DNA of 64,000 nt from Parabacteroides pacaensis (GTDB lineage: Bacteria > Bacteroidota > Bacteroidia > Bacteroidales > Tannerellaceae): NCBI RefSeq assembly GCF_900292045.1, contig NZ_OLMS01000003.1, forward strand, positions 189,570-253,569, read 5' to 3'. Under the pieces are notes generated by a model. The model made no database searches. It was not told where the DNA came from and was given only the letters and a program-made list of their open reading frames with translations. Positions 1 through 64,000 of the stretch are shown here, piece by piece; the stretch's first letter is position 1, and every line of letters starts with the position of its first letter. Both the position numbers and the translations under genes were made by a program.

Positions 1-1
1 T

Positions 2-394
2 TTGCCGGTATCTAAAGAGGAACTTTTTAAACAAAGTGATGTGCTCTCTCTACATAGCCCGCTTACTCCGGATACACGGAATTTTATAAATGCGGAGAGA
101 TTGGCGCTCATGAAGCCTACTGCTATTATTATCAATACAAGCCGGGGACCGCTAGTGAACGAAAAAGATTTAGCGGATGCCTTGAATAGCGGAAAAATCT
201 TTGCAGCAGGAGTAGATGTCCTTTCTACCGAGCCTCCTAAAGCAGATAATCCCTTGCTTACGGCACAAAATTGCTACATCACTCCTCATATTGCCTGGGC
301 AACTTTCGAGGCGAGGACGCGCTTGATGGATATAGCTGTAAATAATTTAAAAAGTTATCAGGAAGGGAAAGTCCAAAATAATGTGGTGGAATAA
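2..394 (+). CDS. D-isomer-specific 2-hydroxyacid dehydrogenase (glycerate/hydroxypyruvate reductase-like), C-terminal fragment; the 5' end lies outside the window
   Basis: The ORF is open to the window edge. It carries the NAD-binding and catalytic signature of D-2-hydroxyacid dehydrogenases (...IINTSRGPLVNE...DVLSTEP...ITPHIAWAT). Confidence 0.75.
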   Translation: MPVSKEELFKQSDVLSLHSPLTPDTRNFINAERLALMKPTAIIINTSRGPLVNEKDLADALNSGKIFAAGVDVLSTEPPKADNPLLTAQNCYITPHIAWATFEARTRLMDIAVNNLKSYQEGKVQNNVVE

Positions 395-414
395 TAAAAA
401 AGGTATGCTTTCCT

Positions 415-548
415 TCGGAGCCTATTTGTTCATTCTTGTCATGGCGGGCATCGACCCGCATCTCCTATCGATATAAGTCGCCTTTGGTTTATCGGAGATC
501 CCGCGTCAAGCGCGGGATGACATAGGCAGCAGAATGGCAGAGGCATCG
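415..548. repeat. Copy of a dispersed composite hairpin repeat family (GGAGCCTATTTGT...TTGTCAT module, ATGGCGGG...CCCGCAT hairpin and GGAGATCCCGCGTCAAGCGCGGGATGACA hairpin)
   Basis: The sequence matches motifs seen at 38890-39010, 55380-55860 and 61550-61760. The GC-rich inverted repeat TCCCGCG/CGCGGGA has a 5-nt loop. Confidence 0.55.
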
Positions 549-549
549 C

Positions 550-1476
550 TTAATTCAAACGATAACTAACAAAAGCAATCTTTTTACTGTCTGGAGACCA
601 TGAGTTCACATTTAGGGTCCCCTGTCCGCCAAAAAGTTTAAGAAGCAAGCGTGATTCACCCCCGGAAGCAGGCATAAGGCGTAATTCGACATTTTTATTG
701 GCAAGATGCTGGCCGGGTTCCAAGTCGCCTTTGTAATAAGTAAGGAACACCACTTTTTCACCATCCGGCGAAATATGAGGGAACCAGGCATTCCGTTCCT
801 CGTCGAAAGTCATTTGAGTCTGTTCAGACCCGTCCGCCTGCATCCTCCAAATCTGCATAAGACCGCTACGAACAGAATTAAACCAGATATATTTACCGCA
901 AGGTGAATATTCGGGTCCATCATCCAGCCCTTCCGCATGGGTAAGCCGTACTTCTTCTCCGCCTACTGCGGGAATGACATAGATATCGTAATTTTTATTC
1001 CTTTCCGCGCAATAAGCCAATTGCGTTCCGTCCGGGCTCCATCCGTGCAAATAACTGGGAGCCATCGGAGTGATCAAACGTGGAGTTCCTCCTTCCATGG
1101 GGAGTGTATAAATACGTGATTTCCCATCTTCCTTAGTTCCGTGGCTTATCGCTATTTGCTTTCCATCCCTCGAGAGAACATGATCGTTATTACAATTTCC
1201 GGCAAAGCCTGTGGGGATCAGCAGAGGACTGCCGACCTTATGAGGTGAAATTTTATATAGTTTGCCTTTGCTGTTGTAAACAAGCCATTTCCCGTCTACC
1301 GTCCAGTTGGGAGCTTCTATCAGGTAGGGAAACTCTTTCACAATTTGCCGTTCACCTGTTTCTACATCCATTATTTCCAGTACACTGGTTACCGAAGTCT
1401 GTGGAATTTCTTTCATCGAACTACTTTCTTCCCCCGCAATAATAGCATGTAGTAATATAAAGAGATAAATAAGCAT
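550..1476 (-). CDS. TolB-like periplasmic beta-propeller (WD40-like/PD40 repeat) protein
   Basis: The ORF is 308 aa with an N-terminal signal peptide ([15 protein letters not shown]). It contains repeated PD40-like blades (SPDG.., YxxxxxGxxxIY motifs). Confidence 0.7.
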
Positions 1477-1848
1477 GGCATACGATTTTAAAGATGAATG
1501 ATAAAGTAAATATACAGAATTACTCTATTTTTTCTTACTATTCTACGAATAAAAATAATAAAATAACATCTGTTTGTTCAGAAGTAATTGACATAAGTGT
1601 ATATATGATCTTTTTACTAACTTGTAATAACTATTTGTTAAAGGATAAGCTATCCTAAGTTTACATGTAAAGGTCAAAGGATAGCTGTTTGTCATTTTTT
1701 ATTTGTATGCCCCATAGGTTATTTCTTTATATAAAATATATTCATATTATCTAGGTAACTTTTAAAACAAAAAACACCTAATGAAAATTGCTCCTGATAG
1801 TTTGGAAAGATTTTTTTCTTTCCGTCTAAGTTTACTAAGAATATGTGT

Positions 1849-2436
1849 TTATTGACTATTTGTAGATAATAAACTTTTTATATTCCGAAGATATTTTTCT
1901 GTTAAAAATGGAAATTGCTCATCGGGTATATAAATGTTTGATATTTTTCTATTAGGATATAAAACAAAAAAATAGGGAGTATTATACTCTTCTATAGGAA
2001 ATTCATCTTTATTAAATTTTATATTGAGAATAGGAAAACTTAATTTGTTCATTTTTTTGAAAGCGTACATATCTTTTTGAGAATAGTAAAAACTGAAGAT
2101 ATATATACAACTATCTTGCTCCTTAAAAATATCTTTTAAAAACTTTACATTCTTTTCAATGCATAAAGAGCAGTCAAGATGTGAATATCGATAAATTAGC
2201 ACAGGTTTATTTTTTACAATATCTCTATGCTTATCAGTTATTTCACGTGGAATTTCTAGCCCCGTGAATTTGTTGTTTAAATCAAAAAACTGTTTATAAA
2301 AATCTATACTGTCAGCCTGGTTAGACTGAACAGTAATGGGTGTGTAATTATTACTTTCCTCTTTTTGATTAATTAAATACAATAGTCCAGTAAAAAAGAC
2401 TACCAACAATAAAATTATGTTTTTAGTTTTCATCAA
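1849..2436 (-). CDS. Membrane-anchored thioredoxin-fold (TlpA/AhpC-TSA-like) thiol-disulfide oxidoreductase with an atypical CSLC motif
   Basis: There is an N-terminal hydrophobic anchor. The segment VLIYRYSHLDCSLC parallels the thioredoxin-like WCxxC context. The stop overlaps the upstream lipoprotein gene start, consistent with an operon. Confidence 0.5.
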   Translation of the reverse strand: MMKTKNIILLLVVFFTGLLYLINQKEESNNYTPITVQSNQADSIDFYKQFFDLNNKFTGLEIPREITDKHRDIVKNKPVLIYRYSHLDCSLCIEKNVKFLKDIFKEQDSCIYIFSFYYSQKDMYAFKKMNKLSFPILNIKFNKDEFPIEEYNTPYFFVLYPNRKISNIYIPDEQFPFLTEKYLRNIKSLLSTNSQ

Positions 2437-3517
2437 AGCTATTTTTTAATTTATATTCTAACAATATAATACTTTCATCTTGATATGGGTTCTGGTTTCC
2501 CATTTGAATAGGAATGTTTTTATAGTCTTTTATATCACTTCCATTACACCATCCTAGTAAAGTGTTATTTCCGTAAGGGGTAACATCAGAAAGTGCAGGA
2601 GTGAAACAAACATTCGTTCGATTAAATGGATTCTGTAAATTAGGTATGTTTGTAAAAATAAATATTCCTAAAGTATAAGAAAAAAGAAGTTGGTCACCAA
2701 CATAAAAAAAAGAATGGATCCGAGGCAATGGATATTGGAGACGCTTTTCTATAGGTAGCTCATAGTTATAGTGGGATTTATATAAGTCATAAGTATTTTC
2801 TTTATGATCGAAATCTAATGCTATATAAGGAAGACATTCATTCTGTTTTATAACATAAACACTATCGTTCCCTGGAGAATGGAAGAATAATTTATTATGT
2901 ACATTGTAAAACACGTATTGAGGAGGAAATAAATAATGTCCTTTTAGTTTGTGCCATGAGAAAAATGTTGAAAAATGTTCATTGAATAAATTTAGTTCTA
3001 CTAACGTTTCATTAGAATGATCGTATAATAATAAATTGTTGTCTTTGTAAACCAACCTTTTAAAAGCTTGATCTAATTGGATTTTTTTCTTTATTGTTTT
3101 CAACTCCCAGTCCACTATATACAAATTTCTAGGATAACTAAGAATTGCAACTTCCTTTTTTGTTTCATTTATATCAAAATCTAATAATTCGATATACTCG
3201 TCCGGACCATTCCCGATATGGCAAAATTTAGAAAGGGGGATGCCTGCTTCATCAAAACAAAATAAACTTTTGGTATGGGTATCATCTAAAATAAAGTATT
3301 CAGTCTTTGTTTTTTTTATTTTTCTGATTGTTCCTATTAGAAAGTCATCTGTTTCTTTTAATGGAATCATTTTAATTTCAGAAACAATCTGTTTTAAAGA
3401 CAATAAAGAATCTTCTAAATTAGAAATGAGCATACAATGGTTTACTGTGTTTTCAACTACAGGTTTGTTACATGAGAAAAAAATCATGAATAGAATTATA
3501 TATATATACTTTTTCAT
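2423..3517 (-). CDS. BF3164-family-like 6-bladed beta-propeller lipoprotein
   Basis: It has a lipoprotein signal with lipobox (MIFFSCNKP). Its blocks are paralogous to the lipoproteins at 7524-8687 and 8829-9995 (IPLETxDEF.., EYFI.D, YDLxGNF). The family assignment is from memory of Bacteroides paralog families. Confidence 0.55.
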   Translation of the reverse strand: MKKYIYIILFMIFFSCNKPVVENTVNHCMLISNLEDSLLSLKQIVSEIKMIPLKETDDFLIGTIRKIKKTKTEYFILDDTHTKSLFCFDEAGIPLSKFCHIGNGPDEYIELLDFDINETKKEVAILSYPRNLYIVDWELKTIKKKIQLDQAFKRLVYKDNNLLLYDHSNETLVELNLFNEHFSTFFSWHKLKGHYLFPPQYVFYNVHNKLFFHSPGNDSVYVIKQNECLPYIALDFDHKENTYDLYKSHYNYELPIEKRLQYPLPRIHSFFYVGDQLLFSYTLGIFIFTNIPNLQNPFNRTNVCFTPALSDVTPYGNNTLLGWCNGSDIKDYKNIPIQMGNQNPYQDESIILLEYKLKNSFDEN

Positions 3518-3591
3518 CTGATATTTGATTAATGATTTTGATAATGGGAATTAAAAATAACCATGGTTAAAAAACCATGGTTATACTTGTT

Positions 3592-4005
3592 TTATGTCAC
3601 TGTACTTGCATCAGTTCCTAAAATAATATCATGGCATGTTCTGTCTTGCCCACATCTTACTCTTTCACTAATATTATCCCCTTGGTAATATATTTGTGTT
3701 AGGTCTGATACATCGAGTTCTACATTCATCTTAAAACTAAAAACTGAATATCTATTTTGTAAAGTTTTTAGGTCACCCTCGGATGTAATCTTAATTTTAC
3801 AGCTTTCATGTTTTAAACCGCATTTAAACTCACTGTCATTTACACCTGTACCATTCCCACCACCACTATCAATACTTTGTGCTAAAACCTCAGTGCATAA
3901 TGGATTAGTTGTTATACCATAGTCTTTTAATGCATGATCCAAATTGAGAGTAAACAAAGTAAGGATAGCAATGATACTAGCTATTGTTGATATTGTATTA
4001 TTCAT
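3592..4005 (-). CDS. Small secreted Cys-containing protein, possibly NVEALA-like (motif variant CTEVLAQ)
   Basis: The ORF is 137 aa with an N-terminal hydrophobic segment and a TEVLAQ motif about 40 residues in. It has 5 Cys. It sits immediately upstream of the BF3164-like lipoprotein, as NVEALA proteins typically do. Confidence 0.35.
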   Translation of the reverse strand: MNNTISTIASIIAILTLFTLNLDHALKDYGITTNPLCTEVLAQSIDSGGGNGTGVNDSEFKCGLKHESCKIKITSEGDLKTLQNRYSVFSFKMNVELDVSDLTQIYYQGDNISERVRCGQDRTCHDIILGTDASTVT

Positions 4006-4129
4006 AAAATATGTTTTTGATTTAAATTGTTTATTTCTAACTTTGTATAAGCCAAATTATTATTTTAACTGCCCCTGTCGGGGCAATCGAAATTCATGTT
4101 GAATTAAGTTAAACATTGGTTTTTTCATC

Positions 4130-5428
4130 TCACTTGTTATAAATATTAGAAGTATAGTCATTACGATGTTGTAGTAATTCCTTTAGTTGATATTTCAGTG
4201 TATCAGAATTGTGCCATACTTTACAACGACTGTGTGTATATATATTCAAAGTAAAGACATATCCAATAGCTAAAAATATGATAAGTTTTCGACCGCTAAT
4301 TTTTAATGCCTTATATAAATAAATAATGCTATATGCAATTAGGAAAGCAATTCCTATTGAAGCTAAATATACATAACGATCGGCAATTATTGTATATCGT
4401 GATAGAGGAATAATATGTAATACTAGAATAATATGAAGAGAGAAAAAGAATATACTGAACAAAATTGCTTTTTCTTTTAGATTTTGTTGTAATAGGTAAA
4501 TTATTATTGTTATCAGTAAAGGGTATATTAATAACCATTTTGGTAAAGGAGTTCCTATGACTGCTGGGAAGGGATACAAATAAGACAATTTATAGGGAAT
4601 GATGCATTTAAATAAATATTCTGTGAAAGCATAACAAGCATATACTATTCTTTGCCAGAAAGGATAAGTAGACTCGTCTGTTAATACACCCTGTCCATCG
4701 GCTGATTGAGATAGCATAGTTATTACACCAAAGAATATAGACAAAAGAAAAAAAGGGATGAGTCTTATCCATATTTTTTTGTTTGTTAAATTATCATTCT
4801 TAAACCAATGAAGAAGTAATAACCACAGAGGGAATGTAACTGCTTGTTCTTTTCCTAGAAAAGAGCAAATAAATAAAACTAAAGTTATTATATAATACCT
4901 TATTTTTTTATATTGGAGGTATTTTAAGTATGCAATTGTTGCTAATAAGTAAAATAAAGTATATACTAATACTTTTGATGCACTCATCCAAGCAACTGAT
5001 TCTACATTAAATGGATGAATGGCAAATATTAATGCTGCTAACCATGCTATTAAACTAGGTGAGTGTGTATTTTCATGTAATTCTAATAATTTTTTTAATA
5101 TGTAATAAATTAAGCAGGTATTTACTATATGTAAAAGTAAACTGGCAAGATGAAAGATGGTAGAATCATATCCATTAATAGAATAAAGTACTAAATAAAG
5201 ATATTCATTAAGTGGGGCATATTGTCCATGGTAGTAGCTTGTTAGGATTTCCCATATATTATGCCAGTTGATGCCATTTCCTGTATAATGGTTCATGACC
5301 ACCCATTGATCATCCCATAAATATAAAAAATCATTATTTAATATAGGATAGTATGTTATAATACATGCTACTATAAGACTTAAAAGTAACAGTGTATTCA
5401 AGGTTGTGTCTTTTAATACTTTTGTCAT
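4130..5428 (-). CDS. Polytopic integral membrane protein (10 or more predicted TM helices), possibly a GT-C fold / GT39 or O-antigen-ligase-like enzyme
   Basis: The 432-aa protein is highly hydrophobic. It has an acidic first loop (NNDFLYLWDDQW). It is the first gene of a same-strand cluster that continues through 1849. Confidence 0.4.
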   Translation of the reverse strand: MTKVLKDTTLNTLLLLSLIVACIITYYPILNNDFLYLWDDQWVVMNHYTGNGINWHNIWEILTSYYHGQYAPLNEYLYLVLYSINGYDSTIFHLASLLLHIVNTCLIYYILKKLLELHENTHSPSLIAWLAALIFAIHPFNVESVAWMSASKVLVYTLFYLLATIAYLKYLQYKKIRYYIITLVLFICSFLGKEQAVTFPLWLLLLHWFKNDNLTNKKIWIRLIPFFLLSIFFGVITMLSQSADGQGVLTDESTYPFWQRIVYACYAFTEYLFKCIIPYKLSYLYPFPAVIGTPLPKWLLIYPLLITIIIYLLQQNLKEKAILFSIFFFSLHIILVLHIIPLSRYTIIADRYVYLASIGIAFLIAYSIIYLYKALKISGRKLIIFLAIGYVFTLNIYTHSRCKVWHNSDTLKYQLKELLQHRNDYTSNIYNK

Positions 5429-5835
5429 GGTATTATTTTTAAGTTGAACTTAGCCGGTTATAAGAAAAACAACTTTTTTTGTTTTTACCCTAGTGAAAAA
5501 TGAAACAAAACACGTTATTTAACTTTGTATAACATTTTAATTACCTTTTACTTTAGTAAGCCTGTGTAAAAGATGAATGTACATAAATATTGGAGGGCTT
5601 TCTTGGATATCTTCTTCTTTCATTTTCAAATCTTTCATGCGAGCTTCCGTAGATAGGGGTAAAACTTTATGTCAACATGAAGAAGGTGGAACAGGAAAGA
5701 GGCTTTATTCTGTCTTAAATAAGTTAACATTCGCTAGAGAGATATCTTTCTTTTTTTATCTTTGCATTGAGGTTTATTTGTTAAATGCTTAACTGTAAAA
5801 TGTCAAAATAAGAAAGTTTTATAAATTAAGAGCGT

Positions 5836-7125
5836 ATGAAAAAGTTGATAGGTATCATCATTTTTGCCATTGGGTTCTTGCCGGTGTATTCACAAAATGC
5901 GGATTTAAGAGTGAGTGATTTATTAAATAAAGCAGACTGGTTTGCTTTAGAAGAAGAATATCCGGTGTTAAAAGATTCGATACAAACTCCTGCTTTAAAG
6001 CTTATGGCGGAAATCATGCTTAGTAATGCTTTTAACCGGCCCGAACAAGCACTTACCCGTATCAATTTAATGCTCAAAGAATATCAGCAGGAGATAGGGT
6101 TCGATAATGCTTGCAACCTTGTTTTCTTAGCTTCTATCATCGATGGAACGCAAGGAAACTATGCAAGAGCGTTAGGTACGATGAATAGCTTTTTAACTCA
6201 ATTGGATTCGTTAGGCGTGAAAGATAATTTGGAATCTTATATGCATTTTTATAATGATTATAATTCGTTTCGTGAATATCCGGCTCCTGTTCTTTTACGT
6301 CCGGATAAAGACATAGAGATCCCTATTTCTATAGAAAAAGCCGGACGCGGGACACTCATATATGTTCCTGTGATGGTGCATAATGAAACGTACAAATTTA
6401 TTTTTGATACAGGGGCAGCCACCACCTTTCTATCTGAAAAGTTTGCGAATAAGATGGGCGTGAAAGTGGTAAGTGATTCTACATGGATCAATAAAGGAAG
6501 TATAGGGGAAGGGGTTGGTAAAAGCGGTTATTTGGATAGTATGCAAATCGGAGATATAACCTTTAAGAATATAAGAGTAGCTATTGCCAGACCAAACGAA
6601 CAAGTGGATAGTGTTTTTCAGGCGGATGCTATTCTGGGAGTGGATTTTATGAAGCTAGTAAAAGAGATCCGGCTTTATCCGCAGGAGAAGAAAATGTTAT
6701 TACCTTCCCGAACTACTCCTTTGCCTGCTACGGGAAGAAATGTACTTTTGACGAATGGGAACCGGCTGATTTTAAAAGCGTATTCCGGCGGGGAACGTTT
6801 GCAACTTGTTTTTGATACGGGAAATGTGAGTGCGGATTTGTTCCATACTTACTATGACAGGCATAAAGAAGAGATCGATAAGATTGCCCGGAAGGATACT
6901 ATATTCGGAGGCGGTTTTGGCTTTGTCCGTTCGGTTGAGGTTTTGCGCCTACCGTTTGTACCCCTGAAAATAGGGAATACTTCTTTTGAAATGAAAAATA
7001 TGCCTGTTCAACCGGTGGCAGATAGTAGTCAGACAGAAGAAGACGGCAGTGTAGGTATGGATATGGTAAAGCTATTTTCCAAAATTACCTTGAATTTCGA
7101 CGATATGTTTATCGACTTAAAATGA
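5836..7125 (+). CDS. Secreted pepsin/retropepsin-like aspartyl protease with two DTG active-site motifs
   Basis: It has a signal peptide (MKKLIGIIIFAIGFLPVYSQ). Two aspartic protease signatures are present, FIFDTGAATTFL and LVFDTGNVSADL. Confidence 0.6.
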   Translation: MKKLIGIIIFAIGFLPVYSQNADLRVSDLLNKADWFALEEEYPVLKDSIQTPALKLMAEIMLSNAFNRPEQALTRINLMLKEYQQEIGFDNACNLVFLASIIDGTQGNYARALGTMNSFLTQLDSLGVKDNLESYMHFYNDYNSFREYPAPVLLRPDKDIEIPISIEKAGRGTLIYVPVMVHNETYKFIFDTGAATTFLSEKFANKMGVKVVSDSTWINKGSIGEGVGKSGYLDSMQIGDITFKNIRVAIARPNEQVDSVFQADAILGVDFMKLVKEIRLYPQEKKMLLPSRTTPLPATGRNVLLTNGNRLILKAYSGGERLQLVFDTGNVSADLFHTYYDRHKEEIDKIARKDTIFGGGFGFVRSVEVLRLPFVPLKIGNTSFEMKNMPVQPVADSSQTEEDGSVGMDMVKLFSKITLNFDDMFIDLK

Positions 7126-7186
7126 ATCCAGTGGAATGGAACATCTTTACTTTATCTATTCGGCTCATTTTTTCAATCCATAAACT

Positions 7187-7417
7187 GGGTGGGGATAAAT
7201 CCGTTTATCTATACTTTATAAGAGAGGACGATATGATATATTAATAGGTAAAATAGTTTGATATATCATTTCAGACAGAAGAGCATTTCGACGGACAGAA
7301 GAATAGAAAAACATTTCAGACAGAAGAACAAAAGAACATATAGTAAGATAGTAACAAAATATATTCTTCTCTTCTTTTGTTCTTCTGTCTGAAATTAAAA
7401 ATGTATTTATCCCCACC
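7187..7417. mobile_element. Inverted-repeat-flanked ~230-bp element (MITE-like or invertible-segment-like) with terminal inverted repeats GGGTGGGGATAAAT / ATTTATCCCCACC
   Basis: The terminal repeats match 13 of 14 positions. There is an internal perfect palindrome TTTCAGACAGAAGAACAAAAGAA...TTCTTTTGTTCTTCTGTCTGAAA. A related element with the same terminal-repeat family lies at 63851-64000. Confidence 0.4.
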
Positions 7418-7523
7418 TATTTATTGGTAGAGCTAATTTGCCTTACGCGATGATAAGAGTAGGTAAAAGCCGTTTAATTTTTTCGTATTGTTAATGAATT
7501 TGTTTTGCTTTGTGTAATTCTCT

Positions 7524-8687
7524 TTACTTCTTAGGTTTTACCAACATAATCACCGAATTAGAATCCTCCTCCAATGTCGCGGCTATTTCTTTTAGTTTGC
7601 CTTTCAGCTTCCCATTTTCATAGTCCTTGCGAAGACTGAAAGCATTTATAGAAGACCATAATTCGCCTTTTCGATTTATAGGAGTGAGGGAAACCATATA
7701 GATTTCTTTCTTATAAGAATAATCACCGTTGTATATGATATACCTAAAAAAATCCTTTTCCTGTGTATCGTACACAAAGTACGTTTTCGGAAACCCTTCT
7801 TCTTTAGTAAAATCATATACATTCTTTATGCTTTCCATAAAATAGTAACGATCGGAAACCAACTTTAAAATCAAGTAAATTTCCGGATTCATGGTGTGGA
7901 TAGGTGGTGTTCGTGCAATAAACGGGCGTAAACTGTAATCCGGCATTAAAGTGTAGATAGTATCTGACGAGGGTTCTAATAGTATCCAATTACCCTTAAA
8001 TGGAGTTATTCTACTATAATCTCCTGGTCCGGCAGCTCTTATTCCCCCTTCGTGTTTTAAAAGTTGAATAAATATCTTCTTCTCCTTAAATGGGGTTTTA
8101 ATCTCTTTGGTTATGCTCCCGTCTTGCTTCGATACGAGCAGGAATGGTATCTCTTGATTACATTCATCGTAACAAATCAGATTCTCTTTATCATAATTAA
8201 ATATTTCCCAATAAAACTGGGTATCACCACCCTGCTTCTGTTTAAAACTTCGTTTAAAATTTCCCTCCAAATCATAAATCTTTATTTTTTTTGCAAAGTG
8301 GTCGTTTATAAACATTTCATTGTTTTCTTCATCCAATGTAACACTTCTACAAGATATGTATTCTTCCCCCCCTTGCCCTTTACGATTTATCTTACGGATG
8401 GCTTTTCCGGTCCGGTCATACACAAAAATATCACCGTCATTCTTATAGTTTGTTACTATTATGAATTCTTTGCCTACAGCCTGCACAAATCCTTGATTGA
8501 TAAACTCATCATTTGTTTCCAGCGGAATGTATTCCACATCCATAAAATCTTGAAGAATCACCTCCTTTTTGTTCGAAGGAGTGTTTGTAATGTCCACAGT
8601 AAGAAAAGCATCTTCTGATTGTTTGTTGTCACCGCATCCTGCCGTTATTAACAGGATAAGAGCTAAAATTGTACCAGTGCATTTCAT
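7524..8687 (-). CDS. BF3164-family-like beta-propeller lipoprotein (paralog 2)
   Basis: It has a lipobox (LLITAGCGDN). The first ~80 aa are nearly identical to the adjacent paralog. It is homologous to 2423-3517. Confidence 0.6.
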   Translation of the reverse strand: MKCTGTILALILLITAGCGDNKQSEDAFLTVDITNTPSNKKEVILQDFMDVEYIPLETNDEFINQGFVQAVGKEFIIVTNYKNDGDIFVYDRTGKAIRKINRKGQGGEEYISCRSVTLDEENNEMFINDHFAKKIKIYDLEGNFKRSFKQKQGGDTQFYWEIFNYDKENLICYDECNQEIPFLLVSKQDGSITKEIKTPFKEKKIFIQLLKHEGGIRAAGPGDYSRITPFKGNWILLEPSSDTIYTLMPDYSLRPFIARTPPIHTMNPEIYLILKLVSDRYYFMESIKNVYDFTKEEGFPKTYFVYDTQEKDFFRYIIYNGDYSYKKEIYMVSLTPINRKGELWSSINAFSLRKDYENGKLKGKLKEIAATLEEDSNSVIMLVKPKK

Positions 8688-8828
8688 ATTTAATTATTTA
8701 GAACCGTTACAAGGATATCTGTTTATTTGTTATTTAAATGCTATGAATAAATTTACTTCCCCTGGGGTAGTAAATCCTATTAACGAATCTACTTCCCACA
8801 GGTAGTAATTTTGCTTTGCGTATTCCAT

Positions 8829-9995
8829 CTATTTCTTATGCTTCACCAACATAATAACCGAATTGGATTCTTCATTCAAAGTCGCTGCAATCTCTTTGAG
8901 TTTTCCTTGCAGCCATCCTTTCTCATAAGCCGTAACAAGCTGGTAAGCCTCTAGAAGTTCCCATGAGTCGACATCGTGATCTACAGGCCTTAACTGATTC
9001 ATGTATACTTCTTTTTTGATTGAATAGTCGCCATTGTATACCGTATATGTAAAAAAGGCCTTCTCTTGCCTGTCATACATAAAGTACTCCCTCGGAAAAC
9101 CTGTATTGTTATCAAAGTCCCATACATTTTTTGCAGTCTCCATGAAATAGTAACGGTCGCAAGGCAACCTCAAGAACATAAAAACTTCCGGGTTCATGGA
9201 TTGTATGGATGGGCTTCTCACCATAAAAGGTCGCAAGCTGTAATCCGGTAACAAGGAATAGATGGTATCCGATGAAAGTTCTAGTAACATCCAGTTGCCT
9301 TTGAACGGAATTATGGTACGATAAGGGCCGGGAGAGATGGATAGCGTACTATTTTCACCGGTTTGCTTCGTTATCGTAGCTTGTTTTTTCTCTTTATATG
9401 GAATCTTAATATCTTGGGTAATACTTCCATCCTGTTTGGATATGAGAACAAAAGGTATTTCTTTATTGTATTTGTCATAGCAAATCAGATGATCATTATC
9501 ATAATTGAATATATCCGTATAAAATAGAGATCCGTTCCCTTCTTTGTGCCTAAGAGTTCTTTTGAAATTTCCATCCAAATCATAGACCTGGATCTTTCTT
9601 ATATAATGGTCATTAACATACATTTCCTTGTTACTTTCATCCAAGGTTATTCCTAATATATTGGTATATTCTTCAGCACCTTGTCCCTTTCGGTTAATTT
9701 TCCGTAAAGCTTTTCCCGTTCTATTGTAAACAAAAATGTCCCCATCGGAGTTTCGATTTCTTACTAATATGAATTCTTTGCCTATAGCCTGCACAAAGCC
9801 TTGGTTAATAAACTCATCATTCGTTTCCAGTGGAATATATTCCACATCCATAAAGTCTTGAAGAATCAGCTCCTTTTTGTTCGAAGGAGTGTTTGTAACG
9901 TCCACAGTAAGGAAAGCATCTTCTGATTGTTTGTTGTCACCGCATCCTGCCGTTATCAACAGGATAATTGCTAAAATTGTGTTTGTGCCTTTCAT
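8829..9995 (-). CDS. BF3164-family-like beta-propeller lipoprotein (paralog 3)
   Basis: The tracked ORF runs 8829-10055. The likely start is the ATG at 9995 (MKGTNTILAIILLITAGCG), which restores the signal peptide and lipobox and matches the N-terminus of its neighbour. Confidence 0.6.
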   Translation of the reverse strand: MKGTNTILAIILLITAGCGDNKQSEDAFLTVDVTNTPSNKKELILQDFMDVEYIPLETNDEFINQGFVQAIGKEFILVRNRNSDGDIFVYNRTGKALRKINRKGQGAEEYTNILGITLDESNKEMYVNDHYIRKIQVYDLDGNFKRTLRHKEGNGSLFYTDIFNYDNDHLICYDKYNKEIPFVLISKQDGSITQDIKIPYKEKKQATITKQTGENSTLSISPGPYRTIIPFKGNWMLLELSSDTIYSLLPDYSLRPFMVRSPSIQSMNPEVFMFLRLPCDRYYFMETAKNVWDFDNNTGFPREYFMYDRQEKAFFTYTVYNGDYSIKKEVYMNQLRPVDHDVDSWELLEAYQLVTAYEKGWLQGKLKEIAATLNEESNSVIMLVKHKK

Positions 9996-10130
9996 GTCTT
10001 TATATATTAAAGTAACCCTTTTGCTCCAAATATAAACAAATGATTTGAAAAACAAACAAGAAAGAAGATAAATTTATTGCTATAGACCGATAAAAACAGA
10101 AACAAGAAAGGGAATGGGAGTAGGATAAAT

Positions 10131-10168
10131 AAAAAAAGAGAACCACAACCAGTATGATTCTCTTTTTT
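10131..10168. terminator. Bidirectional intrinsic terminator-like hairpin (AAGAGAA..TTCTCTT flanked by A and T runs) at the 3' side of the tRNA-Asn pair
   Basis: A 7-bp stem with T-runs on both strands lies immediately beyond the 3' end of the minus-strand tRNA at 10173. Confidence 0.4.
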
Positions 10169-10172
10169 GCAG

Positions 10173-10246
10173 CTCTTCCTCTTGGACTTGAACCAAGGAC
10201 CCTCTGATTAACAGTCAGATGCTCTAACCGACTGAGCTAAGGAAGA
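10173..10246 (-). tRNA. tRNA-Asn (anticodon GTT)
   Basis: The reverse complement folds as a cloverleaf: acceptor TCTTCCT/AGGAAGA, D-arm GCTCAGTCGGTTAGAGC, anticodon loop CTGTTAA (GTT), T-arm GGTCC..TTCAAGT..GGACC, discriminator G. No CCA is encoded. Confidence 0.9.
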
Positions 10247-10273
10247 ATAGAATAATGATTTCCGCAAATTTCG

Positions 10274-10347
10274 CTCTTCCTCTTGGACTTGAACCAAGGA
10301 CCCTCTGATTAACAGTCAGATGCTCTAACCAACTGAGCTAAGGAAGA
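10274..10347 (-). tRNA. tRNA-Asn (anticodon GTT), tandem second copy
   Basis: It is identical to the first copy apart from one D-loop substitution (AGTTGG instead of AGTCGG). Confidence 0.9.
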
Positions 10348-10453
10348 ATCAAAACTAATTTCTTCTAAGGAATTACCCCTTCTGAAATTGCACTGCAAAA
10401 GTAGATGCTTTTTTTGAATTATGCAATATCTTTGCAGAAAAAAATAGTAAAAA

Positions 10454-11431
10454 ATGAAAACAATAGGATTAGGGAACGCACTGGTAGATGTATTACTCCG
10501 GTTAGACAGTGACGAAGTATTAAAAGAAGTAGGTATCGAAAAGGGAGCTATGGACTTGATAGACAGAAATAAAATGCTTGTAATACGAAAAGCCCGTCAA
10601 CAATTGGAAAGTAATACGGCTCCGGGTGGTTCTGTGTCTAATTCTATGAGGGCAATGGCCCGGCTAGGGGCTCATACGGGTTATATCGGTAAAACCGGAA
10701 CGGATGAGTTGTCCGATTTTTATGAAGAAGAGTTGAGGAAAGCTGGCGTTACCCCTCATTTAATCAAAGTTCCCGGAGAAACTGGTAGTTCTACTGTCTT
10801 AATTTCACCAGACGGAGAGCGGACAATGGCTACTTATTTAGGTCCGGCTGCCGACCTGGTTGCGGATGAGCTACAGGAAGATATTATCTGTAAATATAAT
10901 TGCATTTATATTGAAGGATATCTGATTGTAAACGGATCGTTGTTGCGGCGTGCGATGGAACTGGCTAAGCAATGCGGACTATTGGTTGCTTTAGACCTGG
11001 CAAACTTTCATGTGGTACGCGGTAATAGGGAACTTTTGCACGAGTTGGTTCCCAAATATGTAGATATTCTTTTCTGCAACGAGAGTGAAGCCGAGGCCTA
11101 TACCGGCCAGCCGGCACGCGAGGCAATCCTCACTCTTTCCAAAGAAGTACAAATTGCTATTGTCACCTTAGGGAAAGAAGGGGCGTTGATTGCTGCGGAA
11201 GGTCAAGTTACGGTTATTCCGGTATCGGGAGGTAAACCGGTAGACACTACCGGTGCCGGCGATCATTTTGCTGCCGGTTTTTTATATGGTTTTACCCGCA
11301 ATGCCACAATTGAACAAAGCGGGCGGATCGGATCTTTACTGGCAGGAAATATTATAGACGTGATAGGTGCGAAGATACCCGACGAACGTTGGGAACAAAT
11401 AAAGTTAAAAGTAAACGAAATATTAGCCTAG
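10454..11431 (+). CDS. PfkB-family carbohydrate/nucleoside kinase (adenosine kinase-like)
   Basis: The protein is 325 aa with the ribokinase-fold motifs (GLGNALVD..., GGSVSNS, DTTGAGD). Confidence 0.75.
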   Translation: MKTIGLGNALVDVLLRLDSDEVLKEVGIEKGAMDLIDRNKMLVIRKARQQLESNTAPGGSVSNSMRAMARLGAHTGYIGKTGTDELSDFYEEELRKAGVTPHLIKVPGETGSSTVLISPDGERTMATYLGPAADLVADELQEDIICKYNCIYIEGYLIVNGSLLRRAMELAKQCGLLVALDLANFHVVRGNRELLHELVPKYVDILFCNESEAEAYTGQPAREAILTLSKEVQIAIVTLGKEGALIAAEGQVTVIPVSGGKPVDTTGAGDHFAAGFLYGFTRNATIEQSGRIGSLLAGNIIDVIGAKIPDERWEQIKLKVNEILA

Positions 11432-11469
11432 CCCTGTTATAATTTTTTACTTTTACCGGGCAAAAAACA

Positions 11470-13200
11470 ATGAGATTATATATGTATAAAGGATGTAAAG
11501 TGAAAAGTATAAAGTGGTTGTTCTGTGTGGCCTTGGCATTAGGTGCTGTAAATATCTTTGCACAAGAAAAAGATAACCGGTTCGAAGTCAGTAAAAATCT
11601 TGATATCTTCAACGCTATCGTAAAAGAAGTGGAGATGTTTTATGTAGACTCTATAGATATAGAACAGACAGTAAATAATGGAATCAACTCCATGCTGAAA
11701 GGGTTGGACCCTTATACGGAATATTTTCCGGAAGATAAATCGGATGTTTTAAAACTGATCGCTACGGGAGAGTATGGAGGAATCGGGTCTATCATTTCCC
11801 AGCGGGATGGCAAAGTAATGATTATAGAGCCTTATGAAGGAATGCCGGCAGCCCTTGCCGGACTGAAAGCCGGAGATGTTTTTCTTTCTATCAATGGCGA
11901 AGATGTAACTAAGAAAACCTCCGGGGAAGTGAGTGAGCTATTGAAAGGAGTTCCTCATACAAAATTAAAGATTAAAGTGCAACGTCCGGGCGAGAAGAAG
12001 CCCAGGGAATTTGAAGTTACCCGCCAATTGGTGGCTGTTAATCCTGTTACTTATTACGGAGTGCGTAATGATAGTATCGGATATATCTATTTACAGACCT
12101 TTAATGAGAAGAGTGCTTCGGAAGTGAAACGAGCTTTGGAGGATTTGAAAAAGAATCATCATATCAAATCTTTGATACTCGATCTTCGGGGGAATGGCGG
12201 CGGTGTATTGGAAGGGGCCGTGCAGTTGGTCAATTTGTTTGTTCCTAAAGGAGAAGTCGTATTGACAACAAAGGGGAAACTGAAGCAAACGGAACGAACT
12301 TATCGTACACCTGCGGAGCCAATAGATACCATGATGCCGATAGCCGTACTTATTAATAGTAACTCGGCTTCTGCTTCCGAGATCGTGTCGGGTGCTTTGC
12401 AAGATTTGGACCGGGCAGTATTGTTAGGACAACGTTCTTATGGGAAAGGATTGGTGCAGTCTACTCGCGACCTCCCTTATAACGGAACTCTTAAAGTGAC
12501 TATTTCCAAATATTATACGCCTAGCGGACGTTGTATTCAGGCAATCGATTATTCACACAGGAATCCTGACGGAAGTGTGGGACCTATGCCTGATAGCTTG
12601 ACTACTGTATTCAAAACTACAAAGGGCCGGTTGGTTCGTGACGGAGGCGGAATTACTCCTGACTTTGAAGTGGAAGAACCTAAATCTCCTACCATGTTGA
12701 TTTATCTTTATCTGGATAATATAATTTTCGATTATGTGACCGAATGGACGCAGAAGCATAAATCCATCCCACCTATTGAAGAGTTTGTTTTTCCGGAAAG
12801 CGATTATGAAGGATTTAAGGAATTTGTGAAAGGAAAGAACTTTACCTACGACCGTCAAAGCGAAAAGCTACTGAAAGAATTAAAAAAGGTAGCGGAAATA
12901 GAAGGTTATATGGATGAAGCTTCTGATGAATATAAAGCTTTGGAGGCAAAGCTTACGCCGGACTTGGACCGGGATCTGAAGCGTTTCAAAAAAGAAATAA
13001 TTAATATGATCTCGGCAGAAATAGCCAAACGTTACTATTACCAGAAAGGCGAAATGATTCAAAGCCTGAAAGATGATGCAGTATTGGATAAAGCTATCGA
13101 AGTGTTAAATAACAGGGAGTTATATAATAAGACACTTACTACGCCGGCTCCGATTGAAAGCCATCTCCCTGTAGAGGAGGATGCGGATGAAAGTAATTGA
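11470..13200 (+). CDS. S41-family C-terminal processing (tail-specific) protease with PDZ domain
   Basis: It has a signal peptide and a PDZ region (GLKAGDVFLSINGEDV). The S41 catalytic region is present (LILDLRGNGGG...SASASE; Ser/Lys dyad context). Confidence 0.85.
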   Translation: MRLYMYKGCKVKSIKWLFCVALALGAVNIFAQEKDNRFEVSKNLDIFNAIVKEVEMFYVDSIDIEQTVNNGINSMLKGLDPYTEYFPEDKSDVLKLIATGEYGGIGSIISQRDGKVMIIEPYEGMPAALAGLKAGDVFLSINGEDVTKKTSGEVSELLKGVPHTKLKIKVQRPGEKKPREFEVTRQLVAVNPVTYYGVRNDSIGYIYLQTFNEKSASEVKRALEDLKKNHHIKSLILDLRGNGGGVLEGAVQLVNLFVPKGEVVLTTKGKLKQTERTYRTPAEPIDTMMPIAVLINSNSASASEIVSGALQDLDRAVLLGQRSYGKGLVQSTRDLPYNGTLKVTISKYYTPSGRCIQAIDYSHRNPDGSVGPMPDSLTTVFKTTKGRLVRDGGGITPDFEVEEPKSPTMLIYLYLDNIIFDYVTEWTQKHKSIPPIEEFVFPESDYEGFKEFVKGKNFTYDRQSEKLLKELKKVAEIEGYMDEASDEYKALEAKLTPDLDRDLKRFKKEIINMISAEIAKRYYYQKGEMIQSLKDDAVLDKAIEVLNNRELYNKTLTTPAPIESHLPVEEDADESN

Positions 13201-13311
13201 TTAAATAAATACTTTTGTCTTCTCCCGAAATCAATTTCTACTTGAGAAGGCTGGATAAACTTGCTAGCTTGGGAAGTAAAAAGCTATCTGGTTAAATAAT
13301 TTGAATGAAAT

Positions 13312-13367
13312 GAAACATCTCCGTTTGATGAAGGATACTCTTCACAGACGGAGATGTTTCGTTTTGC
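13312..13367 (+). terminator. Intrinsic terminator-like hairpin downstream of the protease gene
   Basis: A 13-bp stem GAAACATCTCCGT/ACGGAGATGTTTC is followed by GTTTTG. Confidence 0.4.
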
Positions 13368-13499
13368 TATGGATGACACAGACAGTGGGATGACATAAGC
13401 GGTGAGGTGATAGACGAGGGGAATGACCGTTCTTGGGTTAATTTGTCATTATTCATTTCCTCCTTATACCTTGTTTCATTCATTAGGATCATGAAAGCG

Positions 13500-13590
13500 A
13501 AAGATCATGAACTATTGATCGTCCACCATTTGATACACAATCGTCCACCGAATGGTACACGATCGTCCACCAGCCGGTGGACGGTTAATG
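13500..13590. promoter_or_regulatory. Three direct repeats of (G)ATCGTCCACC spaced ~22 nt apart, ending in the hairpin CGTCCACC-AGCC-GGTGGACG, upstream of the ECF sigma gene
   Basis: The repeats are visible directly in the sequence. The region is ~220 nt upstream of the sigma gene start at 13808. Confidence 0.35.
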
Positions 13591-13807
13591 GTTCGTAATG
13601 AAAATGATAAAAGATAACGAAGAAAGAAATAATTCATCGGCTAATTTATTTTACAAATAGAAGGAAAATAAAAATTAAGTTGGTTTTAAGTTTTCCTTTT
13701 ATTAGCTTTGCCTGTTTTAAATTAGCAAGAAATAATATAAAAATAGAATGAAAGTAATTGATTTGTGATCTGATCCGCCTTTGCTTAAACTTAAATATGA
13801 ATGGATT

Positions 13808-14401
13808 ATGGAAGTAACATCAGAGGATATAACATTGGAGACATGGGAACGATTTCAGCAAGGAGACCCCCAGGCATTCTCTCACTTATACAAACTATAT
13901 GCGCAATGGATGTTTTCGTATGGCATTTATTTTACATCCGACAGGGAACTGGTAAAAGATTGTATTCACGAAGTATTTGTCAGGATCTATACCAAACGGA
14001 AACACTTATCACTGGGAAATATCAAATTCTATATGATTAAATCGTTGAGAAACGAATTATATAATATTTTCAGAGACAATAGAGAAACCTGTAATATTGA
14101 AGAAGAAGCTCTCGCTTTTTCTCCCGTCTATTCGGTAGAAGATATGTATATTGAAAACGAACGCCAAGCCGGTATCAGCGAAAAAGTAGTACAAATGTTG
14201 GCAACCCTCACTCCTCATCAAAAAGAAGTTATTTATTACAGATTCATTGAAGGATTATCCATTAAAGAAATATCCGTGCTGATGGATATGAACTATCAAT
14301 CTGTGCAAAATTTGATCCAACGCTCCATTACTAAACTCAGAAAAGAGTTTGCCGAAATAATTTTATTGTTACTGATACTTCATTTTTTCGTTTTAAAGTG
14401 A
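13808..14401 (+). CDS. ECF-type RNA polymerase sigma-70 factor
   Basis: It has sigma-70 region 2 and region 4 signatures (FSHLYKLYAQWMFSYG...; LTPHQKEVIYYRFIEGLSIKEISVLMDMNYQSVQNLIQRS). The tracked ORF begins at a TTG at 13781. The ATG at 13808 is the likelier start. Confidence 0.8.
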   Translation: MEVTSEDITLETWERFQQGDPQAFSHLYKLYAQWMFSYGIYFTSDRELVKDCIHEVFVRIYTKRKHLSLGNIKFYMIKSLRNELYNIFRDNRETCNIEEEALAFSPVYSVEDMYIENERQAGISEKVVQMLATLTPHQKEVIYYRFIEGLSIKEISVLMDMNYQSVQNLIQRSITKLRKEFAEIILLLLILHFFVLK

Positions 14402-14448
14402 GTATAAATTAAAAGTATTTGTGTTTTTAATATAAGCATATTAGAAAT

Positions 14449-15651
14449 ATGAATACTGACTATAGTAAATACGTAGCTAAAGATTTCTTAGAAGATGAAT
14501 TTTTTATTCAATCCGTTTATTTCCCGACCGAGGAAACATCCCGGTTTTGGGAAACGATGATATGTAACGGATCCATCATAGAAAAAGAATATAAATTAGC
14601 CACACTCTATCTCCAATCGATACAAGTAAAAAGAGAAAAGATGAGTCCGGAAGAAATGGACGAATTATTAGATCGGATAGAGAAAACCATAGAATGCAAG
14701 AAACGTAAGCAAAAGAAATCTTTTTATTGGTATGCCACAGCCGCTTGTATGACAGGACTTATTTGTGCTTCTATCTTTGTTTACAAAAAAGTGCAGGTTA
14801 AACCGGATACGTTCTTGTCTGCCATAGAATCGTTGGAAAAAATAGAAGCGGATAAAGACGTCCAGTTAATATTATCCCCGAAAAATCAAATCTTTATACC
14901 CGACTCCACAGCTACGATCCAATATGCCAAAGAAGGGAAAATTCAAATAAATACCCAGACGGTTCAGAATCTTCCGGAAAAGCAAGAAAAGGCAGAAGAG
15001 ACAAAATATAACCAACTTATTGTGCCTGCAGGTAAACGTTCGGTACTAACCTTTTCCGATAGCACTTGCATTTGGGTAAATGCGAATACTCGCGTCATCT
15101 ATCCGCAAGCGTTTGAAAAAGAGAAAAGGGAAATCTATGTAGACGGAGAAGTGTATTTATCTGTTGCACCGGATAAAACCAGGCCCTTTATTATAAAGAC
15201 TTCGGAAATGCACATCTCCGTCTTGGGAACCACCTTCGACGTTATGGCCTATAAAGGTGATTCCATTCATTCTGTCGTTTTGGTTTGCGGAAGCGTCAAA
15301 GTGGAAAGCGAAGGACATAAAGACGCGATTCTCACTCCTAACGATCAATATCTTAAGAAGAATGATAAGGTAGATATTCATCCGGTAAATGTATCCGATT
15401 ATATTTCATGGAAAGAGGGAATATACCAATACCACAATGTCTCTTTAGATCAAATCTTGCATAAATTATCACGCTATTATGATGTTTCTATTTATATAGA
15501 AGATGCCGGCATATCCCGTTTGACGTGTTCCGGCAAGTTGGAATTAAAGGACGATATCGATCGGGTTTTGGCGGGTCTTGCCGTTACCGTACCCGTTAAA
15601 TATGAGAAAAGAGGGAAAAATTATTATTTTATGTCTAACCCTGAAAATTAA
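14449..15651 (+). CDS. FecR-family anti-sigma factor (transmembrane sensor)
   Basis: The 400-aa protein has a single central TM segment. A FecR/DUF4974-like C-terminal domain is present. It lies between the ECF sigma and an STN-domain SusC. Confidence 0.8.
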   Translation: MNTDYSKYVAKDFLEDEFFIQSVYFPTEETSRFWETMICNGSIIEKEYKLATLYLQSIQVKREKMSPEEMDELLDRIEKTIECKKRKQKKSFYWYATAACMTGLICASIFVYKKVQVKPDTFLSAIESLEKIEADKDVQLILSPKNQIFIPDSTATIQYAKEGKIQINTQTVQNLPEKQEKAEETKYNQLIVPAGKRSVLTFSDSTCIWVNANTRVIYPQAFEKEKREIYVDGEVYLSVAPDKTRPFIIKTSEMHISVLGTTFDVMAYKGDSIHSVVLVCGSVKVESEGHKDAILTPNDQYLKKNDKVDIHPVNVSDYISWKEGIYQYHNVSLDQILHKLSRYYDVSIYIEDAGISRLTCSGKLELKDDIDRVLAGLAVTVPVKYEKRGKNYYFMSNPEN

Positions 15652-15824
15652 TACTGCCTATGGAATAAGACCTGAATAACAAAAAAACCGGGCAATACCC
15701 CTACTGCCCGATTAAGATTTCAAATTTAGTTCTCGAAAGTTAAACTCAAAATCAATACAAAAGTATGATAAAAAAGTCATATGTCTGCATAGTATATACA
15801 GACAAATATAGATTTTTCAGAATT

Positions 15825-18800
15825 ATGAAGTTGATATTTATCTCTTTAGTGATCTTAAATATCCATGTAAAAGCAGATAGTTACCTGCAAAAAGTCCGGA
15901 TTTCTTTGACATTGGAAAATAAATCGGTTCCGGAAGTGTTTAAAGAAATAGAAAAACAAACCGAGTATATCTTTTTCTATTATGATAAGTTTGTGGATGA
16001 AAATTATAAAGTACGGATTGATGTAAAAAATCAAACTTTAGACCAAGTTCTTAATCAAGTTCTAAAAGGCTCTAATGCTACGTATGTAATTGACGGCAGA
16101 CAAGTTTTCATTAAGAAAAAAAATCCGGCTGCTACCATTTCTCTTCCAAGCGAGCCTCAACAAGCTGTTATAGAGTTGAAGGGAAAGGTTATCGATGAAG
16201 AAGGCGAGCCTCTTCCCGGAGTCAATATTATAATAGTAGGAAGCACGCGGGGAGTAGCGACTGATCTGGACGGAACTTTTACCATTAAAGTATCGCCCCA
16301 GGATAAATTATCTGTTTCTTACCTGGGAATGGAAGACCAGATCGTTCCGGTAAAGAAACAGAAAGAAATTATCATTACTTTAAAACCGAAAGTAGACGAA
16401 TTGTCGGAAGTAACCATCGTAGCCTTTGGAAAGCAGAAAAAAGAAAGTACTTTGGCTTCTATTACCACCGTCAAACCTTCGGAACTGAAAGTGCCCAGCT
16501 CTAACCTGACAACTGCTTTAGCCGGGCGTATTTCCGGTTTGGTAGCATATCAGAGAAGCGGAGAACCGGGCGAGGATGATGCAAGCTTTTTTGTCCGGGG
16601 AGTTACTTCTTTTACCTATGCCCGGGGACCTCTTATACTGATAGACGGGGTTGAAATGTCGACTACCGACCTGGCGCGTCTACAACCGGACGATATCGCA
16701 AGTTTTTCTATTATGAAAGATGCGGCGGCTACGGCATTATATGGTGCGCGGGGTGCAAACGGAGTTATCATGGTAACAACAAAAGAAGGGAAAGAAGGAA
16801 AAGCATCTATCTCTTTCAGATATGAAACTTCGTTTTCGTCTCCGACTAAACAAATAGAATTGGCCGATCCGCTTACTTATATGCGGTTAAACAATGAAGC
16901 CGTGCTCACCCGGAACCCGATGCAGTCTGTACCGTATTCCATGGAAAAGATAGACAATACTGCGCGGGGAGCCAATCCTATGATTTACCCAGCTAATGAC
17001 TGGTATAAAATCCTTTTTAAAGATCAAGCCATAAACCACCGGGTGAATTTTAATGTCAGTGGCGGTGGGAAAGTAGCCCGGTATTATATTGCCGGTACGT
17101 TTAGCCAAGATAACGGCGTGATAAAAACAGTAAAAGGAAGCCAGAATAATATCGATTTGAAACGCTACCTGCTGCGCTCCAATATTAATATCAATATGAC
17201 CAAAACCACCGAGGCGGTAGTCCGTTTACATGGCACATTTGACGACTACGGAGGGCCGTTGGATAGCGGAAGCGACCTCTACAGTAAAGTAATGCGAAGT
17301 GATCCCGTAGCCTTTCCTCCTTACTACCAACCGGATGCTGCCAATATGTATAAACAACATATCCTTTTCGGAAATATGGACCAGGGGCAATATATTAATC
17401 CGTATGCCGACATGGTGAAAGGATTTAAGAATTATTCCAAGTCCCTCATGATGGCCCAGTTCGAGCTAAAGCAAAAATTAGATTTTATCACGGAAGGGCT
17501 TTCGGTACGGGGATTATTTAGCACCAACCGTTATTCTTTTTTTGATGTGAAGCGATATTACACCCCTTATTTTTATTCGGTAAGCATGTACGATAAAATC
17601 CGGGATGAATACATATTAAACTCCCTGAATCCGGATAAAGGTTCGGAATGGCTGAAATATGAGGAAGGCAGCAAAGAAGTAAGTACCACCACTTATTTTG
17701 AGGCTGCGGTCAATTATGACCGGACTTTCGCCGAAAAACATGGCGTAAGTGGCTTGCTGGTATATAATATGCGGAATCATTTAACAGGGAATGCCGGTTC
17801 ATTGATGCTTTCTTTACCCAGCCGGAACCTGGGGATATCGGGAAGATTCACTTATAATTATGATAGCCGGTATTTTATGGAATTCAATTTCGGATATAAC
17901 GGCTCGGAACGGTTTGCAAAGAAAGAACGTTTCGGATTTTTCCCTTCCATCGGCGGAGGTTGGATTGTTACCAACGAACCTTTTTGGAAAGATAAAAAGA
18001 CCGCTTTTACGAGAGCTTTTTCAAAGCTAAAACTGAAAGCAACCTACGGATTGGTGGGTAATGATGCGATCGGTGACCAGAACGACCGGTTTTTTTATCA
18101 GTCCGACGTAAATGTCAGCGATTCGAATCGTGCCTATTCGTGGGGAGAAAATTTTAATTATACGGTGAACGGAGTCTCTATTAACCGGTATGCAAACGAC
18201 CTGATCAGTTGGGAAGTTTCTAAAAAGTTTAATTTCGGAATAGAACTGGGACTGTTTAACGCATTAGAGTTGCAAGCGGATGTTTATACGGAAAATCGTT
18301 CCAGTATATTAATGACACGTGCGGATATACCCGCTACAATGGGGCTTCAACGGATTCCGCAAGCAAATATCGGGGAAGCGAGAGGAAAAGGAGTCGACTT
18401 GTCTGCCGACATCAACCACTTTTTCACAAAAGACTTCTGGATTACCGGACGAGTTAATTTTACTTATGCCAAAGCGAAATATAAATTGTATGAAGAAGCG
18501 GATAACTCGCTAACTCCCTGGCTGTCGAAAATAGGATATCCCGTTTCCCAGGAATGGGGATACATTGCCGAAAGATTATTCGTAGACGATCAGGACGTAC
18601 TCAATTCTCCTACCCAGTCTTTCGGAGAATATATGGGCGGTGATATAAAATATAAGGATATAAATGGAGACGACAAGATTACGGAATTGGACAAAGTTCC
18701 TATCGGTTATCCTAAAACTCCGGAAATAATTTATGGCTTCGGATTAAGTACAGGTTACAAAGGGTTCGATTTTTCCTTCTTTTTCCAAGGCTTGGGCCGG

Positions 18801-19223
18801 GAGTCTTTCTGGATCGATGCAGTAAAAACGTATCCGTTTATCGATACGGACGGTAATTCCGGAGTAGCCTCTAAAAATGCCTTGTTGAAAGTATATGCAG
18901 ATAATCATTGGTCGGACGACAATAAAAATGTACGGGCTCTATGGCCCCGGTTATCGGCTACCCGATTGGAAAATAATACACAAACAAGTACCTGGTTTAT
19001 GCGGGATGGTTCCTTCTTACGATTGAAATCAGTGGAATTGGGGTATAAAATCCCGGATCAATTCGTAAGAAAAGCATGGATCTCGAATTTACGGATATAC
19101 GCAAGCGGGACCAATCTGTTAACCTTCAGCAAATTCAAGTTGTGGGATCCTGAAATGGCGGGCGACGGCATGAAGTATCCCATCCAAAAGGTAATTAATG
19201 TAGGTGTTCAACTGTCTTTTTAA
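15825..19223 (+). CDS. SusC/RagA-family TonB-dependent outer-membrane transporter with N-terminal STN signalling domain
   Basis: It has an STN domain and a CarbopepD_reg-like domain (KGKVIDEEGEPLPGVNIIIVGS). The TonB box, plug and barrel are present, with a C-terminal ...QLSF. The likely start is MKLIFISL at 15825. Confidence 0.9.
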   Translation: MKLIFISLVILNIHVKADSYLQKVRISLTLENKSVPEVFKEIEKQTEYIFFYYDKFVDENYKVRIDVKNQTLDQVLNQVLKGSNATYVIDGRQVFIKKKNPAATISLPSEPQQAVIELKGKVIDEEGEPLPGVNIIIVGSTRGVATDLDGTFTIKVSPQDKLSVSYLGMEDQIVPVKKQKEIIITLKPKVDELSEVTIVAFGKQKKESTLASITTVKPSELKVPSSNLTTALAGRISGLVAYQRSGEPGEDDASFFVRGVTSFTYARGPLILIDGVEMSTTDLARLQPDDIASFSIMKDAAATALYGARGANGVIMVTTKEGKEGKASISFRYETSFSSPTKQIELADPLTYMRLNNEAVLTRNPMQSVPYSMEKIDNTARGANPMIYPANDWYKILFKDQAINHRVNFNVSGGGKVARYYIAGTFSQDNGVIKTVKGSQNNIDLKRYLLRSNININMTKTTEAVVRLHGTFDDYGGPLDSGSDLYSKVMRSDPVAFPPYYQPDAANMYKQHILFGNMDQGQYINPYADMVKGFKNYSKSLMMAQFELKQKLDFITEGLSVRGLFSTNRYSFFDVKRYYTPYFYSVSMYDKIRDEYILNSLNPDKGSEWLKYEEGSKEVSTTTYFEAAVNYDRTFAEKHGVSGLLVYNMRNHLTGNAGSLMLSLPSRNLGISGRFTYNYDSRYFMEFNFGYNGSERFAKKERFGFFPSIGGGWIVTNEPFWKDKKTAFTRAFSKLKLKATYGLVGNDAIGDQNDRFFYQSDVNVSDSNRAYSWGENFNYTVNGVSINRYANDLISWEVSKKFNFGIELGLFNALELQADVYTENRSSILMTRADIPATMGLQRIPQANIGEARGKGVDLSADINHFFTKDFWITGRVNFTYAKAKYKLYEEADNSLTPWLSKIGYPVSQEWGYIAERLFVDDQDVLNSPTQSFGEYMGGDIKYKDINGDDKITELDKVPIGYPKTPEIIYGFGLSTGYKGFDFSFFFQGLGRESFWIDAVKTYPFIDTDGNSGVASKNALLKVYADNHWSDDNKNVRALWPRLSATRLENNTQTSTWFMRDGSFLRLKSVELGYKIPDQFVRKAWISNLRIYASGTNLLTFSKFKLWDPEMAGDGMKYPIQKVINVGVQLSF

Positions 19224-19235
19224 TTTAATGATGTT

Positions 19236-21173
19236 ATGAAAAAAATAATAATTACTATAGCGGTCGTTGTAACGGCATTTATTTCTTCGTGTAGTGATTA
19301 CCTGGATATTGTACCGGATAATGTAGCTACCCTGGATCATGCTTTTACAGATAAAGTAAGTGCGGAACGTTTCCTGGCAACGATTTATTCTTATATGCCC
19401 CGGATCGGCGATCCGCAGGCTGATCCCGGATTGCTTGCCAGTGACGAATTCGGCACGGTGGAAAATTCGTGGAATCTTCCCAGCTTCCATTATCATGGAA
19501 ACCGGATCAAGCTGGGACAGCAGAATACCAATAGCCCTTTGATGAACTATTGGGAAGGTCAAAATGACGGAAGGGGATTGTATATTGCCTTAAGGGATTG
19601 TAATATATTTCTGGAGAACATAGGAAAAGTAGGTCCCGATTTACCTGACGACGAACGGGTCCGCTGGATTGCCGAAGTGAAATTTTTCAAGGCGTTTTAC
19701 CATTATTATTTATTACAACTTTATGGCGCTATCCCTCTCATAAAAGAAAATAAACTTATCGGCAGCACGATTGACGAGGTAAAAGTGTATAGGGATCCTT
19801 TCGACGAAGGTGTAGAATATATCGCACAATTATGTGACGAGGCAATGCCTGATTTACCTTTGTCTATTAATAATATTGCTTCCGAAATGGGACGGATCAC
19901 CCGGCCTATGGCTGCCATGTTAAAAGCCCAAGTGCTGGTGTTGGCTGCCAGCCCGCTGTTTAACGGCAACCCGGATTTTGCCGGATTGACGGATAACCGG
20001 GGAATTAAATTATTTAGTGAAGCGGAAGATCCCGCAAAATGGAGCAAAGCTGCCACGGCTTGCAAAGAAGCGATTGAAATCTGTGAAAGTGCGGATATAC
20101 GGCTTTATCATTTTACGGATAGCCGTTATAACTTGTCTGATACTACACGCCTTTGTATGGACATCCGGGGAGCGGTTACGGAAAAATGGAATGAGGAATT
20201 AATATGGGGAAATCCGGTAAACACGAGCTATAAATTACAAACGAATACGATTCCTTTCTTAAAGACGGAAGATAAGCAAGGATCAGGACCAGACCCTGAA
20301 TTTTACGCGACTTTCCGGATGGCCGAATTATTTTATTCCAATCATGGCGTACCGATAGAGGAAGACCTCACCTATCCTTATTCCAGCAGGTACGAAACAG
20401 TACAAATAGGCAACGACCATACTTATTATATCAAGCAAGGTCTGACTACTGCCGTGTTGAATACGTATAGGGAGCCTCGTTTCTATGCCGATTTGGGTTT
20501 TGATACGGGATATTGGTTCGGCAATGGAAGAACAAAAGATGTAGGAACAGGTGCCGCCACGGAAACGTCTTGGATCATTGCAGCCAAGCAGGGCGAGATG
20601 AGCGGGAAAAGTGGTGATATCCGCTATAGCCGTTCCGGCTATTTTATTAAGAAAACTTCTAATTTCGAAACAGCGACGGGTACCAACGGAACGATTACCG
20701 TGACACGCTCTACTTTCCCCATTATGAGGCTTGCCGATCTCTACTTAATGTATGCGGAAGCCTTGAATGAAGCATCGGATGCACCCGGCGCGGAAGTTTA
20801 TTATTACGTGGATCAAGTCCGCCAGCGCGCCGGGTTAAAAGGGGTGATAGAAAGTTGGAGCCAATACTCTAAAATCCCTAATAAACCGTTGAATAAGTCT
20901 GGAATGCGTGAAATTATACGGCAGGAAAGGCTCATCGAACTTTGTTTCGAAAGTAAGAGATTTTGGGATATCCGCCGTTGGAAAGAGGCTCATATTTATT
21001 ATAACCAAGTGGAACGAGGATGGAATGTCGATCAAAAGAGCACGGAAGATTATTATCAGATCGTAGTGTGTAACCAGTTGGAATTTACAACCAAACAATA
21101 TTTATGGCCTATTCGTGAAGGTGAAATGAGACGGAATATAAACCTGGTTCAAAATCCTTATTGGAACAATTAA
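19236..21173 (+). CDS. SusD/RagB-family nutrient-binding outer-membrane lipoprotein
   Basis: It has a lipoprotein signal (FISSCSDY). TPR-like SusD motifs are present, including the C-terminal WDIRRWKE...NPYWNN. Confidence 0.9.
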   Translation: MKKIIITIAVVVTAFISSCSDYLDIVPDNVATLDHAFTDKVSAERFLATIYSYMPRIGDPQADPGLLASDEFGTVENSWNLPSFHYHGNRIKLGQQNTNSPLMNYWEGQNDGRGLYIALRDCNIFLENIGKVGPDLPDDERVRWIAEVKFFKAFYHYYLLQLYGAIPLIKENKLIGSTIDEVKVYRDPFDEGVEYIAQLCDEAMPDLPLSINNIASEMGRITRPMAAMLKAQVLVLAASPLFNGNPDFAGLTDNRGIKLFSEAEDPAKWSKAATACKEAIEICESADIRLYHFTDSRYNLSDTTRLCMDIRGAVTEKWNEELIWGNPVNTSYKLQTNTIPFLKTEDKQGSGPDPEFYATFRMAELFYSNHGVPIEEDLTYPYSSRYETVQIGNDHTYYIKQGLTTAVLNTYREPRFYADLGFDTGYWFGNGRTKDVGTGAATETSWIIAAKQGEMSGKSGDIRYSRSGYFIKKTSNFETATGTNGTITVTRSTFPIMRLADLYLMYAEALNEASDAPGAEVYYYVDQVRQRAGLKGVIESWSQYSKIPNKPLNKSGMREIIRQERLIELCFESKRFWDIRRWKEAHIYYNQVERGWNVDQKSTEDYYQIVVCNQLEFTTKQYLWPIREGEMRRNINLVQNPYWNN

Positions 21174-21185
21174 CTTTAAAATACT

Positions 21186-22376
21186 GTGGATATGAAAAGA
21201 TATATAATTTGCTTATTTGCTATCATACCTCTTTTTTATAGCTGTAAAGAAGAATATATAGGGCAATATCCGGTAGATTCGGTAGCACCCAAGCCGGTTT
21301 CGGATGTGGTTGTAGAAAATATTCCGGGTGGAGCGATATTAACTTATACCTTACCGGAAGAAGATGATTTGCTCTGTGTAAAAGCTGTTTATACCCTACC
21401 TGACAAAACTCAGAAAGAGATGTCGAGCTCCGCCTATTCTAACAAAATAGAATTGAAAGGATTCGGCAAAAGTGCCAAGACGCAAGTAGAGTTGTTTGCA
21501 GTAGATAAAAGTTACAATACATCTATTCCCGTAAAGGTAGATATAGAGCCGTTGAATTCTCCTATTTACGAAGTCTTTGAAACGTTGAAATTGTATGAAG
21601 CATTCGGCGGGGTCAAATTTTATTGGGAAAATCCTCTAAAAGAGAATATTGTTTTCGAAACATTAATAGAGGATGAGGAACTTCACGAGTACAAACATAT
21701 CGAATCTATTTATTCTTCCGAACAGACTGCCAATAAATCCCTTCGCGGATTAGATGCGAAGCCTACCCGTTTTGCCTTTTATTTCCGGGATACCTACAAT
21801 AACTATACAGATACGTTGTATAAAGAATTGACCCCTATTTTTGAAGAAGAATTGGATAAAAAGCAATTCGTACCGTTAAAACTTTCATCCAAATTCAAGC
21901 TTCATAGTTATGGCGGTGGAAAAATGCAAGCCATGTGGGATAATATTTATAATGTAGCTAACAATTTATTTTATGTAAACGTAGCTTCTGAAGAAATTTA
22001 TTTTGCCTTTGACATGGGTGTTGAGGCGAAGCTGTCCCGTTTTAGATTATGGACACGCCGGGATTTCCTTTTTGCCCTTCACCATTTGAGAACGTTTGAA
22101 ATATGGGGAACATCCGATCCGAATGCTACGAAAGATCCGGATAATTGGGAAGGTTGGACCAAGATCATGGATTGTGAATCCAAACGTCCTTCCGGCATTG
22201 AAACTTCCGGAAATGTTACGGCTGAAGATGAAGAATATGTTTTAGCAGGGGAGGAATTTGAAGTTCCTATCGACGCGCCTAAAGTACGGTACATCAAATT
22301 TTTGGTGCATACTACTTGGGGGAATACGCAAGCCGCTTTTATAAATGAGATTACATTGTGGGGAAGTACTAAATAA
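21186..22376 (+). CDS. PUL-associated surface lipoprotein, DUF4959-like N-terminal domain with an F5/8 type C (discoidin) C-terminal domain
   Basis: It has a lipobox (LFYSCKEE). Its position after SusD is typical of SGBP-like proteins. The C-terminal ...FLVHTTWGNTQAAFINEITLWG is discoidin-like. Confidence 0.55.
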   Translation: MDMKRYIICLFAIIPLFYSCKEEYIGQYPVDSVAPKPVSDVVVENIPGGAILTYTLPEEDDLLCVKAVYTLPDKTQKEMSSSAYSNKIELKGFGKSAKTQVELFAVDKSYNTSIPVKVDIEPLNSPIYEVFETLKLYEAFGGVKFYWENPLKENIVFETLIEDEELHEYKHIESIYSSEQTANKSLRGLDAKPTRFAFYFRDTYNNYTDTLYKELTPIFEEELDKKQFVPLKLSSKFKLHSYGGGKMQAMWDNIYNVANNLFYVNVASEEIYFAFDMGVEAKLSRFRLWTRRDFLFALHHLRTFEIWGTSDPNATKDPDNWEGWTKIMDCESKRPSGIETSGNVTAEDEEYVLAGEEFEVPIDAPKVRYIKFLVHTTWGNTQAAFINEITLWGSTK

Positions 22377-22387
22377 ATTTTGCAGTT

Positions 22388-23092
22388 ATGAAAAAAAGTA
22401 TTTATTTTATCGTCGGATGGTTTACTTTTATCGCGATGTATTCGTGTTCGGATATGAATGATATGCATGATCCGTGGATGAAAGACGGGGAAATTACGTA
22501 TGTAGGCCGGGTAGATTCCATTCATGCCTATAGTGGGAGAGAACGGGTATTAGTTAGCTATTGGGTTACAGATCCGCGGGTGAAAAAACTGATTGTTTAT
22601 TGGAACCAGAAAGCGGATTCTGTCATTGTGCCGGTTACTCCTCATCATCCTTCCGACTCGTTAACGGTAATGATCGGTGAAGGAGAGACGAAGATAAAGG
22701 AAGGTGACCATACGTTTTTCTTTTATTCGTATGATGAACGGGGGCATCGTTCCGTAAAATATGAAACTTTGCTGAATGTGTATGGAGACCGTTACCAAGC
22801 AACCCTCAGTAACCGTTCCATAAAAAAAGTAAACTGCCGGGAAAATACCTTGATACTGGAATGGGGTGGTAGCAACAGCAATAATGAAATCGGCATAGAA
22901 ATTTTATATACCGATAAAGAAGGAAAAACAAAGACTTTCTTTGCAGAAACCGCGTTATTGGCACAAGCTATTGTTCTGGAAAATGTGGATATAACGAAAG
23001 AAGTAAAGTACCGGACTTTGTTCAAACCCAATCCACAGGCATTAGATACGTTTAGTGCTCCGGAGATCGTGATACCAATCAATAACGAATAA
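22388..23092 (+). CDS. PUL-associated lipoprotein (DUF4998-like)
   Basis: It has a lipobox (AMYSCSD). It is the typical partner of DUF4959 proteins in Bacteroidales PULs. Confidence 0.45.
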   Translation: MKKSIYFIVGWFTFIAMYSCSDMNDMHDPWMKDGEITYVGRVDSIHAYSGRERVLVSYWVTDPRVKKLIVYWNQKADSVIVPVTPHHPSDSLTVMIGEGETKIKEGDHTFFFYSYDERGHRSVKYETLLNVYGDRYQATLSNRSIKKVNCRENTLILEWGGSNSNNEIGIEILYTDKEGKTKTFFAETALLAQAIVLENVDITKEVKYRTLFKPNPQALDTFSAPEIVIPINNE

Positions 23093-23103
23093 ATAATATA
23101 TAT

Positions 23104-26103
23104 ATGCTGACCCGACGTGATTTTATGAAAGTAACTACTGTTGGTAGTGTATTGGCGACATTCGGTGAAATGGCAGATGCGAAAGACTTGGTAAAACAAG
23201 CTGCCGAGGAGTTGAATGACGTGTCTGAAAGTGAAAAGGAAATACCGGTTGTCGAAGATGTCGATTTGGTAATTGTAGGTGGTTCCTCCGGGGCAGTTGC
23301 CGCGGCGGGAGCTGCCGCAAGATCCGGTTGCAAGGTCTTTTTAGTCGCTTCTTTACCCTATTTGGGAGACGATATTTGCGGAACACTTCGGCTTGTCTGC
23401 GGAAAAGAGGAAAAACCAGCCAATTATTTAAGCAGGCGTTTGTTCTTGCAAAGCAAGTCGCCTACCCCTTTGTACATAAAAACGGAATTGGAAAACGAAC
23501 TGATCGATAACGGAGTCAATTTCCTTTATAGTAGCTATGTAACGAATGTATTAACAGACAACTCCCGCCAGGTAGCGGGAGTTGTAATAGCAAACCGTTC
23601 CGGAAGGCAGGTCATTCGGGCAAAGGCAGTAATAGATGCAACTCATACGGCGGCTATAGCTAAGATGGCGGGGGCGAAAACATCTTCTTTTAATCCCGGA
23701 GAGTATGAGTTTGGTTTTGTCACGGTAGGAAATACCCGCCAAGACGTTCCGGGAGTCATTCAAAAGGAGAAATTGCCCTATTCGCTATCGGTCGGAAACA
23801 AGCAATTACCGGTAACCCGCTATACCTTCCGTCTGCCGGTAAAAGACGAAAGCTACGCTACCTTGCAAGAAATAGAGCAGATTATCCGGGATAGGACATG
23901 GGATGCCGACCAGGGCGACAGTTCGGATTTACTCGAATATCTGCCTTTTACCCGTATCCTATCTTCAAAACCTTTTACACAAGATTTTTCGTACATAAGG
24001 AAGATCCCTTTGGAAGCATTCCAGCCGCAAGGGGTTGCAAACTTATGGGTATTAGGGCCTGCTGCGGATGTTTCCCGCCAAGTAGCGGAAAAATTGATGA
24101 GACCGGTATTCCATATAGCTTTAGGCGAAATAGTAGGAGAAGTCGTCGCCTTATGTATAGCCGGACGCGCTCATCCGGACAAAGTACAAGTATTACAGGA
24201 AGCGAAACGGGGGGATGAGTATGGAAAGATAGGAGAATTACTGTTGCCTCTTCGTCCGGCTAAACTTCAAGGATATGCTTTTTCTCCGAAAGCCTCTTTA
24301 CCTGTATTAGGAAGTTATGATGTAGTAGTTATGGGAGGAGGGACCGCCGGCGCACCGGCCGGGATTGCTGCGGCAAGACAGGGCGCGAAAACTCTTATAA
24401 TAGAATATCTGCACGGGTTAGGCGGAATTATGACACAAGGATTCATTGGAAAGTACTGGGACGGATTCAAGGGTGGTTTCTCTGCACTTGTGGATGAAGG
24501 TGTGCGGAATATGGCTCCTTTGGATCATCCCCGGCAATTGAAAAATTGGAAAGACAGCCATAATGCAGATTGGAAACAGGAATATTTTCGCCGGGAGTTA
24601 CGGAAAGCAGGAGGTGAACTTTGGTTCGGCGTGATGGGATGTGGAGTGATAGTCCGCGATCATTGTATAAAAGGAGTTGTAGTAGCCACTCCGTTCGGAC
24701 GGGGCGTTATTAAGACCCAAGTGGTAATAGACAGTACCGGCAGTGCCGATATGGCGATTGCTGCCGGAGCAGAATATAGCTCTACGGGGCAACATGTTGC
24801 CGTGCAAGGGGCCGGTATGGGGAATTGGACTCCCTACGATTTTTATAATAATAACGATTGGGCGTTTATCGACGATACGGATATTTTGGACGTTAGCCGG
24901 GTCTATGTGCAGGCAAAGAAAAAGAATGCAGGAAAATATGATATGGTTAAATTGCCGCAAACACGTGAACGTAGAAGAGTGGTAGGGGAATATTCGGTTT
25001 CCGTATATGATGTATTGAATCATCGCAGATATCCGGATACAATTTCTTATCATCAAAGTTCGTTCGATACGCACGGCATGATTGTAGATCCATATTTTAT
25101 TTTGTCTCCTCCCCAAAAGCGGCATGCCATTTACAATGCGGATGTCCCTTTAAGAGCCTTGTTGCCCAAAGGTTTGGAAGGAATCCTGACAACCGGGTTG
25201 GGAGCGAGTGCCGATAGAGACGCCATGCCGGTCATCCGGATGCAGTCGTGTCTGCAAAATCAAGGATTTGCTGTGGGTTATTTAGCTGCGCAAGCCGTAA
25301 AGGAAAATAAGCCCTTACGAAAAGTCGATATGAAAAAGATCCAGAAATATCTGGTGGAAATAGGAAATTTGCCGGAAAGAGTATTGAAAGATAAAGCCTT
25401 TAAAGGATATTCTAAAAAGGAACTGGAAAATGCAGCCGGGACCGTCCATGATAATTATAAAGGATTGGAAATCCTTTTAACGCAGCCGGAACCTTCCGAA
25501 CAATTGCTTTTAAATAAAATGAAGCAAGGCGGATCCGTTGACGAGCAAGTTATATATGCCAGCATTTTATGTATATTGGAAAATAAACAGTATGCATCTG
25601 TTTTAGCGGACAAGGTTAAAAGTTTTTCCGGTTGGGATAAGGGTTGGCATTATACCGGCATGGGACAATTCGGCACTTGTATGAGCCGGCTGGATGCTTT
25701 AATGATAGCCTTAGGAAGTACCGGGGAAAGGAATGTCTTGCCTATTATTTTAGATAAGGCCGGATTGTTATTGCCGGAAGATTATTTTTCTCATTTCCGT
25801 GCTGTTGCGGTAGCGGCGGAAAAGATAGGAAGTAAAGATGCCGTTCCTGTTTTATTCGATTTATTACAAATGCCGGGTATGCGGGGACATTCTCTTTCTT
25901 CTTATAGGGAAGCCCGGAAAAAAACTGTTCCTGCACTGGACGATGTAAGTGTCCGTAATTATGCTCTTAAAGAACTCCATATAGCTCGCGCTTTATATCG
26001 ATGTGGAGATAAGGATGGGTTAGGAGAGAAGATATTGAAAGAGTATAAAAACGGATTGCAGGGACATTATGCCCGTTATGCCGGGTATGTGTTGAATGAT
26101 TAA
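23104..26103 (+). CDS. TAT-signal FAD-dependent oxidoreductase with two tandem FAD-binding domains and a HEAT-like C-terminal region
   Basis: There is a twin-arginine signal (MLTRRDFMKVTTVGSVLATFG). Two dinucleotide-binding motifs are present, DLVIVGGSSGAVAAAGAAARSG and DVVVMGGGTAGAPAGIAAARQG. Confidence 0.7.
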   Translation: MLTRRDFMKVTTVGSVLATFGEMADAKDLVKQAAEELNDVSESEKEIPVVEDVDLVIVGGSSGAVAAAGAAARSGCKVFLVASLPYLGDDICGTLRLVCGKEEKPANYLSRRLFLQSKSPTPLYIKTELENELIDNGVNFLYSSYVTNVLTDNSRQVAGVVIANRSGRQVIRAKAVIDATHTAAIAKMAGAKTSSFNPGEYEFGFVTVGNTRQDVPGVIQKEKLPYSLSVGNKQLPVTRYTFRLPVKDESYATLQEIEQIIRDRTWDADQGDSSDLLEYLPFTRILSSKPFTQDFSYIRKIPLEAFQPQGVANLWVLGPAADVSRQVAEKLMRPVFHIALGEIVGEVVALCIAGRAHPDKVQVLQEAKRGDEYGKIGELLLPLRPAKLQGYAFSPKASLPVLGSYDVVVMGGGTAGAPAGIAAARQGAKTLIIEYLHGLGGIMTQGFIGKYWDGFKGGFSALVDEGVRNMAPLDHPRQLKNWKDSHNADWKQEYFRRELRKAGGELWFGVMGCGVIVRDHCIKGVVVATPFGRGVIKTQVVIDSTGSADMAIAAGAEYSSTGQHVAVQGAGMGNWTPYDFYNNNDWAFIDDTDILDVSRVYVQAKKKNAGKYDMVKLPQTRERRRVVGEYSVSVYDVLNHRRYPDTISYHQSSFDTHGMIVDPYFILSPPQKRHAIYNADVPLRALLPKGLEGILTTGLGASADRDAMPVIRMQSCLQNQGFAVGYLAAQAVKENKPLRKVDMKKIQKYLVEIGNLPERVLKDKAFKGYSKKELENAAGTVHDNYKGLEILLTQPEPSEQLLLNKMKQGGSVDEQVIYASILCILENKQYASVLADKVKSFSGWDKGWHYTGMGQFGTCMSRLDALMIALGSTGERNVLPIILDKAGLLLPEDYFSHFRAVAVAAEKIGSKDAVPVLFDLLQMPGMRGHSLSSYREARKKTVPALDDVSVRNYALKELHIARALYRCGDKDGLGEKILKEYKNGLQGHYARYAGYVLND

Positions 26104-26403
26104 AATGAATTTCTGAATACCAATCCCGATAGGGCGGAGCGTAACGAATGAGCTAAACCGGCGTTCGCTACGCTCTGTTTTGTTTCCGGCTGTCCTTTTT
26201 TTTGATAAATAATTTGATTTTCAATAGGTATTACAAAAAACATTCGCATAATACAATGAACTAAAAATCACCGGACGATTATTAAAATCGAACGAATAAA
26301 AAGTGCTTACAGACTATGTTGTTTAAAAAAAATTTCCATAACTTACCACCGTTTACCAGTTAGATTTATACGATGTTTCATCTTATTACATTTTAAAGCA
26401 ATC

Positions 26404-27831
26404 ATGAGAATCACACAAACTTTTTGGACGGCTAACCAGTCTTTATTGAACAATAACTTTGGATGGATCAGTCCTCAAGCTCATCTGATGTCATGGGCTT
26501 TGAGCTGCCTGAGTATTAGAAAGAATTACGACGACGTTGTCTTATATACGGATTCGGAAGGATACAGAGTATTTATCGAACTGATGAAACTGCCTTATAC
26601 GGAGGTTGTCGTGCAGTATGACGATCTGCATTGCCCGCAGCTTCATTGGGCCTACCCTAAAATGCTGACTTATTCGTTACAGCAAGAACCGTTTATACAT
26701 GTCGACGGAGATTTGTATATCCCTCACCGGCTGAATGCGAATATCGAGAATGCCGGTTTGATTGCTCAGAATGTAGAAAACGGAACAAAATATTACAAGA
26801 GCATGATGGGTGATATTTTACAGCGTCAGGTCGTTGTGCCGGATTTCCTGCATAAGGAACTTGATCGTGATTCCATCAGGGCGTATAATGCAGGCGTGTT
26901 GGGCGGAAATGATGTAGACTTTATTCAGGAATATTGCCGGAGTGCCTTTCAAATCATTGAAGACAATCATTTGAATGACGAGGGCAATCCTCGCATTCAT
27001 GTCAATAACAATCTACTGTATGAACAAGTCTTGTTCTTTGCATTAGCCGATAAGTATAAGAAAAAGGTGGCGACTGTGATAGAACGTGAAATTCCGGACA
27101 ATGGATATTATTATCAGGACTTTTGCGACTTTTACAAGTATGATCAATTGCCCATGCTGCACATATTGGGCGGTTACAAAAGGAACCCTCGGATTTGTAA
27201 TTTGCTTGGAAGAACTTTATTGAATAAGTATCCGGAATATTACAAACGTATTGTGGAACTGTTTACCAAAGACCATAAGCGTTTGCAGGGCGGCTATACC
27301 GAGAGATGCCTTTCCGACTTGTCGGTGCAAATGTGTATGGCTACTTATCAGGATTATTTGAAGAACTTGCTGAATGAGTGGAAAGATATTCCTGTTGCCG
27401 AATTGTTAGAACAAGAACGTCGTACCTCTTCTTATCCGGTATTCCTGTATGCGGATAAGGATCAACAGCTTCGTTTCATTATGGGACGCACCCCATACGT
27501 GGATATATTTGAGATTCCGGACGAATGGCCGGAGGAGGCAAAGAAGTTGATAAAAGAAAGAATAGAAGGAAGTGGTCTGTTGAAACTCAAAGATATTGTT
27601 TGTTTTCCCACATTACTTGGCGATGGTTATAAGGAACTGATGATTAATGATATAGATTATAACATTCTTCTCTTGTTGGAAACAGAACGAACGTTTGCTG
27701 ATTTGTATAACAGCTTGATTGACAGTTTCTCATTCAACGGTAGGGAGCAGGAGCCTTATATACGTAAGTTGATAATGGATGAACTGGAAAAACTTTCTTA
27801 TAACGGCTTAATTTATGCAAGATTTGAATAA
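26404..27831 (+). CDS. Cytoplasmic protein with an N-terminal GT-A glycosyltransferase domain resembling the GT32 / Gly_transf_sug DXD family, plus a ~300-aa uncharacterised C-terminal region
   Basis: There is no signal peptide. Three motifs match the family: ITQTFW (compare IHQIW), VVLYTDSEG (compare ILWTD) and AYPKMLTYSL..FIHVDGDLY (compare SDLLRY..GGIYLDTD, the DXD motif). Recognition is from memory, not from a search. Confidence 0.4.
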   Translation: MRITQTFWTANQSLLNNNFGWISPQAHLMSWALSCLSIRKNYDDVVLYTDSEGYRVFIELMKLPYTEVVVQYDDLHCPQLHWAYPKMLTYSLQQEPFIHVDGDLYIPHRLNANIENAGLIAQNVENGTKYYKSMMGDILQRQVVVPDFLHKELDRDSIRAYNAGVLGGNDVDFIQEYCRSAFQIIEDNHLNDEGNPRIHVNNNLLYEQVLFFALADKYKKKVATVIEREIPDNGYYYQDFCDFYKYDQLPMLHILGGYKRNPRICNLLGRTLLNKYPEYYKRIVELFTKDHKRLQGGYTERCLSDLSVQMCMATYQDYLKNLLNEWKDIPVAELLEQERRTSSYPVFLYADKDQQLRFIMGRTPYVDIFEIPDEWPEEAKKLIKERIEGSGLLKLKDIVCFPTLLGDGYKELMINDIDYNILLLLETERTFADLYNSLIDSFSFNGREQEPYIRKLIMDELEKLSYNGLIYARFE

Positions 27832-27872
27832 GAGGGAAAGTATTTAGTATTAATCTTTTAGATAATGCAACA

Positions 27873-28796
27873 ATGGAAAACAAGAAAAGCGAAGAAAAAG
27901 AATTGAGAGAAATTACGCAGGCATCTTTGCTTGCCGGTTTTATTAAAGGTACAGGTAGTGGTCCTAATGATTGCATGGATCCATCCGATTATAAAAGACT
28001 CGATGATTTAGGAGTTTTAACTGGTTCGGTTTATGTGTGTGGTATTGGATGGACATTCCCGACTATTCACGTGTGTGGCTGCGGTTGCGGGTGTGGCTGT
28101 GGTTGTGGTTGCGGATGTGGTTGTGGATGTGGTTGTGGCTCCGGAGGCGACTGGGGTGATTGGGGTGATTGGGGTGATGGTGGTGGCGGAAGCGGAAGTG
28201 GCTGCGGTTGCGGATGTGGGAGCGGTTGTGGATGCGGAAGTGGAAGTGGTTGCGGAGGCGGTTATGGAAGAGAGCCTTACGAAATGATGGATTCACATAA
28301 ATTTGTAGGATACCGCTCCGGAGTTCAATGCTGGGATCTTTGTAAAGAAATCCTGGATAATTACGGTATTCATAGTTATGGAAGTCGTTCTGCAGTATTT
28401 CGGTTGGTAAAAGAAGTCAATGGAGATTTAGTTAATTGGGGCGATAGCCAGAACTATCGAAACGCGATCAACTGTATCGATAAACATCTTAATGGAAACA
28501 GGCCGATTATCGTAGGAGTAGATCATACTCCGAATAGAGGAATCAATGAAGGAACAACAGATCATTTTATAGTAATTACAGGAAGAGGAAGTGACGGCAA
28601 TGGAACTTATTATACGTTTATGGATCCGGCAACGAGTGACGATTATAAAGGTTGTTCAACTAATAATCGCCTGTATGATGATCCTACCAATAGTAGATTG
28701 AGTGGAACAACACAAGCGAAAAGTAAAAAGAATGAATACACAGTTGCTCAGATAAGGCCTAATGATGGAGGAACTTACGCAACGACAAGTTATTAA
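27873..28796 (+). CDS. Cys-Gly repeat protein fused to a C-terminal papain-like cysteine peptidase/amidase domain (CHAP / C39 / C70-like)
   Basis: There is no signal peptide. Residues ~68-131 read HV(CG)x11-SGG-(DWG)x3-DGGGGSGSG-(CG)x3-SG-CGCG-SGSG-CG-GGYG. The C-terminal domain has a candidate catalytic Cys in GVQCWDLCKEIL and a candidate His in TDHFIVITG, the papain-like fold pattern. Confidence 0.6.
   Translation: MENKKSEEKELREITQASLLAGFIKGTGSGPNDCMDPSDYKRLDDLGVLTGSVYVCGIGWTFPTIHVCGCGCGCGCGCGCGCGCGCGCGSGGDWGDWGDWGDGGGGSGSGCGCGCGSGCGCGSGSGCGGGYGREPYEMMDSHKFVGYRSGVQCWDLCKEILDNYGIHSYGSRSAVFRLVKEVNGDLVNWGDSQNYRNAINCIDKHLNGNRPIIVGVDHTPNRGINEGTTDHFIVITGRGSDGNGTYYTFMDPATSDDYKGCSTNNRLYDDPTNSRLSGTTQAKSKKNEYTVAQIRPNDGGTYATTSY
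28074..28266 (+). repeat. Coding low-complexity region: 11 consecutive Cys-Gly dipeptides, 3 DWG repeats and mixed CG/SG repeats (17 Cys in ~64 aa)
   Basis: Read in frame, codons vary synonymously (TGT/TGC; GGC/GGT/GGG/GGA). The repeat is therefore maintained at the protein level rather than by simple DNA slippage. Confidence 0.8.
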
Positions 28797-28813
28797 TAAT
28801 TTAATATGGTAGT

Positions 28814-29569
28814 ATGATAAAGACTATTTTTTGGCTCATCTTCGTGCTTATGAGTACGGAGCTGGGTTTCTCTCAAAATGTTTATGATGTAACTTCCCGT
28901 GTAAAGGTATCCGATATTAAGGATGCTAAACTTCAGGAAGCCTTCAAGGCTTACCAGATGCACGATTACTACATCAATCTCCCTTTCTTCGAGGATGCTC
29001 TTCACGCGAATGAATATAATAGGACTTCTCCTAGTTTTGTATATGAAGATCCGACTTCTCCCTTTTATGTGAATCTGGATCGAAGAAGTAAAAAACGGAA
29101 TGATTGGGAAACTGGTATACAATTGTTTAAGAAAACCACCGGTGATTATATCTTAGGAGAGATTTCTACAGCACAGGAGGGGCAATTGATTACTAAGACA
29201 TGGTTGGTGACATTCGACCCTACGGGCAAACGGATCGATTATCTGCCGATATGGGAAATCTTTAGTAGTGGTGTTGCTATTATCGAGGGTCAAGTCCATG
29301 AGGATCTTACCGTGGATATTCAAAGTTTGAACTTCCCCGGATATGATTATATTGCCCGTATCGACACGGTTACCTCCAGAGAGGTTTTCCCGGACAGTTT
29401 GATAGGCCAGCGCATCGATTCCAAGTATCGGATTACACCGCAAGGAAAGTTCGAGAAACTAAAAGAGATACGCTATGAGCCTCAAAACTACTCGGCACTA
29501 TTCCGTGAGTTTGACTGGAAACATCCTATACTTATCCGGCAAAGGAATGAAAAAAAGCTACAAGAATAG
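28814..29569 (+). CDS. Secreted/periplasmic hypothetical protein, candidate partner (possibly immunity) of the upstream peptidase
   Basis: The 251-aa protein has a signal peptide (MIKTIFWLIFVLMSTELGFSQ). It starts 18 nt after the previous gene's stop. I recognise no domain. Confidence 0.45.
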   Translation: MIKTIFWLIFVLMSTELGFSQNVYDVTSRVKVSDIKDAKLQEAFKAYQMHDYYINLPFFEDALHANEYNRTSPSFVYEDPTSPFYVNLDRRSKKRNDWETGIQLFKKTTGDYILGEISTAQEGQLITKTWLVTFDPTGKRIDYLPIWEIFSSGVAIIEGQVHEDLTVDIQSLNFPGYDYIARIDTVTSREVFPDSLIGQRIDSKYRITPQGKFEKLKEIRYEPQNYSALFREFDWKHPILIRQRNEKKLQE

Positions 29570-29665
29570 AAGGTAACCTTGCTGGTGAAACATCACTATC
29601 CTTTTTCTGTTTTTACTGATTTTTTTTGATGTTCCCTATTAAGCAACAGTTCCTGTTTTTTTCAA

Positions 29666-29712
29666 TAAAAATCCGGTTATTCTTGTTTAGTGAAGAATAA
29701 CCGGATTTTTTA
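29666..29712. terminator. Bidirectional rho-independent terminator
   Basis: A perfect 15-bp stem AATCCGGTTATTCTT/AAGAATAACCGGATT has an A-run on its 5' side and a T-run on its 3' side. It lies between the convergent genes 28814-29569 (+) and typA (-). Confidence 0.75.
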
Positions 29713-29795
29713 TTGGCCCTACCTTATTATATTATTATTTACTTTCTAAGATATATGGGTTCCGATTTTACTTTTTGAAGAACGGAGTGTATGTA

Positions 29796-31619
29796 TTATT
29801 TTTTGGCCATCCGTTTGCGTTCTATTTCATCCAGAATAATTTTACGCATACGCATAGCATGCGGAGTAATTTCTACGTATTCGTCTTCTTTGATATATTC
29901 TAAAGCATCTTCCAAACTGAAAACAAGAGGAGGAGCTAACGATACCTTATCATCCGAACCGGAAGCACGCATATTTGTTAACTTTTTCGATTTAGTCACA
30001 TTGACTACTAAGTCATTCTCTTTTGTATGTTCACCTACAATTTGACCTGCATATACTTCTTCTTGAGGAGCAATGAAAAACCTACCGCGGGATTGGAGAT
30101 TGTTCAATGCGTAAGCAAATGCCGTACCCGTTTCCATGGCAATGATGGAACCGTTTTGACGGCGTTCGATTTCCCCTTTCCATGGTTGGAATTCTAGGAA
30201 CCGGTGGGCTATGACAGCTTCTCCCGCAGAAATGGTAAGTGCCGCATTGTTAAGACCGATGATACCGCGGGAAGGAATCGTGAACTCAAGATGTATCCTT
30301 CCGTTTTTATTCTCCATCATCGTCATTTCCCCTTTGCGCTTGGTTACCAGGTCAATGATACGGCTTGAACATTCTTCCGGAAGATTAATGGTCAGTTCTT
30401 CTACCGGCTCACATTTCTCACCGTTAATTTCTTTGATAATCACTTGAGGTTGCCCGACTTGTAACTCATACCCTTCCCGGCGCATGGTTTCAATTAATAC
30501 GGACAAGTGTAAAATGCCACGTCCGTACACTAACCAAGCATCTGCACTATCCGTCGGTTCTACCCGTAAAGCCAGGTTTTTATCCAATTCTTTCATGAGC
30601 CGTTCGTAAATATGGCGTGAAGTAACATATTTACCATCCTTTCCGAAGAAAGGAGAATTATTAATGGTAAACAACATGGACATGGTAGGCTCATCGATAG
30701 CGATAGTAGGAAGAGCTTCCGGATTTTCAGCATCCGTAATGCTTTCACCTATTTCAAAACCTTCGATGCCAATAACCGCACAAATATCACCGGATTTTAC
30801 AGAAGCCACTTTTGTGCGTCCCAACCCTTCGAAAACGTCAATTTCTTTGATACGTGATTTCACTTGTGAACCGTCGCGTTTACAAAGCGTGATTTCCTGG
30901 CCTTCCCGGAGTTCGCCTCGATGGACACGCCCTACGGCAATACGTCCTACGTATTTGGAATAATCCAGGGAAGTGATAAGCATCTGGCTGCTTCCTTCCA
31001 GCATGTGAGGTGCCGGTATGTGCTCGATAATAGCATCTAGCAATGCCGTAATATCTTCTTTCGGTTTCTTCCAGTCGGTAGACATCCAACCCTGTTTGGC
31101 CGAACCGTAAATGGTAGGAAAGTCCAGTTGTTCTTCCGTGGCATCTAGGCTAAACATCAAATCGAATACCATTTCTTGAACTTCGCTAGGGCGGCAATTA
31201 GGTTTATCTACTTTATTGATAACTACAATAGGCTTTAATCCGAGTTGAATAGCTTTCTGAAGCACAAAACGCGTCTGAGGCATCGGGCCTTCGAAAGCAT
31301 CCACTAATAATAAGCAACCATCAGCCATATTCAATACCCGTTCCACTTCTCCACCAAAATCGGCGTGCCCCGGCGTATCGATAATGTTAATCTTATAATC
31401 TTTGTATTGAATGGATACATTCTTCGACAGAATCGTAATCCCTCTTTCCCGTTCCAGATCATTACTGTCTAAAAACTGGTCCACTTCGGCTGCCTTATCA
31501 TCCCTGAAGAGTTTGCCAGCGAGTAACATTTTGTCAACGAGCGTTGTTTTACCGTGATCGACGTGCGCAATAATTGCAATGTTTCTAATCTTTTGCATTG
31601 AGACTAATTTAATGGGCAC
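29796..31619 (-). CDS. typA: Translational GTPase TypA/BipA
   Basis: The 607-aa protein has G1 to G4 motifs ([21 protein letters not shown]) and an EF-G-like domain architecture. Confidence 0.9.
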
Positions 31620-31744
31620 AAAGGTACGAGTTTTTCTTGTTTCTCAAAAAAAAGAAGCTCAAAAGTATTGTTTATCAAAAAACTAATCTCTATCTTTGCG
31701 CTCTCAAAAATAAAGATTTATTTATTCATTAATCAATTTGTATT

Positions 31745-32014
31745 ATGTATTTAGATTCAGCTAAAAAAGCAGAAATCTTTGAAAAGTACGGAAAGTCTAA
31801 CACTGATACTGGTTCCCCAGAGAGCCAGATTGCATTGTTTTCATACCGTATTTCTCATTTGACTGAACATTTAAAGTCAAATCACAAAGATTATAGTACT
31901 GAAAGAGCTCTTAAGATGTTGGTTGGTAAACGTCGCCGTTTATTAGATTATTTAGCAGAAAAAGATATCAACAGATATCGTGCTATCATCAAAGAACTTG
32001 GTATTAGAAAGTAA
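31745..32014 (+). CDS. rpsO: 30S ribosomal protein S15
   Basis: The 89-aa protein has the canonical S15 sequence (TGSPESQIALFSYRISHLTEHLKSNHKDYSTERALKMLVGKRRRLLDYL). Confidence 0.95.
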   Translation: MYLDSAKKAEIFEKYGKSNTDTGSPESQIALFSYRISHLTEHLKSNHKDYSTERALKMLVGKRRRLLDYLAEKDINRYRAIIKELGIRK

Positions 32015-32040
32015 AAAAATTATTTCCTGTATGGAATGGA

Positions 32041-32071
32041 AAAAGGCTACTCGGATAAAGTAGCCTTTTTT
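32041..32071. terminator. Intrinsic terminator between the convergent genes rpsO and eda
   Basis: The stem AAAAGGCTACT/AGTAGCCTTTT has loop CGGATAA, with T and A runs on the flanks. Confidence 0.6.
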
Positions 32072-32084
32072 AGTTAGTACAGCT

Positions 32085-32756
32085 TTATTTCTTGTAACGT
32101 TCGATAATGGCTAATGCATCTTGGCAATACCGGGTGATGGCAGCCCATTCTTTATTGGCAATTACTTCCTTGGGGAAAAGCTTGGAACCCATGCCTACGC
32201 AAGTCACGCCTGCTTTCATCCAGGCAGACAGGTTTTCTTCCGTCGGTTCCACGGCACCCGTCACCATCAACATAGACCACGGCATCGGAGCTTTCACGTT
32301 CTTCACGAAAGAAGGACCGCCTACGTTACCAGCCGGGAAAATCTTACAAAGGTCGCATCCTACTTCCTGGGCCGCATTAATTTCCGTAACGGAGCCACAG
32401 CCCGGTGTGTAAGGAATCAACCGCCGGTTGCAGACTTTCGCTATTTCGGGGTTGAACATAGGACCCACCACAAAGTTAGCTCCCAACTGGATATACAAGG
32501 CAGCCGTGGCCGGGTCGACAATCGAACCGATACCCAGTATCAGTTCCGGGCATTCTTTAGCGGCAAATTTTATCAGTTCGCCAAACACTTCCTGGGCAAA
32601 ATCTCCGCGGTTGGTAAATTCGAACGCCCGTACCCCGCCCTCATAACAAGCTTTCACTACGTTCTTGGCGATTTCTACCTCTTTATTATAAAATACAGGA
32701 ACCATTCCCGTAGAAGCCATGGCGTTAAGTACCTGCAATTTTGTGAATCTAGCCAT
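32085..32756 (-). CDS. eda: KDPG / 4-hydroxy-2-oxoglutarate aldolase
   Basis: The 223-aa protein is a class I aldolase TIM barrel typical of Eda ([10 protein letters not shown]; the Lys region [19 protein letters not shown]). Confidence 0.8.
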
Positions 32757-32777
32757 AATAAATTTATATATTTGATT

Positions 32778-33821
32778 TTATCTTGAAACTCTTCCGGAAG
32801 CATCTCCCGCCATTAACTTTTCCACCTCTTCTACCGTTACCTGATTAAAATCCCCGTAAATGGTATGTTTTAAGCAAGAAGCTGCCACGGCGAAATGAAG
32901 TGCTTTCCGGTCGTCCTCCGGATAAGAGAGCAGCCCATAAATCAAACCGCCCATAAAAGAATCTCCCCCGCCAACACGATCTACTATATGAGTAATATTA
33001 TAAACAGGTGCTTTATACAAATTTGTGCCGTCATATAGAACACCGCTCCATGTATTATGGTTCGCATTGATAGAGCCCCGTAAAGTGATAATGACTTTTT
33101 TAGCTCGTGGAAACCTTTCCATCAACTGCGTGCAAACAGATTGGAATTTGCTTGCGTCTACTTCCCCTTGGGTATTGGCAACATCGAAACCTTCCGGTTT
33201 GATTCCGAATACCTTTTCGGCATCTTCTTCATTTCCCAGAATGATATCACAACCTTCTACTAAAGCAGGCATCACTTCCGCGGCTGTTTTACCGTATTTC
33301 CAAAGGTTCTTGCGGTAATTTAAGTCGCAAGATACGGTAACGCCCAGCTTATTGGCTGTTTGAATAGCTTCCAGGCACACATCGGCAGCCCCTTGGGAAA
33401 GAGCGGGAGTGATACCTGTCCAATGGAACCACCGGGCATCTTTCAGTACTTCTTCCCAATGGATCATTCCGAGCCGGATATCAGCTATGGAAGAATGTGC
33501 CCTGTCGTATATTACTTTACTGGCACGTGCCACAGCACCCGTTTCCAGAAAATAAATGCCTAAACGTTCGCCGCCGTATAGAATGTGTTCCGTACCGACG
33601 CCATATTTACGAAGATCCATGATACAGGCGCGGGCTATATCGTTTTCAGGCAAACGCGTAACAAATTCAGTATTCAGACCGTAATTGGCTAATGAAACGG
33701 CCACATTGGCTTCTCCTCCTCCAAATGTGGCGGTGAGTATATTCGACTGGCAGAAACGGAGATAGTCAGGAGTTGCCAAGCGTAACATAATCTCACCGAA
33801 AGTTACAATTTTGTTCTTCAT
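32778..33821 (-). CDS. kdgK: 2-dehydro-3-deoxygluconokinase (PfkB family)
   Basis: The 347-aa protein has ribokinase-fold motifs (GGGEANVA, DRVGGGDSF). It is adjacent to eda. Confidence 0.8.
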   Translation of the reverse strand: MKNKIVTFGEIMLRLATPDYLRFCQSNILTATFGGGEANVAVSLANYGLNTEFVTRLPENDIARACIMDLRKYGVGTEHILYGGERLGIYFLETGAVARASKVIYDRAHSSIADIRLGMIHWEEVLKDARWFHWTGITPALSQGAADVCLEAIQTANKLGVTVSCDLNYRKNLWKYGKTAAEVMPALVEGCDIILGNEEDAEKVFGIKPEGFDVANTQGEVDASKFQSVCTQLMERFPRAKKVIITLRGSINANHNTWSGVLYDGTNLYKAPVYNITHIVDRVGGGDSFMGGLIYGLLSYPEDDRKALHFAVAASCLKHTIYGDFNQVTVEEVEKLMAGDASGRVSR

Positions 33822-34034
33822 CTTTATTCAATATATAGTTTTTAATCGTTTTCTACTTTTATACCGAATGCAAAATTACATTCTTTCTTTAAGAGGATTG
33901 ATTCTTTATTCTGTTTAATTTCTATATTATATTATCTATGTTATTAAGCATAAATGTTTGAAATAGTGAGGTGCTAAAGTAATAACGTATGATAATAATT
34001 CTCATCTTTGCATGGAACCTAAAGAAAAACCGCC

Positions 34035-34922
34035 ATGAAACCTGCATTACGACGTGTCACGATTAATCCGGAATATTCATTCAGTGTACGAAAAGATACT
34101 GGAGCACAAGTGTATAGAATGTGGCACCACCACCCTGAAGTAGAATTATTCTTGATCCGCGGAGGGAAAGGACTACAGATTGTAGGAGATAAAACCAGCA
34201 ATATCACCGAATCTTGCCACATGATTATTACCGGCCCTTACTTGCCTCATACCATCGTATATAATAATGGTACTTCCGGGAAAGAGGTGGAAGCCATTGT
34301 GGTTCATTTTGATCCTAACATATTCGGAGGTGCTTTTTTGAATATGCCGGAAATGAGGTCTATCAAAGAACTGTTAGACCAAACTACCTTCGGACTGGAA
34401 ATTAAAAGCCCGACATTAGAATTAATGGAGAAACAAATGTTCGAACTTTATGAGGCGGATTGTACCACCCGTTTAATTTTATTGTTGCATATATTACATA
34501 CCATTGCGATTGGAAAAGGATACGATCGAATAGCGAGCGCTGGATTTGCTAATGATTTTTCCTTTCGGGATAACACCCGGATTAATAAGATCTATCAGTT
34601 TACTTTTGATAATTTCCAAAAGAATATTACGATTGAAGAAGTAGCTTCCCAACTGCACCTGTCCAAAGAATCGTTTTGCCGTTATTTCAAATTGAAAACA
34701 GGCAAGACTTATATTCAATTTTTAATGGAAGTCCGCATCGGCCATGCTTGTAAATTGTTAATGGAAAATGAAATGAATGTGGCGGAAGTATGTTTTGCTT
34801 GCGGGTATAATAATGCTTCTAACTTCCATCATCAATTTAAAACCTTGAAAGGAAAAACTCCTTTCCAATACCAACGTGACTATCTTAATACCGCAAGGAT
34901 AAATGAAAATATTGAAGATTAA
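34035..34922 (+). CDS. AraC-family transcriptional regulator (cupin sensor domain plus HTH)
   Basis: The C-terminal AraC HTH signature is present (ACGYNNASNFHHQFKTLKGKTPFQYQRD). Confidence 0.8.
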   Translation: MKPALRRVTINPEYSFSVRKDTGAQVYRMWHHHPEVELFLIRGGKGLQIVGDKTSNITESCHMIITGPYLPHTIVYNNGTSGKEVEAIVVHFDPNIFGGAFLNMPEMRSIKELLDQTTFGLEIKSPTLELMEKQMFELYEADCTTRLILLLHILHTIAIGKGYDRIASAGFANDFSFRDNTRINKIYQFTFDNFQKNITIEEVASQLHLSKESFCRYFKLKTGKTYIQFLMEVRIGHACKLLMENEMNVAEVCFACGYNNASNFHHQFKTLKGKTPFQYQRDYLNTARINENIED

Positions 34923-34997
34923 CACACTTTAGCGAACTATTCATGGGGAAGTTACGAATTTGCCGTAGATTCGTGAGGAAATCGTAAATAAGTAAGT

Positions 34998-35363
34998 ATG
35001 ATGGAGAAATTAACAATGCAAGAAGAAGAAGCCATGTTATATATCTGGCAGGTTGCCCCCTGTTTTGTAAAAGATGTCGTGGCTAAGTACGACGATCCTA
35101 AACCCCCTTATACCACAGTAGCCTCTGTGATAAAGAATTTAGAACGGAAAAAGTATGTAAAAGCCAAACGCTACGGGAATACCTATGAATATACTCCCTT
35201 AGTAAAGGAAAGTGAGTATAAACGTACCTTTATGAATGGAGTTGTACGCAATTATTTTGAAAACTCTTATAAAGAGATGGTTTCTTTTTTCGCGAGAGAC
35301 CAGAAAATTTCGGCTGAGGAGTTAAAAGAAATTATCGATATGATCGAGAAAGGAAAAGAGTAA
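34998..35363 (+). CDS. BlaI/MecI/CopY-family transcriptional repressor
   Basis: The 121-aa protein has a winged helix (LTMQEEEAMLYIWQ...). It is followed by a BlaR1-like gene. Confidence 0.8.
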   Translation: MMEKLTMQEEEAMLYIWQVAPCFVKDVVAKYDDPKPPYTTVASVIKNLERKKYVKAKRYGNTYEYTPLVKESEYKRTFMNGVVRNYFENSYKEMVSFFARDQKISAEELKEIIDMIEKGKE

Positions 35364-35381
35364 TTTAATAACCTTCGTCCC

Positions 35382-37031
35382 ATGACTCTTGAAATGGCTT
35401 ATTTTTTGAAGGTAAATTTGGCCATTGCCTTATTTTACGTCTTCTATCGATTGTTCTTTTATAAAGACACATTTTTTCGTTTGCGCCGTAGCCTTCTACT
35501 CGCATTCTTTGCCCTTGCTTTTCTTTATCCGCTGTTGAATATTCAAGAGTGGATCCGGGAACAAGAACCGATAGCAGAAGTAGTTACGTTGTATTCGGCC
35601 ATGCTTTTGGAAATACCTGCCCGGATTCCTCAATCCACCCCGACAGATTGGCTGCAAATTTTTTCATCTATTCTTTTATATGGCTATTTCACAGGAATAC
35701 TGGCTCTGGGTATCCGCTTTTTTATTCAGTTCGGAAGTATTCTGATCTTATCGACAAAATGTAAAAAAACAGAAATAAAGGGTACGAAGATATATGTATT
35801 AGACAAATGCGCAGGGCCATTTTCTTTCTTTTATATGATTTTTGTTTGTCCCGGCAATCATACGGAGAAGGAATTGGAAGAAATTCTTGCACATGAAAAA
35901 ACACATGCCGGACAATATCATTCCATAGATGTGATTATATGCGAAATACTCTCTATTATTTGCTGGTTCAATCCTTTTGTCTGGCTGTTAAAAAGGGAAG
36001 TACGCTATAATTTGGAATATCTTGCTGATAATGTGGTAATTCAATCCGGATATGATAGTAAGAGCTATCAGTATCATTTGCTAGGATTAGCCTGTCATCA
36101 AGGAGCCACGGATTTATATAACAGTTTTAATGTACTGCACCTTAAAAACAGGATTAGTATGATGAATAAAAAAAGATCCCCTGGAATTGTCCGTACAAAA
36201 TATTTGGCTTTTATCCCCCTGGCCGTTCTTCTTATGCTTATGAGTAATATAGAAGCGGTTGCACGCGTTACCAAAACGATTGCAAAAGAGATAATTGCAG
36301 AAAAAGAAATGAGTTTATACAGAGAGGGCAAACCCGGTAGTGCTAAAACCGGAAAAACTCCGACAAACGATGATGAAGTAGTAGTAGCCTATAGCTTAAA
36401 ACATACAGGCCAGCAACCGGAAGAAAAGAAAGGGAGTGTTGCGGGGCTGCAGGTAGAGTATGATAAGCAATCTTCTGGTTCTATAGAAGAAAAGTCTGCT
36501 TTTACCCTAGTAGAAGAAATGCCCGTTTACCCGGGAGGTGAAAAAGCGTTTATGCGAGCTGTTAATTCACGGATAAGATATCCTCAGATTGCTTATGAGA
36601 ATGGAATAGAAGGACGTGTGGTTTGTTCATTTGTAGTTAACGAAGTGGGAGATGTAAACGATATAAAAGTGTTAAGGGGTGTGGATGATTCATTGAATAA
36701 AGAAGCCATTCGGGTAATCTCCGGTTTATCCGGATGGACTCCTGGGAAACAAAAGGGTGTAGCTGTAAAAGTAAAATATACACTGCCCGTTTTGTTCCGG
36801 CTTAACAAAGAGATAGCAAAGCATACCGGTTCTACTGTTTCTTTTTTGGAAAACAAGGCTTCCTTATATCTTGTGGACGGGAAAGAAATGACGTATCCGG
36901 ATCTGATTTCCCGTTATGATGTCAATAGTTTGGTAAACGTAACTGTTAGAAAAGGGAATAGTGTAATTCAACAGTATGGAGAAAAAGCAAAAAACGGAGT
37001 CATGATCATCACGACTAAGGAAATAAATTGA
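35382..37031 (+). CDS. BlaR1/M56-family membrane metallopeptidase fused to a TonB C-terminal domain
   Basis: A HExxH motif is present (ILAHEKTHAGQYH) after 4 TM segments. A C-terminal TonB-like domain is present (YPGGEKAFMRAVNSRIRYPQIAYENGIEGRVVCSFVVNEVGDV). Confidence 0.75.
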   Translation: MTLEMAYFLKVNLAIALFYVFYRLFFYKDTFFRLRRSLLLAFFALAFLYPLLNIQEWIREQEPIAEVVTLYSAMLLEIPARIPQSTPTDWLQIFSSILLYGYFTGILALGIRFFIQFGSILILSTKCKKTEIKGTKIYVLDKCAGPFSFFYMIFVCPGNHTEKELEEILAHEKTHAGQYHSIDVIICEILSIICWFNPFVWLLKREVRYNLEYLADNVVIQSGYDSKSYQYHLLGLACHQGATDLYNSFNVLHLKNRISMMNKKRSPGIVRTKYLAFIPLAVLLMLMSNIEAVARVTKTIAKEIIAEKEMSLYREGKPGSAKTGKTPTNDDEVVVAYSLKHTGQQPEEKKGSVAGLQVEYDKQSSGSIEEKSAFTLVEEMPVYPGGEKAFMRAVNSRIRYPQIAYENGIEGRVVCSFVVNEVGDVNDIKVLRGVDDSLNKEAIRVISGLSGWTPGKQKGVAVKVKYTLPVLFRLNKEIAKHTGSTVSFLENKASLYLVDGKEMTYPDLISRYDVNSLVNVTVRKGNSVIQQYGEKAKNGVMIITTKEIN

Positions 37032-37092
37032 TTAGCAGAAAAAATATATGGACTTATGACAATGGAATTTCCATTTAATAAAATTCATTTCT

Positions 37093-38526
37093 ATGAAAAC
37101 GAAATTATTCCTTTGCTTGCTTCTGTTAGATTGGTTTTCGATAGGGGCATATAGTCAGGTTACTTCTTTGCAAGATTTGGTATACAAGAAAAAATATGCA
37201 GAAGTAATCCGTCTTTCTCAAAACTTTACAGCCGCAGATTCGGCAAATTACGATACTATGTTTGCGCTTGCGCAGGCTTATGAAGGATTATTGAAAAACA
37301 AAGAAGCGTACCGTTATTACCAATATTGCTTAAAGAAAGATAGCACGGACATTGATCTCTTAAATGCTATGGGACGAACGGCCGGTTCCTTGGGACAGGT
37401 GAGTAAGGCATTGGCTTGCTTTCAAAAAGTGTTGCAAGCAGATTCTACCGACTTTTATGCGAATTATCAAATGGCTCGCCTCTATATGCAACAAGGTGAT
37501 TATGATGCCGCTATTTACAATTTTGCCTATTTATTGCAATTTGATGAAGAAAATCCGTCCTTATGGAAAAATTTAGGTGATTGTTATGCCATGAATCCGA
37601 TGGGAATAGAGGGAATGATTATGTCTTATCAAAAAGCGTTTAGCTTGAATCCGGAAAATGCTATTTTCGGACATTTGCTGGTTAATACTTTACTTCCCTT
37701 AGGAAAAGATCTGCTGCCGCAGGCTTTGCAAGTATGCGATACGGCTCTTTTTTATAATCCGGATCATAAAATATTATTACGGGACAAAGCGGTGGCTTTA
37801 TATATGAATCGTAATTATCTGCAAGCGGATAGCCTGTTTACTCTTTTATTAGGCAGGGAAGATTCGTCTTATATCAATTTAAAATATGGTGGGGCAGCCC
37901 GTTTTAAAGGTGGTTTATATATGGATGCTATCGGGTTATTGGAAAGGGCACTCGAATTGGATACGACTTCGGTAGAGGTAAATATTTTATTAGGTGCAAC
38001 TTTAGGGAAGACTTACGACCGGAAAAAGGCTTATGAATTGTTCGATAAAGCAGAATATTACATGCAGCCTTCCAAAGATTTAACATTTCAACTGGCTTTG
38101 TACCGGGCTGAAGTGAACCTAAAAGACGGGAACCCCGTAGAAGCAAATAAATTTTATGACCACGCTTATAAAATAAATCCCCAAAGATTGGATGTTTTAC
38201 AAAAAATGGCCATGTTGTTTTATGGCCGTGGAAGGGCAGAAAAATATGAGGATGAAACGGAAAAACAGAGAGGGTTATATAATGTGGTTACTTTCATCAA
38301 AGCTTGTTTATCCAAAGAAGAGATAGAACCTAAATTTATAGCCTATTATAAACCTTATCTTAATTCGTTTTTGGAAGAGATGTTCTTTAAAAATGAAAAT
38401 AAATCGCCGTTGTTGTCACCGGACGGAAAGAAATCTTACATTACAAAAGAAGAATTACGGTCTTTAGTAGAAAAAATCCCGGAACCGGAAGAAAGAAAAG
38501 ATGGGCTTTATTATATTAGCGAATAA
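37093..38526 (+). CDS. Secreted tetratricopeptide-repeat protein
   Basis: It has a signal peptide and multiple TPR-like helical pairs (AxxYYQYCLKKD..., ALACFQKVLQAD...). Confidence 0.7.
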   Translation: MKTKLFLCLLLLDWFSIGAYSQVTSLQDLVYKKKYAEVIRLSQNFTAADSANYDTMFALAQAYEGLLKNKEAYRYYQYCLKKDSTDIDLLNAMGRTAGSLGQVSKALACFQKVLQADSTDFYANYQMARLYMQQGDYDAAIYNFAYLLQFDEENPSLWKNLGDCYAMNPMGIEGMIMSYQKAFSLNPENAIFGHLLVNTLLPLGKDLLPQALQVCDTALFYNPDHKILLRDKAVALYMNRNYLQADSLFTLLLGREDSSYINLKYGGAARFKGGLYMDAIGLLERALELDTTSVEVNILLGATLGKTYDRKKAYELFDKAEYYMQPSKDLTFQLALYRAEVNLKDGNPVEANKFYDHAYKINPQRLDVLQKMAMLFYGRGRAEKYEDETEKQRGLYNVVTFIKACLSKEEIEPKFIAYYKPYLNSFLEEMFFKNENKSPLLSPDGKKSYITKEELRSLVEKIPEPEERKDGLYYISE

Positions 38527-38689
38527 GAGCCGGTGCGTAAGGTTGGGAATTTAGTTAGATGTCCCAATATAATTCAAAGAAGGGGAAGGAATCCAATGGA
38601 AAGTATACAGTTTTGACAATAGGTTAAAAGATGAAGGTTTCCGTGAGAGGAAAGATATGTGGTAAGTAGACAGAACTATTTGTACTTGC

Positions 38690-38870
38690 CGGTCACCATA
38701 TTGTGAGGGAGGTAGGGAGATTACTGTGTGGATAGTAGGGAGAATACTGTGTTACCTGTCCCTACACAGTATTCTCCCTACCTCTTACACAGTATTCTCG
38801 CTATCTGTTACACAGTAATCTGACTACCTCTTACACAATATTGTCTCCTATTCATATACAATAATCTTTT
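38690..38870. repeat. Array of ~23-nt imperfect repeats (consensus ACACAGTAWTCTCCCTACCTCTT) with a leading block of inverted units
   Basis: The stretch GGGAGATTACTGTGT...GGGAGAATACTGTGT (TACCTGTCCCT) ACACAGTATTCTCCCTACCTCTTACACAGTATTCTCGCTATCTGTTACACAGTAATCTGACTACCTCTTACACAATATTG is readable directly. A second array lies at 63570-63740. Confidence 0.65.
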
Positions 38871-38889
38871 TTCATAAAAGCTACCATTC

Positions 38890-39010
38890 GTCCACCTCTG
38901 TCATCCCGCGCTTGACGCGGGATCTCCGATCAACCAAAGGCGGCTTGTGGGGATGGGAGATGGCGGACCGTCGTCTGCCATGACAGAGGTGGGCAAATGG
39001 GCTCTTTGGA
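38890..39010. repeat. Copy of the composite hairpin repeat (CCACCTCTGTCATCCCGCGCTTGACGCGGGATCTCC ... GGGAGATGGCGGACCGTCGTCTGCCATGACAGAGGTGGGCAAATGGGCTC)
   Basis: Two GC-rich hairpins are present (TCCCGCG/CGCGGGA and ATGGCGG/CTGCCAT). Both are shared with the loci at 55560-55640 and 61555-61660. Confidence 0.65.
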
Positions 39011-39057
39011 CAGATTTGTCATTGTTATTTTGTTTGCCTTTTCAACGGAATGGGTAC

Positions 39058-40497
39058 TCAGCAAGGTGTTTTTTCCTCATTTTCATGAGTTCCTTCTTCT
39101 TTTTTTACTTCGGGTCCTTTGAGGTAAGAGGGGAGGTTCATTCCCGCCATATGGAATAAATCATTTAACGGAGGAACTGATTTCATCATGCCGGAAATAA
39201 AGTTAGCCGTAGAAGTGTTTCCATTGCCGTTTGCGTTACCGTCCCAGACAGTCACTTTGTCTATCTTGATATTCTTTACGGCTTCTACTTGTGTTTTAAC
39301 CAATTCCGGTAATTTATCCGTAATCAACATCATGACAGCTTTATCCGGATCACCCGCAGCCGCTTTCACGATACGATCATATCCTTCGGCTTGTTTGGTT
39401 AATACCTCATACATACCTTGGGCTTCGGCAGCCATTTTAGCATAGATAGCATCTGCTTCCCCTTTTGCTTTCCGACGAATGCGTTCCGCTTCCGCTTCCG
39501 CGTCGATAATCGCCTTTTCCTTTTCAATCTGGGCAGGAACTATGATATTTGCCTGTTGGGTTGCCTTTTCTCTTTCCGCACGGGCAATCTCCGCTTCTTT
39601 TTCAGCAGTGTAGGCTTCTTCCAGAGCTTTTGCCGATTGTACCTTCTCTGCAGCGGTAGCCCTACGGGCAGCTTCGGCTTCTCTTTCACGACGAATGGCA
39701 TCGGAATCAGCAATAGAAATTTTAGCATTGTTTTCCCCTTCGATAGCTGTAGCGTTTGCTTCCGAAGTACGGATACGGGTATCGCGGACAGTTTCTGCAA
39801 TCCGGATATCTTTATCCCGGTCGGCTTCGGCTTTACCGATTTCACCAAACCGGTTCTGTTCAGCTACGCTCTTTTTGGCATCATTAATTGCTTTGGCTGC
39901 CGCTTCTTTACCTAATGCTTCGATATAGCCGGACTCATCGCGAAGGTCGGTTACATTGACGTTGATAAGTTTCAAGCCGATCTTACGAAGTTCTGCTTCT
40001 ACGTTGGCACTTACATTTGCAAGGAACTTATCGCGGTCGGAATTGATTTCTTCAATATCCATTGTGGCGATTACCAGACGGAGTTGCCCGAAAAGGATAT
40101 CGGTTGCCAGGTTTTGGATATTTTCTTTGCGTTGACCTAATAAACGCTCGGCAGCGTTTGTCATGCTGTCCGCTTCCGTAGAAATACCTACGGTGAAACG
40201 ACAAGGTACATCGACCCGGATATTTTGTTTACTTAGTGCATTCGTCAAATTACACTCGATAGATAAAGGAGTTAAATCCAGGAAAGCATAACTTTGGAAT
40301 ACAGGCCAGATAAAAGCGGCCCCTCCGTGGATACAACGGGCAGAGCTAACTCCACCTTCTTTGTTTTTTCCCGTACGTCCGTATACAACCAATATTTTGT
40401 CGGACGGACAACGTTTGTAACGTGACAAGATAGCAGCAAAAGAAATGAAAAGGACTGCTACTATCACAACGATAAGGTATAAACCAGGTGCAATCAT
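39058..40497 (-). CDS. Flotillin-like SPFH/band-7 protein (YqiK-like)
   Basis: The 479-aa protein has an N-terminal TM segment, an SPFH domain and a long Ala/Glu-rich coiled-coil (AEAERIRRKAKGEADAIYAKMAAEAQ). Confidence 0.85.
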   Translation of the reverse strand: MIAPGLYLIVVIVAVLFISFAAILSRYKRCPSDKILVVYGRTGKNKEGGVSSARCIHGGAAFIWPVFQSYAFLDLTPLSIECNLTNALSKQNIRVDVPCRFTVGISTEADSMTNAAERLLGQRKENIQNLATDILFGQLRLVIATMDIEEINSDRDKFLANVSANVEAELRKIGLKLINVNVTDLRDESGYIEALGKEAAAKAINDAKKSVAEQNRFGEIGKAEADRDKDIRIAETVRDTRIRTSEANATAIEGENNAKISIADSDAIRREREAEAARRATAAEKVQSAKALEEAYTAEKEAEIARAEREKATQQANIIVPAQIEKEKAIIDAEAEAERIRRKAKGEADAIYAKMAAEAQGMYEVLTKQAEGYDRIVKAAAGDPDKAVMMLITDKLPELVKTQVEAVKNIKIDKVTVWDGNANGNGNTSTANFISGMMKSVPPLNDLFHMAGMNLPSYLKGPEVKKEEGTHENEEKTPC

Positions 40498-40528
40498 AAA
40501 GTTTAAAGTGTTAGTTTGTAAATAATAA

Positions 40529-41107
40529 TTATTGTTTTTCTACTAATAACGTATTTTCATTCAGGGCCTCTTTCACGCGGATGGGAGTGCCGTTCGCCAG
40601 TTTGTCGCCGTCTGTTACGGCATTATATTCCCTTATTGCACCTTGGATGGAGATTTGTACTTTACCTTCGCCCTGCCGTTTGCCGGGTATCGTGAGGTAA
40701 ACGGTTCCTTTGCATCCCGTTGCTGTTTGTATTCGGATATTCCCGGATTGTTCCATCCCACTTAGCCATTTGAAGATGTACATTACTGCCGTTACTAACA
40801 AGATACCTACTATTGCAGCGATAAGAAGTAACAGGAATGTATTGTTTACGGACGAACGCAACGCAATGGCTGTCCATCCGAAGCCTAGAAAGAAGTTTAT
40901 AAAATTACGGAAGGTAAACAATTGGAACGGGTGAGAAGAGTCCGGCGGGGTATCCGTGTCGAAATCGACATCTGTTCCTATGTCTATATCGGAATCCATG
41001 CCAACGAAGGTCATGATTGTTTCCACGATAAATACCAAGCTGGCAAAGATTGTGATTCCCCATAGGGATTTCATAAATAAATCGAGAGTAGACCACCATT
41101 CTTGCAT
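40529..41107 (-). CDS. NfeD-like (YqiJ-like) membrane protein partner of flotillin
   Basis: The 192-aa protein has TM helices and a C-terminal OB-fold-like beta region. It sits immediately upstream of flotillin on the same strand. Confidence 0.65.
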   Translation of the reverse strand: MQEWWSTLDLFMKSLWGITIFASLVFIVETIMTFVGMDSDIDIGTDVDFDTDTPPDSSHPFQLFTFRNFINFFLGFGWTAIALRSSVNNTFLLLLIAAIVGILLVTAVMYIFKWLSGMEQSGNIRIQTATGCKGTVYLTIPGKRQGEGKVQISIQGAIREYNAVTDGDKLANGTPIRVKEALNENTLLVEKQ

Positions 41108-41245
41108 TATGTTTCTTATTTTAAGGGTATATATTGTTTTTCATGTTAATACCCGTAAAGATAAGAATTAAAAGTGAGACAAAGAAAAGCTTTGTGATAG
41201 AATTATAAGGTAAAGTAAGAAAAAGGTTATCCGGTTCATCTTTAC

Positions 41246-41282
41246 AAAAAAACGTGCAAACCCTTTTAACAAGGTTTGCACG
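41246..41282 (-). terminator. Intrinsic terminator downstream of higA
   Basis: The stem CGTGCAAACC/GGTTTGCACG has an A7 run on its plus-strand 5' side, which is a T-run on the minus strand. Confidence 0.5.
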
Positions 41283-41310
41283 CTTTGGTTGTGATGATAC
41301 TAAAAGTTTT

Positions 41311-41655
41311 TTACAATACTGCTGAAAGTTTCCGGATGTTGGCAAGCCTTTCGAGGAAAGACTTATCCGACTTGGCTACTTGCATATCATACTGAGCTTG
41401 TAGGCGAATCCAAATCTCTGCGTCAATACCGAGTGCTGCTTCAAATAAAAGAGCATATTGTGTCGAAACGGCACGTTTGCCGTTCAGTATTTCATTGAGC
41501 AATGTCGGAGAAATACCCATCTGCGCAGCCAATTTTCTTTGCGACAGTCCACGGTATTCAATTTCATCCTTTATCATTTCGCCCGGATGAGTCGGCTCAA
41601 ACGGAGTGAGGTTGTTGGCAATCATCCTTGGGTCAACACCTTTTATTGTAATCAT
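41311..41655 (-). CDS. higA: HigA-family antitoxin (XRE HTH)
   Basis: The HTH is present (GLSQRKLAAQMGISPTLLNEILNGKRAVS). The tracked ORF runs to 41700. The start at 41655 avoids overlap with the toxin gene. Confidence 0.7.
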   Translation of the reverse strand: MITIKGVDPRMIANNLTPFEPTHPGEMIKDEIEYRGLSQRKLAAQMGISPTLLNEILNGKRAVSTQYALLFEAALGIDAEIWIRLQAQYDMQVAKSDKSFLERLANIRKLSAVL

Positions 41656-41663
41656 AATGGCTT

Positions 41664-41981
41664 TTATTTGTAATGGTTCGACAAATCTATTATATTGCAT
41701 ACGGTAATAACCGGTTCGTCCATCGTTTCCCTCACTGTGAACTCTAATCGGTATTTGTCGTTCACTCGTATGGATGAAATACCTTTCTTGTCACCTTTCA
41801 ATGCTTCGTAATTCAGTGAATTAATCTGCATGAGTTTTTCTATATTTTGTGTATTCAAAAGTGTATCAATACATCTTTTGTAACGTTTTACGATGTCAGG
41901 CTGGTAACAGTGCTTCTTGTCGCTCGTTTTTCCCTTCTCGTAAAGGTCTTGTAGGTATGTCTCTTCGAAGGCAACAAACAT
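41664..41981 (-). CDS. higB: HigB-like RelE/ParE-superfamily toxin (plasmid maintenance system killer)
   Basis: The 105-aa protein precedes higA in the toxin-then-antitoxin order. A HigB-like C-terminal motif is present (YRLEFTVRETMDEPVITVCNIIDLSNHY). Confidence 0.65.
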   Translation of the reverse strand: MFVAFEETYLQDLYEKGKTSDKKHCYQPDIVKRYKRCIDTLLNTQNIEKLMQINSLNYEALKGDKKGISSIRVNDKYRLEFTVRETMDEPVITVCNIIDLSNHYK

Positions 41982-42240
41982 ATTTATTATCGTATTATGT
42001 TACAAAGATAATGCTTTTACCGATGTTCACAATAGTGTGAACGTTTTTATAACTTTCCAGTCGTTAAAGTGTGTAAAACAATGACAGTAGGAATTGAAAG
42101 ATAATCTCATTTTGTTATGGAAGGTAAGGTAGAGAACCTGCTACTATATCTTTATAAATAATTAACCTTTAAAATTTGGTGAGGTAATTAGGGATTATAT
42201 ACATTTGCGAACCTACTTAATCGGTTTAATAGCTGTATTT

Positions 42241-43254
42241 ATGAGAACATCCTTGAAAGACATAGCAGAAAAATTGAACCTGTCTAAAGCAACTATTTCA
42301 TGGACCCTTTCAGGAAAGGGAGATGAAAAAGGCATAAGTATGGCTACCCAAGAAAAAGTATTTCAATGCGCTAAGGAACTGAATTACCAACCTAATTTAT
42401 TAGCCAGGAGTTTACATAGCGGATATTCCAAAACAATTGGTTTGATTATTCCGGACATCACGGATTCTTTTTATTCTAAGATTGCCTGTGTGATAGAAAA
42501 AGAAGCAGATGCCAGAGGCTATTCGGTGATGATAGGTAACTCGGAATCCAGGATTGACAAAGAAAACAAATTGATCCATCTTTTAAAAGCCAAGCAAGTA
42601 GACGGCATCATATTAGCTCCTACTAAAGTTTCTAAAAGTGAAATCCAAACATTAGTAGACGAGTCTTTTCCTTTAGTCTTGTTCGACCGTTATTTCCCCC
42701 AGATAAACACGAATTATGTAATTATTGACAATGAAGAAAGCAGTTACCAATTAGTACATAAAATGATCAGGAACGGAGCCCGTAAAATTGCCATAATTAC
42801 TACCAACTCGTATCTGCGAACCATGAATATGAGGCGGGAAGGCTATGCCCGGGCATTGATGGAAATGGACCTTCCTGTGGAGCCCGAACTCTACGGAGAA
42901 GTTCCTTTTGTAGATTATGAGCATGGCATCGATAAAATATTAGATCGTATCTTCGCAGAAGTCCCGGATGTGGATGCGTTTTTCTTTACCACTCATATAT
43001 TGGCCATTGAAGCTTTCCGGTATTTTTATGACAAAGGGATCGATGTCAAGAAATATGAGTTAGCTTGCATACACAGTATATCTTCTTTTCGGGCATTAGC
43101 ACCTAACATTAATATTGCGTTCATGCCTATTGATGAAATCGGAGAGAATACAGTGAGAATTTTATTGAAGTCTATAGAACACAGGCAAAAGAACCCAAGA
43201 GAAACACAAAAAGTAGAATCAGTTCTTTTACACTGTACTATTTCAACTCCTTAA
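42241..43254 (+). CDS. LacI-family transcriptional regulator
   Basis: It has an N-terminal HTH (SLKDIAEKLNLSKATISWTLSG) and a periplasmic-binding-protein-like sugar domain. It heads a glycoside hydrolase cluster. Confidence 0.85.
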   Translation: MRTSLKDIAEKLNLSKATISWTLSGKGDEKGISMATQEKVFQCAKELNYQPNLLARSLHSGYSKTIGLIIPDITDSFYSKIACVIEKEADARGYSVMIGNSESRIDKENKLIHLLKAKQVDGIILAPTKVSKSEIQTLVDESFPLVLFDRYFPQINTNYVIIDNEESSYQLVHKMIRNGARKIAIITTNSYLRTMNMRREGYARALMEMDLPVEPELYGEVPFVDYEHGIDKILDRIFAEVPDVDAFFFTTHILAIEAFRYFYDKGIDVKKYELACIHSISSFRALAPNINIAFMPIDEIGENTVRILLKSIEHRQKNPRETQKVESVLLHCTISTP

Positions 43255-43305
43255 TATTTTTTTCTTTCTATACTTAATCGGTTAAGTCTTTTAATAAATC
43301 ATACA

Positions 43306-45957
43306 ATGAAAAACAGGAAATACGAAATTTACATCAGATTAGCTCTGGGAATCTTACTGCTTACAGCATGCAAAAAGGATAAAGTAGAAGTATCCGGGAT
43401 GTACTGCGAGTATTTGAGGGCTCCTATTTGTATTGACACCCCGCACCCACGGTTTGTATGGAATTATTCTTCCGAAGCCAATGATTTTGAACAGGGAGAA
43501 TATAGTTTGAGTATTTCTACGGATAAGCAACTCTTAACGAAACACCCAGGTAATAACAAGGAATTTTGGTGGAATTCAGGTAATATACAATCCGGAGAAT
43601 CTATCGGGAAATATACCGGACAAGAAAAATTATTATCCCATACTAAATATTATTGGCAGGTCACCACCTCTGATAAAAATAACAAATACACGATAGTTTC
43701 CCCCATAGATAGCTTTGAAACAGCCATACTGACCCCGGATGAATGGAAAGGCGTTTGGATTACAGACCGTCACGACAAAGATTTCACCCCGGCTCCCATG
43801 TTACGTAAATCTTTTGTTGTGAAAGATAATCCGATCCGGCAAGCTAAATTATTCCTCAGTGCTGCGGCATATTGTAAAATGAATATGAACGGTACTCCCG
43901 TCTCTGCATCCGTACTGAATCCAGGGTATACACATTACGATAAGAGAAGCTTATATAGTGTATTTGACGTTACGTCCTTGCTGCAACCTGGGGAAAATGT
44001 ACTTTCGGCTGTATTGGGAAACGGCTTTTATAACGAGATTGCTCCTGTGGCGACTTGGGACTTTGAAAAAGCCCGCTGGCGTAACCGGGCACGGATGATT
44101 TGCGAATTGCACCTTCAATATATCGATGGTACTTCTCAGGTTATCACCTCGGATGCTTCCTGGAAGACAACAACCGGCCCATACCTGCAAAACAATATTT
44201 ATAGCGGAGATCTGTACGATGCCCGCTTGGAAATAGAAGGATGGGAACAAGCCGGCTTTAACGATTCTGGTTGGGAGAATGCCGTACAGGTCGAAGCTCC
44301 TTCCCCTTTGTTAGTGGCTCAAACAATGCCATCTATCGAGGTGGAACGTGAAATAAGCGCAGCTTCGATGAAAAACTTCGGAGATACTCTCTACGTCTAT
44401 GATTTCGGTGTGAACATGTCAGGATTCTGTCGTCTTTCCATCCGCGGTGAAAAAGGAACAAAAGTAACCTTAAGGCATGCCGAAATACAGAAAGCCGACG
44501 GAAATATTGAAATGGGAAACATCGACATATATTATAAACCTCTACCTGACCTGGCGTTTCAGACGGATACTTATATCCTGAACGGAGGAGAAGAGGAATT
44601 TACCCCTCATTTTACTTATCACGGATTCCGATATGTAGAAGTAAAAGCCGACCGCCCGGTGAAGTTATCCAAGGAAAGTTTGAAAGCCCTGTTTATCCAT
44701 ACCGCAGTAGAACCGGTCGGTCGGTTTAGCTGTTCTAATGAGCTGTTGAACAAAATCCGGAAAGCGACAAACCAATCCTATTTATCTAACCTGATGAGTA
44801 TTCCGACGGATTGTCCCCAACGGGAAAAGAACGGTTGGACGGCAGATGCCCATATCTGTATGGATTTAGGATTACTCAATTATGACGGCATTACATTTTA
44901 CGAAAAATGGATCAACGACTTCGTAGACAATCAAACTGCCGAAGGCCGGATTTCCGGTATTATTCCCAGTTCGGGCTGGGGATACGACGACTGGATAGGT
45001 CCCGTATGGGATGCCGCTATGTTTATTATCCCCATGGCTCTTTATCATTATTACGGCGATACCAAAAGTATGGAAACCATCTGGCCGGTATGCGAAAAGT
45101 ATCTGGCTTATCTGGCTTCCAGGGAGGATGCAGACGGGACGGTGACGTATGGGATCGGCGACTGGGTATTCTACGATACGCAAACCCCCACAGATTATAC
45201 CACCACTTGCTACTATTATCTGGATAATTTATACATGTCCCGATTTGCCCGTTTAATAGGAAAGGAAGGCTCTGCTTATGCCCGGAAAGCGGAAAAGCTG
45301 AAAACATTCATCAATACCCGGTACTTCAATGCGGAAAAGGGACTATATGCCAATGGTTCGCAGGCTGCACAAGGAGTCGCTTTATATCTGGGAATCGTCC
45401 CACCGGAATATGAACAAAAGGTAGCCGACAACTTAAGCCTGCTAGTGAAAAAGAATCAGAACCGGCTGGATTTCGGCATGTTAGGAAGCAAAACAGTATT
45501 GCGCATGCTCACTAAATACGGCTATGCAGACCAAGCCTATGAACTGGCAACCGGGGAAGAATCGCCTTCGTGGGGAAATTGGATCAAGAAGGGATTGACC
45601 ACCTTAGCAGAAACCTGGAAGCTTTCCCACACGTTTAAAGATGCCTCGTTGAACCATGTCTTTCTGGGAGATATCGATGCCTGGATGTATAACGCCCTTG
45701 CGGGAATCAACTACGATGAACAGCAGCCTGGATTTAAGCATATCCTGATTCAGCCTCATTTCGTGAAGGACCTGGATTGGGTAAAAGCCGAATACCGTTC
45801 TATAAAAGGACTGATACGCTCCGAGTGGAAACGTTCGGGAAATGAGATTCTCATGAACCTGACAATTCCAGTAAATACGACAGCTACCGTGACAGTAGGC
45901 AAGGAAGAAATCGAATTGCCGGCAGGCGAACATTCATTGAAATTCTTAGATGAGTGA
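43306..45957 (+). CDS. Glycoside hydrolase family 78 alpha-L-rhamnosidase
   Basis: The 883-aa protein has a lipoprotein-like signal. GH78 signatures are present (DCPQREKNGWTADAH), with a six-hairpin catalytic domain. Confidence 0.85.
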   Translation: MKNRKYEIYIRLALGILLLTACKKDKVEVSGMYCEYLRAPICIDTPHPRFVWNYSSEANDFEQGEYSLSISTDKQLLTKHPGNNKEFWWNSGNIQSGESIGKYTGQEKLLSHTKYYWQVTTSDKNNKYTIVSPIDSFETAILTPDEWKGVWITDRHDKDFTPAPMLRKSFVVKDNPIRQAKLFLSAAAYCKMNMNGTPVSASVLNPGYTHYDKRSLYSVFDVTSLLQPGENVLSAVLGNGFYNEIAPVATWDFEKARWRNRARMICELHLQYIDGTSQVITSDASWKTTTGPYLQNNIYSGDLYDARLEIEGWEQAGFNDSGWENAVQVEAPSPLLVAQTMPSIEVEREISAASMKNFGDTLYVYDFGVNMSGFCRLSIRGEKGTKVTLRHAEIQKADGNIEMGNIDIYYKPLPDLAFQTDTYILNGGEEEFTPHFTYHGFRYVEVKADRPVKLSKESLKALFIHTAVEPVGRFSCSNELLNKIRKATNQSYLSNLMSIPTDCPQREKNGWTADAHICMDLGLLNYDGITFYEKWINDFVDNQTAEGRISGIIPSSGWGYDDWIGPVWDAAMFIIPMALYHYYGDTKSMETIWPVCEKYLAYLASREDADGTVTYGIGDWVFYDTQTPTDYTTTCYYYLDNLYMSRFARLIGKEGSAYARKAEKLKTFINTRYFNAEKGLYANGSQAAQGVALYLGIVPPEYEQKVADNLSLLVKKNQNRLDFGMLGSKTVLRMLTKYGYADQAYELATGEESPSWGNWIKKGLTTLAETWKLSHTFKDASLNHVFLGDIDAWMYNALAGINYDEQQPGFKHILIQPHFVKDLDWVKAEYRSIKGLIRSEWKRSGNEILMNLTIPVNTTATVTVGKEEIELPAGEHSLKFLDE

Positions 45958-45983
45958 AATAATAAAAATAAAAAGGAGGTGAC

Positions 45984-48386
45984 ATGAAAAAACTGAATGT
46001 ATGTATGGGTGCTATCCTCTTGCTATCCCTAGCACTGGAAGCCTTTGCCGGATCCGGTAACCGTACCATTTCCCTGAATGGAAAGTGGAGCTTATCTTAT
46101 TGGAAACAGCCGGAACAACCGGTTGTCTCTCCCGCAGCCATACAAAAAAGCGAGGTGCAGACTATCGAAGCTACTGTTCCCGGAACTGTGGAATTAGACT
46201 TGCTTTCTGCGGGATTGATAAAAGACCCCATGGTGGGTAACCATGTAAACGAATTGCGTAAATGGGAAGAGTATCAATGGTGCTATACCAAATCCTTTCA
46301 GGCCCCGCGGTTGGAAAAAGGACAACGTTACCAGCTTTTCTTCGGAGGAATCGATTGCCTGGCGGATGTATGGCTGAATGGAAAACATGTCGGGTCCGCT
46401 GAAAATATGTTGATAGAACATACTTTTGATGTTACGGACGAAATAAAGCCGGAAGCAGAAAATCTGGTACAGGTAATCATTCGTTCGGCAGTACTGGAAG
46501 GACAAAATTATTTCTTGGGCTCTTTCAGCATCGGGAACTTCCCTTCCGAGGAATCTACGTTTATCCGGAAAGCTCCCCACATGTACGGATGGGACATATT
46601 GCCCCGGTTGGTAAGTGCCGGTTTATGGCGGAAGGTAGAGTTGCGGACATTGGAAGAAACCCGGTTCCGGGATGTGCATTATATGGTTGCCGCAGTAGAT
46701 ACCGCAACCCGGAACGTCCGTCTGTACATAGATGCACAATTGAAAATGCCTTTTGAAAAGTTCGACAAGGTAAAAGCCGTTTATACCTTAAGCCGGAACG
46801 GAAAAGAAGCATATAAAGGGAGTACCATTGTTTTTTCGCCTGCATTCCGTTACATAATGGAATTGAAAAATGCAGATCTATGGTGGCCCAGAGGATACGG
46901 AGAGCCTGCTTTATACGAAGCAAAAGTAGAATTGGTAGAAGAAGACGGTACCGTTTTATCTACCGATACCCAACGTATCGGGCTAAGAACCGTACAACTG
47001 GAGAGAAACGAGATCAATTTGCCGGAAAGTCCCGGAAAGTTTTGCTTTATCGTCAACGGGGAACCTATTTTTATCCACGGCACGAACTGGGTGCCCCTGG
47101 ATGCTTTGCACAGTCGTGATGAATTGGTAATGGATAAAGCCATAGAGATGGCTGCCGATTTGAATTGCAATATGATTCGATGCTGGGGCGGAAATGTGTA
47201 TGAAGACCATCACTTTTTTGACTTATGCGATGAGAACGGTATCCTAGTCTGGCAAGACTTTGCCATGGGATGTACTTTTTACCCGCAACGAACGGAGTTT
47301 ACCGGAGCCATAGAAAAAGAAGTGATTTCGGTTGTACGCAAATTGCGTAATCATCCTTCCCTGGCCCTATGGTCGGGTAATAATGAAGATGATATCGCCT
47401 TACGTTGGTCTTTACAACCTTTCAATCTGGATCCCAACCGCGATGCGGTGACGCGGAAAGTCATTCCTTCGGTACTGTATGAATTTGACCCCACCAGACC
47501 CTATCTTCCCAGTTCCCCGTATATAAGCGAGGCTGTCTACCAAAAAGGTTGCGACGAGAAATATTGGCCGGAGAATCACCTCTGGGGACCCAGAGGGTAT
47601 TATAAAGATCCTTTTTACATAGAGGCACAATGTACGTTTGTAAGTGAAATCGGATACCACGGCTGTCCCAACCTGGAAAGCCTGAAAAAGATGATGACGG
47701 AAGATTGTGTCTATCCCTGGATAAAGGAACACGAATGGAACGACGAGTGGGTAACCAAGTCCGTCAGACGCTTCCCGGCATGGGGAAAAACTTATGACCG
47801 GAATAATTTGATGATAAACCAAGTCCGTCTTTTATTCGGCCAAGTACCTTCCAAGCTGGAAGATTTCATCTTCGCTTCCCAATCCGTACAAGCAGAAGCC
47901 ATGAAATACTTTATAGAGATGTGGCGAGGAAACAAATGGAATAAAACCGGCATTATCTGGTGGAATTTGCGGGATGGATGGCCGTTGATTTCCGACGCAA
48001 TCGTGGATTATTATAACTCCCCTAAAATGGCTTATTACTTCATCCGGAACGTACAGAAAGATGTATGCGTTTTTATAAACGATGCGAAAGACGGCAACCA
48101 TCCGCTGGTAGCGGTCAACGACACCCGGCATGCTTGCGAAGGTGAAGTGGAGGTAACAGACATCGGATCCGGTCAACCGGTTTTTAAAGGAAAATTTCAT
48201 GTGCCCGCCAATGGGAAAGTCTGTCTTTCGTCGCTGCCCCGGCAAGAAGGTCAGGGAATTTGGTTAATCCGTTATAAAATAGGAGAACGAAAATTTGCCA
48301 ACCACTACCTGTATGGCAAAGCTCCTTTCAAGTTGGCTGAATACAAACGATTATTACAAAAAACTAATTTATATACTGTAAAATAA
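45984..48386 (+). CDS. Glycoside hydrolase family 2 (beta-mannosidase / exo-beta-glucosaminidase-like)
   Basis: It has a signal peptide. The segment NMIRCWGGNVYEDHHFFDLCDENGILVWQDFAMGC matches the GH2 beta-mannosidase TIM-barrel block. Confidence 0.8.
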   Translation: MKKLNVCMGAILLLSLALEAFAGSGNRTISLNGKWSLSYWKQPEQPVVSPAAIQKSEVQTIEATVPGTVELDLLSAGLIKDPMVGNHVNELRKWEEYQWCYTKSFQAPRLEKGQRYQLFFGGIDCLADVWLNGKHVGSAENMLIEHTFDVTDEIKPEAENLVQVIIRSAVLEGQNYFLGSFSIGNFPSEESTFIRKAPHMYGWDILPRLVSAGLWRKVELRTLEETRFRDVHYMVAAVDTATRNVRLYIDAQLKMPFEKFDKVKAVYTLSRNGKEAYKGSTIVFSPAFRYIMELKNADLWWPRGYGEPALYEAKVELVEEDGTVLSTDTQRIGLRTVQLERNEINLPESPGKFCFIVNGEPIFIHGTNWVPLDALHSRDELVMDKAIEMAADLNCNMIRCWGGNVYEDHHFFDLCDENGILVWQDFAMGCTFYPQRTEFTGAIEKEVISVVRKLRNHPSLALWSGNNEDDIALRWSLQPFNLDPNRDAVTRKVIPSVLYEFDPTRPYLPSSPYISEAVYQKGCDEKYWPENHLWGPRGYYKDPFYIEAQCTFVSEIGYHGCPNLESLKKMMTEDCVYPWIKEHEWNDEWVTKSVRRFPAWGKTYDRNNLMINQVRLLFGQVPSKLEDFIFASQSVQAEAMKYFIEMWRGNKWNKTGIIWWNLRDGWPLISDAIVDYYNSPKMAYYFIRNVQKDVCVFINDAKDGNHPLVAVNDTRHACEGEVEVTDIGSGQPVFKGKFHVPANGKVCLSSLPRQEGQGIWLIRYKIGERKFANHYLYGKAPFKLAEYKRLLQKTNLYTVK

Positions 48387-48391
48387 TAGAG

Positions 48392-49351
48392 ATGAAAACA
48401 AATTTGTTGGGAATTGACATCGGCGGAACTAAATGTGCCATTATCTATGGCATTCAGCAAGGAGAACATCTGACCCTGGTAGATAAGAAAAAGTTTCAAA
48501 CCACCTGCGTGGATGAAACAATCGGAAATATTCTGGCAGGACTTGAAGAGATGATGACCCTTCACGGGCTTACTCCTTTAAATACAAAAGCGATAGGAAT
48601 TTCCTGCGGCGGCCCTCTGGATAGTTCCGAAGGAATTATTTTGTCTCCCCCCAACTTGCCGGGATGGAATGCCATTCCCATCGTATCCCTTATTGAAAAA
48701 AGAGTAAGGATCAGGGCAAAACTTCAAAACGATGCGAATGCCTGCGCCTTAGCCGAATGGAAGTTCGGTGCGGGAAAAGGTACGAAGAATATGGTGTTTT
48801 TAACCTTCGGAACCGGATTGGGAGCCGGGTTGATACTAAACGGCAGTTTATATTCCGGAACGAATGACAATGCCGGCGAGTTAGGCCATATCCGCATGGT
48901 CGATTTTGGCCCGGTGGGATATGGGAAAAAGGGATCGCTCGAGGGCCTTGCCAGCGGAGGAGGCATTGCACAACTAGCGAGAATGTACCTCTTGGAAAAG
49001 TTTCAGCAAGGAGAAAAAGTATCCTGGTGTACTTTAGAAGAATTAAATGAAGTAACCGCTCAAAAGGTAGCCGAAGAAGCCATTAAGGGAGACCCTTTAG
49101 CACAAAAGGTCTATGAAACCTCTGCAATTTATCTAGGAAAGGGATTAGCTGTTCTGATCGATCTGCTGAATCCCGAAATGATAGTGATAGGCGGAATATA
49201 CTCGCGGAACAAGAGCATGATGGAATCTGTAATACAACAAGTAATCCGTGAAGAAGCATTATCCGATTCCAGTAAAGTATGTACCGTAAAGCCTGCTTTA
49301 TTAGGAGAGAATATCGGAGACTATGCAGCTCTTTCAATTGCCTTTGCTTAA
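48392..49351 (+). CDS. ROK-family sugar kinase
   Basis: The 319-aa protein has GIDIGGTK at its N-terminus and ROK signature regions. Confidence 0.8.
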   Translation: MKTNLLGIDIGGTKCAIIYGIQQGEHLTLVDKKKFQTTCVDETIGNILAGLEEMMTLHGLTPLNTKAIGISCGGPLDSSEGIILSPPNLPGWNAIPIVSLIEKRVRIRAKLQNDANACALAEWKFGAGKGTKNMVFLTFGTGLGAGLILNGSLYSGTNDNAGELGHIRMVDFGPVGYGKKGSLEGLASGGGIAQLARMYLLEKFQQGEKVSWCTLEELNEVTAQKVAEEAIKGDPLAQKVYETSAIYLGKGLAVLIDLLNPEMIVIGGIYSRNKSMMESVIQQVIREEALSDSSKVCTVKPALLGENIGDYAALSIAFA

Positions 49352-49370
49352 CCGATTAAATCCTTGTGAA

Positions 49371-49961
49371 ATGAATCCGAAAGAGACAATTTATGCTAGT
49401 TTACATGAAGCGCGTACGCTACTGGATACCTTTATCCGGGAAGATTCGACCCTGGAAAGCATTTATAAGGCAGCTTTCCTGTGTGCCGAAGCCTTGCGGG
49501 CAGGACATAAAATAATAAGTTGCGGGAATGGAGGATCTTTGTGCGACGCGAGTCATTTTGCGGAAGAATTGACAGGGCGTTTCCGCAATAATCGACGTCC
49601 GTTACCGGCATTAGCTATCAACGATGCAGCTTACCTGACTTGTGTGGGAAATGATTTTTCGTTTCAGGAGGTTTTTTCCCGCTATGTCGAGTCCCTGGGA
49701 CAACCGGGCGATGTATTATTGGCCATCAGCACCAGTGGAAATTCGCAGAATATCATACGTGCAGTGGAGCAGGCACATAAAAATAAAATGACCGTATTGG
49801 CACTAACCTCTCAAGGAAAAAATGAATTGGCTGAAAAAGCAGATGTGGCCATCTGTGCTCCCTATGCGCCACATTCTGACCGGATTCAGGAAATTCATAT
49901 CAAAGTGATCCATATTCTCATCCAAGTGATGGAAGAACTGTTGAAAGTGAGTTCGTCTTAA
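49371..49961 (+). CDS. SIS-domain sugar-phosphate isomerase (phosphoheptose isomerase GmhA-like)
   Basis: SIS motifs are present (ISCGNGGSLCDASHFAEEL; ISTSGNS). The likely start is MNPKETIY. Confidence 0.7.
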   Translation: MNPKETIYASLHEARTLLDTFIREDSTLESIYKAAFLCAEALRAGHKIISCGNGGSLCDASHFAEELTGRFRNNRRPLPALAINDAAYLTCVGNDFSFQEVFSRYVESLGQPGDVLLAISTSGNSQNIIRAVEQAHKNKMTVLALTSQGKNELAEKADVAICAPYAPHSDRIQEIHIKVIHILIQVMEELLKVSSS

Positions 49962-50225
49962 ACAGGAACGAATTCGGGAGGAGAATATAGACAATCCTGG
50001 AATTTTCTTATGTCTAACCTTTTATAAATGAATGCCTATGGAAAATTAAAACAAACCTGGAGAAGACCAATCTTCTTTAAATAAGAATCGATCAAGATGA
50101 AAAGCGTATTTAAGGTACGCGCCACATTATTTTACCAGGAGAGTGTGTCGAAATAAAGAGAATCCCAAAAGTGAGACACACTTTCTTTACAAGTTACAAG
50201 TATGCAAATTAATTATTCACACATT

Positions 50226-53200
50226 ATGAAAAATACATGTTTATTAATGGCTTGTTGTATATCTCTGGCTTTCCCCTTCTATGCGAAAGCAGGGAATGTC
50301 GAACGAGCCGATTCAGGAGAAAGCGTGTCGGAAACCAGCGCCCCGGTAAAAAGTTCCGATGCAAAGCCCGGCCCGAAGAAAGTACAAGCTACTTCTATCA
50401 GCCAACAAAAGAATATTACGGTTACAGGCAAAGTACTCGATGCAAACGGCGAACCGGTAATCGGGGCATCCGTAGTGGAAAAAGGAGTCCGATCCAACGG
50501 AACCATAACAGATATGGACGGAACATTTTCTTTATCGGTAACCCCCCCGGCAACCTTAGAAATTTCTTATATAGGTTACGTAACCCAACAGGTACAAGTT
50601 ATCCCTGGAAAAAGGCTGGTTATCACATTGCTTGAAAACGTGGAAGCTTTAGACGAGGTGGTAGTAACCGGTTACGGCCAACAAAGAGTCGCCACGGTAA
50701 CCGGTTCCGTTTCCCAGGTAAAAACAGAGAAGATCGCCGTAGCCCCCGTAGCAAACGTAAGTAATATGCTGGCGGGACAATTGCCGGGACTCGTCAGTAA
50801 ACAAACCTCCGGTCTTCCCGGCCTGGATGATGCCAGCCTGAATATCCGCGGTTTCGATGCCCCGTTAATTATAGTAGACGGCATAGAAACCAGTTTCAAT
50901 AATATCGATGCCAACCAGATTGAAACAGTCTCCATCTTGAAAGACGGCGCAGCTTCCATCTATGGGGCGCGAGCCGGCAACGGGGTTATTTTGGTCACCA
51001 CGAAACGCGGAAAATCGTCCAAGCCAACCATCATGGTCAACAGTTCGTATACGCTTCAGGGATCTACCAATGTAATGGAATCGGGAAGCTCGGCCGAACG
51101 CGCGCAATATGCAAGAGATACCTGGATAAATTCGGGGAATCCGGCGGAAACGGCCCCTTACACCGAAGAAGACATCCGGAAATACCGGGAAGGGACGGAC
51201 CCCGGCTATCTGAATACAGACTGGTTCGGTGCTTCTATCCGGAAGTTCGCACCCCAACAGAACCACAACGTTTCCATTTCCGGCGGGAATGAGAATACAA
51301 AATATTACGGATACTTCGGATACAACACACAGGAGACTATTTTGAAAAAGAACGGCGGGCATTATGACCGTTATAATTTCCAGTCGAACGTAGATACGAA
51401 GATAACGGAACGCCTTTCGGCCAGCATGGACCTGATGTACATTAAGGATCAGCGTTATTATACTTCGGGTGCAGACATGATATCTAGCAATAACAACTTT
51501 TGGAATGACTTGATTTACAGAGCCAGCCCGATGTATCCGCTGGAATTGCCCGATCCCTCGAAGCTTGCTTATGCCGAAGTAACGATGGGAAGCCCCGTTT
51601 TTGCTACCAATTCCGAATTAGCCGGGTATGTGCAACGGATCAACAATATCACGCAATTTAAAGGAACTTTACAGTACGATTTCAAATATGTTCCCGGATT
51701 AAAAGCCAAAGGAACCATTATCTACCGCAATGATTCGTACGATCAGAAAACCTTTAAAAAACAGGCGGCGTTCTATACCTATAATGCTGATACGGAACAG
51801 TACACGTTGGTACGTAATTCGCAGGATCCGACTTCTTTGAACATGGGTTCTGCCAACACCACAAAGTTGATCCAGCAATACTCGTTAAACTATGATCAGA
51901 CCTTTTTAGATGCCCATCATATATCCGGCTTATTCATGTTTGAATCCGTGGATGAGAGAAGTAAGAATTTGAATGCTTCGCGCACAGGATACGTGTCGAC
52001 GGCATTGGACGAGCTATTTGCCGGAAGTGCTACCACAGCCGCGAACAATTCGTCCAGCGCAGCCGTGGGACGTGCCAGTTGGATCGGACGCATCAATTAC
52101 AGTTATCTGGACCGCTATATGGTGGAAACAATCCTGAGGGCGGATGCTTCTTCACGATTTGCAAAAGGACATAGATGGGGGTACTTTCCCAGTGTGTCGT
52201 TAGGCTGGAACATCGCACGAGAAGATTTCATGAAGCAACAGAATATCGTGGATAACCTGAAAGTACGCTTAAGCTATGGAGAATCAGGCTATGATGCCGT
52301 AGCGAACTTTGCCTACCTGACCGGATACGTATTTGATTCGAGTTATACGCTGGGTTCTACTTTGATTTCCGGGCTGACTCCTTCCGGGTTGCCTAATATC
52401 AACTTGACTTGGGAGAAAATGAAAATCTATAATGCCGGTGTGGATTATTCTTTATGGAATCGGAAACTTTACGGGGAAGCCGAGTTCTTTCACCGGAAAC
52501 GCAGCGGCATTCCGGGCACACGTTCCGGCTCGCTCCCTTCTTCTTTCGGAGCGGCCCTGCCTATGGAAAACCTGAACAGTGTCAATACCCAAGGTTTCGA
52601 GTTCAGGGTAGGAACGACGGGGAATATCGGAAACGTCACGTATGATGTCTCCGGAAATGTATCTTATTCCAGGTCCAAGTGGGATTACTGCGACGAGCCT
52701 GCCTATACGGATGCCGACCAGGAAAGGCTGTACAAGAACAGCGGCAGGTATACCGATCGCCGGTACGGATATGTCTCGGACGGTTTATTTACCAGCCAGG
52801 AAGAAATCGATGCCTGGCCGTGTACTTTCGAGGCATTGAACAATGACAATTCTTCTTTGCGTCCGGGCGATATCAGATACAAAGACTTGAACGGCGACAA
52901 AGTGATCGATTGGCGCGACCAGAAAGAAATAGGAAAAGGGGCTACCCCGCATTGGATGTTCGGCTTCAATTTCAATTTAAAGTACAGGAACTTCGACCTG
53001 TCCGCACTTTTCCAGGGAGCATCCGGTTACACTACGTATGTAACCTATGCGGCGGAAACATCCTTCCGCTACCAGCATACCTGGAACGAACGGACGAACG
53101 ATCCCCATGCCTTGATAGCGCGGCCGGGTGGTTCATCGACCAACGGTTTGTATTCGGACTTCAACAATCACAACACTACGTATCTGCGGTTAAAGAACAT

Positions 53201-53405
53201 GTCGTTCGGTTATGAGATCCCCGCCACCTTATTATCTAAAATAAGAGTGAGCAAATTGAGGATCTACTTCGCCGGGACGAATCTTTTCACATTAAGTTCA
53301 TTGCATAAATACGGAGTAGACCCCGAAATGCCGGAAAGTTATGGCGCGGGTACTTACTATCCGCAGCAATATACCATGAGTATAGGTTGTAATCTTATCT
53401 TTTAA
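50226..53405 (+). CDS. SusC/RagA-family TonB-dependent outer-membrane transporter
   Basis: It has a signal peptide and a CarbopepD_reg domain (TGKVLDANGEPVIGASVV). The TonB box, plug and barrel are present, with a C-terminal ...GCNLIF. Confidence 0.9.
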   Translation: MKNTCLLMACCISLAFPFYAKAGNVERADSGESVSETSAPVKSSDAKPGPKKVQATSISQQKNITVTGKVLDANGEPVIGASVVEKGVRSNGTITDMDGTFSLSVTPPATLEISYIGYVTQQVQVIPGKRLVITLLENVEALDEVVVTGYGQQRVATVTGSVSQVKTEKIAVAPVANVSNMLAGQLPGLVSKQTSGLPGLDDASLNIRGFDAPLIIVDGIETSFNNIDANQIETVSILKDGAASIYGARAGNGVILVTTKRGKSSKPTIMVNSSYTLQGSTNVMESGSSAERAQYARDTWINSGNPAETAPYTEEDIRKYREGTDPGYLNTDWFGASIRKFAPQQNHNVSISGGNENTKYYGYFGYNTQETILKKNGGHYDRYNFQSNVDTKITERLSASMDLMYIKDQRYYTSGADMISSNNNFWNDLIYRASPMYPLELPDPSKLAYAEVTMGSPVFATNSELAGYVQRINNITQFKGTLQYDFKYVPGLKAKGTIIYRNDSYDQKTFKKQAAFYTYNADTEQYTLVRNSQDPTSLNMGSANTTKLIQQYSLNYDQTFLDAHHISGLFMFESVDERSKNLNASRTGYVSTALDELFAGSATTAANNSSSAAVGRASWIGRINYSYLDRYMVETILRADASSRFAKGHRWGYFPSVSLGWNIAREDFMKQQNIVDNLKVRLSYGESGYDAVANFAYLTGYVFDSSYTLGSTLISGLTPSGLPNINLTWEKMKIYNAGVDYSLWNRKLYGEAEFFHRKRSGIPGTRSGSLPSSFGAALPMENLNSVNTQGFEFRVGTTGNIGNVTYDVSGNVSYSRSKWDYCDEPAYTDADQERLYKNSGRYTDRRYGYVSDGLFTSQEEIDAWPCTFEALNNDNSSLRPGDIRYKDLNGDKVIDWRDQKEIGKGATPHWMFGFNFNLKYRNFDLSALFQGASGYTTYVTYAAETSFRYQHTWNERTNDPHALIARPGGSSTNGLYSDFNNHNTTYLRLKNMSFGYEIPATLLSKIRVSKLRIYFAGTNLFTLSSLHKYGVDPEMPESYGAGTYYPQQYTMSIGCNLIF

Positions 53406-53416
53406 CAAGTACAATT

Positions 53417-55285
53417 ATGAAAACAAAAATAAATATAGCGTTTGTAGCTTTTGCTACCCTGATAATGACATCGTGTTATGATGTATTGGACAAAGTTCCT
53501 ACAGACCGGTATACCGATGCCGTGGTATGGAACGACCCTGCCTTATTGGACATGTACTTGGCGGAACTTTACGCCTGCACGCCGGTAATGGTAAACGATG
53601 CGACGTGTTTATACAACGGTTCGCCCATGAATCGGGATGCAAACGACTGGGGCACCGTAATGGGCTATAGCGAGCAGATGGAAGGTACGGTCAGGATGAT
53701 CGAAATTACGGACGAGGCAAAGTACAACTTCGGTGCGCAAGGTAACATGCTAGGCATAAAAGATAACGGCTTCCAGGTAAACTCCACAGAGATGCAATGG
53801 TGGGGAAATGCCTATTATACCATTCGTAATTTAAATGATTTTATAGAGCGTGCTGCAGAATCTTCCATTTCCAATGTAAATGAACGGATTGCCGAGGCTC
53901 GTTTTTTAAGAGCTTTTTGTTACTTTGCAATGGTAAAACGTTACGGAGGCGTACCTCTGGTCACCGAAGTCCAATCTATCGATGCAGATTCTACGGTATT
54001 GTACCCGAAACGGAACACGGAAAAAGAACTGTATGATTTTATTTTGAAAGAAACCGGCGAAATATCTGCCATCCTTCCGTCTTCCGCAGAAGCAGGGCGG
54101 GCAAACAAATGGGTGGCACTGGCCCTTCGGAGCAGGGCTGCTTTATATGCCGGAAGCATTGCGCAATTCGGCAAGGTGCAGAAGAATGGACTGTTGGGGT
54201 TTCCCGCTGCGGAAGCTTCGCAATATTACCAGGTTTGCTATGAGGCATGCAAGAAAATCATGGACGAAAGTCCGTATGCCCTTTACGATGCGGATGCGGA
54301 TAAGGTGGAGAACTTTAAGAATATATTCTTGAAGAAAGGTAATTGCGAGGCAATTATGGTAAAACAACACACCGGACCGAGTGCTTCGGACGGCGGGACG
54401 AACCGGTGGTCGTGGGACATGGCGGAATGCCCTCGCCCGAACGTATGGGGTGTAGGAAATTACCACGGCCCTTACTTGGAGATGGTAGAAGAATTCGAAT
54501 ATAAAGACGGTACGCCGGGCAAGATTGACCGGGAACAGGCGAAAAGCTGTTTGTGGACGATGGAGGAATTATGGGGAAATAAAGATCCCCGCTTTGCCGC
54601 GTCTATCTGGACTCACGGCACATCCTGGCCCGGAGCTGTGGGCGGTGTGCTGGGCGAAAACACGATCGACATGCACAATGGTATCTTCTCTAAAGACGGG
54701 ACATTGATCGACGGGCGTTACGATTCCTATGAGGGGAATGCCGCTATCGGCGACCAGTTGACCCGTTTTAAGGAACTAAGTTGTACCAATACCGGCTTCG
54801 GCGTAATGAAGTACCTGGATCCGGAAGCGAATAATATGAACTGGTTCAGCGAATCGACAACGGATTACTTGATATTTCGGTTCGGCGAAATCTTGCTGAA
54901 TTATGCGGAAGCTGCATTCGAACTGGGCAAGACCGGCGATGCATTGGATGCGGTAAACCGGATACGCGAACGTGCGGGAATAGCCCGGCTGACTGCTGTC
55001 GACCGGGAGAAGATACGCCATGAAAGGAAAGTGGAACTGGTGTTCGAAAATCACCGGTATTGGGATTTAAGGCGGTGGAGAACGGCAGTCACGGCCCTTA
55101 CACGTACTTATTCCGGATTGCGGTATATTTACGATGCAGCCAGCGGGAAGTATCGCCTTGATTTTGTCGACGATATAGACGGCAGGCCGCAAACCCCGAC
55201 CTTCCCCGAAAAGAATTATTATCTGCCGATAGGACACGGACGTACTTCCGCCAATCCGAATCTGGAAGAGAATCCGGGGTATTAA
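53417..55285 (+). CDS. SusD/RagB-family nutrient-binding lipoprotein
   Basis: It has a lipobox (LIMTSCYD). SusD C-terminal signatures are present (HRYWDLRRWR). Confidence 0.9.
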   Translation: MKTKINIAFVAFATLIMTSCYDVLDKVPTDRYTDAVVWNDPALLDMYLAELYACTPVMVNDATCLYNGSPMNRDANDWGTVMGYSEQMEGTVRMIEITDEAKYNFGAQGNMLGIKDNGFQVNSTEMQWWGNAYYTIRNLNDFIERAAESSISNVNERIAEARFLRAFCYFAMVKRYGGVPLVTEVQSIDADSTVLYPKRNTEKELYDFILKETGEISAILPSSAEAGRANKWVALALRSRAALYAGSIAQFGKVQKNGLLGFPAAEASQYYQVCYEACKKIMDESPYALYDADADKVENFKNIFLKKGNCEAIMVKQHTGPSASDGGTNRWSWDMAECPRPNVWGVGNYHGPYLEMVEEFEYKDGTPGKIDREQAKSCLWTMEELWGNKDPRFAASIWTHGTSWPGAVGGVLGENTIDMHNGIFSKDGTLIDGRYDSYEGNAAIGDQLTRFKELSCTNTGFGVMKYLDPEANNMNWFSESTTDYLIFRFGEILLNYAEAAFELGKTGDALDAVNRIRERAGIARLTAVDREKIRHERKVELVFENHRYWDLRRWRTAVTALTRTYSGLRYIYDAASGKYRLDFVDDIDGRPQTPTFPEKNYYLPIGHGRTSANPNLEENPGY

Positions 55286-55379
55286 GGGGTGATATTGGAG
55301 ATATGGCGTACCTACTGTTCCTTCTTCCGAAAGTGAAGTAACATATTAAGAGGTAATATTGGAGATGTGACCCGAAGGA

Positions 55380-55860
55380 GCTTCGTTCGTCACAAGCCGG
55401 CCTTGCTGCCGGAGTCTCTTCACCCACGCCTCTTTCCTGTGGAGCCTACTTGTCTATGCTTGTCATCTTGTGGAGCTCATTTGCCCGTGTCTGTCATTCT
55501 GAGGAGTCCATTTGTTCGTGCCTCTCGTCCTATGGAGCCTATTTGTCCGTGCCTGTCATCCCGCGCTTGACGCGGGATCTCCCATCGTTTAAGCCGGCTT
55601 GTGCCGATGGGAGATGGCGGGTCGTAGCCCGCCATGACAGCAGTAGGTCAAAGAAGCCTTTCATCTTTTCGCACAACCTTGTCATGGCGGACTTGATCCG
55701 CCATCTCCTAGCCTGAGAGCCGCCTCTTGTTGAACGGAGATCCCGCGTCAAGCGCGGGATGACAGAGGTGGCGATGGGATGACAGGGACTGCGGATGACA
55801 GAGGTGGCGATGGGATGACGAAGGCGGTGGGATGACAGAGGCAGGCAAGCAGAGCCTGAA
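55380..55860. repeat. Repeat-dense 480-bp intergenic cluster
   Basis: The cluster reads, in order: four tandem ~30-nt units GGAGCCTAYTTGTYYRTGCYTGTCAT; the hairpin GTCATCCCGCGCTTGACGCGGGATCTCC; the hairpins ATGGCGGGTCGTAGCCCGCCAT and ATGGCGGACTTGATCCGCCAT; the reverse-orientation GGAGATCCCGCGTCAAGCGCGGGATGACAGAGGTGG; and tandem GGGATGACAGAGGTGGCGAT units. Confidence 0.7.
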
Positions 55861-55936
55861 TAATAGTTTTAATGCACTTTATCTAAAATGATACATCGAA
55901 CTACTTTTAATAAAGCATCTGATTAAAAAGCAATAT

Positions 55937-58063
55937 ATGAAGAACAAACAATTCAATTCTACCCTTTCCCTTTCTTCCCGTAAAATAAGAACATCCCTTA
56001 TCCTGATGTTCCTGTCCATCCTTTATGCGGCAGGACAGACTACCCTATCCATGCCCCGACACCTCCCCCCGGTAGAACAATGGATCGAAACACACTTTGC
56101 AGAAAACAAAATACCTCCCTTTTCTTTTCACTTGGACGGGGAAGCCTCCGGAAGCTTTATCAAACAATGGGAGTATACTGCTGAAAAACAACCCGCAGGC
56201 GAACCCGGCGTAGTAAAATATAAATTTACCTACACCCATCCGGCAAATAAGCTCACCGTAACATGCACGGTAAAAGGCTACCCCCTTTATCATGCCGTGG
56301 AATGGGTCTTGCATTTTACCAACGAAAACACCGCCGATTCACCCATTATAGAAAACGTAAATGCCTGCAACCTATCTTTGCAATATCCCGCGAAAGGCAA
56401 TTTCAACCTCCACTATTCGGAAGGAAGCCACATCACCCGATATGATTTCCATCCCCGTTCCGTCCGGTTAATACAAGGTGAAGCGAAACAGATGAGCCCC
56501 GAAGGAGGCCGTTCGTCACAAGGAAACTACCTCCCCTTCTTTAACATCGAATCGCCGGCCGGACAGGGCGTGGTGCTAAGTGTGGGATGGACCGGAACCT
56601 GGCAGGCGACCCTGAAGGCGGAAAACGAAAATACGGTAACCCTCACTGCCGGCATGAAGCGGATGCAAACCTTCCTCTATCCCGGCGAAACCATACGTAC
56701 CCCTAGCATCAGCCTTCTTTTTTGGGAAGGAAAAGACCGGATGGACGGCCATAACCAATTCCGACGTTTTGTATTAGCACACAATACAAGAAAGATAAAC
56801 GGGAACCCCGCACGCTACCCGCTGTCCGGCGGATTTAATTACCGCGATCCCGCCCCTTGCGGCGAATACTCCTGCATTACCGCCGATTACGCCATCGCCA
56901 TGGTAAAAAGATACATCCAATTCGGGCTGAAGCCGGAAGTCTTCTGGCTGGATGCAGGTTGGCATACCGATGCCTCCGATTTTGAACACGGCAAATCCTG
57001 GGCTACCACCACCGGGAATTGGACGGTCGACACCTTACGCTTCCCGGAAGGCTTGCGGCCTGTTGCCGACGTGATCCACCAGGCGGGAGCCAAGTTTATG
57101 GTCTGGTTCGAACCCGAGCGCGTAGTAAAAGGCACGCAGTGGGCCGTGGAATTTCCCGAATGGATGCTCGAAAAGCCCCTGCAAGGCGACCCGAACCGGG
57201 AAGACAACACCTGGCTTTTGTTTGACCTGGGCAACCCGGAAGCCTGCCGGTGGCTATCGGAATATATAGGCGACATGCTGGAAGAAAACGGCATCGACTA
57301 TTACCGGCAAGATTGTAACATAGAGCCTGCCCTCTATTGGGAAGCCAACGACGAACCCGTGCGTACCGGCATGAAAGAAATCCGGTATGTAGAAGGGCTC
57401 TACCGCTTCTGGGATTACCTGCTGGAACGTTTCCCTAACCTGCTTATCGACAACTGTGCCAGCGGCGGACGTCGAATCGACTGGGAAACCACCGGAAGAA
57501 GTGCTCCCTTATGGCGCAGCGATTATTACCACCACTACGATACCGACGGGTTGCAAAGCCAGACCTACGGGCTGGAGCTTTTCCTGCCCATACACGGCAC
57601 GGGAAGCCTCCATACCGACCGTTATTCCTTCCGTTCCAGCATGAGCTCCGCCCTGATCTATAATTGGAAAGTAACCGATCCCCAGGCATCCATCCCCGAA
57701 ATGCAAAGTTGCTTGAAAGAGTTCCATGCCGTCCGACCTTATTATTATGAAGACTATTACCCCCTTACTGGCACTGGTGATATTACGCGGTCCGATATTT
57801 GGCTGGCTTACCAGTTACACCGCCCCTCGGACGATAGCGGCATCGTGGTAGCCTTCCGCCGCCCCCAATCCGGAGAAAAAGAAATCAACGTCAGTCTCCG
57901 CGGAATAAGTACCCGCAAAGAATACGAAATAACTAATCCGGATACCGGGGAAACCATCCGCCTCACAGGTAAGGAACTGGCAGAGAAGATGACCTTGCGG
58001 CTCGAACAGCCCCGTTCGTCGCTCTTATTGAAATATAAACCCGTTAATACCATACAGAAATGA
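55937..58063 (+). CDS. GH36-like (clan GH-D) glycoside hydrolase, putative alpha-galactosidase-type enzyme
   Basis: It has a signal peptide. Motifs are FWLDAGW (compare GH36 vlDDGW), YYRQDCN (the nucleophile Asp context) and DNCASGGRRID (compare GH36 SCSGGGGR). It is paralogous to the first ~690 aa of the next gene. Confidence 0.6.
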   Translation: MKNKQFNSTLSLSSRKIRTSLILMFLSILYAAGQTTLSMPRHLPPVEQWIETHFAENKIPPFSFHLDGEASGSFIKQWEYTAEKQPAGEPGVVKYKFTYTHPANKLTVTCTVKGYPLYHAVEWVLHFTNENTADSPIIENVNACNLSLQYPAKGNFNLHYSEGSHITRYDFHPRSVRLIQGEAKQMSPEGGRSSQGNYLPFFNIESPAGQGVVLSVGWTGTWQATLKAENENTVTLTAGMKRMQTFLYPGETIRTPSISLLFWEGKDRMDGHNQFRRFVLAHNTRKINGNPARYPLSGGFNYRDPAPCGEYSCITADYAIAMVKRYIQFGLKPEVFWLDAGWHTDASDFEHGKSWATTTGNWTVDTLRFPEGLRPVADVIHQAGAKFMVWFEPERVVKGTQWAVEFPEWMLEKPLQGDPNREDNTWLLFDLGNPEACRWLSEYIGDMLEENGIDYYRQDCNIEPALYWEANDEPVRTGMKEIRYVEGLYRFWDYLLERFPNLLIDNCASGGRRIDWETTGRSAPLWRSDYYHHYDTDGLQSQTYGLELFLPIHGTGSLHTDRYSFRSSMSSALIYNWKVTDPQASIPEMQSCLKEFHAVRPYYYEDYYPLTGTGDITRSDIWLAYQLHRPSDDSGIVVAFRRPQSGEKEINVSLRGISTRKEYEITNPDTGETIRLTGKELAEKMTLRLEQPRSSLLLKYKPVNTIQK

Positions 58064-61000
58064 AAAGAAAGCTATTGTATCTTATCTTGATCCTCATCGC
58101 CTGTCCCAGACTAGGCATAGGGCAAGCCGTTACCCTGATGGGAAAACAACCGGTAGATGCCGGACGTTGGATCACCACGCATTTTGCCAAAGGAACCCTT
58201 CCCCCTTTTTCGTTTGAATACGGAGGAAAACCCTCCCAAGAATTTATCCGCAATTGGATCTATTCGGCGGAACCGCTGGAAAGTAATGACCCCGGCGAAC
58301 TCAAGTACCGCTACACCTACCGCGATCCCGCCGGAAGTCTCCGGGTAGAGTGCGAGGTGAAAGGATTTACCGCCTCGCATGCGGTGGAATGGGTACTCCG
58401 TTTTACCAACACCGGGACAGCCAATACCCCCGAAATAGCGAATGTCTGCGTTTCCGACATGGTTCTCCGGTACGACCAGCCGGGCAAGTTCAACCTTCAT
58501 TATGCTAAGGGGAGCTCTGCCTCCAAGGCAGACTTTGCCCCCCAGTTGAAAGTACTGGATTCCGGGGAAAACCTGTACATGCAGCCTCACGGCGGGCGTT
58601 CGTCGGATGCCGCTTTTCCGTTCTTCAACATAGAATCACCCTGCAAGCAAGGCGTGGTAGTCGGTATCGGGTGGACGGGAACCTGGTTTTCCGATGTCCG
58701 TTGTACCGACGGGCAAAGCGTCTGCCTGAAAACCGGTATCGAACGCCTCAAAGCTTACTTATATCCTCAGGAAACCATCCGTACCTCAAGTGTTTGCCTG
58801 CTGTTCTGGCAAGGTGACGACCGCATGGCGGGGCACAATGAATTCCGCCGTTTCATCCTGGCCCACCATACCCGTAAAATCGACGGAAAGCCTACCCGTT
58901 ATCCCTTCTGCAAAGGATTCAACTACGGCGACCCGGCTCCTTGCAACGAATATACCTGCCTTACTGCCGACTATGCTATCGCACTTGTGAAAAGGTACAA
59001 GCAATTCAAACTCTTGCCCGAAGTCTTTTGGCTGGATGCCGGCTGGTACGACCAGGCTGCCGATGTAGCGAACCACAAGAATTGGGCCAATACGGTAGGA
59101 AACTGGACTGTAGACTCGATCCGTTTCCCGGAGGGATTAAAGCCGGTTGCCGACGAAATCCATAAAGTAGGCTCCAAGTTCATGGTTTGGTTCGAACCGG
59201 AAAGGGTCTATTACGGCTCGGCATGGGCTACCGAACATCCGGAATGGATGCTGGAACGACCCGGAGCGGACGCTTGCCTGGTCAACTTGGGAAATCCGGA
59301 GGCACGCCAATGGATGAGTAAATATATAGGCGACTTTATGGAGGCGAACGGCATTGATTATTACCGCCAGGACTTCAACATCGAGCCTGCCGGCTTTTGG
59401 GAGGCAAACGACGAACCGGGACGGCAAGGAATCTGTGAAATCAAATACATCGAAGGCTTGTATGCTTTCTGGGATTACCTGCTGGAACGTTTCCCCTATG
59501 CGTTAATAGACAATTGCGCCAGTGGCGGACGCCGTCTCGACCTGGAAACTACCTCCCGCAGTGCCCCTCTGTGGAGGACGGACTACAGTTACGGCGAACC
59601 GGACGGTTACCAGTGCCATACCTACGGGCTGAATTTCTATTTGCCGATGCACGGAACCGGCGTGTGGGGCGTTGACAAATATACATGCCGTTCCAGCTTG
59701 AGTTCTGCCGTGACGTTCAACTGGAAAGTAACCCAGCCGGGTGTTTCTATCTATGACATGCGCGACCGGCAGGCGGAGTTTGAAGAGCTGCGCCCTTACT
59801 TCCTGGAAGATTATTATCCTTTGAGCGGGACAGATAATACTACCGGCGACGATACGTGGCTGGCTTATCAGTTGTACCGCAAGTCGGACCAGAGCGGATA
59901 TATCGTTGCCTTCCGCCGGAAGAACTGTCCGGATAAAGACTATACGGTAAAGCTGTCGGGACTGGAACCGGATAAAACCTACCTTCTTATCCACAAAGAT
60001 ACCGGCGATTCGATAAAAATGAGCGGCAAAGAACTTTCGGAAGGACTTTTGCTGACGCTGGATGAACCGCGAAGCAGCCTCATCATCCGCTACCAGGGTA
60101 ACCTGTCCGCCCCCGTGCATAAACTCTCCGTAGGAGAAAAAACAGGCGTGGAAGTCCAGGCGTTGGGAGCGGAGTTCGATCCGCATTTCCTCTCGCAAAA
60201 TGTGACACGTAACGACGGAGCCAAAGAAAAAGACTGGAAGAACATCATCGAGAAACGGGTCAAGGAAATGGGAATCCACCGTTTCCGTGTCATGGTACTG
60301 CCGCAATGGTACGAGCCGGAAAACGACAACGACGATCCGGAGATGATAAATTGGGACAAGTTCACCTTCGATTCCCCCGAAATGCAATCGCTTTACCGGG
60401 AGTTGGATTTGGCCCAACAACAAAACATAGAAGTTACTTTAACCCTGTGGGGTGCGCCTATCCGTCATTTCCTGGCAGGAAAAAACGGTGGGAACTGGGT
60501 GGTAGCTCCTGCCGACAATCAGGAATGGAGCGAAAACTTTTCCGCCCTGGTTCAATACCTGATAAAGAAGAAAGGGTATACGTGTATCAAAGAGATCACT
60601 CCGGTGAATGAGCCGGACTGGTCGTTCCTGGTCAACGGGAAAAGAGCTTCTACCGCAAAATATATCGAAATGTGCAAAGCCCTGGATCGTCGGTTTAAGA
60701 AAGACGGTATCCGGGATCAGGTACGTTTCAGCTTGTCCGATAATTCCGACGGAGGGTCGGGGACCCATAAATACCTGGCTGCTTGTACGCGGGAACTTCC
60801 CCAAGTAGCGGATGTGTTTAACTCCCATACTTACATCTTCGGGTACGAAACGCCCAATTCTACCATATTGGATTGGGAAAGGCAGAACTACGAACTGTCA
60901 CGTTCTGCCGGCAAACCTCATTTCGTAGGCGAATTCGGCGGAAACCAATGTGTGGGAGCTACCCGGCAGAAAGACATCAACTTGTACGAACGCGGCGTGT

Positions 61001-61536
61001 TGATGGCACGAATTACCGTTAACCTGTTGAATGCCGGGGCAAGCGGGGTCAGCTACTGGAGCCTGATAGACCAGTATTACGGCAAGAACGACAGTTACGA
61101 AGGAATGCAGCAATTGGGCTTGTGGAAATATGTCAAGAATGCCTATGCACAAGATACGAGCTATACGGATATGAAATGCGACTATGAAGTCCGTCCCCAA
61201 TACTTTGCTTACTCCTTGCTGACCCGTTTTATCCGTCCCGGAGCCGAAGTGTATCCGATCTCGACCCCCGAAGAGTTTTATGCCGGTACGGCTATTAAAA
61301 ACAAAGACGGGAAGTGGGTGTATGTCTTTGCCAATGCAACGGGCACGGAAAAAAAGATCGGGCTTAGCAACCCGTATGTCCAAGGCAACAGCAGCTATAA
61401 AGTTTACAAGTACACGCAAGATGCCCTGCCGAAAGGGGACAAACAAATCTCTCCGGAGAAACGGCCCTTGAAAGTAGAAAATGAAGTATTCTATACCTTA
61501 CCGGCCAATTCGGTAATCCTCCTGAAAGAAGAATAA
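58060..61536 (+). CDS. Two-domain glycoside hydrolase: an N-terminal GH36-like domain paralogous to the upstream gene, plus a C-terminal clan GH-A (GH5/GH30-like) TIM-barrel domain
   Basis: The N-terminal ~690 aa align block by block with 55937-58063. The C-terminal domain has the NEP acid/base motif (EITPVNEPDWSF) and a GEFG nucleophile motif (HFVGEFGGNQ). It overlaps the upstream stop by 4 nt. Confidence 0.6.
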   Translation: MKRKLLYLILILIACPRLGIGQAVTLMGKQPVDAGRWITTHFAKGTLPPFSFEYGGKPSQEFIRNWIYSAEPLESNDPGELKYRYTYRDPAGSLRVECEVKGFTASHAVEWVLRFTNTGTANTPEIANVCVSDMVLRYDQPGKFNLHYAKGSSASKADFAPQLKVLDSGENLYMQPHGGRSSDAAFPFFNIESPCKQGVVVGIGWTGTWFSDVRCTDGQSVCLKTGIERLKAYLYPQETIRTSSVCLLFWQGDDRMAGHNEFRRFILAHHTRKIDGKPTRYPFCKGFNYGDPAPCNEYTCLTADYAIALVKRYKQFKLLPEVFWLDAGWYDQAADVANHKNWANTVGNWTVDSIRFPEGLKPVADEIHKVGSKFMVWFEPERVYYGSAWATEHPEWMLERPGADACLVNLGNPEARQWMSKYIGDFMEANGIDYYRQDFNIEPAGFWEANDEPGRQGICEIKYIEGLYAFWDYLLERFPYALIDNCASGGRRLDLETTSRSAPLWRTDYSYGEPDGYQCHTYGLNFYLPMHGTGVWGVDKYTCRSSLSSAVTFNWKVTQPGVSIYDMRDRQAEFEELRPYFLEDYYPLSGTDNTTGDDTWLAYQLYRKSDQSGYIVAFRRKNCPDKDYTVKLSGLEPDKTYLLIHKDTGDSIKMSGKELSEGLLLTLDEPRSSLIIRYQGNLSAPVHKLSVGEKTGVEVQALGAEFDPHFLSQNVTRNDGAKEKDWKNIIEKRVKEMGIHRFRVMVLPQWYEPENDNDDPEMINWDKFTFDSPEMQSLYRELDLAQQQNIEVTLTLWGAPIRHFLAGKNGGNWVVAPADNQEWSENFSALVQYLIKKKGYTCIKEITPVNEPDWSFLVNGKRASTAKYIEMCKALDRRFKKDGIRDQVRFSLSDNSDGGSGTHKYLAACTRELPQVADVFNSHTYIFGYETPNSTILDWERQNYELSRSAGKPHFVGEFGGNQCVGATRQKDINLYERGVLMARITVNLLNAGASGVSYWSLIDQYYGKNDSYEGMQQLGLWKYVKNAYAQDTSYTDMKCDYEVRPQYFAYSLLTRFIRPGAEVYPISTPEEFYAGTAIKNKDGKWVYVFANATGTEKKIGLSNPYVQGNSSYKVYKYTQDALPKGDKQISPEKRPLKVENEVFYTLPANSVILLKEE

Positions 61537-61549
61537 CCGCCGGTAAAGA

Positions 61550-61760
61550 CGTCTCTGTCATCCCGCGCTTGACGCGGGATCTCCGATCGACGAAAGGCGT
61601 CCTTCCGGCAGGGAGATGGCGGGTCGTCGCCCGCCATGACAGGGGGTGGCAAATGGGCTCCGAGAGAAAGAGGGGTTGGCGAATAGGCTCCGGGAGAAAG
61701 AGATATAGGAGAATGGATTCCAAGGGAAAGAGGCGTGGGCAAATGGGCTCCGGGGAAGGT
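61550..61760. repeat. Copy of the composite hairpin repeat followed by tandem ~30-nt GGCAAATGGGCTCCGRGAGAAAGAG units
   Basis: It contains GTCATCCCGCGCTTGACGCGGGATCTCCGATCGACGAAAGGCG...GGGAGATGGCGGGTCGTCGCCCGCCATGACAGGGGGTGGCAAATGGGCTCC, matching 38890-39010. Confidence 0.65.
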
Positions 61761-61765
61761 AAATT

Positions 61766-63331
61766 TTACGTAGGGCTTTTAGGATCATTCTGGGAAGTAG
61801 CCGGCCTTTTATCTTGGGAAGTAGCCGGCCCTTTATCCTGGGAAGCAGTTGTTCCTTCGTTCCGGGAAGAAGAAGCCGGACTTGCTGCCGGCTTTTCATC
61901 TTGTGTGTCGGAAGAGGCAGGCGCGTCGGATGCAGCCGTATTTTTAGATGTACCCTGCGAAACCGAACGAAGCGTATGCCAAGGCACTCCGCTAATCTGG
62001 CTAATCCGTTCGGTAATATTTCCTTCCCCTTCGATAATAGCACTATTTATATCGTCACGTGAAGAAGCATTCTGGAAAGCATACAACCCGAATTCCGGCA
62101 ACACAGCTACAAAATGCTCCATAATTTCAGATTGGATAGACTCATAACTCGGCCAGTTCTTATTTGCGGAAAAGCAATAAATTTGTAAAGGAATCCCATT
62201 ATCGTTAGGAGGCAACGTACGAACCATCAACAAAAGATCGCGGTTAATAAACGGATGCTTTTGCAAGTACAAAGTCATATAAGCACGGAATAGTCCCAAA
62301 TTAGTCTCAATCGTGCCGTTTACCAACCCGTTGGGGTTATCCGTATTCACCACTTTCCCTTCCGCCTGTTCTTGCTGTTTCCGGGTGATATAATCTTGCA
62401 AGATATCGAATTTCTTCATTTCTTCCAAAAATTCCGGTGTACACTCCTGGATCGTGCCAGTCTCGATCGTATAAGAACGCATAATGCGCCGTCCTCCCGA
62501 TTCAACCATCCCCCGCCAGTTAGTAAACGAACCGGAAATCAAGGAATAAGGAGGAATGGTTACAATCGTATTGTCGAAATTCTGCACTTTAACCGTATTC
62601 AACGTAATATCCATCACAATACCGTTCACGCCGTTCGAAGGCATCTCTATCCAGTCGCCGATATGAATCATGTCATTTTCGGCCAGTAATACCCCCGCAA
62701 CAAACCCCAGGATACTATCCCGGAAGATCAGCAAAAGCAATGCGGCAAAAGCACCCAGGCCTGTAAGAAGGTTGGTTGGCGACTTGTTTACCAGAACCGA
62801 TATGATGACGATAGCAGCCATAAAGATAAAAAATACCTGTACGATCTGTATCACCCCCTTCATCGGACGGTCGCGTAAAGCCTGGTTTTTATGAATTACA
62901 GTCTCACCTACAGCCGACAGCATCGTGTTGATGGCAATCAAAAAAACGATGATAAAATAAATCCACGTAATCTTCTGTGCGATATTCAGGAATCGGGGAT
63001 CGTTTTCAAAAGCAAACGGCAAAAGGCTGATGATGATAAGGGGAGGGATCAGGCGGGCTATTTTCCGGATTACTTTCCGTTCAATCAGGATATCCAGTAT
63101 GGTGACGTTCCTATATTTGCGAATTTTATTAACAAAGTAAACCAGTATTCCATGCACAGCTTTCCCTATGAAAAATGCGATGGTTAATATCAGCAGGAGA
63201 TAAATTACTCCGTCTAACTGTTCTACCGCATGAGGATTGATGCCGAGGGAGGTAAGGAGATCTTTAATCCATCTCAATAACCCGTCGGCAAATTTATCCG
63301 TGTCATTCTTCATAAGTTCCGGTGTATCCAT
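61766..63331 (-). CDS. MscS-family mechanosensitive channel with an extended N-terminal membrane domain and a low-complexity Ser/Thr/Pro/Ala-rich C-terminal tail
   Basis: The MscS TM3 and beta-domain signature is present (LLLIFRDSILGFVAGVLLAENDMIHIGDWIEMPSNGVNGIVMDITLNTVKVQNFDNTIVTIPP). The tail repeats KGPATSQDKRPATSQ, encoded by a 24-nt DNA tandem repeat. Confidence 0.8.
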   Translation of the reverse strand: MDTPELMKNDTDKFADGLLRWIKDLLTSLGINPHAVEQLDGVIYLLLILTIAFFIGKAVHGILVYFVNKIRKYRNVTILDILIERKVIRKIARLIPPLIIISLLPFAFENDPRFLNIAQKITWIYFIIVFLIAINTMLSAVGETVIHKNQALRDRPMKGVIQIVQVFFIFMAAIVIISVLVNKSPTNLLTGLGAFAALLLLIFRDSILGFVAGVLLAENDMIHIGDWIEMPSNGVNGIVMDITLNTVKVQNFDNTIVTIPPYSLISGSFTNWRGMVESGGRRIMRSYTIETGTIQECTPEFLEEMKKFDILQDYITRKQQEQAEGKVVNTDNPNGLVNGTIETNLGLFRAYMTLYLQKHPFINRDLLLMVRTLPPNDNGIPLQIYCFSANKNWPSYESIQSEIMEHFVAVLPEFGLYAFQNASSRDDINSAIIEGEGNITERISQISGVPWHTLRSVSQGTSKNTAASDAPASSDTQDEKPAASPASSSRNEGTTASQDKGPATSQDKRPATSQNDPKSPT

Positions 63332-63569
63332 ATCTATACAACCAACGGGAAGGGGTTTGGTTCAATCCGAAGTGTTGTCATATAAGATATTTTTTGATTA
63401 TCCTTCAGCGATACGGCATGCTATGCTATAAACGGGATATAGCCGAATGTAGCTTTGTATAGCCTTTTATAAATGATTGAAGAGAGTATGCGTTTTCGGG
63501 AGAAGAAAATGTACCGTCAGCGAATAGGACGATTGGTACTTGCAAGCCACACTGGAATGAGGAAAGTGA

Positions 63570-63740
63570 GGAGATTACTGTGTGGATAGTAGGGACAATA
63601 CCATGTAAGAGGTAGGGAGAATACTGTGTTACCTGTCCCCACACAGTAATCTCCCTACCTGCTACACAGTAATCTAACCACCTATTACACAGTAATCTCC
63701 CTACCACATACCTGGTAATCTCCTTACGGTCTACACAATA
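63570..63740. repeat. Second array of the 23-nt ACACAGTAATCTCCCTACC-type repeats, with an inverted leading block
   Basis: The stretch GAGATTACTGTGT GGATAGTAGGGA...GGGAGAATACTGTGT TACCTGTCCCC ACACAGTAATCTCCCTACCTGCT ACACAGTAATCTAACCACCTATT ACACAGTAATCTCCCTACCACAT ACCTGGTAATCTCCTTACGGTCT ACACAATATGG is readable directly. Confidence 0.65.
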
Positions 63741-63850
63741 TGGTTACTGAAAAAATAGGGCTTTGAGCCATAGCCCGGCACGGAAACTGCCGTTTTTCTT
63801 CTTTACGAGCTAAACATGAATGAAATGAAAGATATAAACCGGCTATAAAA

Positions 63851-64000
63851 TGGGTGGGGGATGGTGGGGGATAAATGTAATTTTGAAAACTATAGAAATA
63901 AGGATGATGATATATATATTTCCTATAGTATATATATAATATATCATCATCCTATTTTATAAAAGATAGAAAAACGTATTTATCCCCCACTATCCCCCAC
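63851..64000. mobile_element. Inverted-repeat-flanked element with terminal repeats TGGGTGGGGGATGGTGGGGGATAAAT / ATTTATCCCCCACTATCCCCCAC and an internal AT-rich perfect palindrome. It is related to the element at 7187-7417 and may be truncated by the window end.
   Basis: The ~25-bp terminal repeats match except at one position. The internal palindrome is AGGATGATGATATATATA...TATATCATCATCCT. Confidence 0.4.

Follow-up and report, generated by a model that had tools for sequence, protein, structure and literature searches.

Four intact genes on the minus strand of Parabacteroides pacaensis, lying within an island of 24–31% GC in the 64,000-nucleotide stretch of DNA analysed here (the window), may well be the smallest version of a cassette conserved in Bacteroidales, by which a small exported protein with an effector role is produced, matured and given a partner. 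The cassette is a conserved and so far undescribed element of gut Bacteroidales, and we found no literature on it. The four genes encode a predicted GT-C membrane glycosyltransferase (4130–5428, 432 aa), a small exported protein (3592–4005, 137 aa), a DUF5128 beta-propeller lipoprotein (2423–3517, 364 aa) and a protein with the CxxC motif CSLC (1849–2436, 195 aa).

Organization and conservation of the locus

All four ORFs were found as described in the initial annotation, co-directional on the minus strand and with the last two overlapping. The propeller and CSLC genes overlap by 14 nt, or by 11 nt when counted from the ATG at 2433, where the NCBI annotation starts the CSLC gene (194 aa), and the same two genes also overlap in loci L012, L014 and L015. 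The proposed operon is weakened by hairpins on both sides of the small gene, so that a single four-gene transcript is not assured. A GC-rich hairpin on the minus strand (4062–4093), with a folding energy of −16.9 kcal/mol (z −4.96), separates the GT-C gene from the small gene, and an equivalent hairpin with a different loop precedes the homologous small gene in L006. Directly after the stop codon of the small gene, ahead of the propeller gene, is a palindromic, terminator-like minus-strand hairpin (3557–3584, read from 3584 to 3557) with a 12-bp stem followed by TTTTT (−16 kcal/mol, z −4.2); L006 has a hairpin of other sequence at the same place (z −6.0).

The comparison loci were all found with either the small protein or the GT-C protein as query and do not form an unbiased sample; among them, the order GT-C gene, small gene and DUF5128 gene was observed in all six metagenomic loci found through the GT-C protein, three of which run on into a CxxC protein significantly similar to that of the window. 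In these loci, the CxxC protein usually comes next after the propeller where the contig is long enough. In L008, the four genes occur rearranged and accompanied by GtrA, and L007 contains a small gene, a DUF5128 gene and a gene for a CSSC protein. The dN/dS of the small gene (0.23, against a 56%-identical homologue in L006) and the order recurring in the six loci together indicate that the four-gene pattern is more than chance. The arrangement thus recurs in metagenomic loci, but is absent from the closest relatives of the strain. In these relatives, with flanks 92–93% identical, the GT-C gene (of which only the first ~100 nt are left), the small gene and the thioredoxin-like gene are missing, which makes the cassette strain-variable, and the propellers are kept, one of them frameshifted. 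The island containing the four genes is low in GC, adjoins two tRNA-Asn genes and shows deletion differences among close relatives.

Fuller versions of the cassette carry an additional GT-C protein (GT22, E 3e-37), GtrA and an S26 signal peptidase I (TIGR02227, 128 bits), which point to periplasmic glycosylation and leader cleavage. Sister clusters of the NVEALA type carry S26 and a Wzy_C/TPR protein, and one of these (L004) also carries a MauE homologue (PF07291, E 6.9e-17) adjoining its CxxC protein. The window contains no S26, GtrA or GT22 gene of the fuller clusters and no MauE. No ABC or C39 gene adjoins the cassette genes in the window island or in L004–L017; neither a toxin domain, an ABC or C39 exporter nor a lysis gene is present with the cassette, and PADLOC models gave no match to any of the four proteins.

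The small exported protein

The 137-aa protein contains five cysteines (residues 37, 62, 69, 118 and 124) and the string TEVLAQ, both present as initially noted. It begins with a hydrophobic segment and continues with a leader that closes with EVLA↓QS (39–44), a G/S/T/N-rich linker (44–57) and a body (58–137) with four cysteines (C62, C69, C118 and C124), while the fifth, C37, lies in the leader. Exhaustive HMMER searching gave 53 matches, three of them spurious; these about 50 relatives establish the protein as conserved and rule it out as an ORFan. The dN/dS value indicates that the gene is under purifying selection. Thirty-nine relatives share the leader type, with the consensus LNxRHALNDYGxxxNKLHxEVLAQS followed by a linker of 44–96% G/S/T/N; VLA closes the leader near residue 42 and is followed directly by Q in 37 of the 39. 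This common leader (ending LHxEVLA↓QS) and linker precede mutually unrelated bodies, the cysteine number of which is even in 27/39 cases and most often 4. The alignment of the body reveals no conservation of a Trp pair or of cofactor-type residues.

Positions −3 and −1 of the candidate cleavage site are occupied by small residues and position +1 by Gln, in agreement with the Q-rule described for Bacteroidetes (PMC5837995, PMC10653852). The site lies ~20 residues past the hydrophobic segment, unusually far for signal peptidase I, and neither Lys nor Arg occurs in the n-region of the window protein.

The suggested likeness to NVEALA proteins is supported by relatedness through the four-Cys body, but not by a match of the protein itself to the NVEALA HMM. 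Of the 14 proteins sharing this body, 9 match Pfam NVEALA (best E 2e-9), and TEVLAQ (38–43) was placed by MAFFT on the NVEALA column block, with an ambiguous register of EVLA versus EALA; in the same alignment, A42 is kept in at least 90% of the sequences. The Pfam NVEALA profile (PF14055) did not match the window protein even at E 0.1, nor any of the 20 EVLAQS-leader proteins tested.

The GT-C membrane protein

The 432-aa product had been labelled simply as a membrane protein, which overlooked its identity: by its sequence, it is a TPR-less GT-C glycosyltransferase of TMTC/ArnT-like type. Pfam PMT_2 matched it with an E value of 7.5e-5 (23.4 bits, under the gathering cut-off of 26.1), and the match to its orthologue in L008 (49% identity) is likewise sub-threshold (E 1.3e-4, 22.7 bits). 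Four motifs are present: DD (D39 and D40) after TM1 in the first extracytoplasmic loop, xHxxYxP at 66–72 (partial, SHKSYRP-like), KEQAVT at 193–198, an exact KE(Q)xxT motif (KEQxxT), and DRxxY at 350–354, corresponding to (D/E)RxxY. All four are in the right order and invariant in the alignment of the window and L008 proteins. The published list of TMTC motifs includes the acidic DD/DE, the phosphate-binding K of KE(T/Q)xxT and the R of ERxxY (PMC7801869, Table 4). The window protein resembles TMTC1–4, PMT and ArnT (PMC7801869) in the matching order and similar spacing of these motifs, but differs in its length of only 432 aa and in the lack of TPR and of recognizable motifs M3 (RxD), M5 (DW) and M6 (PxxP), which were not seen by eye in the window/L008 alignment. 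The protein ends at residue 432 with neither TPR nor any other soluble C-terminal domain, and its sequence gave no match in a search of solved structures. A small leader gene follows each of its six metagenomic homologues (46–65% identity), and the GT-C protein is the component linked most tightly to the EVLAQS leader type.

The DUF5128 lipoproteins

The 364-aa protein matched PF17170 (DUF5128, '6-bladed beta-propeller') with 90.2 bits (cut-off 22.9, E 1.8e-25). The initial assignment of a lipoprotein with two paralogues was borne out, since the two tandem minus-strand ORFs at 7524–8687 and 8829–9995 (E 3.8e-29 and 6.7e-30; 102 and 105 bits) are also far above the threshold and all three proteins have a lipobox Cys. 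For the protein labelled 'BF3164-like', the result obtained is membership of PF17170; no NCBIfam family matched the 364-aa protein above E 0.1, no BF3164 model appeared in any output, and five other cluster propellers matched no NCBIfam family above E 0.01, the L008 propeller having only sub-threshold NHL-type matches. Across 25 family members, with a mean pairwise identity of about 15–30%, the lipobox Cys (Cys16 in the 364-aa protein) is invariant, as are only L53, G92, G102 and E107 besides it, and a GxGPxEY motif with an invariant Glu is found. The nearest solved structure is 4RAA (BF0058; sequence E 3e-6, Foldseek E 3e-8, TM 0.45). The propeller model is confident for residues ~60–280 only, and 'six-bladed' is the Pfam family label. 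The other Foldseek matches, made with a partly low-confidence model, are generic scaffolds of the WD40 and BamB kind (TM-scores 0.3–0.45); bacterial glutaminyl cyclase (3MBR) is among the matches, and weak NHL-repeat similarity to ScyF was noted among the propellers.

That small proteins of this kind occur beside such lipoprotein genes was confirmed, the small gene being directly upstream of a DUF5128 gene in all 15 cases examined, with a gap of only 7–14 nt in several clusters. Similarity among the propellers correlates with the body type of the small protein encoded upstream (rho 0.64, Mantel p 2e-4), a covariation that could be plain co-inheritance of neighbouring genes. No second ORF of the small family occurs anywhere in the window, so the two propellers at 7524–9995, both kept in the relative L001, are 'orphans' without a small gene; orphan propellers were also found in L013 and L015.

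The CSLC protein

The 195-aa protein is N-terminally anchored, probably with a thioredoxin fold of the TlpA/Redoxin type. An N-terminally anchored CxxC protein of ~190–215 aa recurs in clusters of small genes and DUF5128 genes, and homologues of the window protein follow the propeller genes in L012, L014 and L015, the last with two copies (E 4e-18 to 1e-26); in all, similarity to the window protein is significant for four members (E 1e-13 to 1e-26). Among eight positional homologues, no columns but C89 and C92 are invariant, so that the CxxC is retained throughout, and a candidate cis-Pro, P154 (NTPYFFVL), is kept in six. The AlphaFold2 (AF2) model, unreliable with a pLDDT of 46, places CSLC (89–92) after a predicted beta-strand at the start of a helix, with the elements E79–83, H89–106, E111–117, H120–128, E136–140, E154–159 and H180–192, that is, in the order beta-alpha-beta-alpha-beta-beta-alpha. 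The arrangement typical of thioredoxins, in which strand 1 leads into a helix 1 that starts with CxxC and a cis-Pro precedes strand 3/4, was found in this protein. Profile matches are weak: AhpC-TSA scored E 0.09 (13.2 bits, below the cut-off of 26), PDB profile matches to thioredoxin, redoxin and peroxiredoxin gave E 0.12–1, and the best members of the CxxC family reached E 8e-4 (Redoxin) and 0.0027 (AhpC-TSA). In hhalign against a TlpA-like protein (P 0.067), the CxxC was in register with CGPC. Of the initially suggested thiol-disulfide oxidoreductase with a CSLC motif, the recurrence as an anchored CxxC protein is supported; the thioredoxin fold itself has weak, sub-threshold matches only.

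Proposed function and alternative explanations

In the pathway that we propose, the 137-aa precursor would be exported by Sec through its N-terminal hydrophobic segment, and type I signal peptidase would then remove a leader of roughly 42 residues at EVLA↓QS, as suggested by the small −3 and −1 residues and by the Gln at +1 in accord with the Q-rule. The enzyme would be the housekeeping peptidase here and the cassette's own S26 peptidase in the fuller versions. In the periplasm, the membrane-anchored CSLC protein may form or isomerize two disulfides of the four-Cys body, a step suggested by the conserved CxxC and conserved linkage. The GT-C protein would move a sugar from a polyprenyl-phosphate donor to the protein, most plausibly to Ser/Thr of the G/S/T/N-rich linker, because GT-C co-occurs with that leader-and-linker type whatever the body. 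Finally, the mature mini-protein may bind its own DUF5128 propeller, to which it is genetically linked. Most likely, the product would be a bacteriocin-like exported effector that is polymorphic and varies among strains, and the propeller its putative cognate immunity or binding protein; this is suggested by a conserved leader on hypervariable bodies, by one propeller per small gene with additional orphan propellers, by presence or absence among close relatives, and by low GC together with deep divergence. A role as bacteriocin or signal, as initially suggested for the small protein, is conjecture.

By analogy with methylamine dehydrogenase, the disulfide-bonded small protein and the propeller might instead be the light and heavy subunits of a stable heterodimeric envelope complex with a binding, sensing or enzymatic, not antagonistic, role in the periplasm or at the cell surface, which we consider rather unlikely. 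The strict and co-varying one-to-one pairing of small gene and propeller, their 7–14 nt spacing in several clusters, the thioredoxin-like CxxC protein as a conserved companion and the true MauE homologue beside the CxxC protein of L004 all agree with such a complex. However, many propellers are orphans (window, L013 and L015), close relatives retain propellers after loss of the small gene, and unrelated body folds behind one leader fit a single conserved complex poorly; furthermore, the body has no conserved Trp pair or cofactor-type residues, the propellers are lipoproteins, six-bladed by family label, with one conserved motif only, and the window has no MauE. It is improbable that the propeller is a body-specific modifying or processing enzyme, such as a cyclase, lyase or peptidase akin to known beta-propeller enzymes, with the small protein as its substrate, tailored further by GT-C and CxxC proteins as in pathways for peptide natural products. 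A conserved leader with hypervariable bodies is the hallmark of leader-guided peptide maturation, but leader guidance goes with promiscuous enzymes, and a separate enzyme for every substrate runs counter to this. The GxGPxEY motif with its invariant Glu in 25 propellers, the weak similarity to ScyF and the match to glutaminyl cyclase, with Gln as the predicted mature N-terminus, would suit an enzyme, whereas four invariant positions at ~15–30% identity suit a binder better than an enzyme of fixed chemistry, the structural matches beyond 4RAA are generic and partly to a low-confidence model, and orphan propellers have no substrates.

Slightly less probable still is an assembly of unrelated neighbours in a decaying variable island, co-directional merely through their history, in which GT-C would serve modification of surface polysaccharide or LPS, the CxxC protein general redox housekeeping of the envelope, and the small ORF would encode a lineage-specific protein without a linked function. 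Low GC, the two adjacent tRNA-Asn genes, deletions between close relatives, the hairpins around the small gene and the lack of accessory genes of the fuller clusters are as expected of such an island; against this, six independent metagenomic loci with 46–65% GT-C identity repeat the gene order and L008 has it permuted, all four ORFs are intact, the small gene is under purifying selection, and the propeller–CxxC gene overlap is conserved.

Comparison with known systems

The proposed effector cassette shares features with several systems. Sublancin-type glycocin loci encode the sunA precursor, the SunS glycosyltransferase and the thiol-disulfide oxidoreductases BdbA/BdbB; glycocins rely on a GT2 glycosyltransferase in the cytoplasm, on a double-glycine leader and on an ABC/C39 exporter. 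The window locus likewise combines a predicted disulfide-bonded small secreted protein, a glycosyltransferase and a dedicated, probably thioredoxin-like oxidoreductase, and is strain-variable. In contrast, it has a Sec-type N-terminus and a periplasm-facing GT-C protein predicted to use a lipid-linked sugar (GtrA in fuller clusters), leader removal in the cassette is probably by S26 peptidase, and a propeller lipoprotein accompanies each precursor as its partner. Double-glycine bacteriocins and class II RiPP-like systems also differ, because the window small protein is Sec-type and the cassette clusters have no adjoining C39-ABC.

The methylamine dehydrogenase mau cluster encodes the propeller MauB as heavy subunit, the small Cys-rich MauA as light subunit and, for maturation, the thioredoxin-like MauD and the membrane protein MauE. 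Both systems have a propeller protein, a small protein rich in disulfides and a CxxC maturation factor anchored in the membrane, and the sister cluster L004 has a MauE homologue. Unlike the mau cluster, the window lacks MauE, a TTQ-forming Trp pair and any sequence similarity to MauA/MauB; the cassette propellers are lipoproteins of the '6-bladed' family, bodies are hypervariable and orphan propellers are common.

The NVEALA (PF14055) proteins of Bacteroidales with DUF5128 or TolB_like lipoproteins are catalogued families to which, to our knowledge, no function has been assigned. The window protein shares with them a hydrophobic N-terminus, a short conserved motif ~40 residues in and a Cys body, its four-Cys body being homologous to that of PF14055-matching proteins, with the DUF5128 gene next and a CxxC protein nearby. 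Its leader, however, is of a distinct and much more conserved type, followed by a G/S/T/N-rich linker, and travels with GT-C and GtrA rather than with the Wzy_C/TPR protein.

A low-GC island of four co-directional genes

We analysed the region between positions 1500 and 5800 of the window, which forms a low-GC island (24–31% GC, compared with 43–47% in the flanks). This island carries four intact ORFs, all on the minus strand, which encode a membrane protein (5428-4130; 432 aa), a small protein (4005-3592; 137 aa), a DUF5128 propeller lipoprotein (PF17170; 3517-2423; 364 aa) and a CSLC protein (2436-1849; 195 aa), the last two ORFs overlapping. The sequence-level claims of the initial annotation were all correct: CSLC occupies residues 89-92, the 137-aa protein contains five Cys residues and TEVLAQ, and the 364-aa protein has a lipobox Cys and two further paralogues at 7524-9995. 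Each of the three propeller ORFs matched Pfam DUF5128 far above threshold. NCBIfam, PADLOC and Rfam yielded no model match anywhere in the four-gene cluster; the PADLOC search detected nothing, and Rfam detected only two tRNAs, both outside the cluster.

The four genes had been described as an operon. The small gene, however, is bracketed by strong hairpins, one upstream (4062-4093; −16.9 kcal/mol, z −5.0) and one downstream (3557-3584; a 12-bp stem followed by a T run, z −4.2), suggesting that the 'operon' may consist of two or three transcription units. Another possibility is that partial termination raises expression of the small gene above that of the adjacent genes. Locus L006, which carries the closest homologue of the small protein, has hairpins at both positions, with a sequence or loop different from those of the window. 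Sigma-70 promoter matches were rarer than in shuffles; in any case, such matches are not applicable to Bacteroidales.

Several neighbouring genes were also observed. A 308-aa PD40/TolB-like beta-propeller without sequence relation to DUF5128 (550-1476, minus strand) is the conserved gene flanking the island on its downstream side. Between the cassette and the orphan propellers, that is, the DUF5128 paralogues without a small gene of their own, lies a gene for a secreted protein of 429 aa (5836-7125, plus strand) that contains an aspartic protease domain of clan AA (retropepsin-like; Asp_protease_2, E 3.9e-16); the gene is conserved, with 93% nucleotide identity, in cassette-less relatives. Two tandem tRNA-Asn (GTT) genes (10172-10246 and 10273-10347, minus strand) are located directly upstream of the orphan paralogues, and the region from these tRNAs to about position 1500, in which both the low-GC island and the DUF5128 genes lie, may be variable and associated with the tRNA genes.

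Strain variability of the locus

The locus is strain-variable. In three metagenomic contigs from close relatives (L001-L003), the aspartic-protease-like and PD40/TolB-like flanking genes are 92–93% identical to those of the window, and only two DUF5128 genes lie between them; the small gene and the CxxC (CSLC) gene are absent from all three. One of these DUF5128 genes is the orthologue of the window propeller (83% nucleotide identity), frameshifted in all three assemblies, with a propeller dS of 0.84, three times the flank dS of 0.28. In relatives without the small gene, the frameshifted propeller looks like a decaying partner gene. The same frameshift splits the orthologue into 76 aa and 227 aa in each of these independent assemblies (L001 10001-11266, L002 3649-4733 and L003 834-1918). 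Of the membrane protein gene, these relatives retain only the first ~100 nt (L002 2261-2369, corresponding to window positions 5428-5320), and this remnant runs into a stop some 17 codons in. Its presence indicates that the segment carrying the membrane protein gene and the small gene was lost or replaced in the relatives and is not a gain of the window strain.

The small protein combines two protein classes

In a word-indexed homologue search, the small protein and the CSLC protein each matched nothing but themselves. The ORFan status that this search alone would have given them was overturned by an exhaustive HMMER search and by locus-based searches. With the small protein as query, HMMER gave 53 matches, three of which (P0010-P0012) were spurious, being long repetitive proteins dropped after inspection. 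The genuine relatives split into two classes. The first, of 39 cluster representatives, has the N-terminal ~42 residues in common, with the consensus MKNxKLTxLG…LNxRHALNDYGxxxNKLHVEVLA↓QS and Q directly after VLA in 37 of the 39. The leader is followed by a linker of 44–96% G/S/T/N and by bodies of 23–150 residues that show no mutual relation, with an even Cys count in 27 of 39 (mode, 4). The second class consists of eleven proteins with the body type of the window protein, …EFKC…C(K)F…VDLTDxTQIY…VRCGxDVTC(N)D, in which four Cys are invariant and a genuine NVEALA motif precedes the body.

Since the window protein joins a leader of the first class to a body of the second, it is a natural chimera of the EVLAQS-leader and NVEALA-body classes. 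Its earlier description as 'degenerate NVEALA' thus holds in substance, the body being of the NVEALA class, but not as Pfam NVEALA membership: the Pfam model matched 9 of 14 proteins in the window-body alignment but neither the window protein nor any of 20 proteins with the EVLAQS leader that were tested. Comparison with the closest homologue (L006; 56% identity) gave a dN/dS of 0.23, indicating that the small gene is a real gene. By its residues, the leader of the window copy is atypical. The fifth Cys, Cys37 (codon 3895-3897), stands where the leader of the relatives has a near-invariant His (…NKLH-x-EVLAQS), and the n-region is without the Lys residues found in the relatives. PDB sequence and profile searches with the body gave no significant match, nor did an NCBIfam search of the family. 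A T9SS cargo signal was rejected, as there was no Por_Secre_tail match.

The membrane protein has the motifs of a GT-C glycosyltransferase

The sole Pfam match of the 432-aa membrane protein was PMT_2, just under threshold (23.4 versus 26.1 bits, E 7.5e-5), and the same sub-threshold match was obtained for its orthologue in L008 (49% identical, E 1.5e-121). Motifs of the donor and metal site in TMTC, ArnT and PMT enzymes have been listed by Eisenhaber et al. (PMC7801869, Table 4). The protein contains such motifs in the correct order and with similar spacing, namely, DD (D39 and D40, just past the first transmembrane helix), xHxxYxP (residues 66-72), an exact KE(Q)xxT (residues 193-198) and DRxxY (residues 350-354), identifying it at the motif level as a GT-C glycosyltransferase. 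The protein lacks motifs M3, M5 and M6 as well as the TPR domain, and is therefore TMTC/ArnT-like and not a TMTC. PDB sequence and profile searches gave no significant match.

The CxxC protein probably has a thioredoxin fold

In an alignment of eight positional homologues of the CSLC protein, C89 and C92 were the only invariant columns, and a candidate cis-Pro, P154 (NTPYFFVL), was kept in most. Pfam AhpC-TSA matched the window protein at E 0.09, and family members matched Redoxin (8e-4) and AhpC-TSA (0.0027). No PDB sequence or profile search produced a significant match; the best non-membrane matches of the family profile were thioredoxin, a redoxin-domain protein and a peroxiredoxin (E 0.12–1), with the CxxC aligned. 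An AF2 single-sequence model had a pLDDT of 46, and only its order of strands and helices, still that of the thioredoxin fold, was used. Taken together, these weak but concordant matches make a thioredoxin fold probable for the CxxC protein. A heavy-metal-associated (HMA) fold (E 0.08, poorer alignment) was rejected because the strand/helix order and the better alignment favour the thioredoxin-like matches. In the metagenomic locus L015, a canonical TlpA-like protein (WCGPC; 8-997) is encoded at the cassette edge, in addition to two divergent CxxC proteins inside; in an hhalign comparison with this protein, the CxxC motifs were aligned (P 0.067).

The four genes form the core of a larger cassette

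A search for loci of relatives with six sequences gave only two genome loci. Among loci reached via small-protein relatives, L007 has the order small gene, DUF5128 and CSSC protein, and L004 has small gene, DUF5128, TolB_like, CSSC protein and MauE. In L008, a small gene with the same leader and an unrelated body is followed by DUF5128, a CNTC protein, GT-C and GtrA. L005 contains DUF5128, a CGSC protein, Wzy_C/TPR, S26 peptidase and three successive pairs of small gene and DUF5128, while L009-L011 contain DUF5128, S26, Wzy_C, CSLC protein, small gene and DUF5128.

A metagenome search with the GT-C protein provided an entry point independent of the small protein. All six loci found in this way have GT-C followed by an EVLAQS-leader small gene and DUF5128. 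In L012, L014 and L015, a CxxC protein comes next, its gene overlapping that of the propeller; these proteins matched that of the window with E values of 4e-18, 6e-13, 1e-26 and 1e-22. Further downstream lie a second GT-C (Alg9-like GT22, E 3e-37), GtrA and signal peptidase I (TIGR02227, 128 bits). Neither S26, GtrA nor GT22 is present in the 64 kb of the window. This comparison indicates that the four genes of the window are the minimal core of a conserved cassette that is larger in other loci.

Small-protein bodies co-vary with the adjacent propellers

A DUF5128 gene directly follows the small gene in all 15 cases in which the downstream region is visible. Similarity matrices of the bodies and of their adjacent propellers were correlated (Spearman 0.64; 15 pairs), a value reached in none of 5000 permutations; co-inheritance of neighbours contributes to this correlation, which therefore supports a cassette unit, not binding. 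Propellers after the window-type four-Cys body are mutual closest relatives, whether the leader is EVLAQS or NVEALA, and two propellers on one contig after different bodies are almost unrelated. In L006, the 56%-identical small gene precedes the other propeller type. Propellers outnumber small genes (three versus one in the window), with runs of orphans in L013 and L015.

Proposed mechanism and alternatives

The analysis shows the gene linkage, the motifs, the leader-and-body architecture, the co-variation and the strain variability; the steps that follow are inferred. The precursor would be exported by Sec and its leader cut at VLA↓Q, where positions −3 and −1 are occupied by small residues and +1 by Gln, in agreement with the Q-rule of Bacteroidetes (PMC5837995, PMC10653852). 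Fuller clusters encode a dedicated S26 peptidase, which would remove the leader. The CSLC protein would form the disulfides of the four-Cys body, and the GT-C would glycosylate the product, most plausibly by O-linkage on the Ser/Thr-rich linker, since the GT-C tracks the leader-and-linker type rather than the body. Glycosylation is also suggested by the accompanying GtrA and second GT-C. NVEALA-type clusters carry a Wzy_C/TPR protein in place of the GT-C, and the Wzy_C/TPR family includes protein O-oligosaccharyltransferases. The mature small protein would then bind its own propeller.

A single leader serves many bodies, each body has a partner while further propellers are orphans, and strains differ in whether they carry the genes; this is most like a polymorphic effector whose immunity proteins are partly cognate and partly orphan. 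The end function is the weakest part of the proposal, and no toxin domain or activity is known for the cassette. The small protein and propeller may instead form a two-subunit complex with a methylamine-dehydrogenase-like logic, in line with the MauE in L004. The propeller may also be an enzyme. Across 25 propellers, invariance is confined to the initiator Met, the lipobox Cys, L53, G92, G102 and E107, of which G102 and E107 lie in a GxGPxEY motif. Among solved structures, the uncharacterised BF0058 (4RAA) is the closest, other matches being generic propeller scaffolds, and the structural model of the propeller (mean pLDDT 58) is only partly confident. Finally, the four genes could be unrelated neighbours.

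We class the cassette with leader-bearing secreted-peptide maturation clusters, with a moderate chance of a more distinct nature. We tentatively propose, as a possible though rather unlikely reading, an undescribed class of polymorphic exported mini-proteins of gut Bacteroidales, in which Sec export behind a long conserved leader would be followed by all-periplasmic maturation (S26, thioredoxin-like oxidase and GT-Cs with a GtrA-flipped lipid-linked sugar), and each variant would be neutralized or carried by its own propeller, constituting a new effector–immunity system for gut strain competition. If true, this would be the first GT-C tailoring of a bacteriocin-like product. A glycosylated, disulfide-bonded effector with propeller immunity would represent a new means by which gut strains compete and a new periplasmic route to tailor secreted peptides, and the hypervariable bodies on one leader would offer a ready-made library of small stable proteins. 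Two-subunit envelope complexes, if formed, would still account for an expansion of paralogous lipoproteins that is among the commonest in Bacteroides genomes.

Pfam lists NVEALA and DUF5128, two large families in human-gut Bacteroidales, without a function. In the full-text literature, we found no paper discussing NVEALA, DUF5128, BF3164 or their Pfam accessions; no Pfam or NCBIfam model covers the EVLAQS-leader family, the CxxC family or the TPR-less GT-C, and we likewise found no paper on these. The locus joins NVEALA and DUF5128 to a coherent set of a leader-bearing, hypervariable precursor, cognate propeller, CxxC protein, GT-Cs, GtrA and signal peptidase I, making their function directly testable.

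Two further genes were observed in the related loci. For one body type, the gene after the propeller encodes, instead of the thioredoxin-like protein, a DUF1573 lipoprotein of 125–127 aa with a TPC(G/A)C motif (L013 10319-10702 and L014 8509-8886). The two NVEALA-type clusters L004 (4875-6833) and L005 (7930-9789) share a 620–650-aa protein (E 2e-49 between them) with a C-terminal F5/8 type C (discoidin) domain and, by eye, a Cys/His/Asp motif of the transglutaminase or cysteine-protease type, which could be another processing component.
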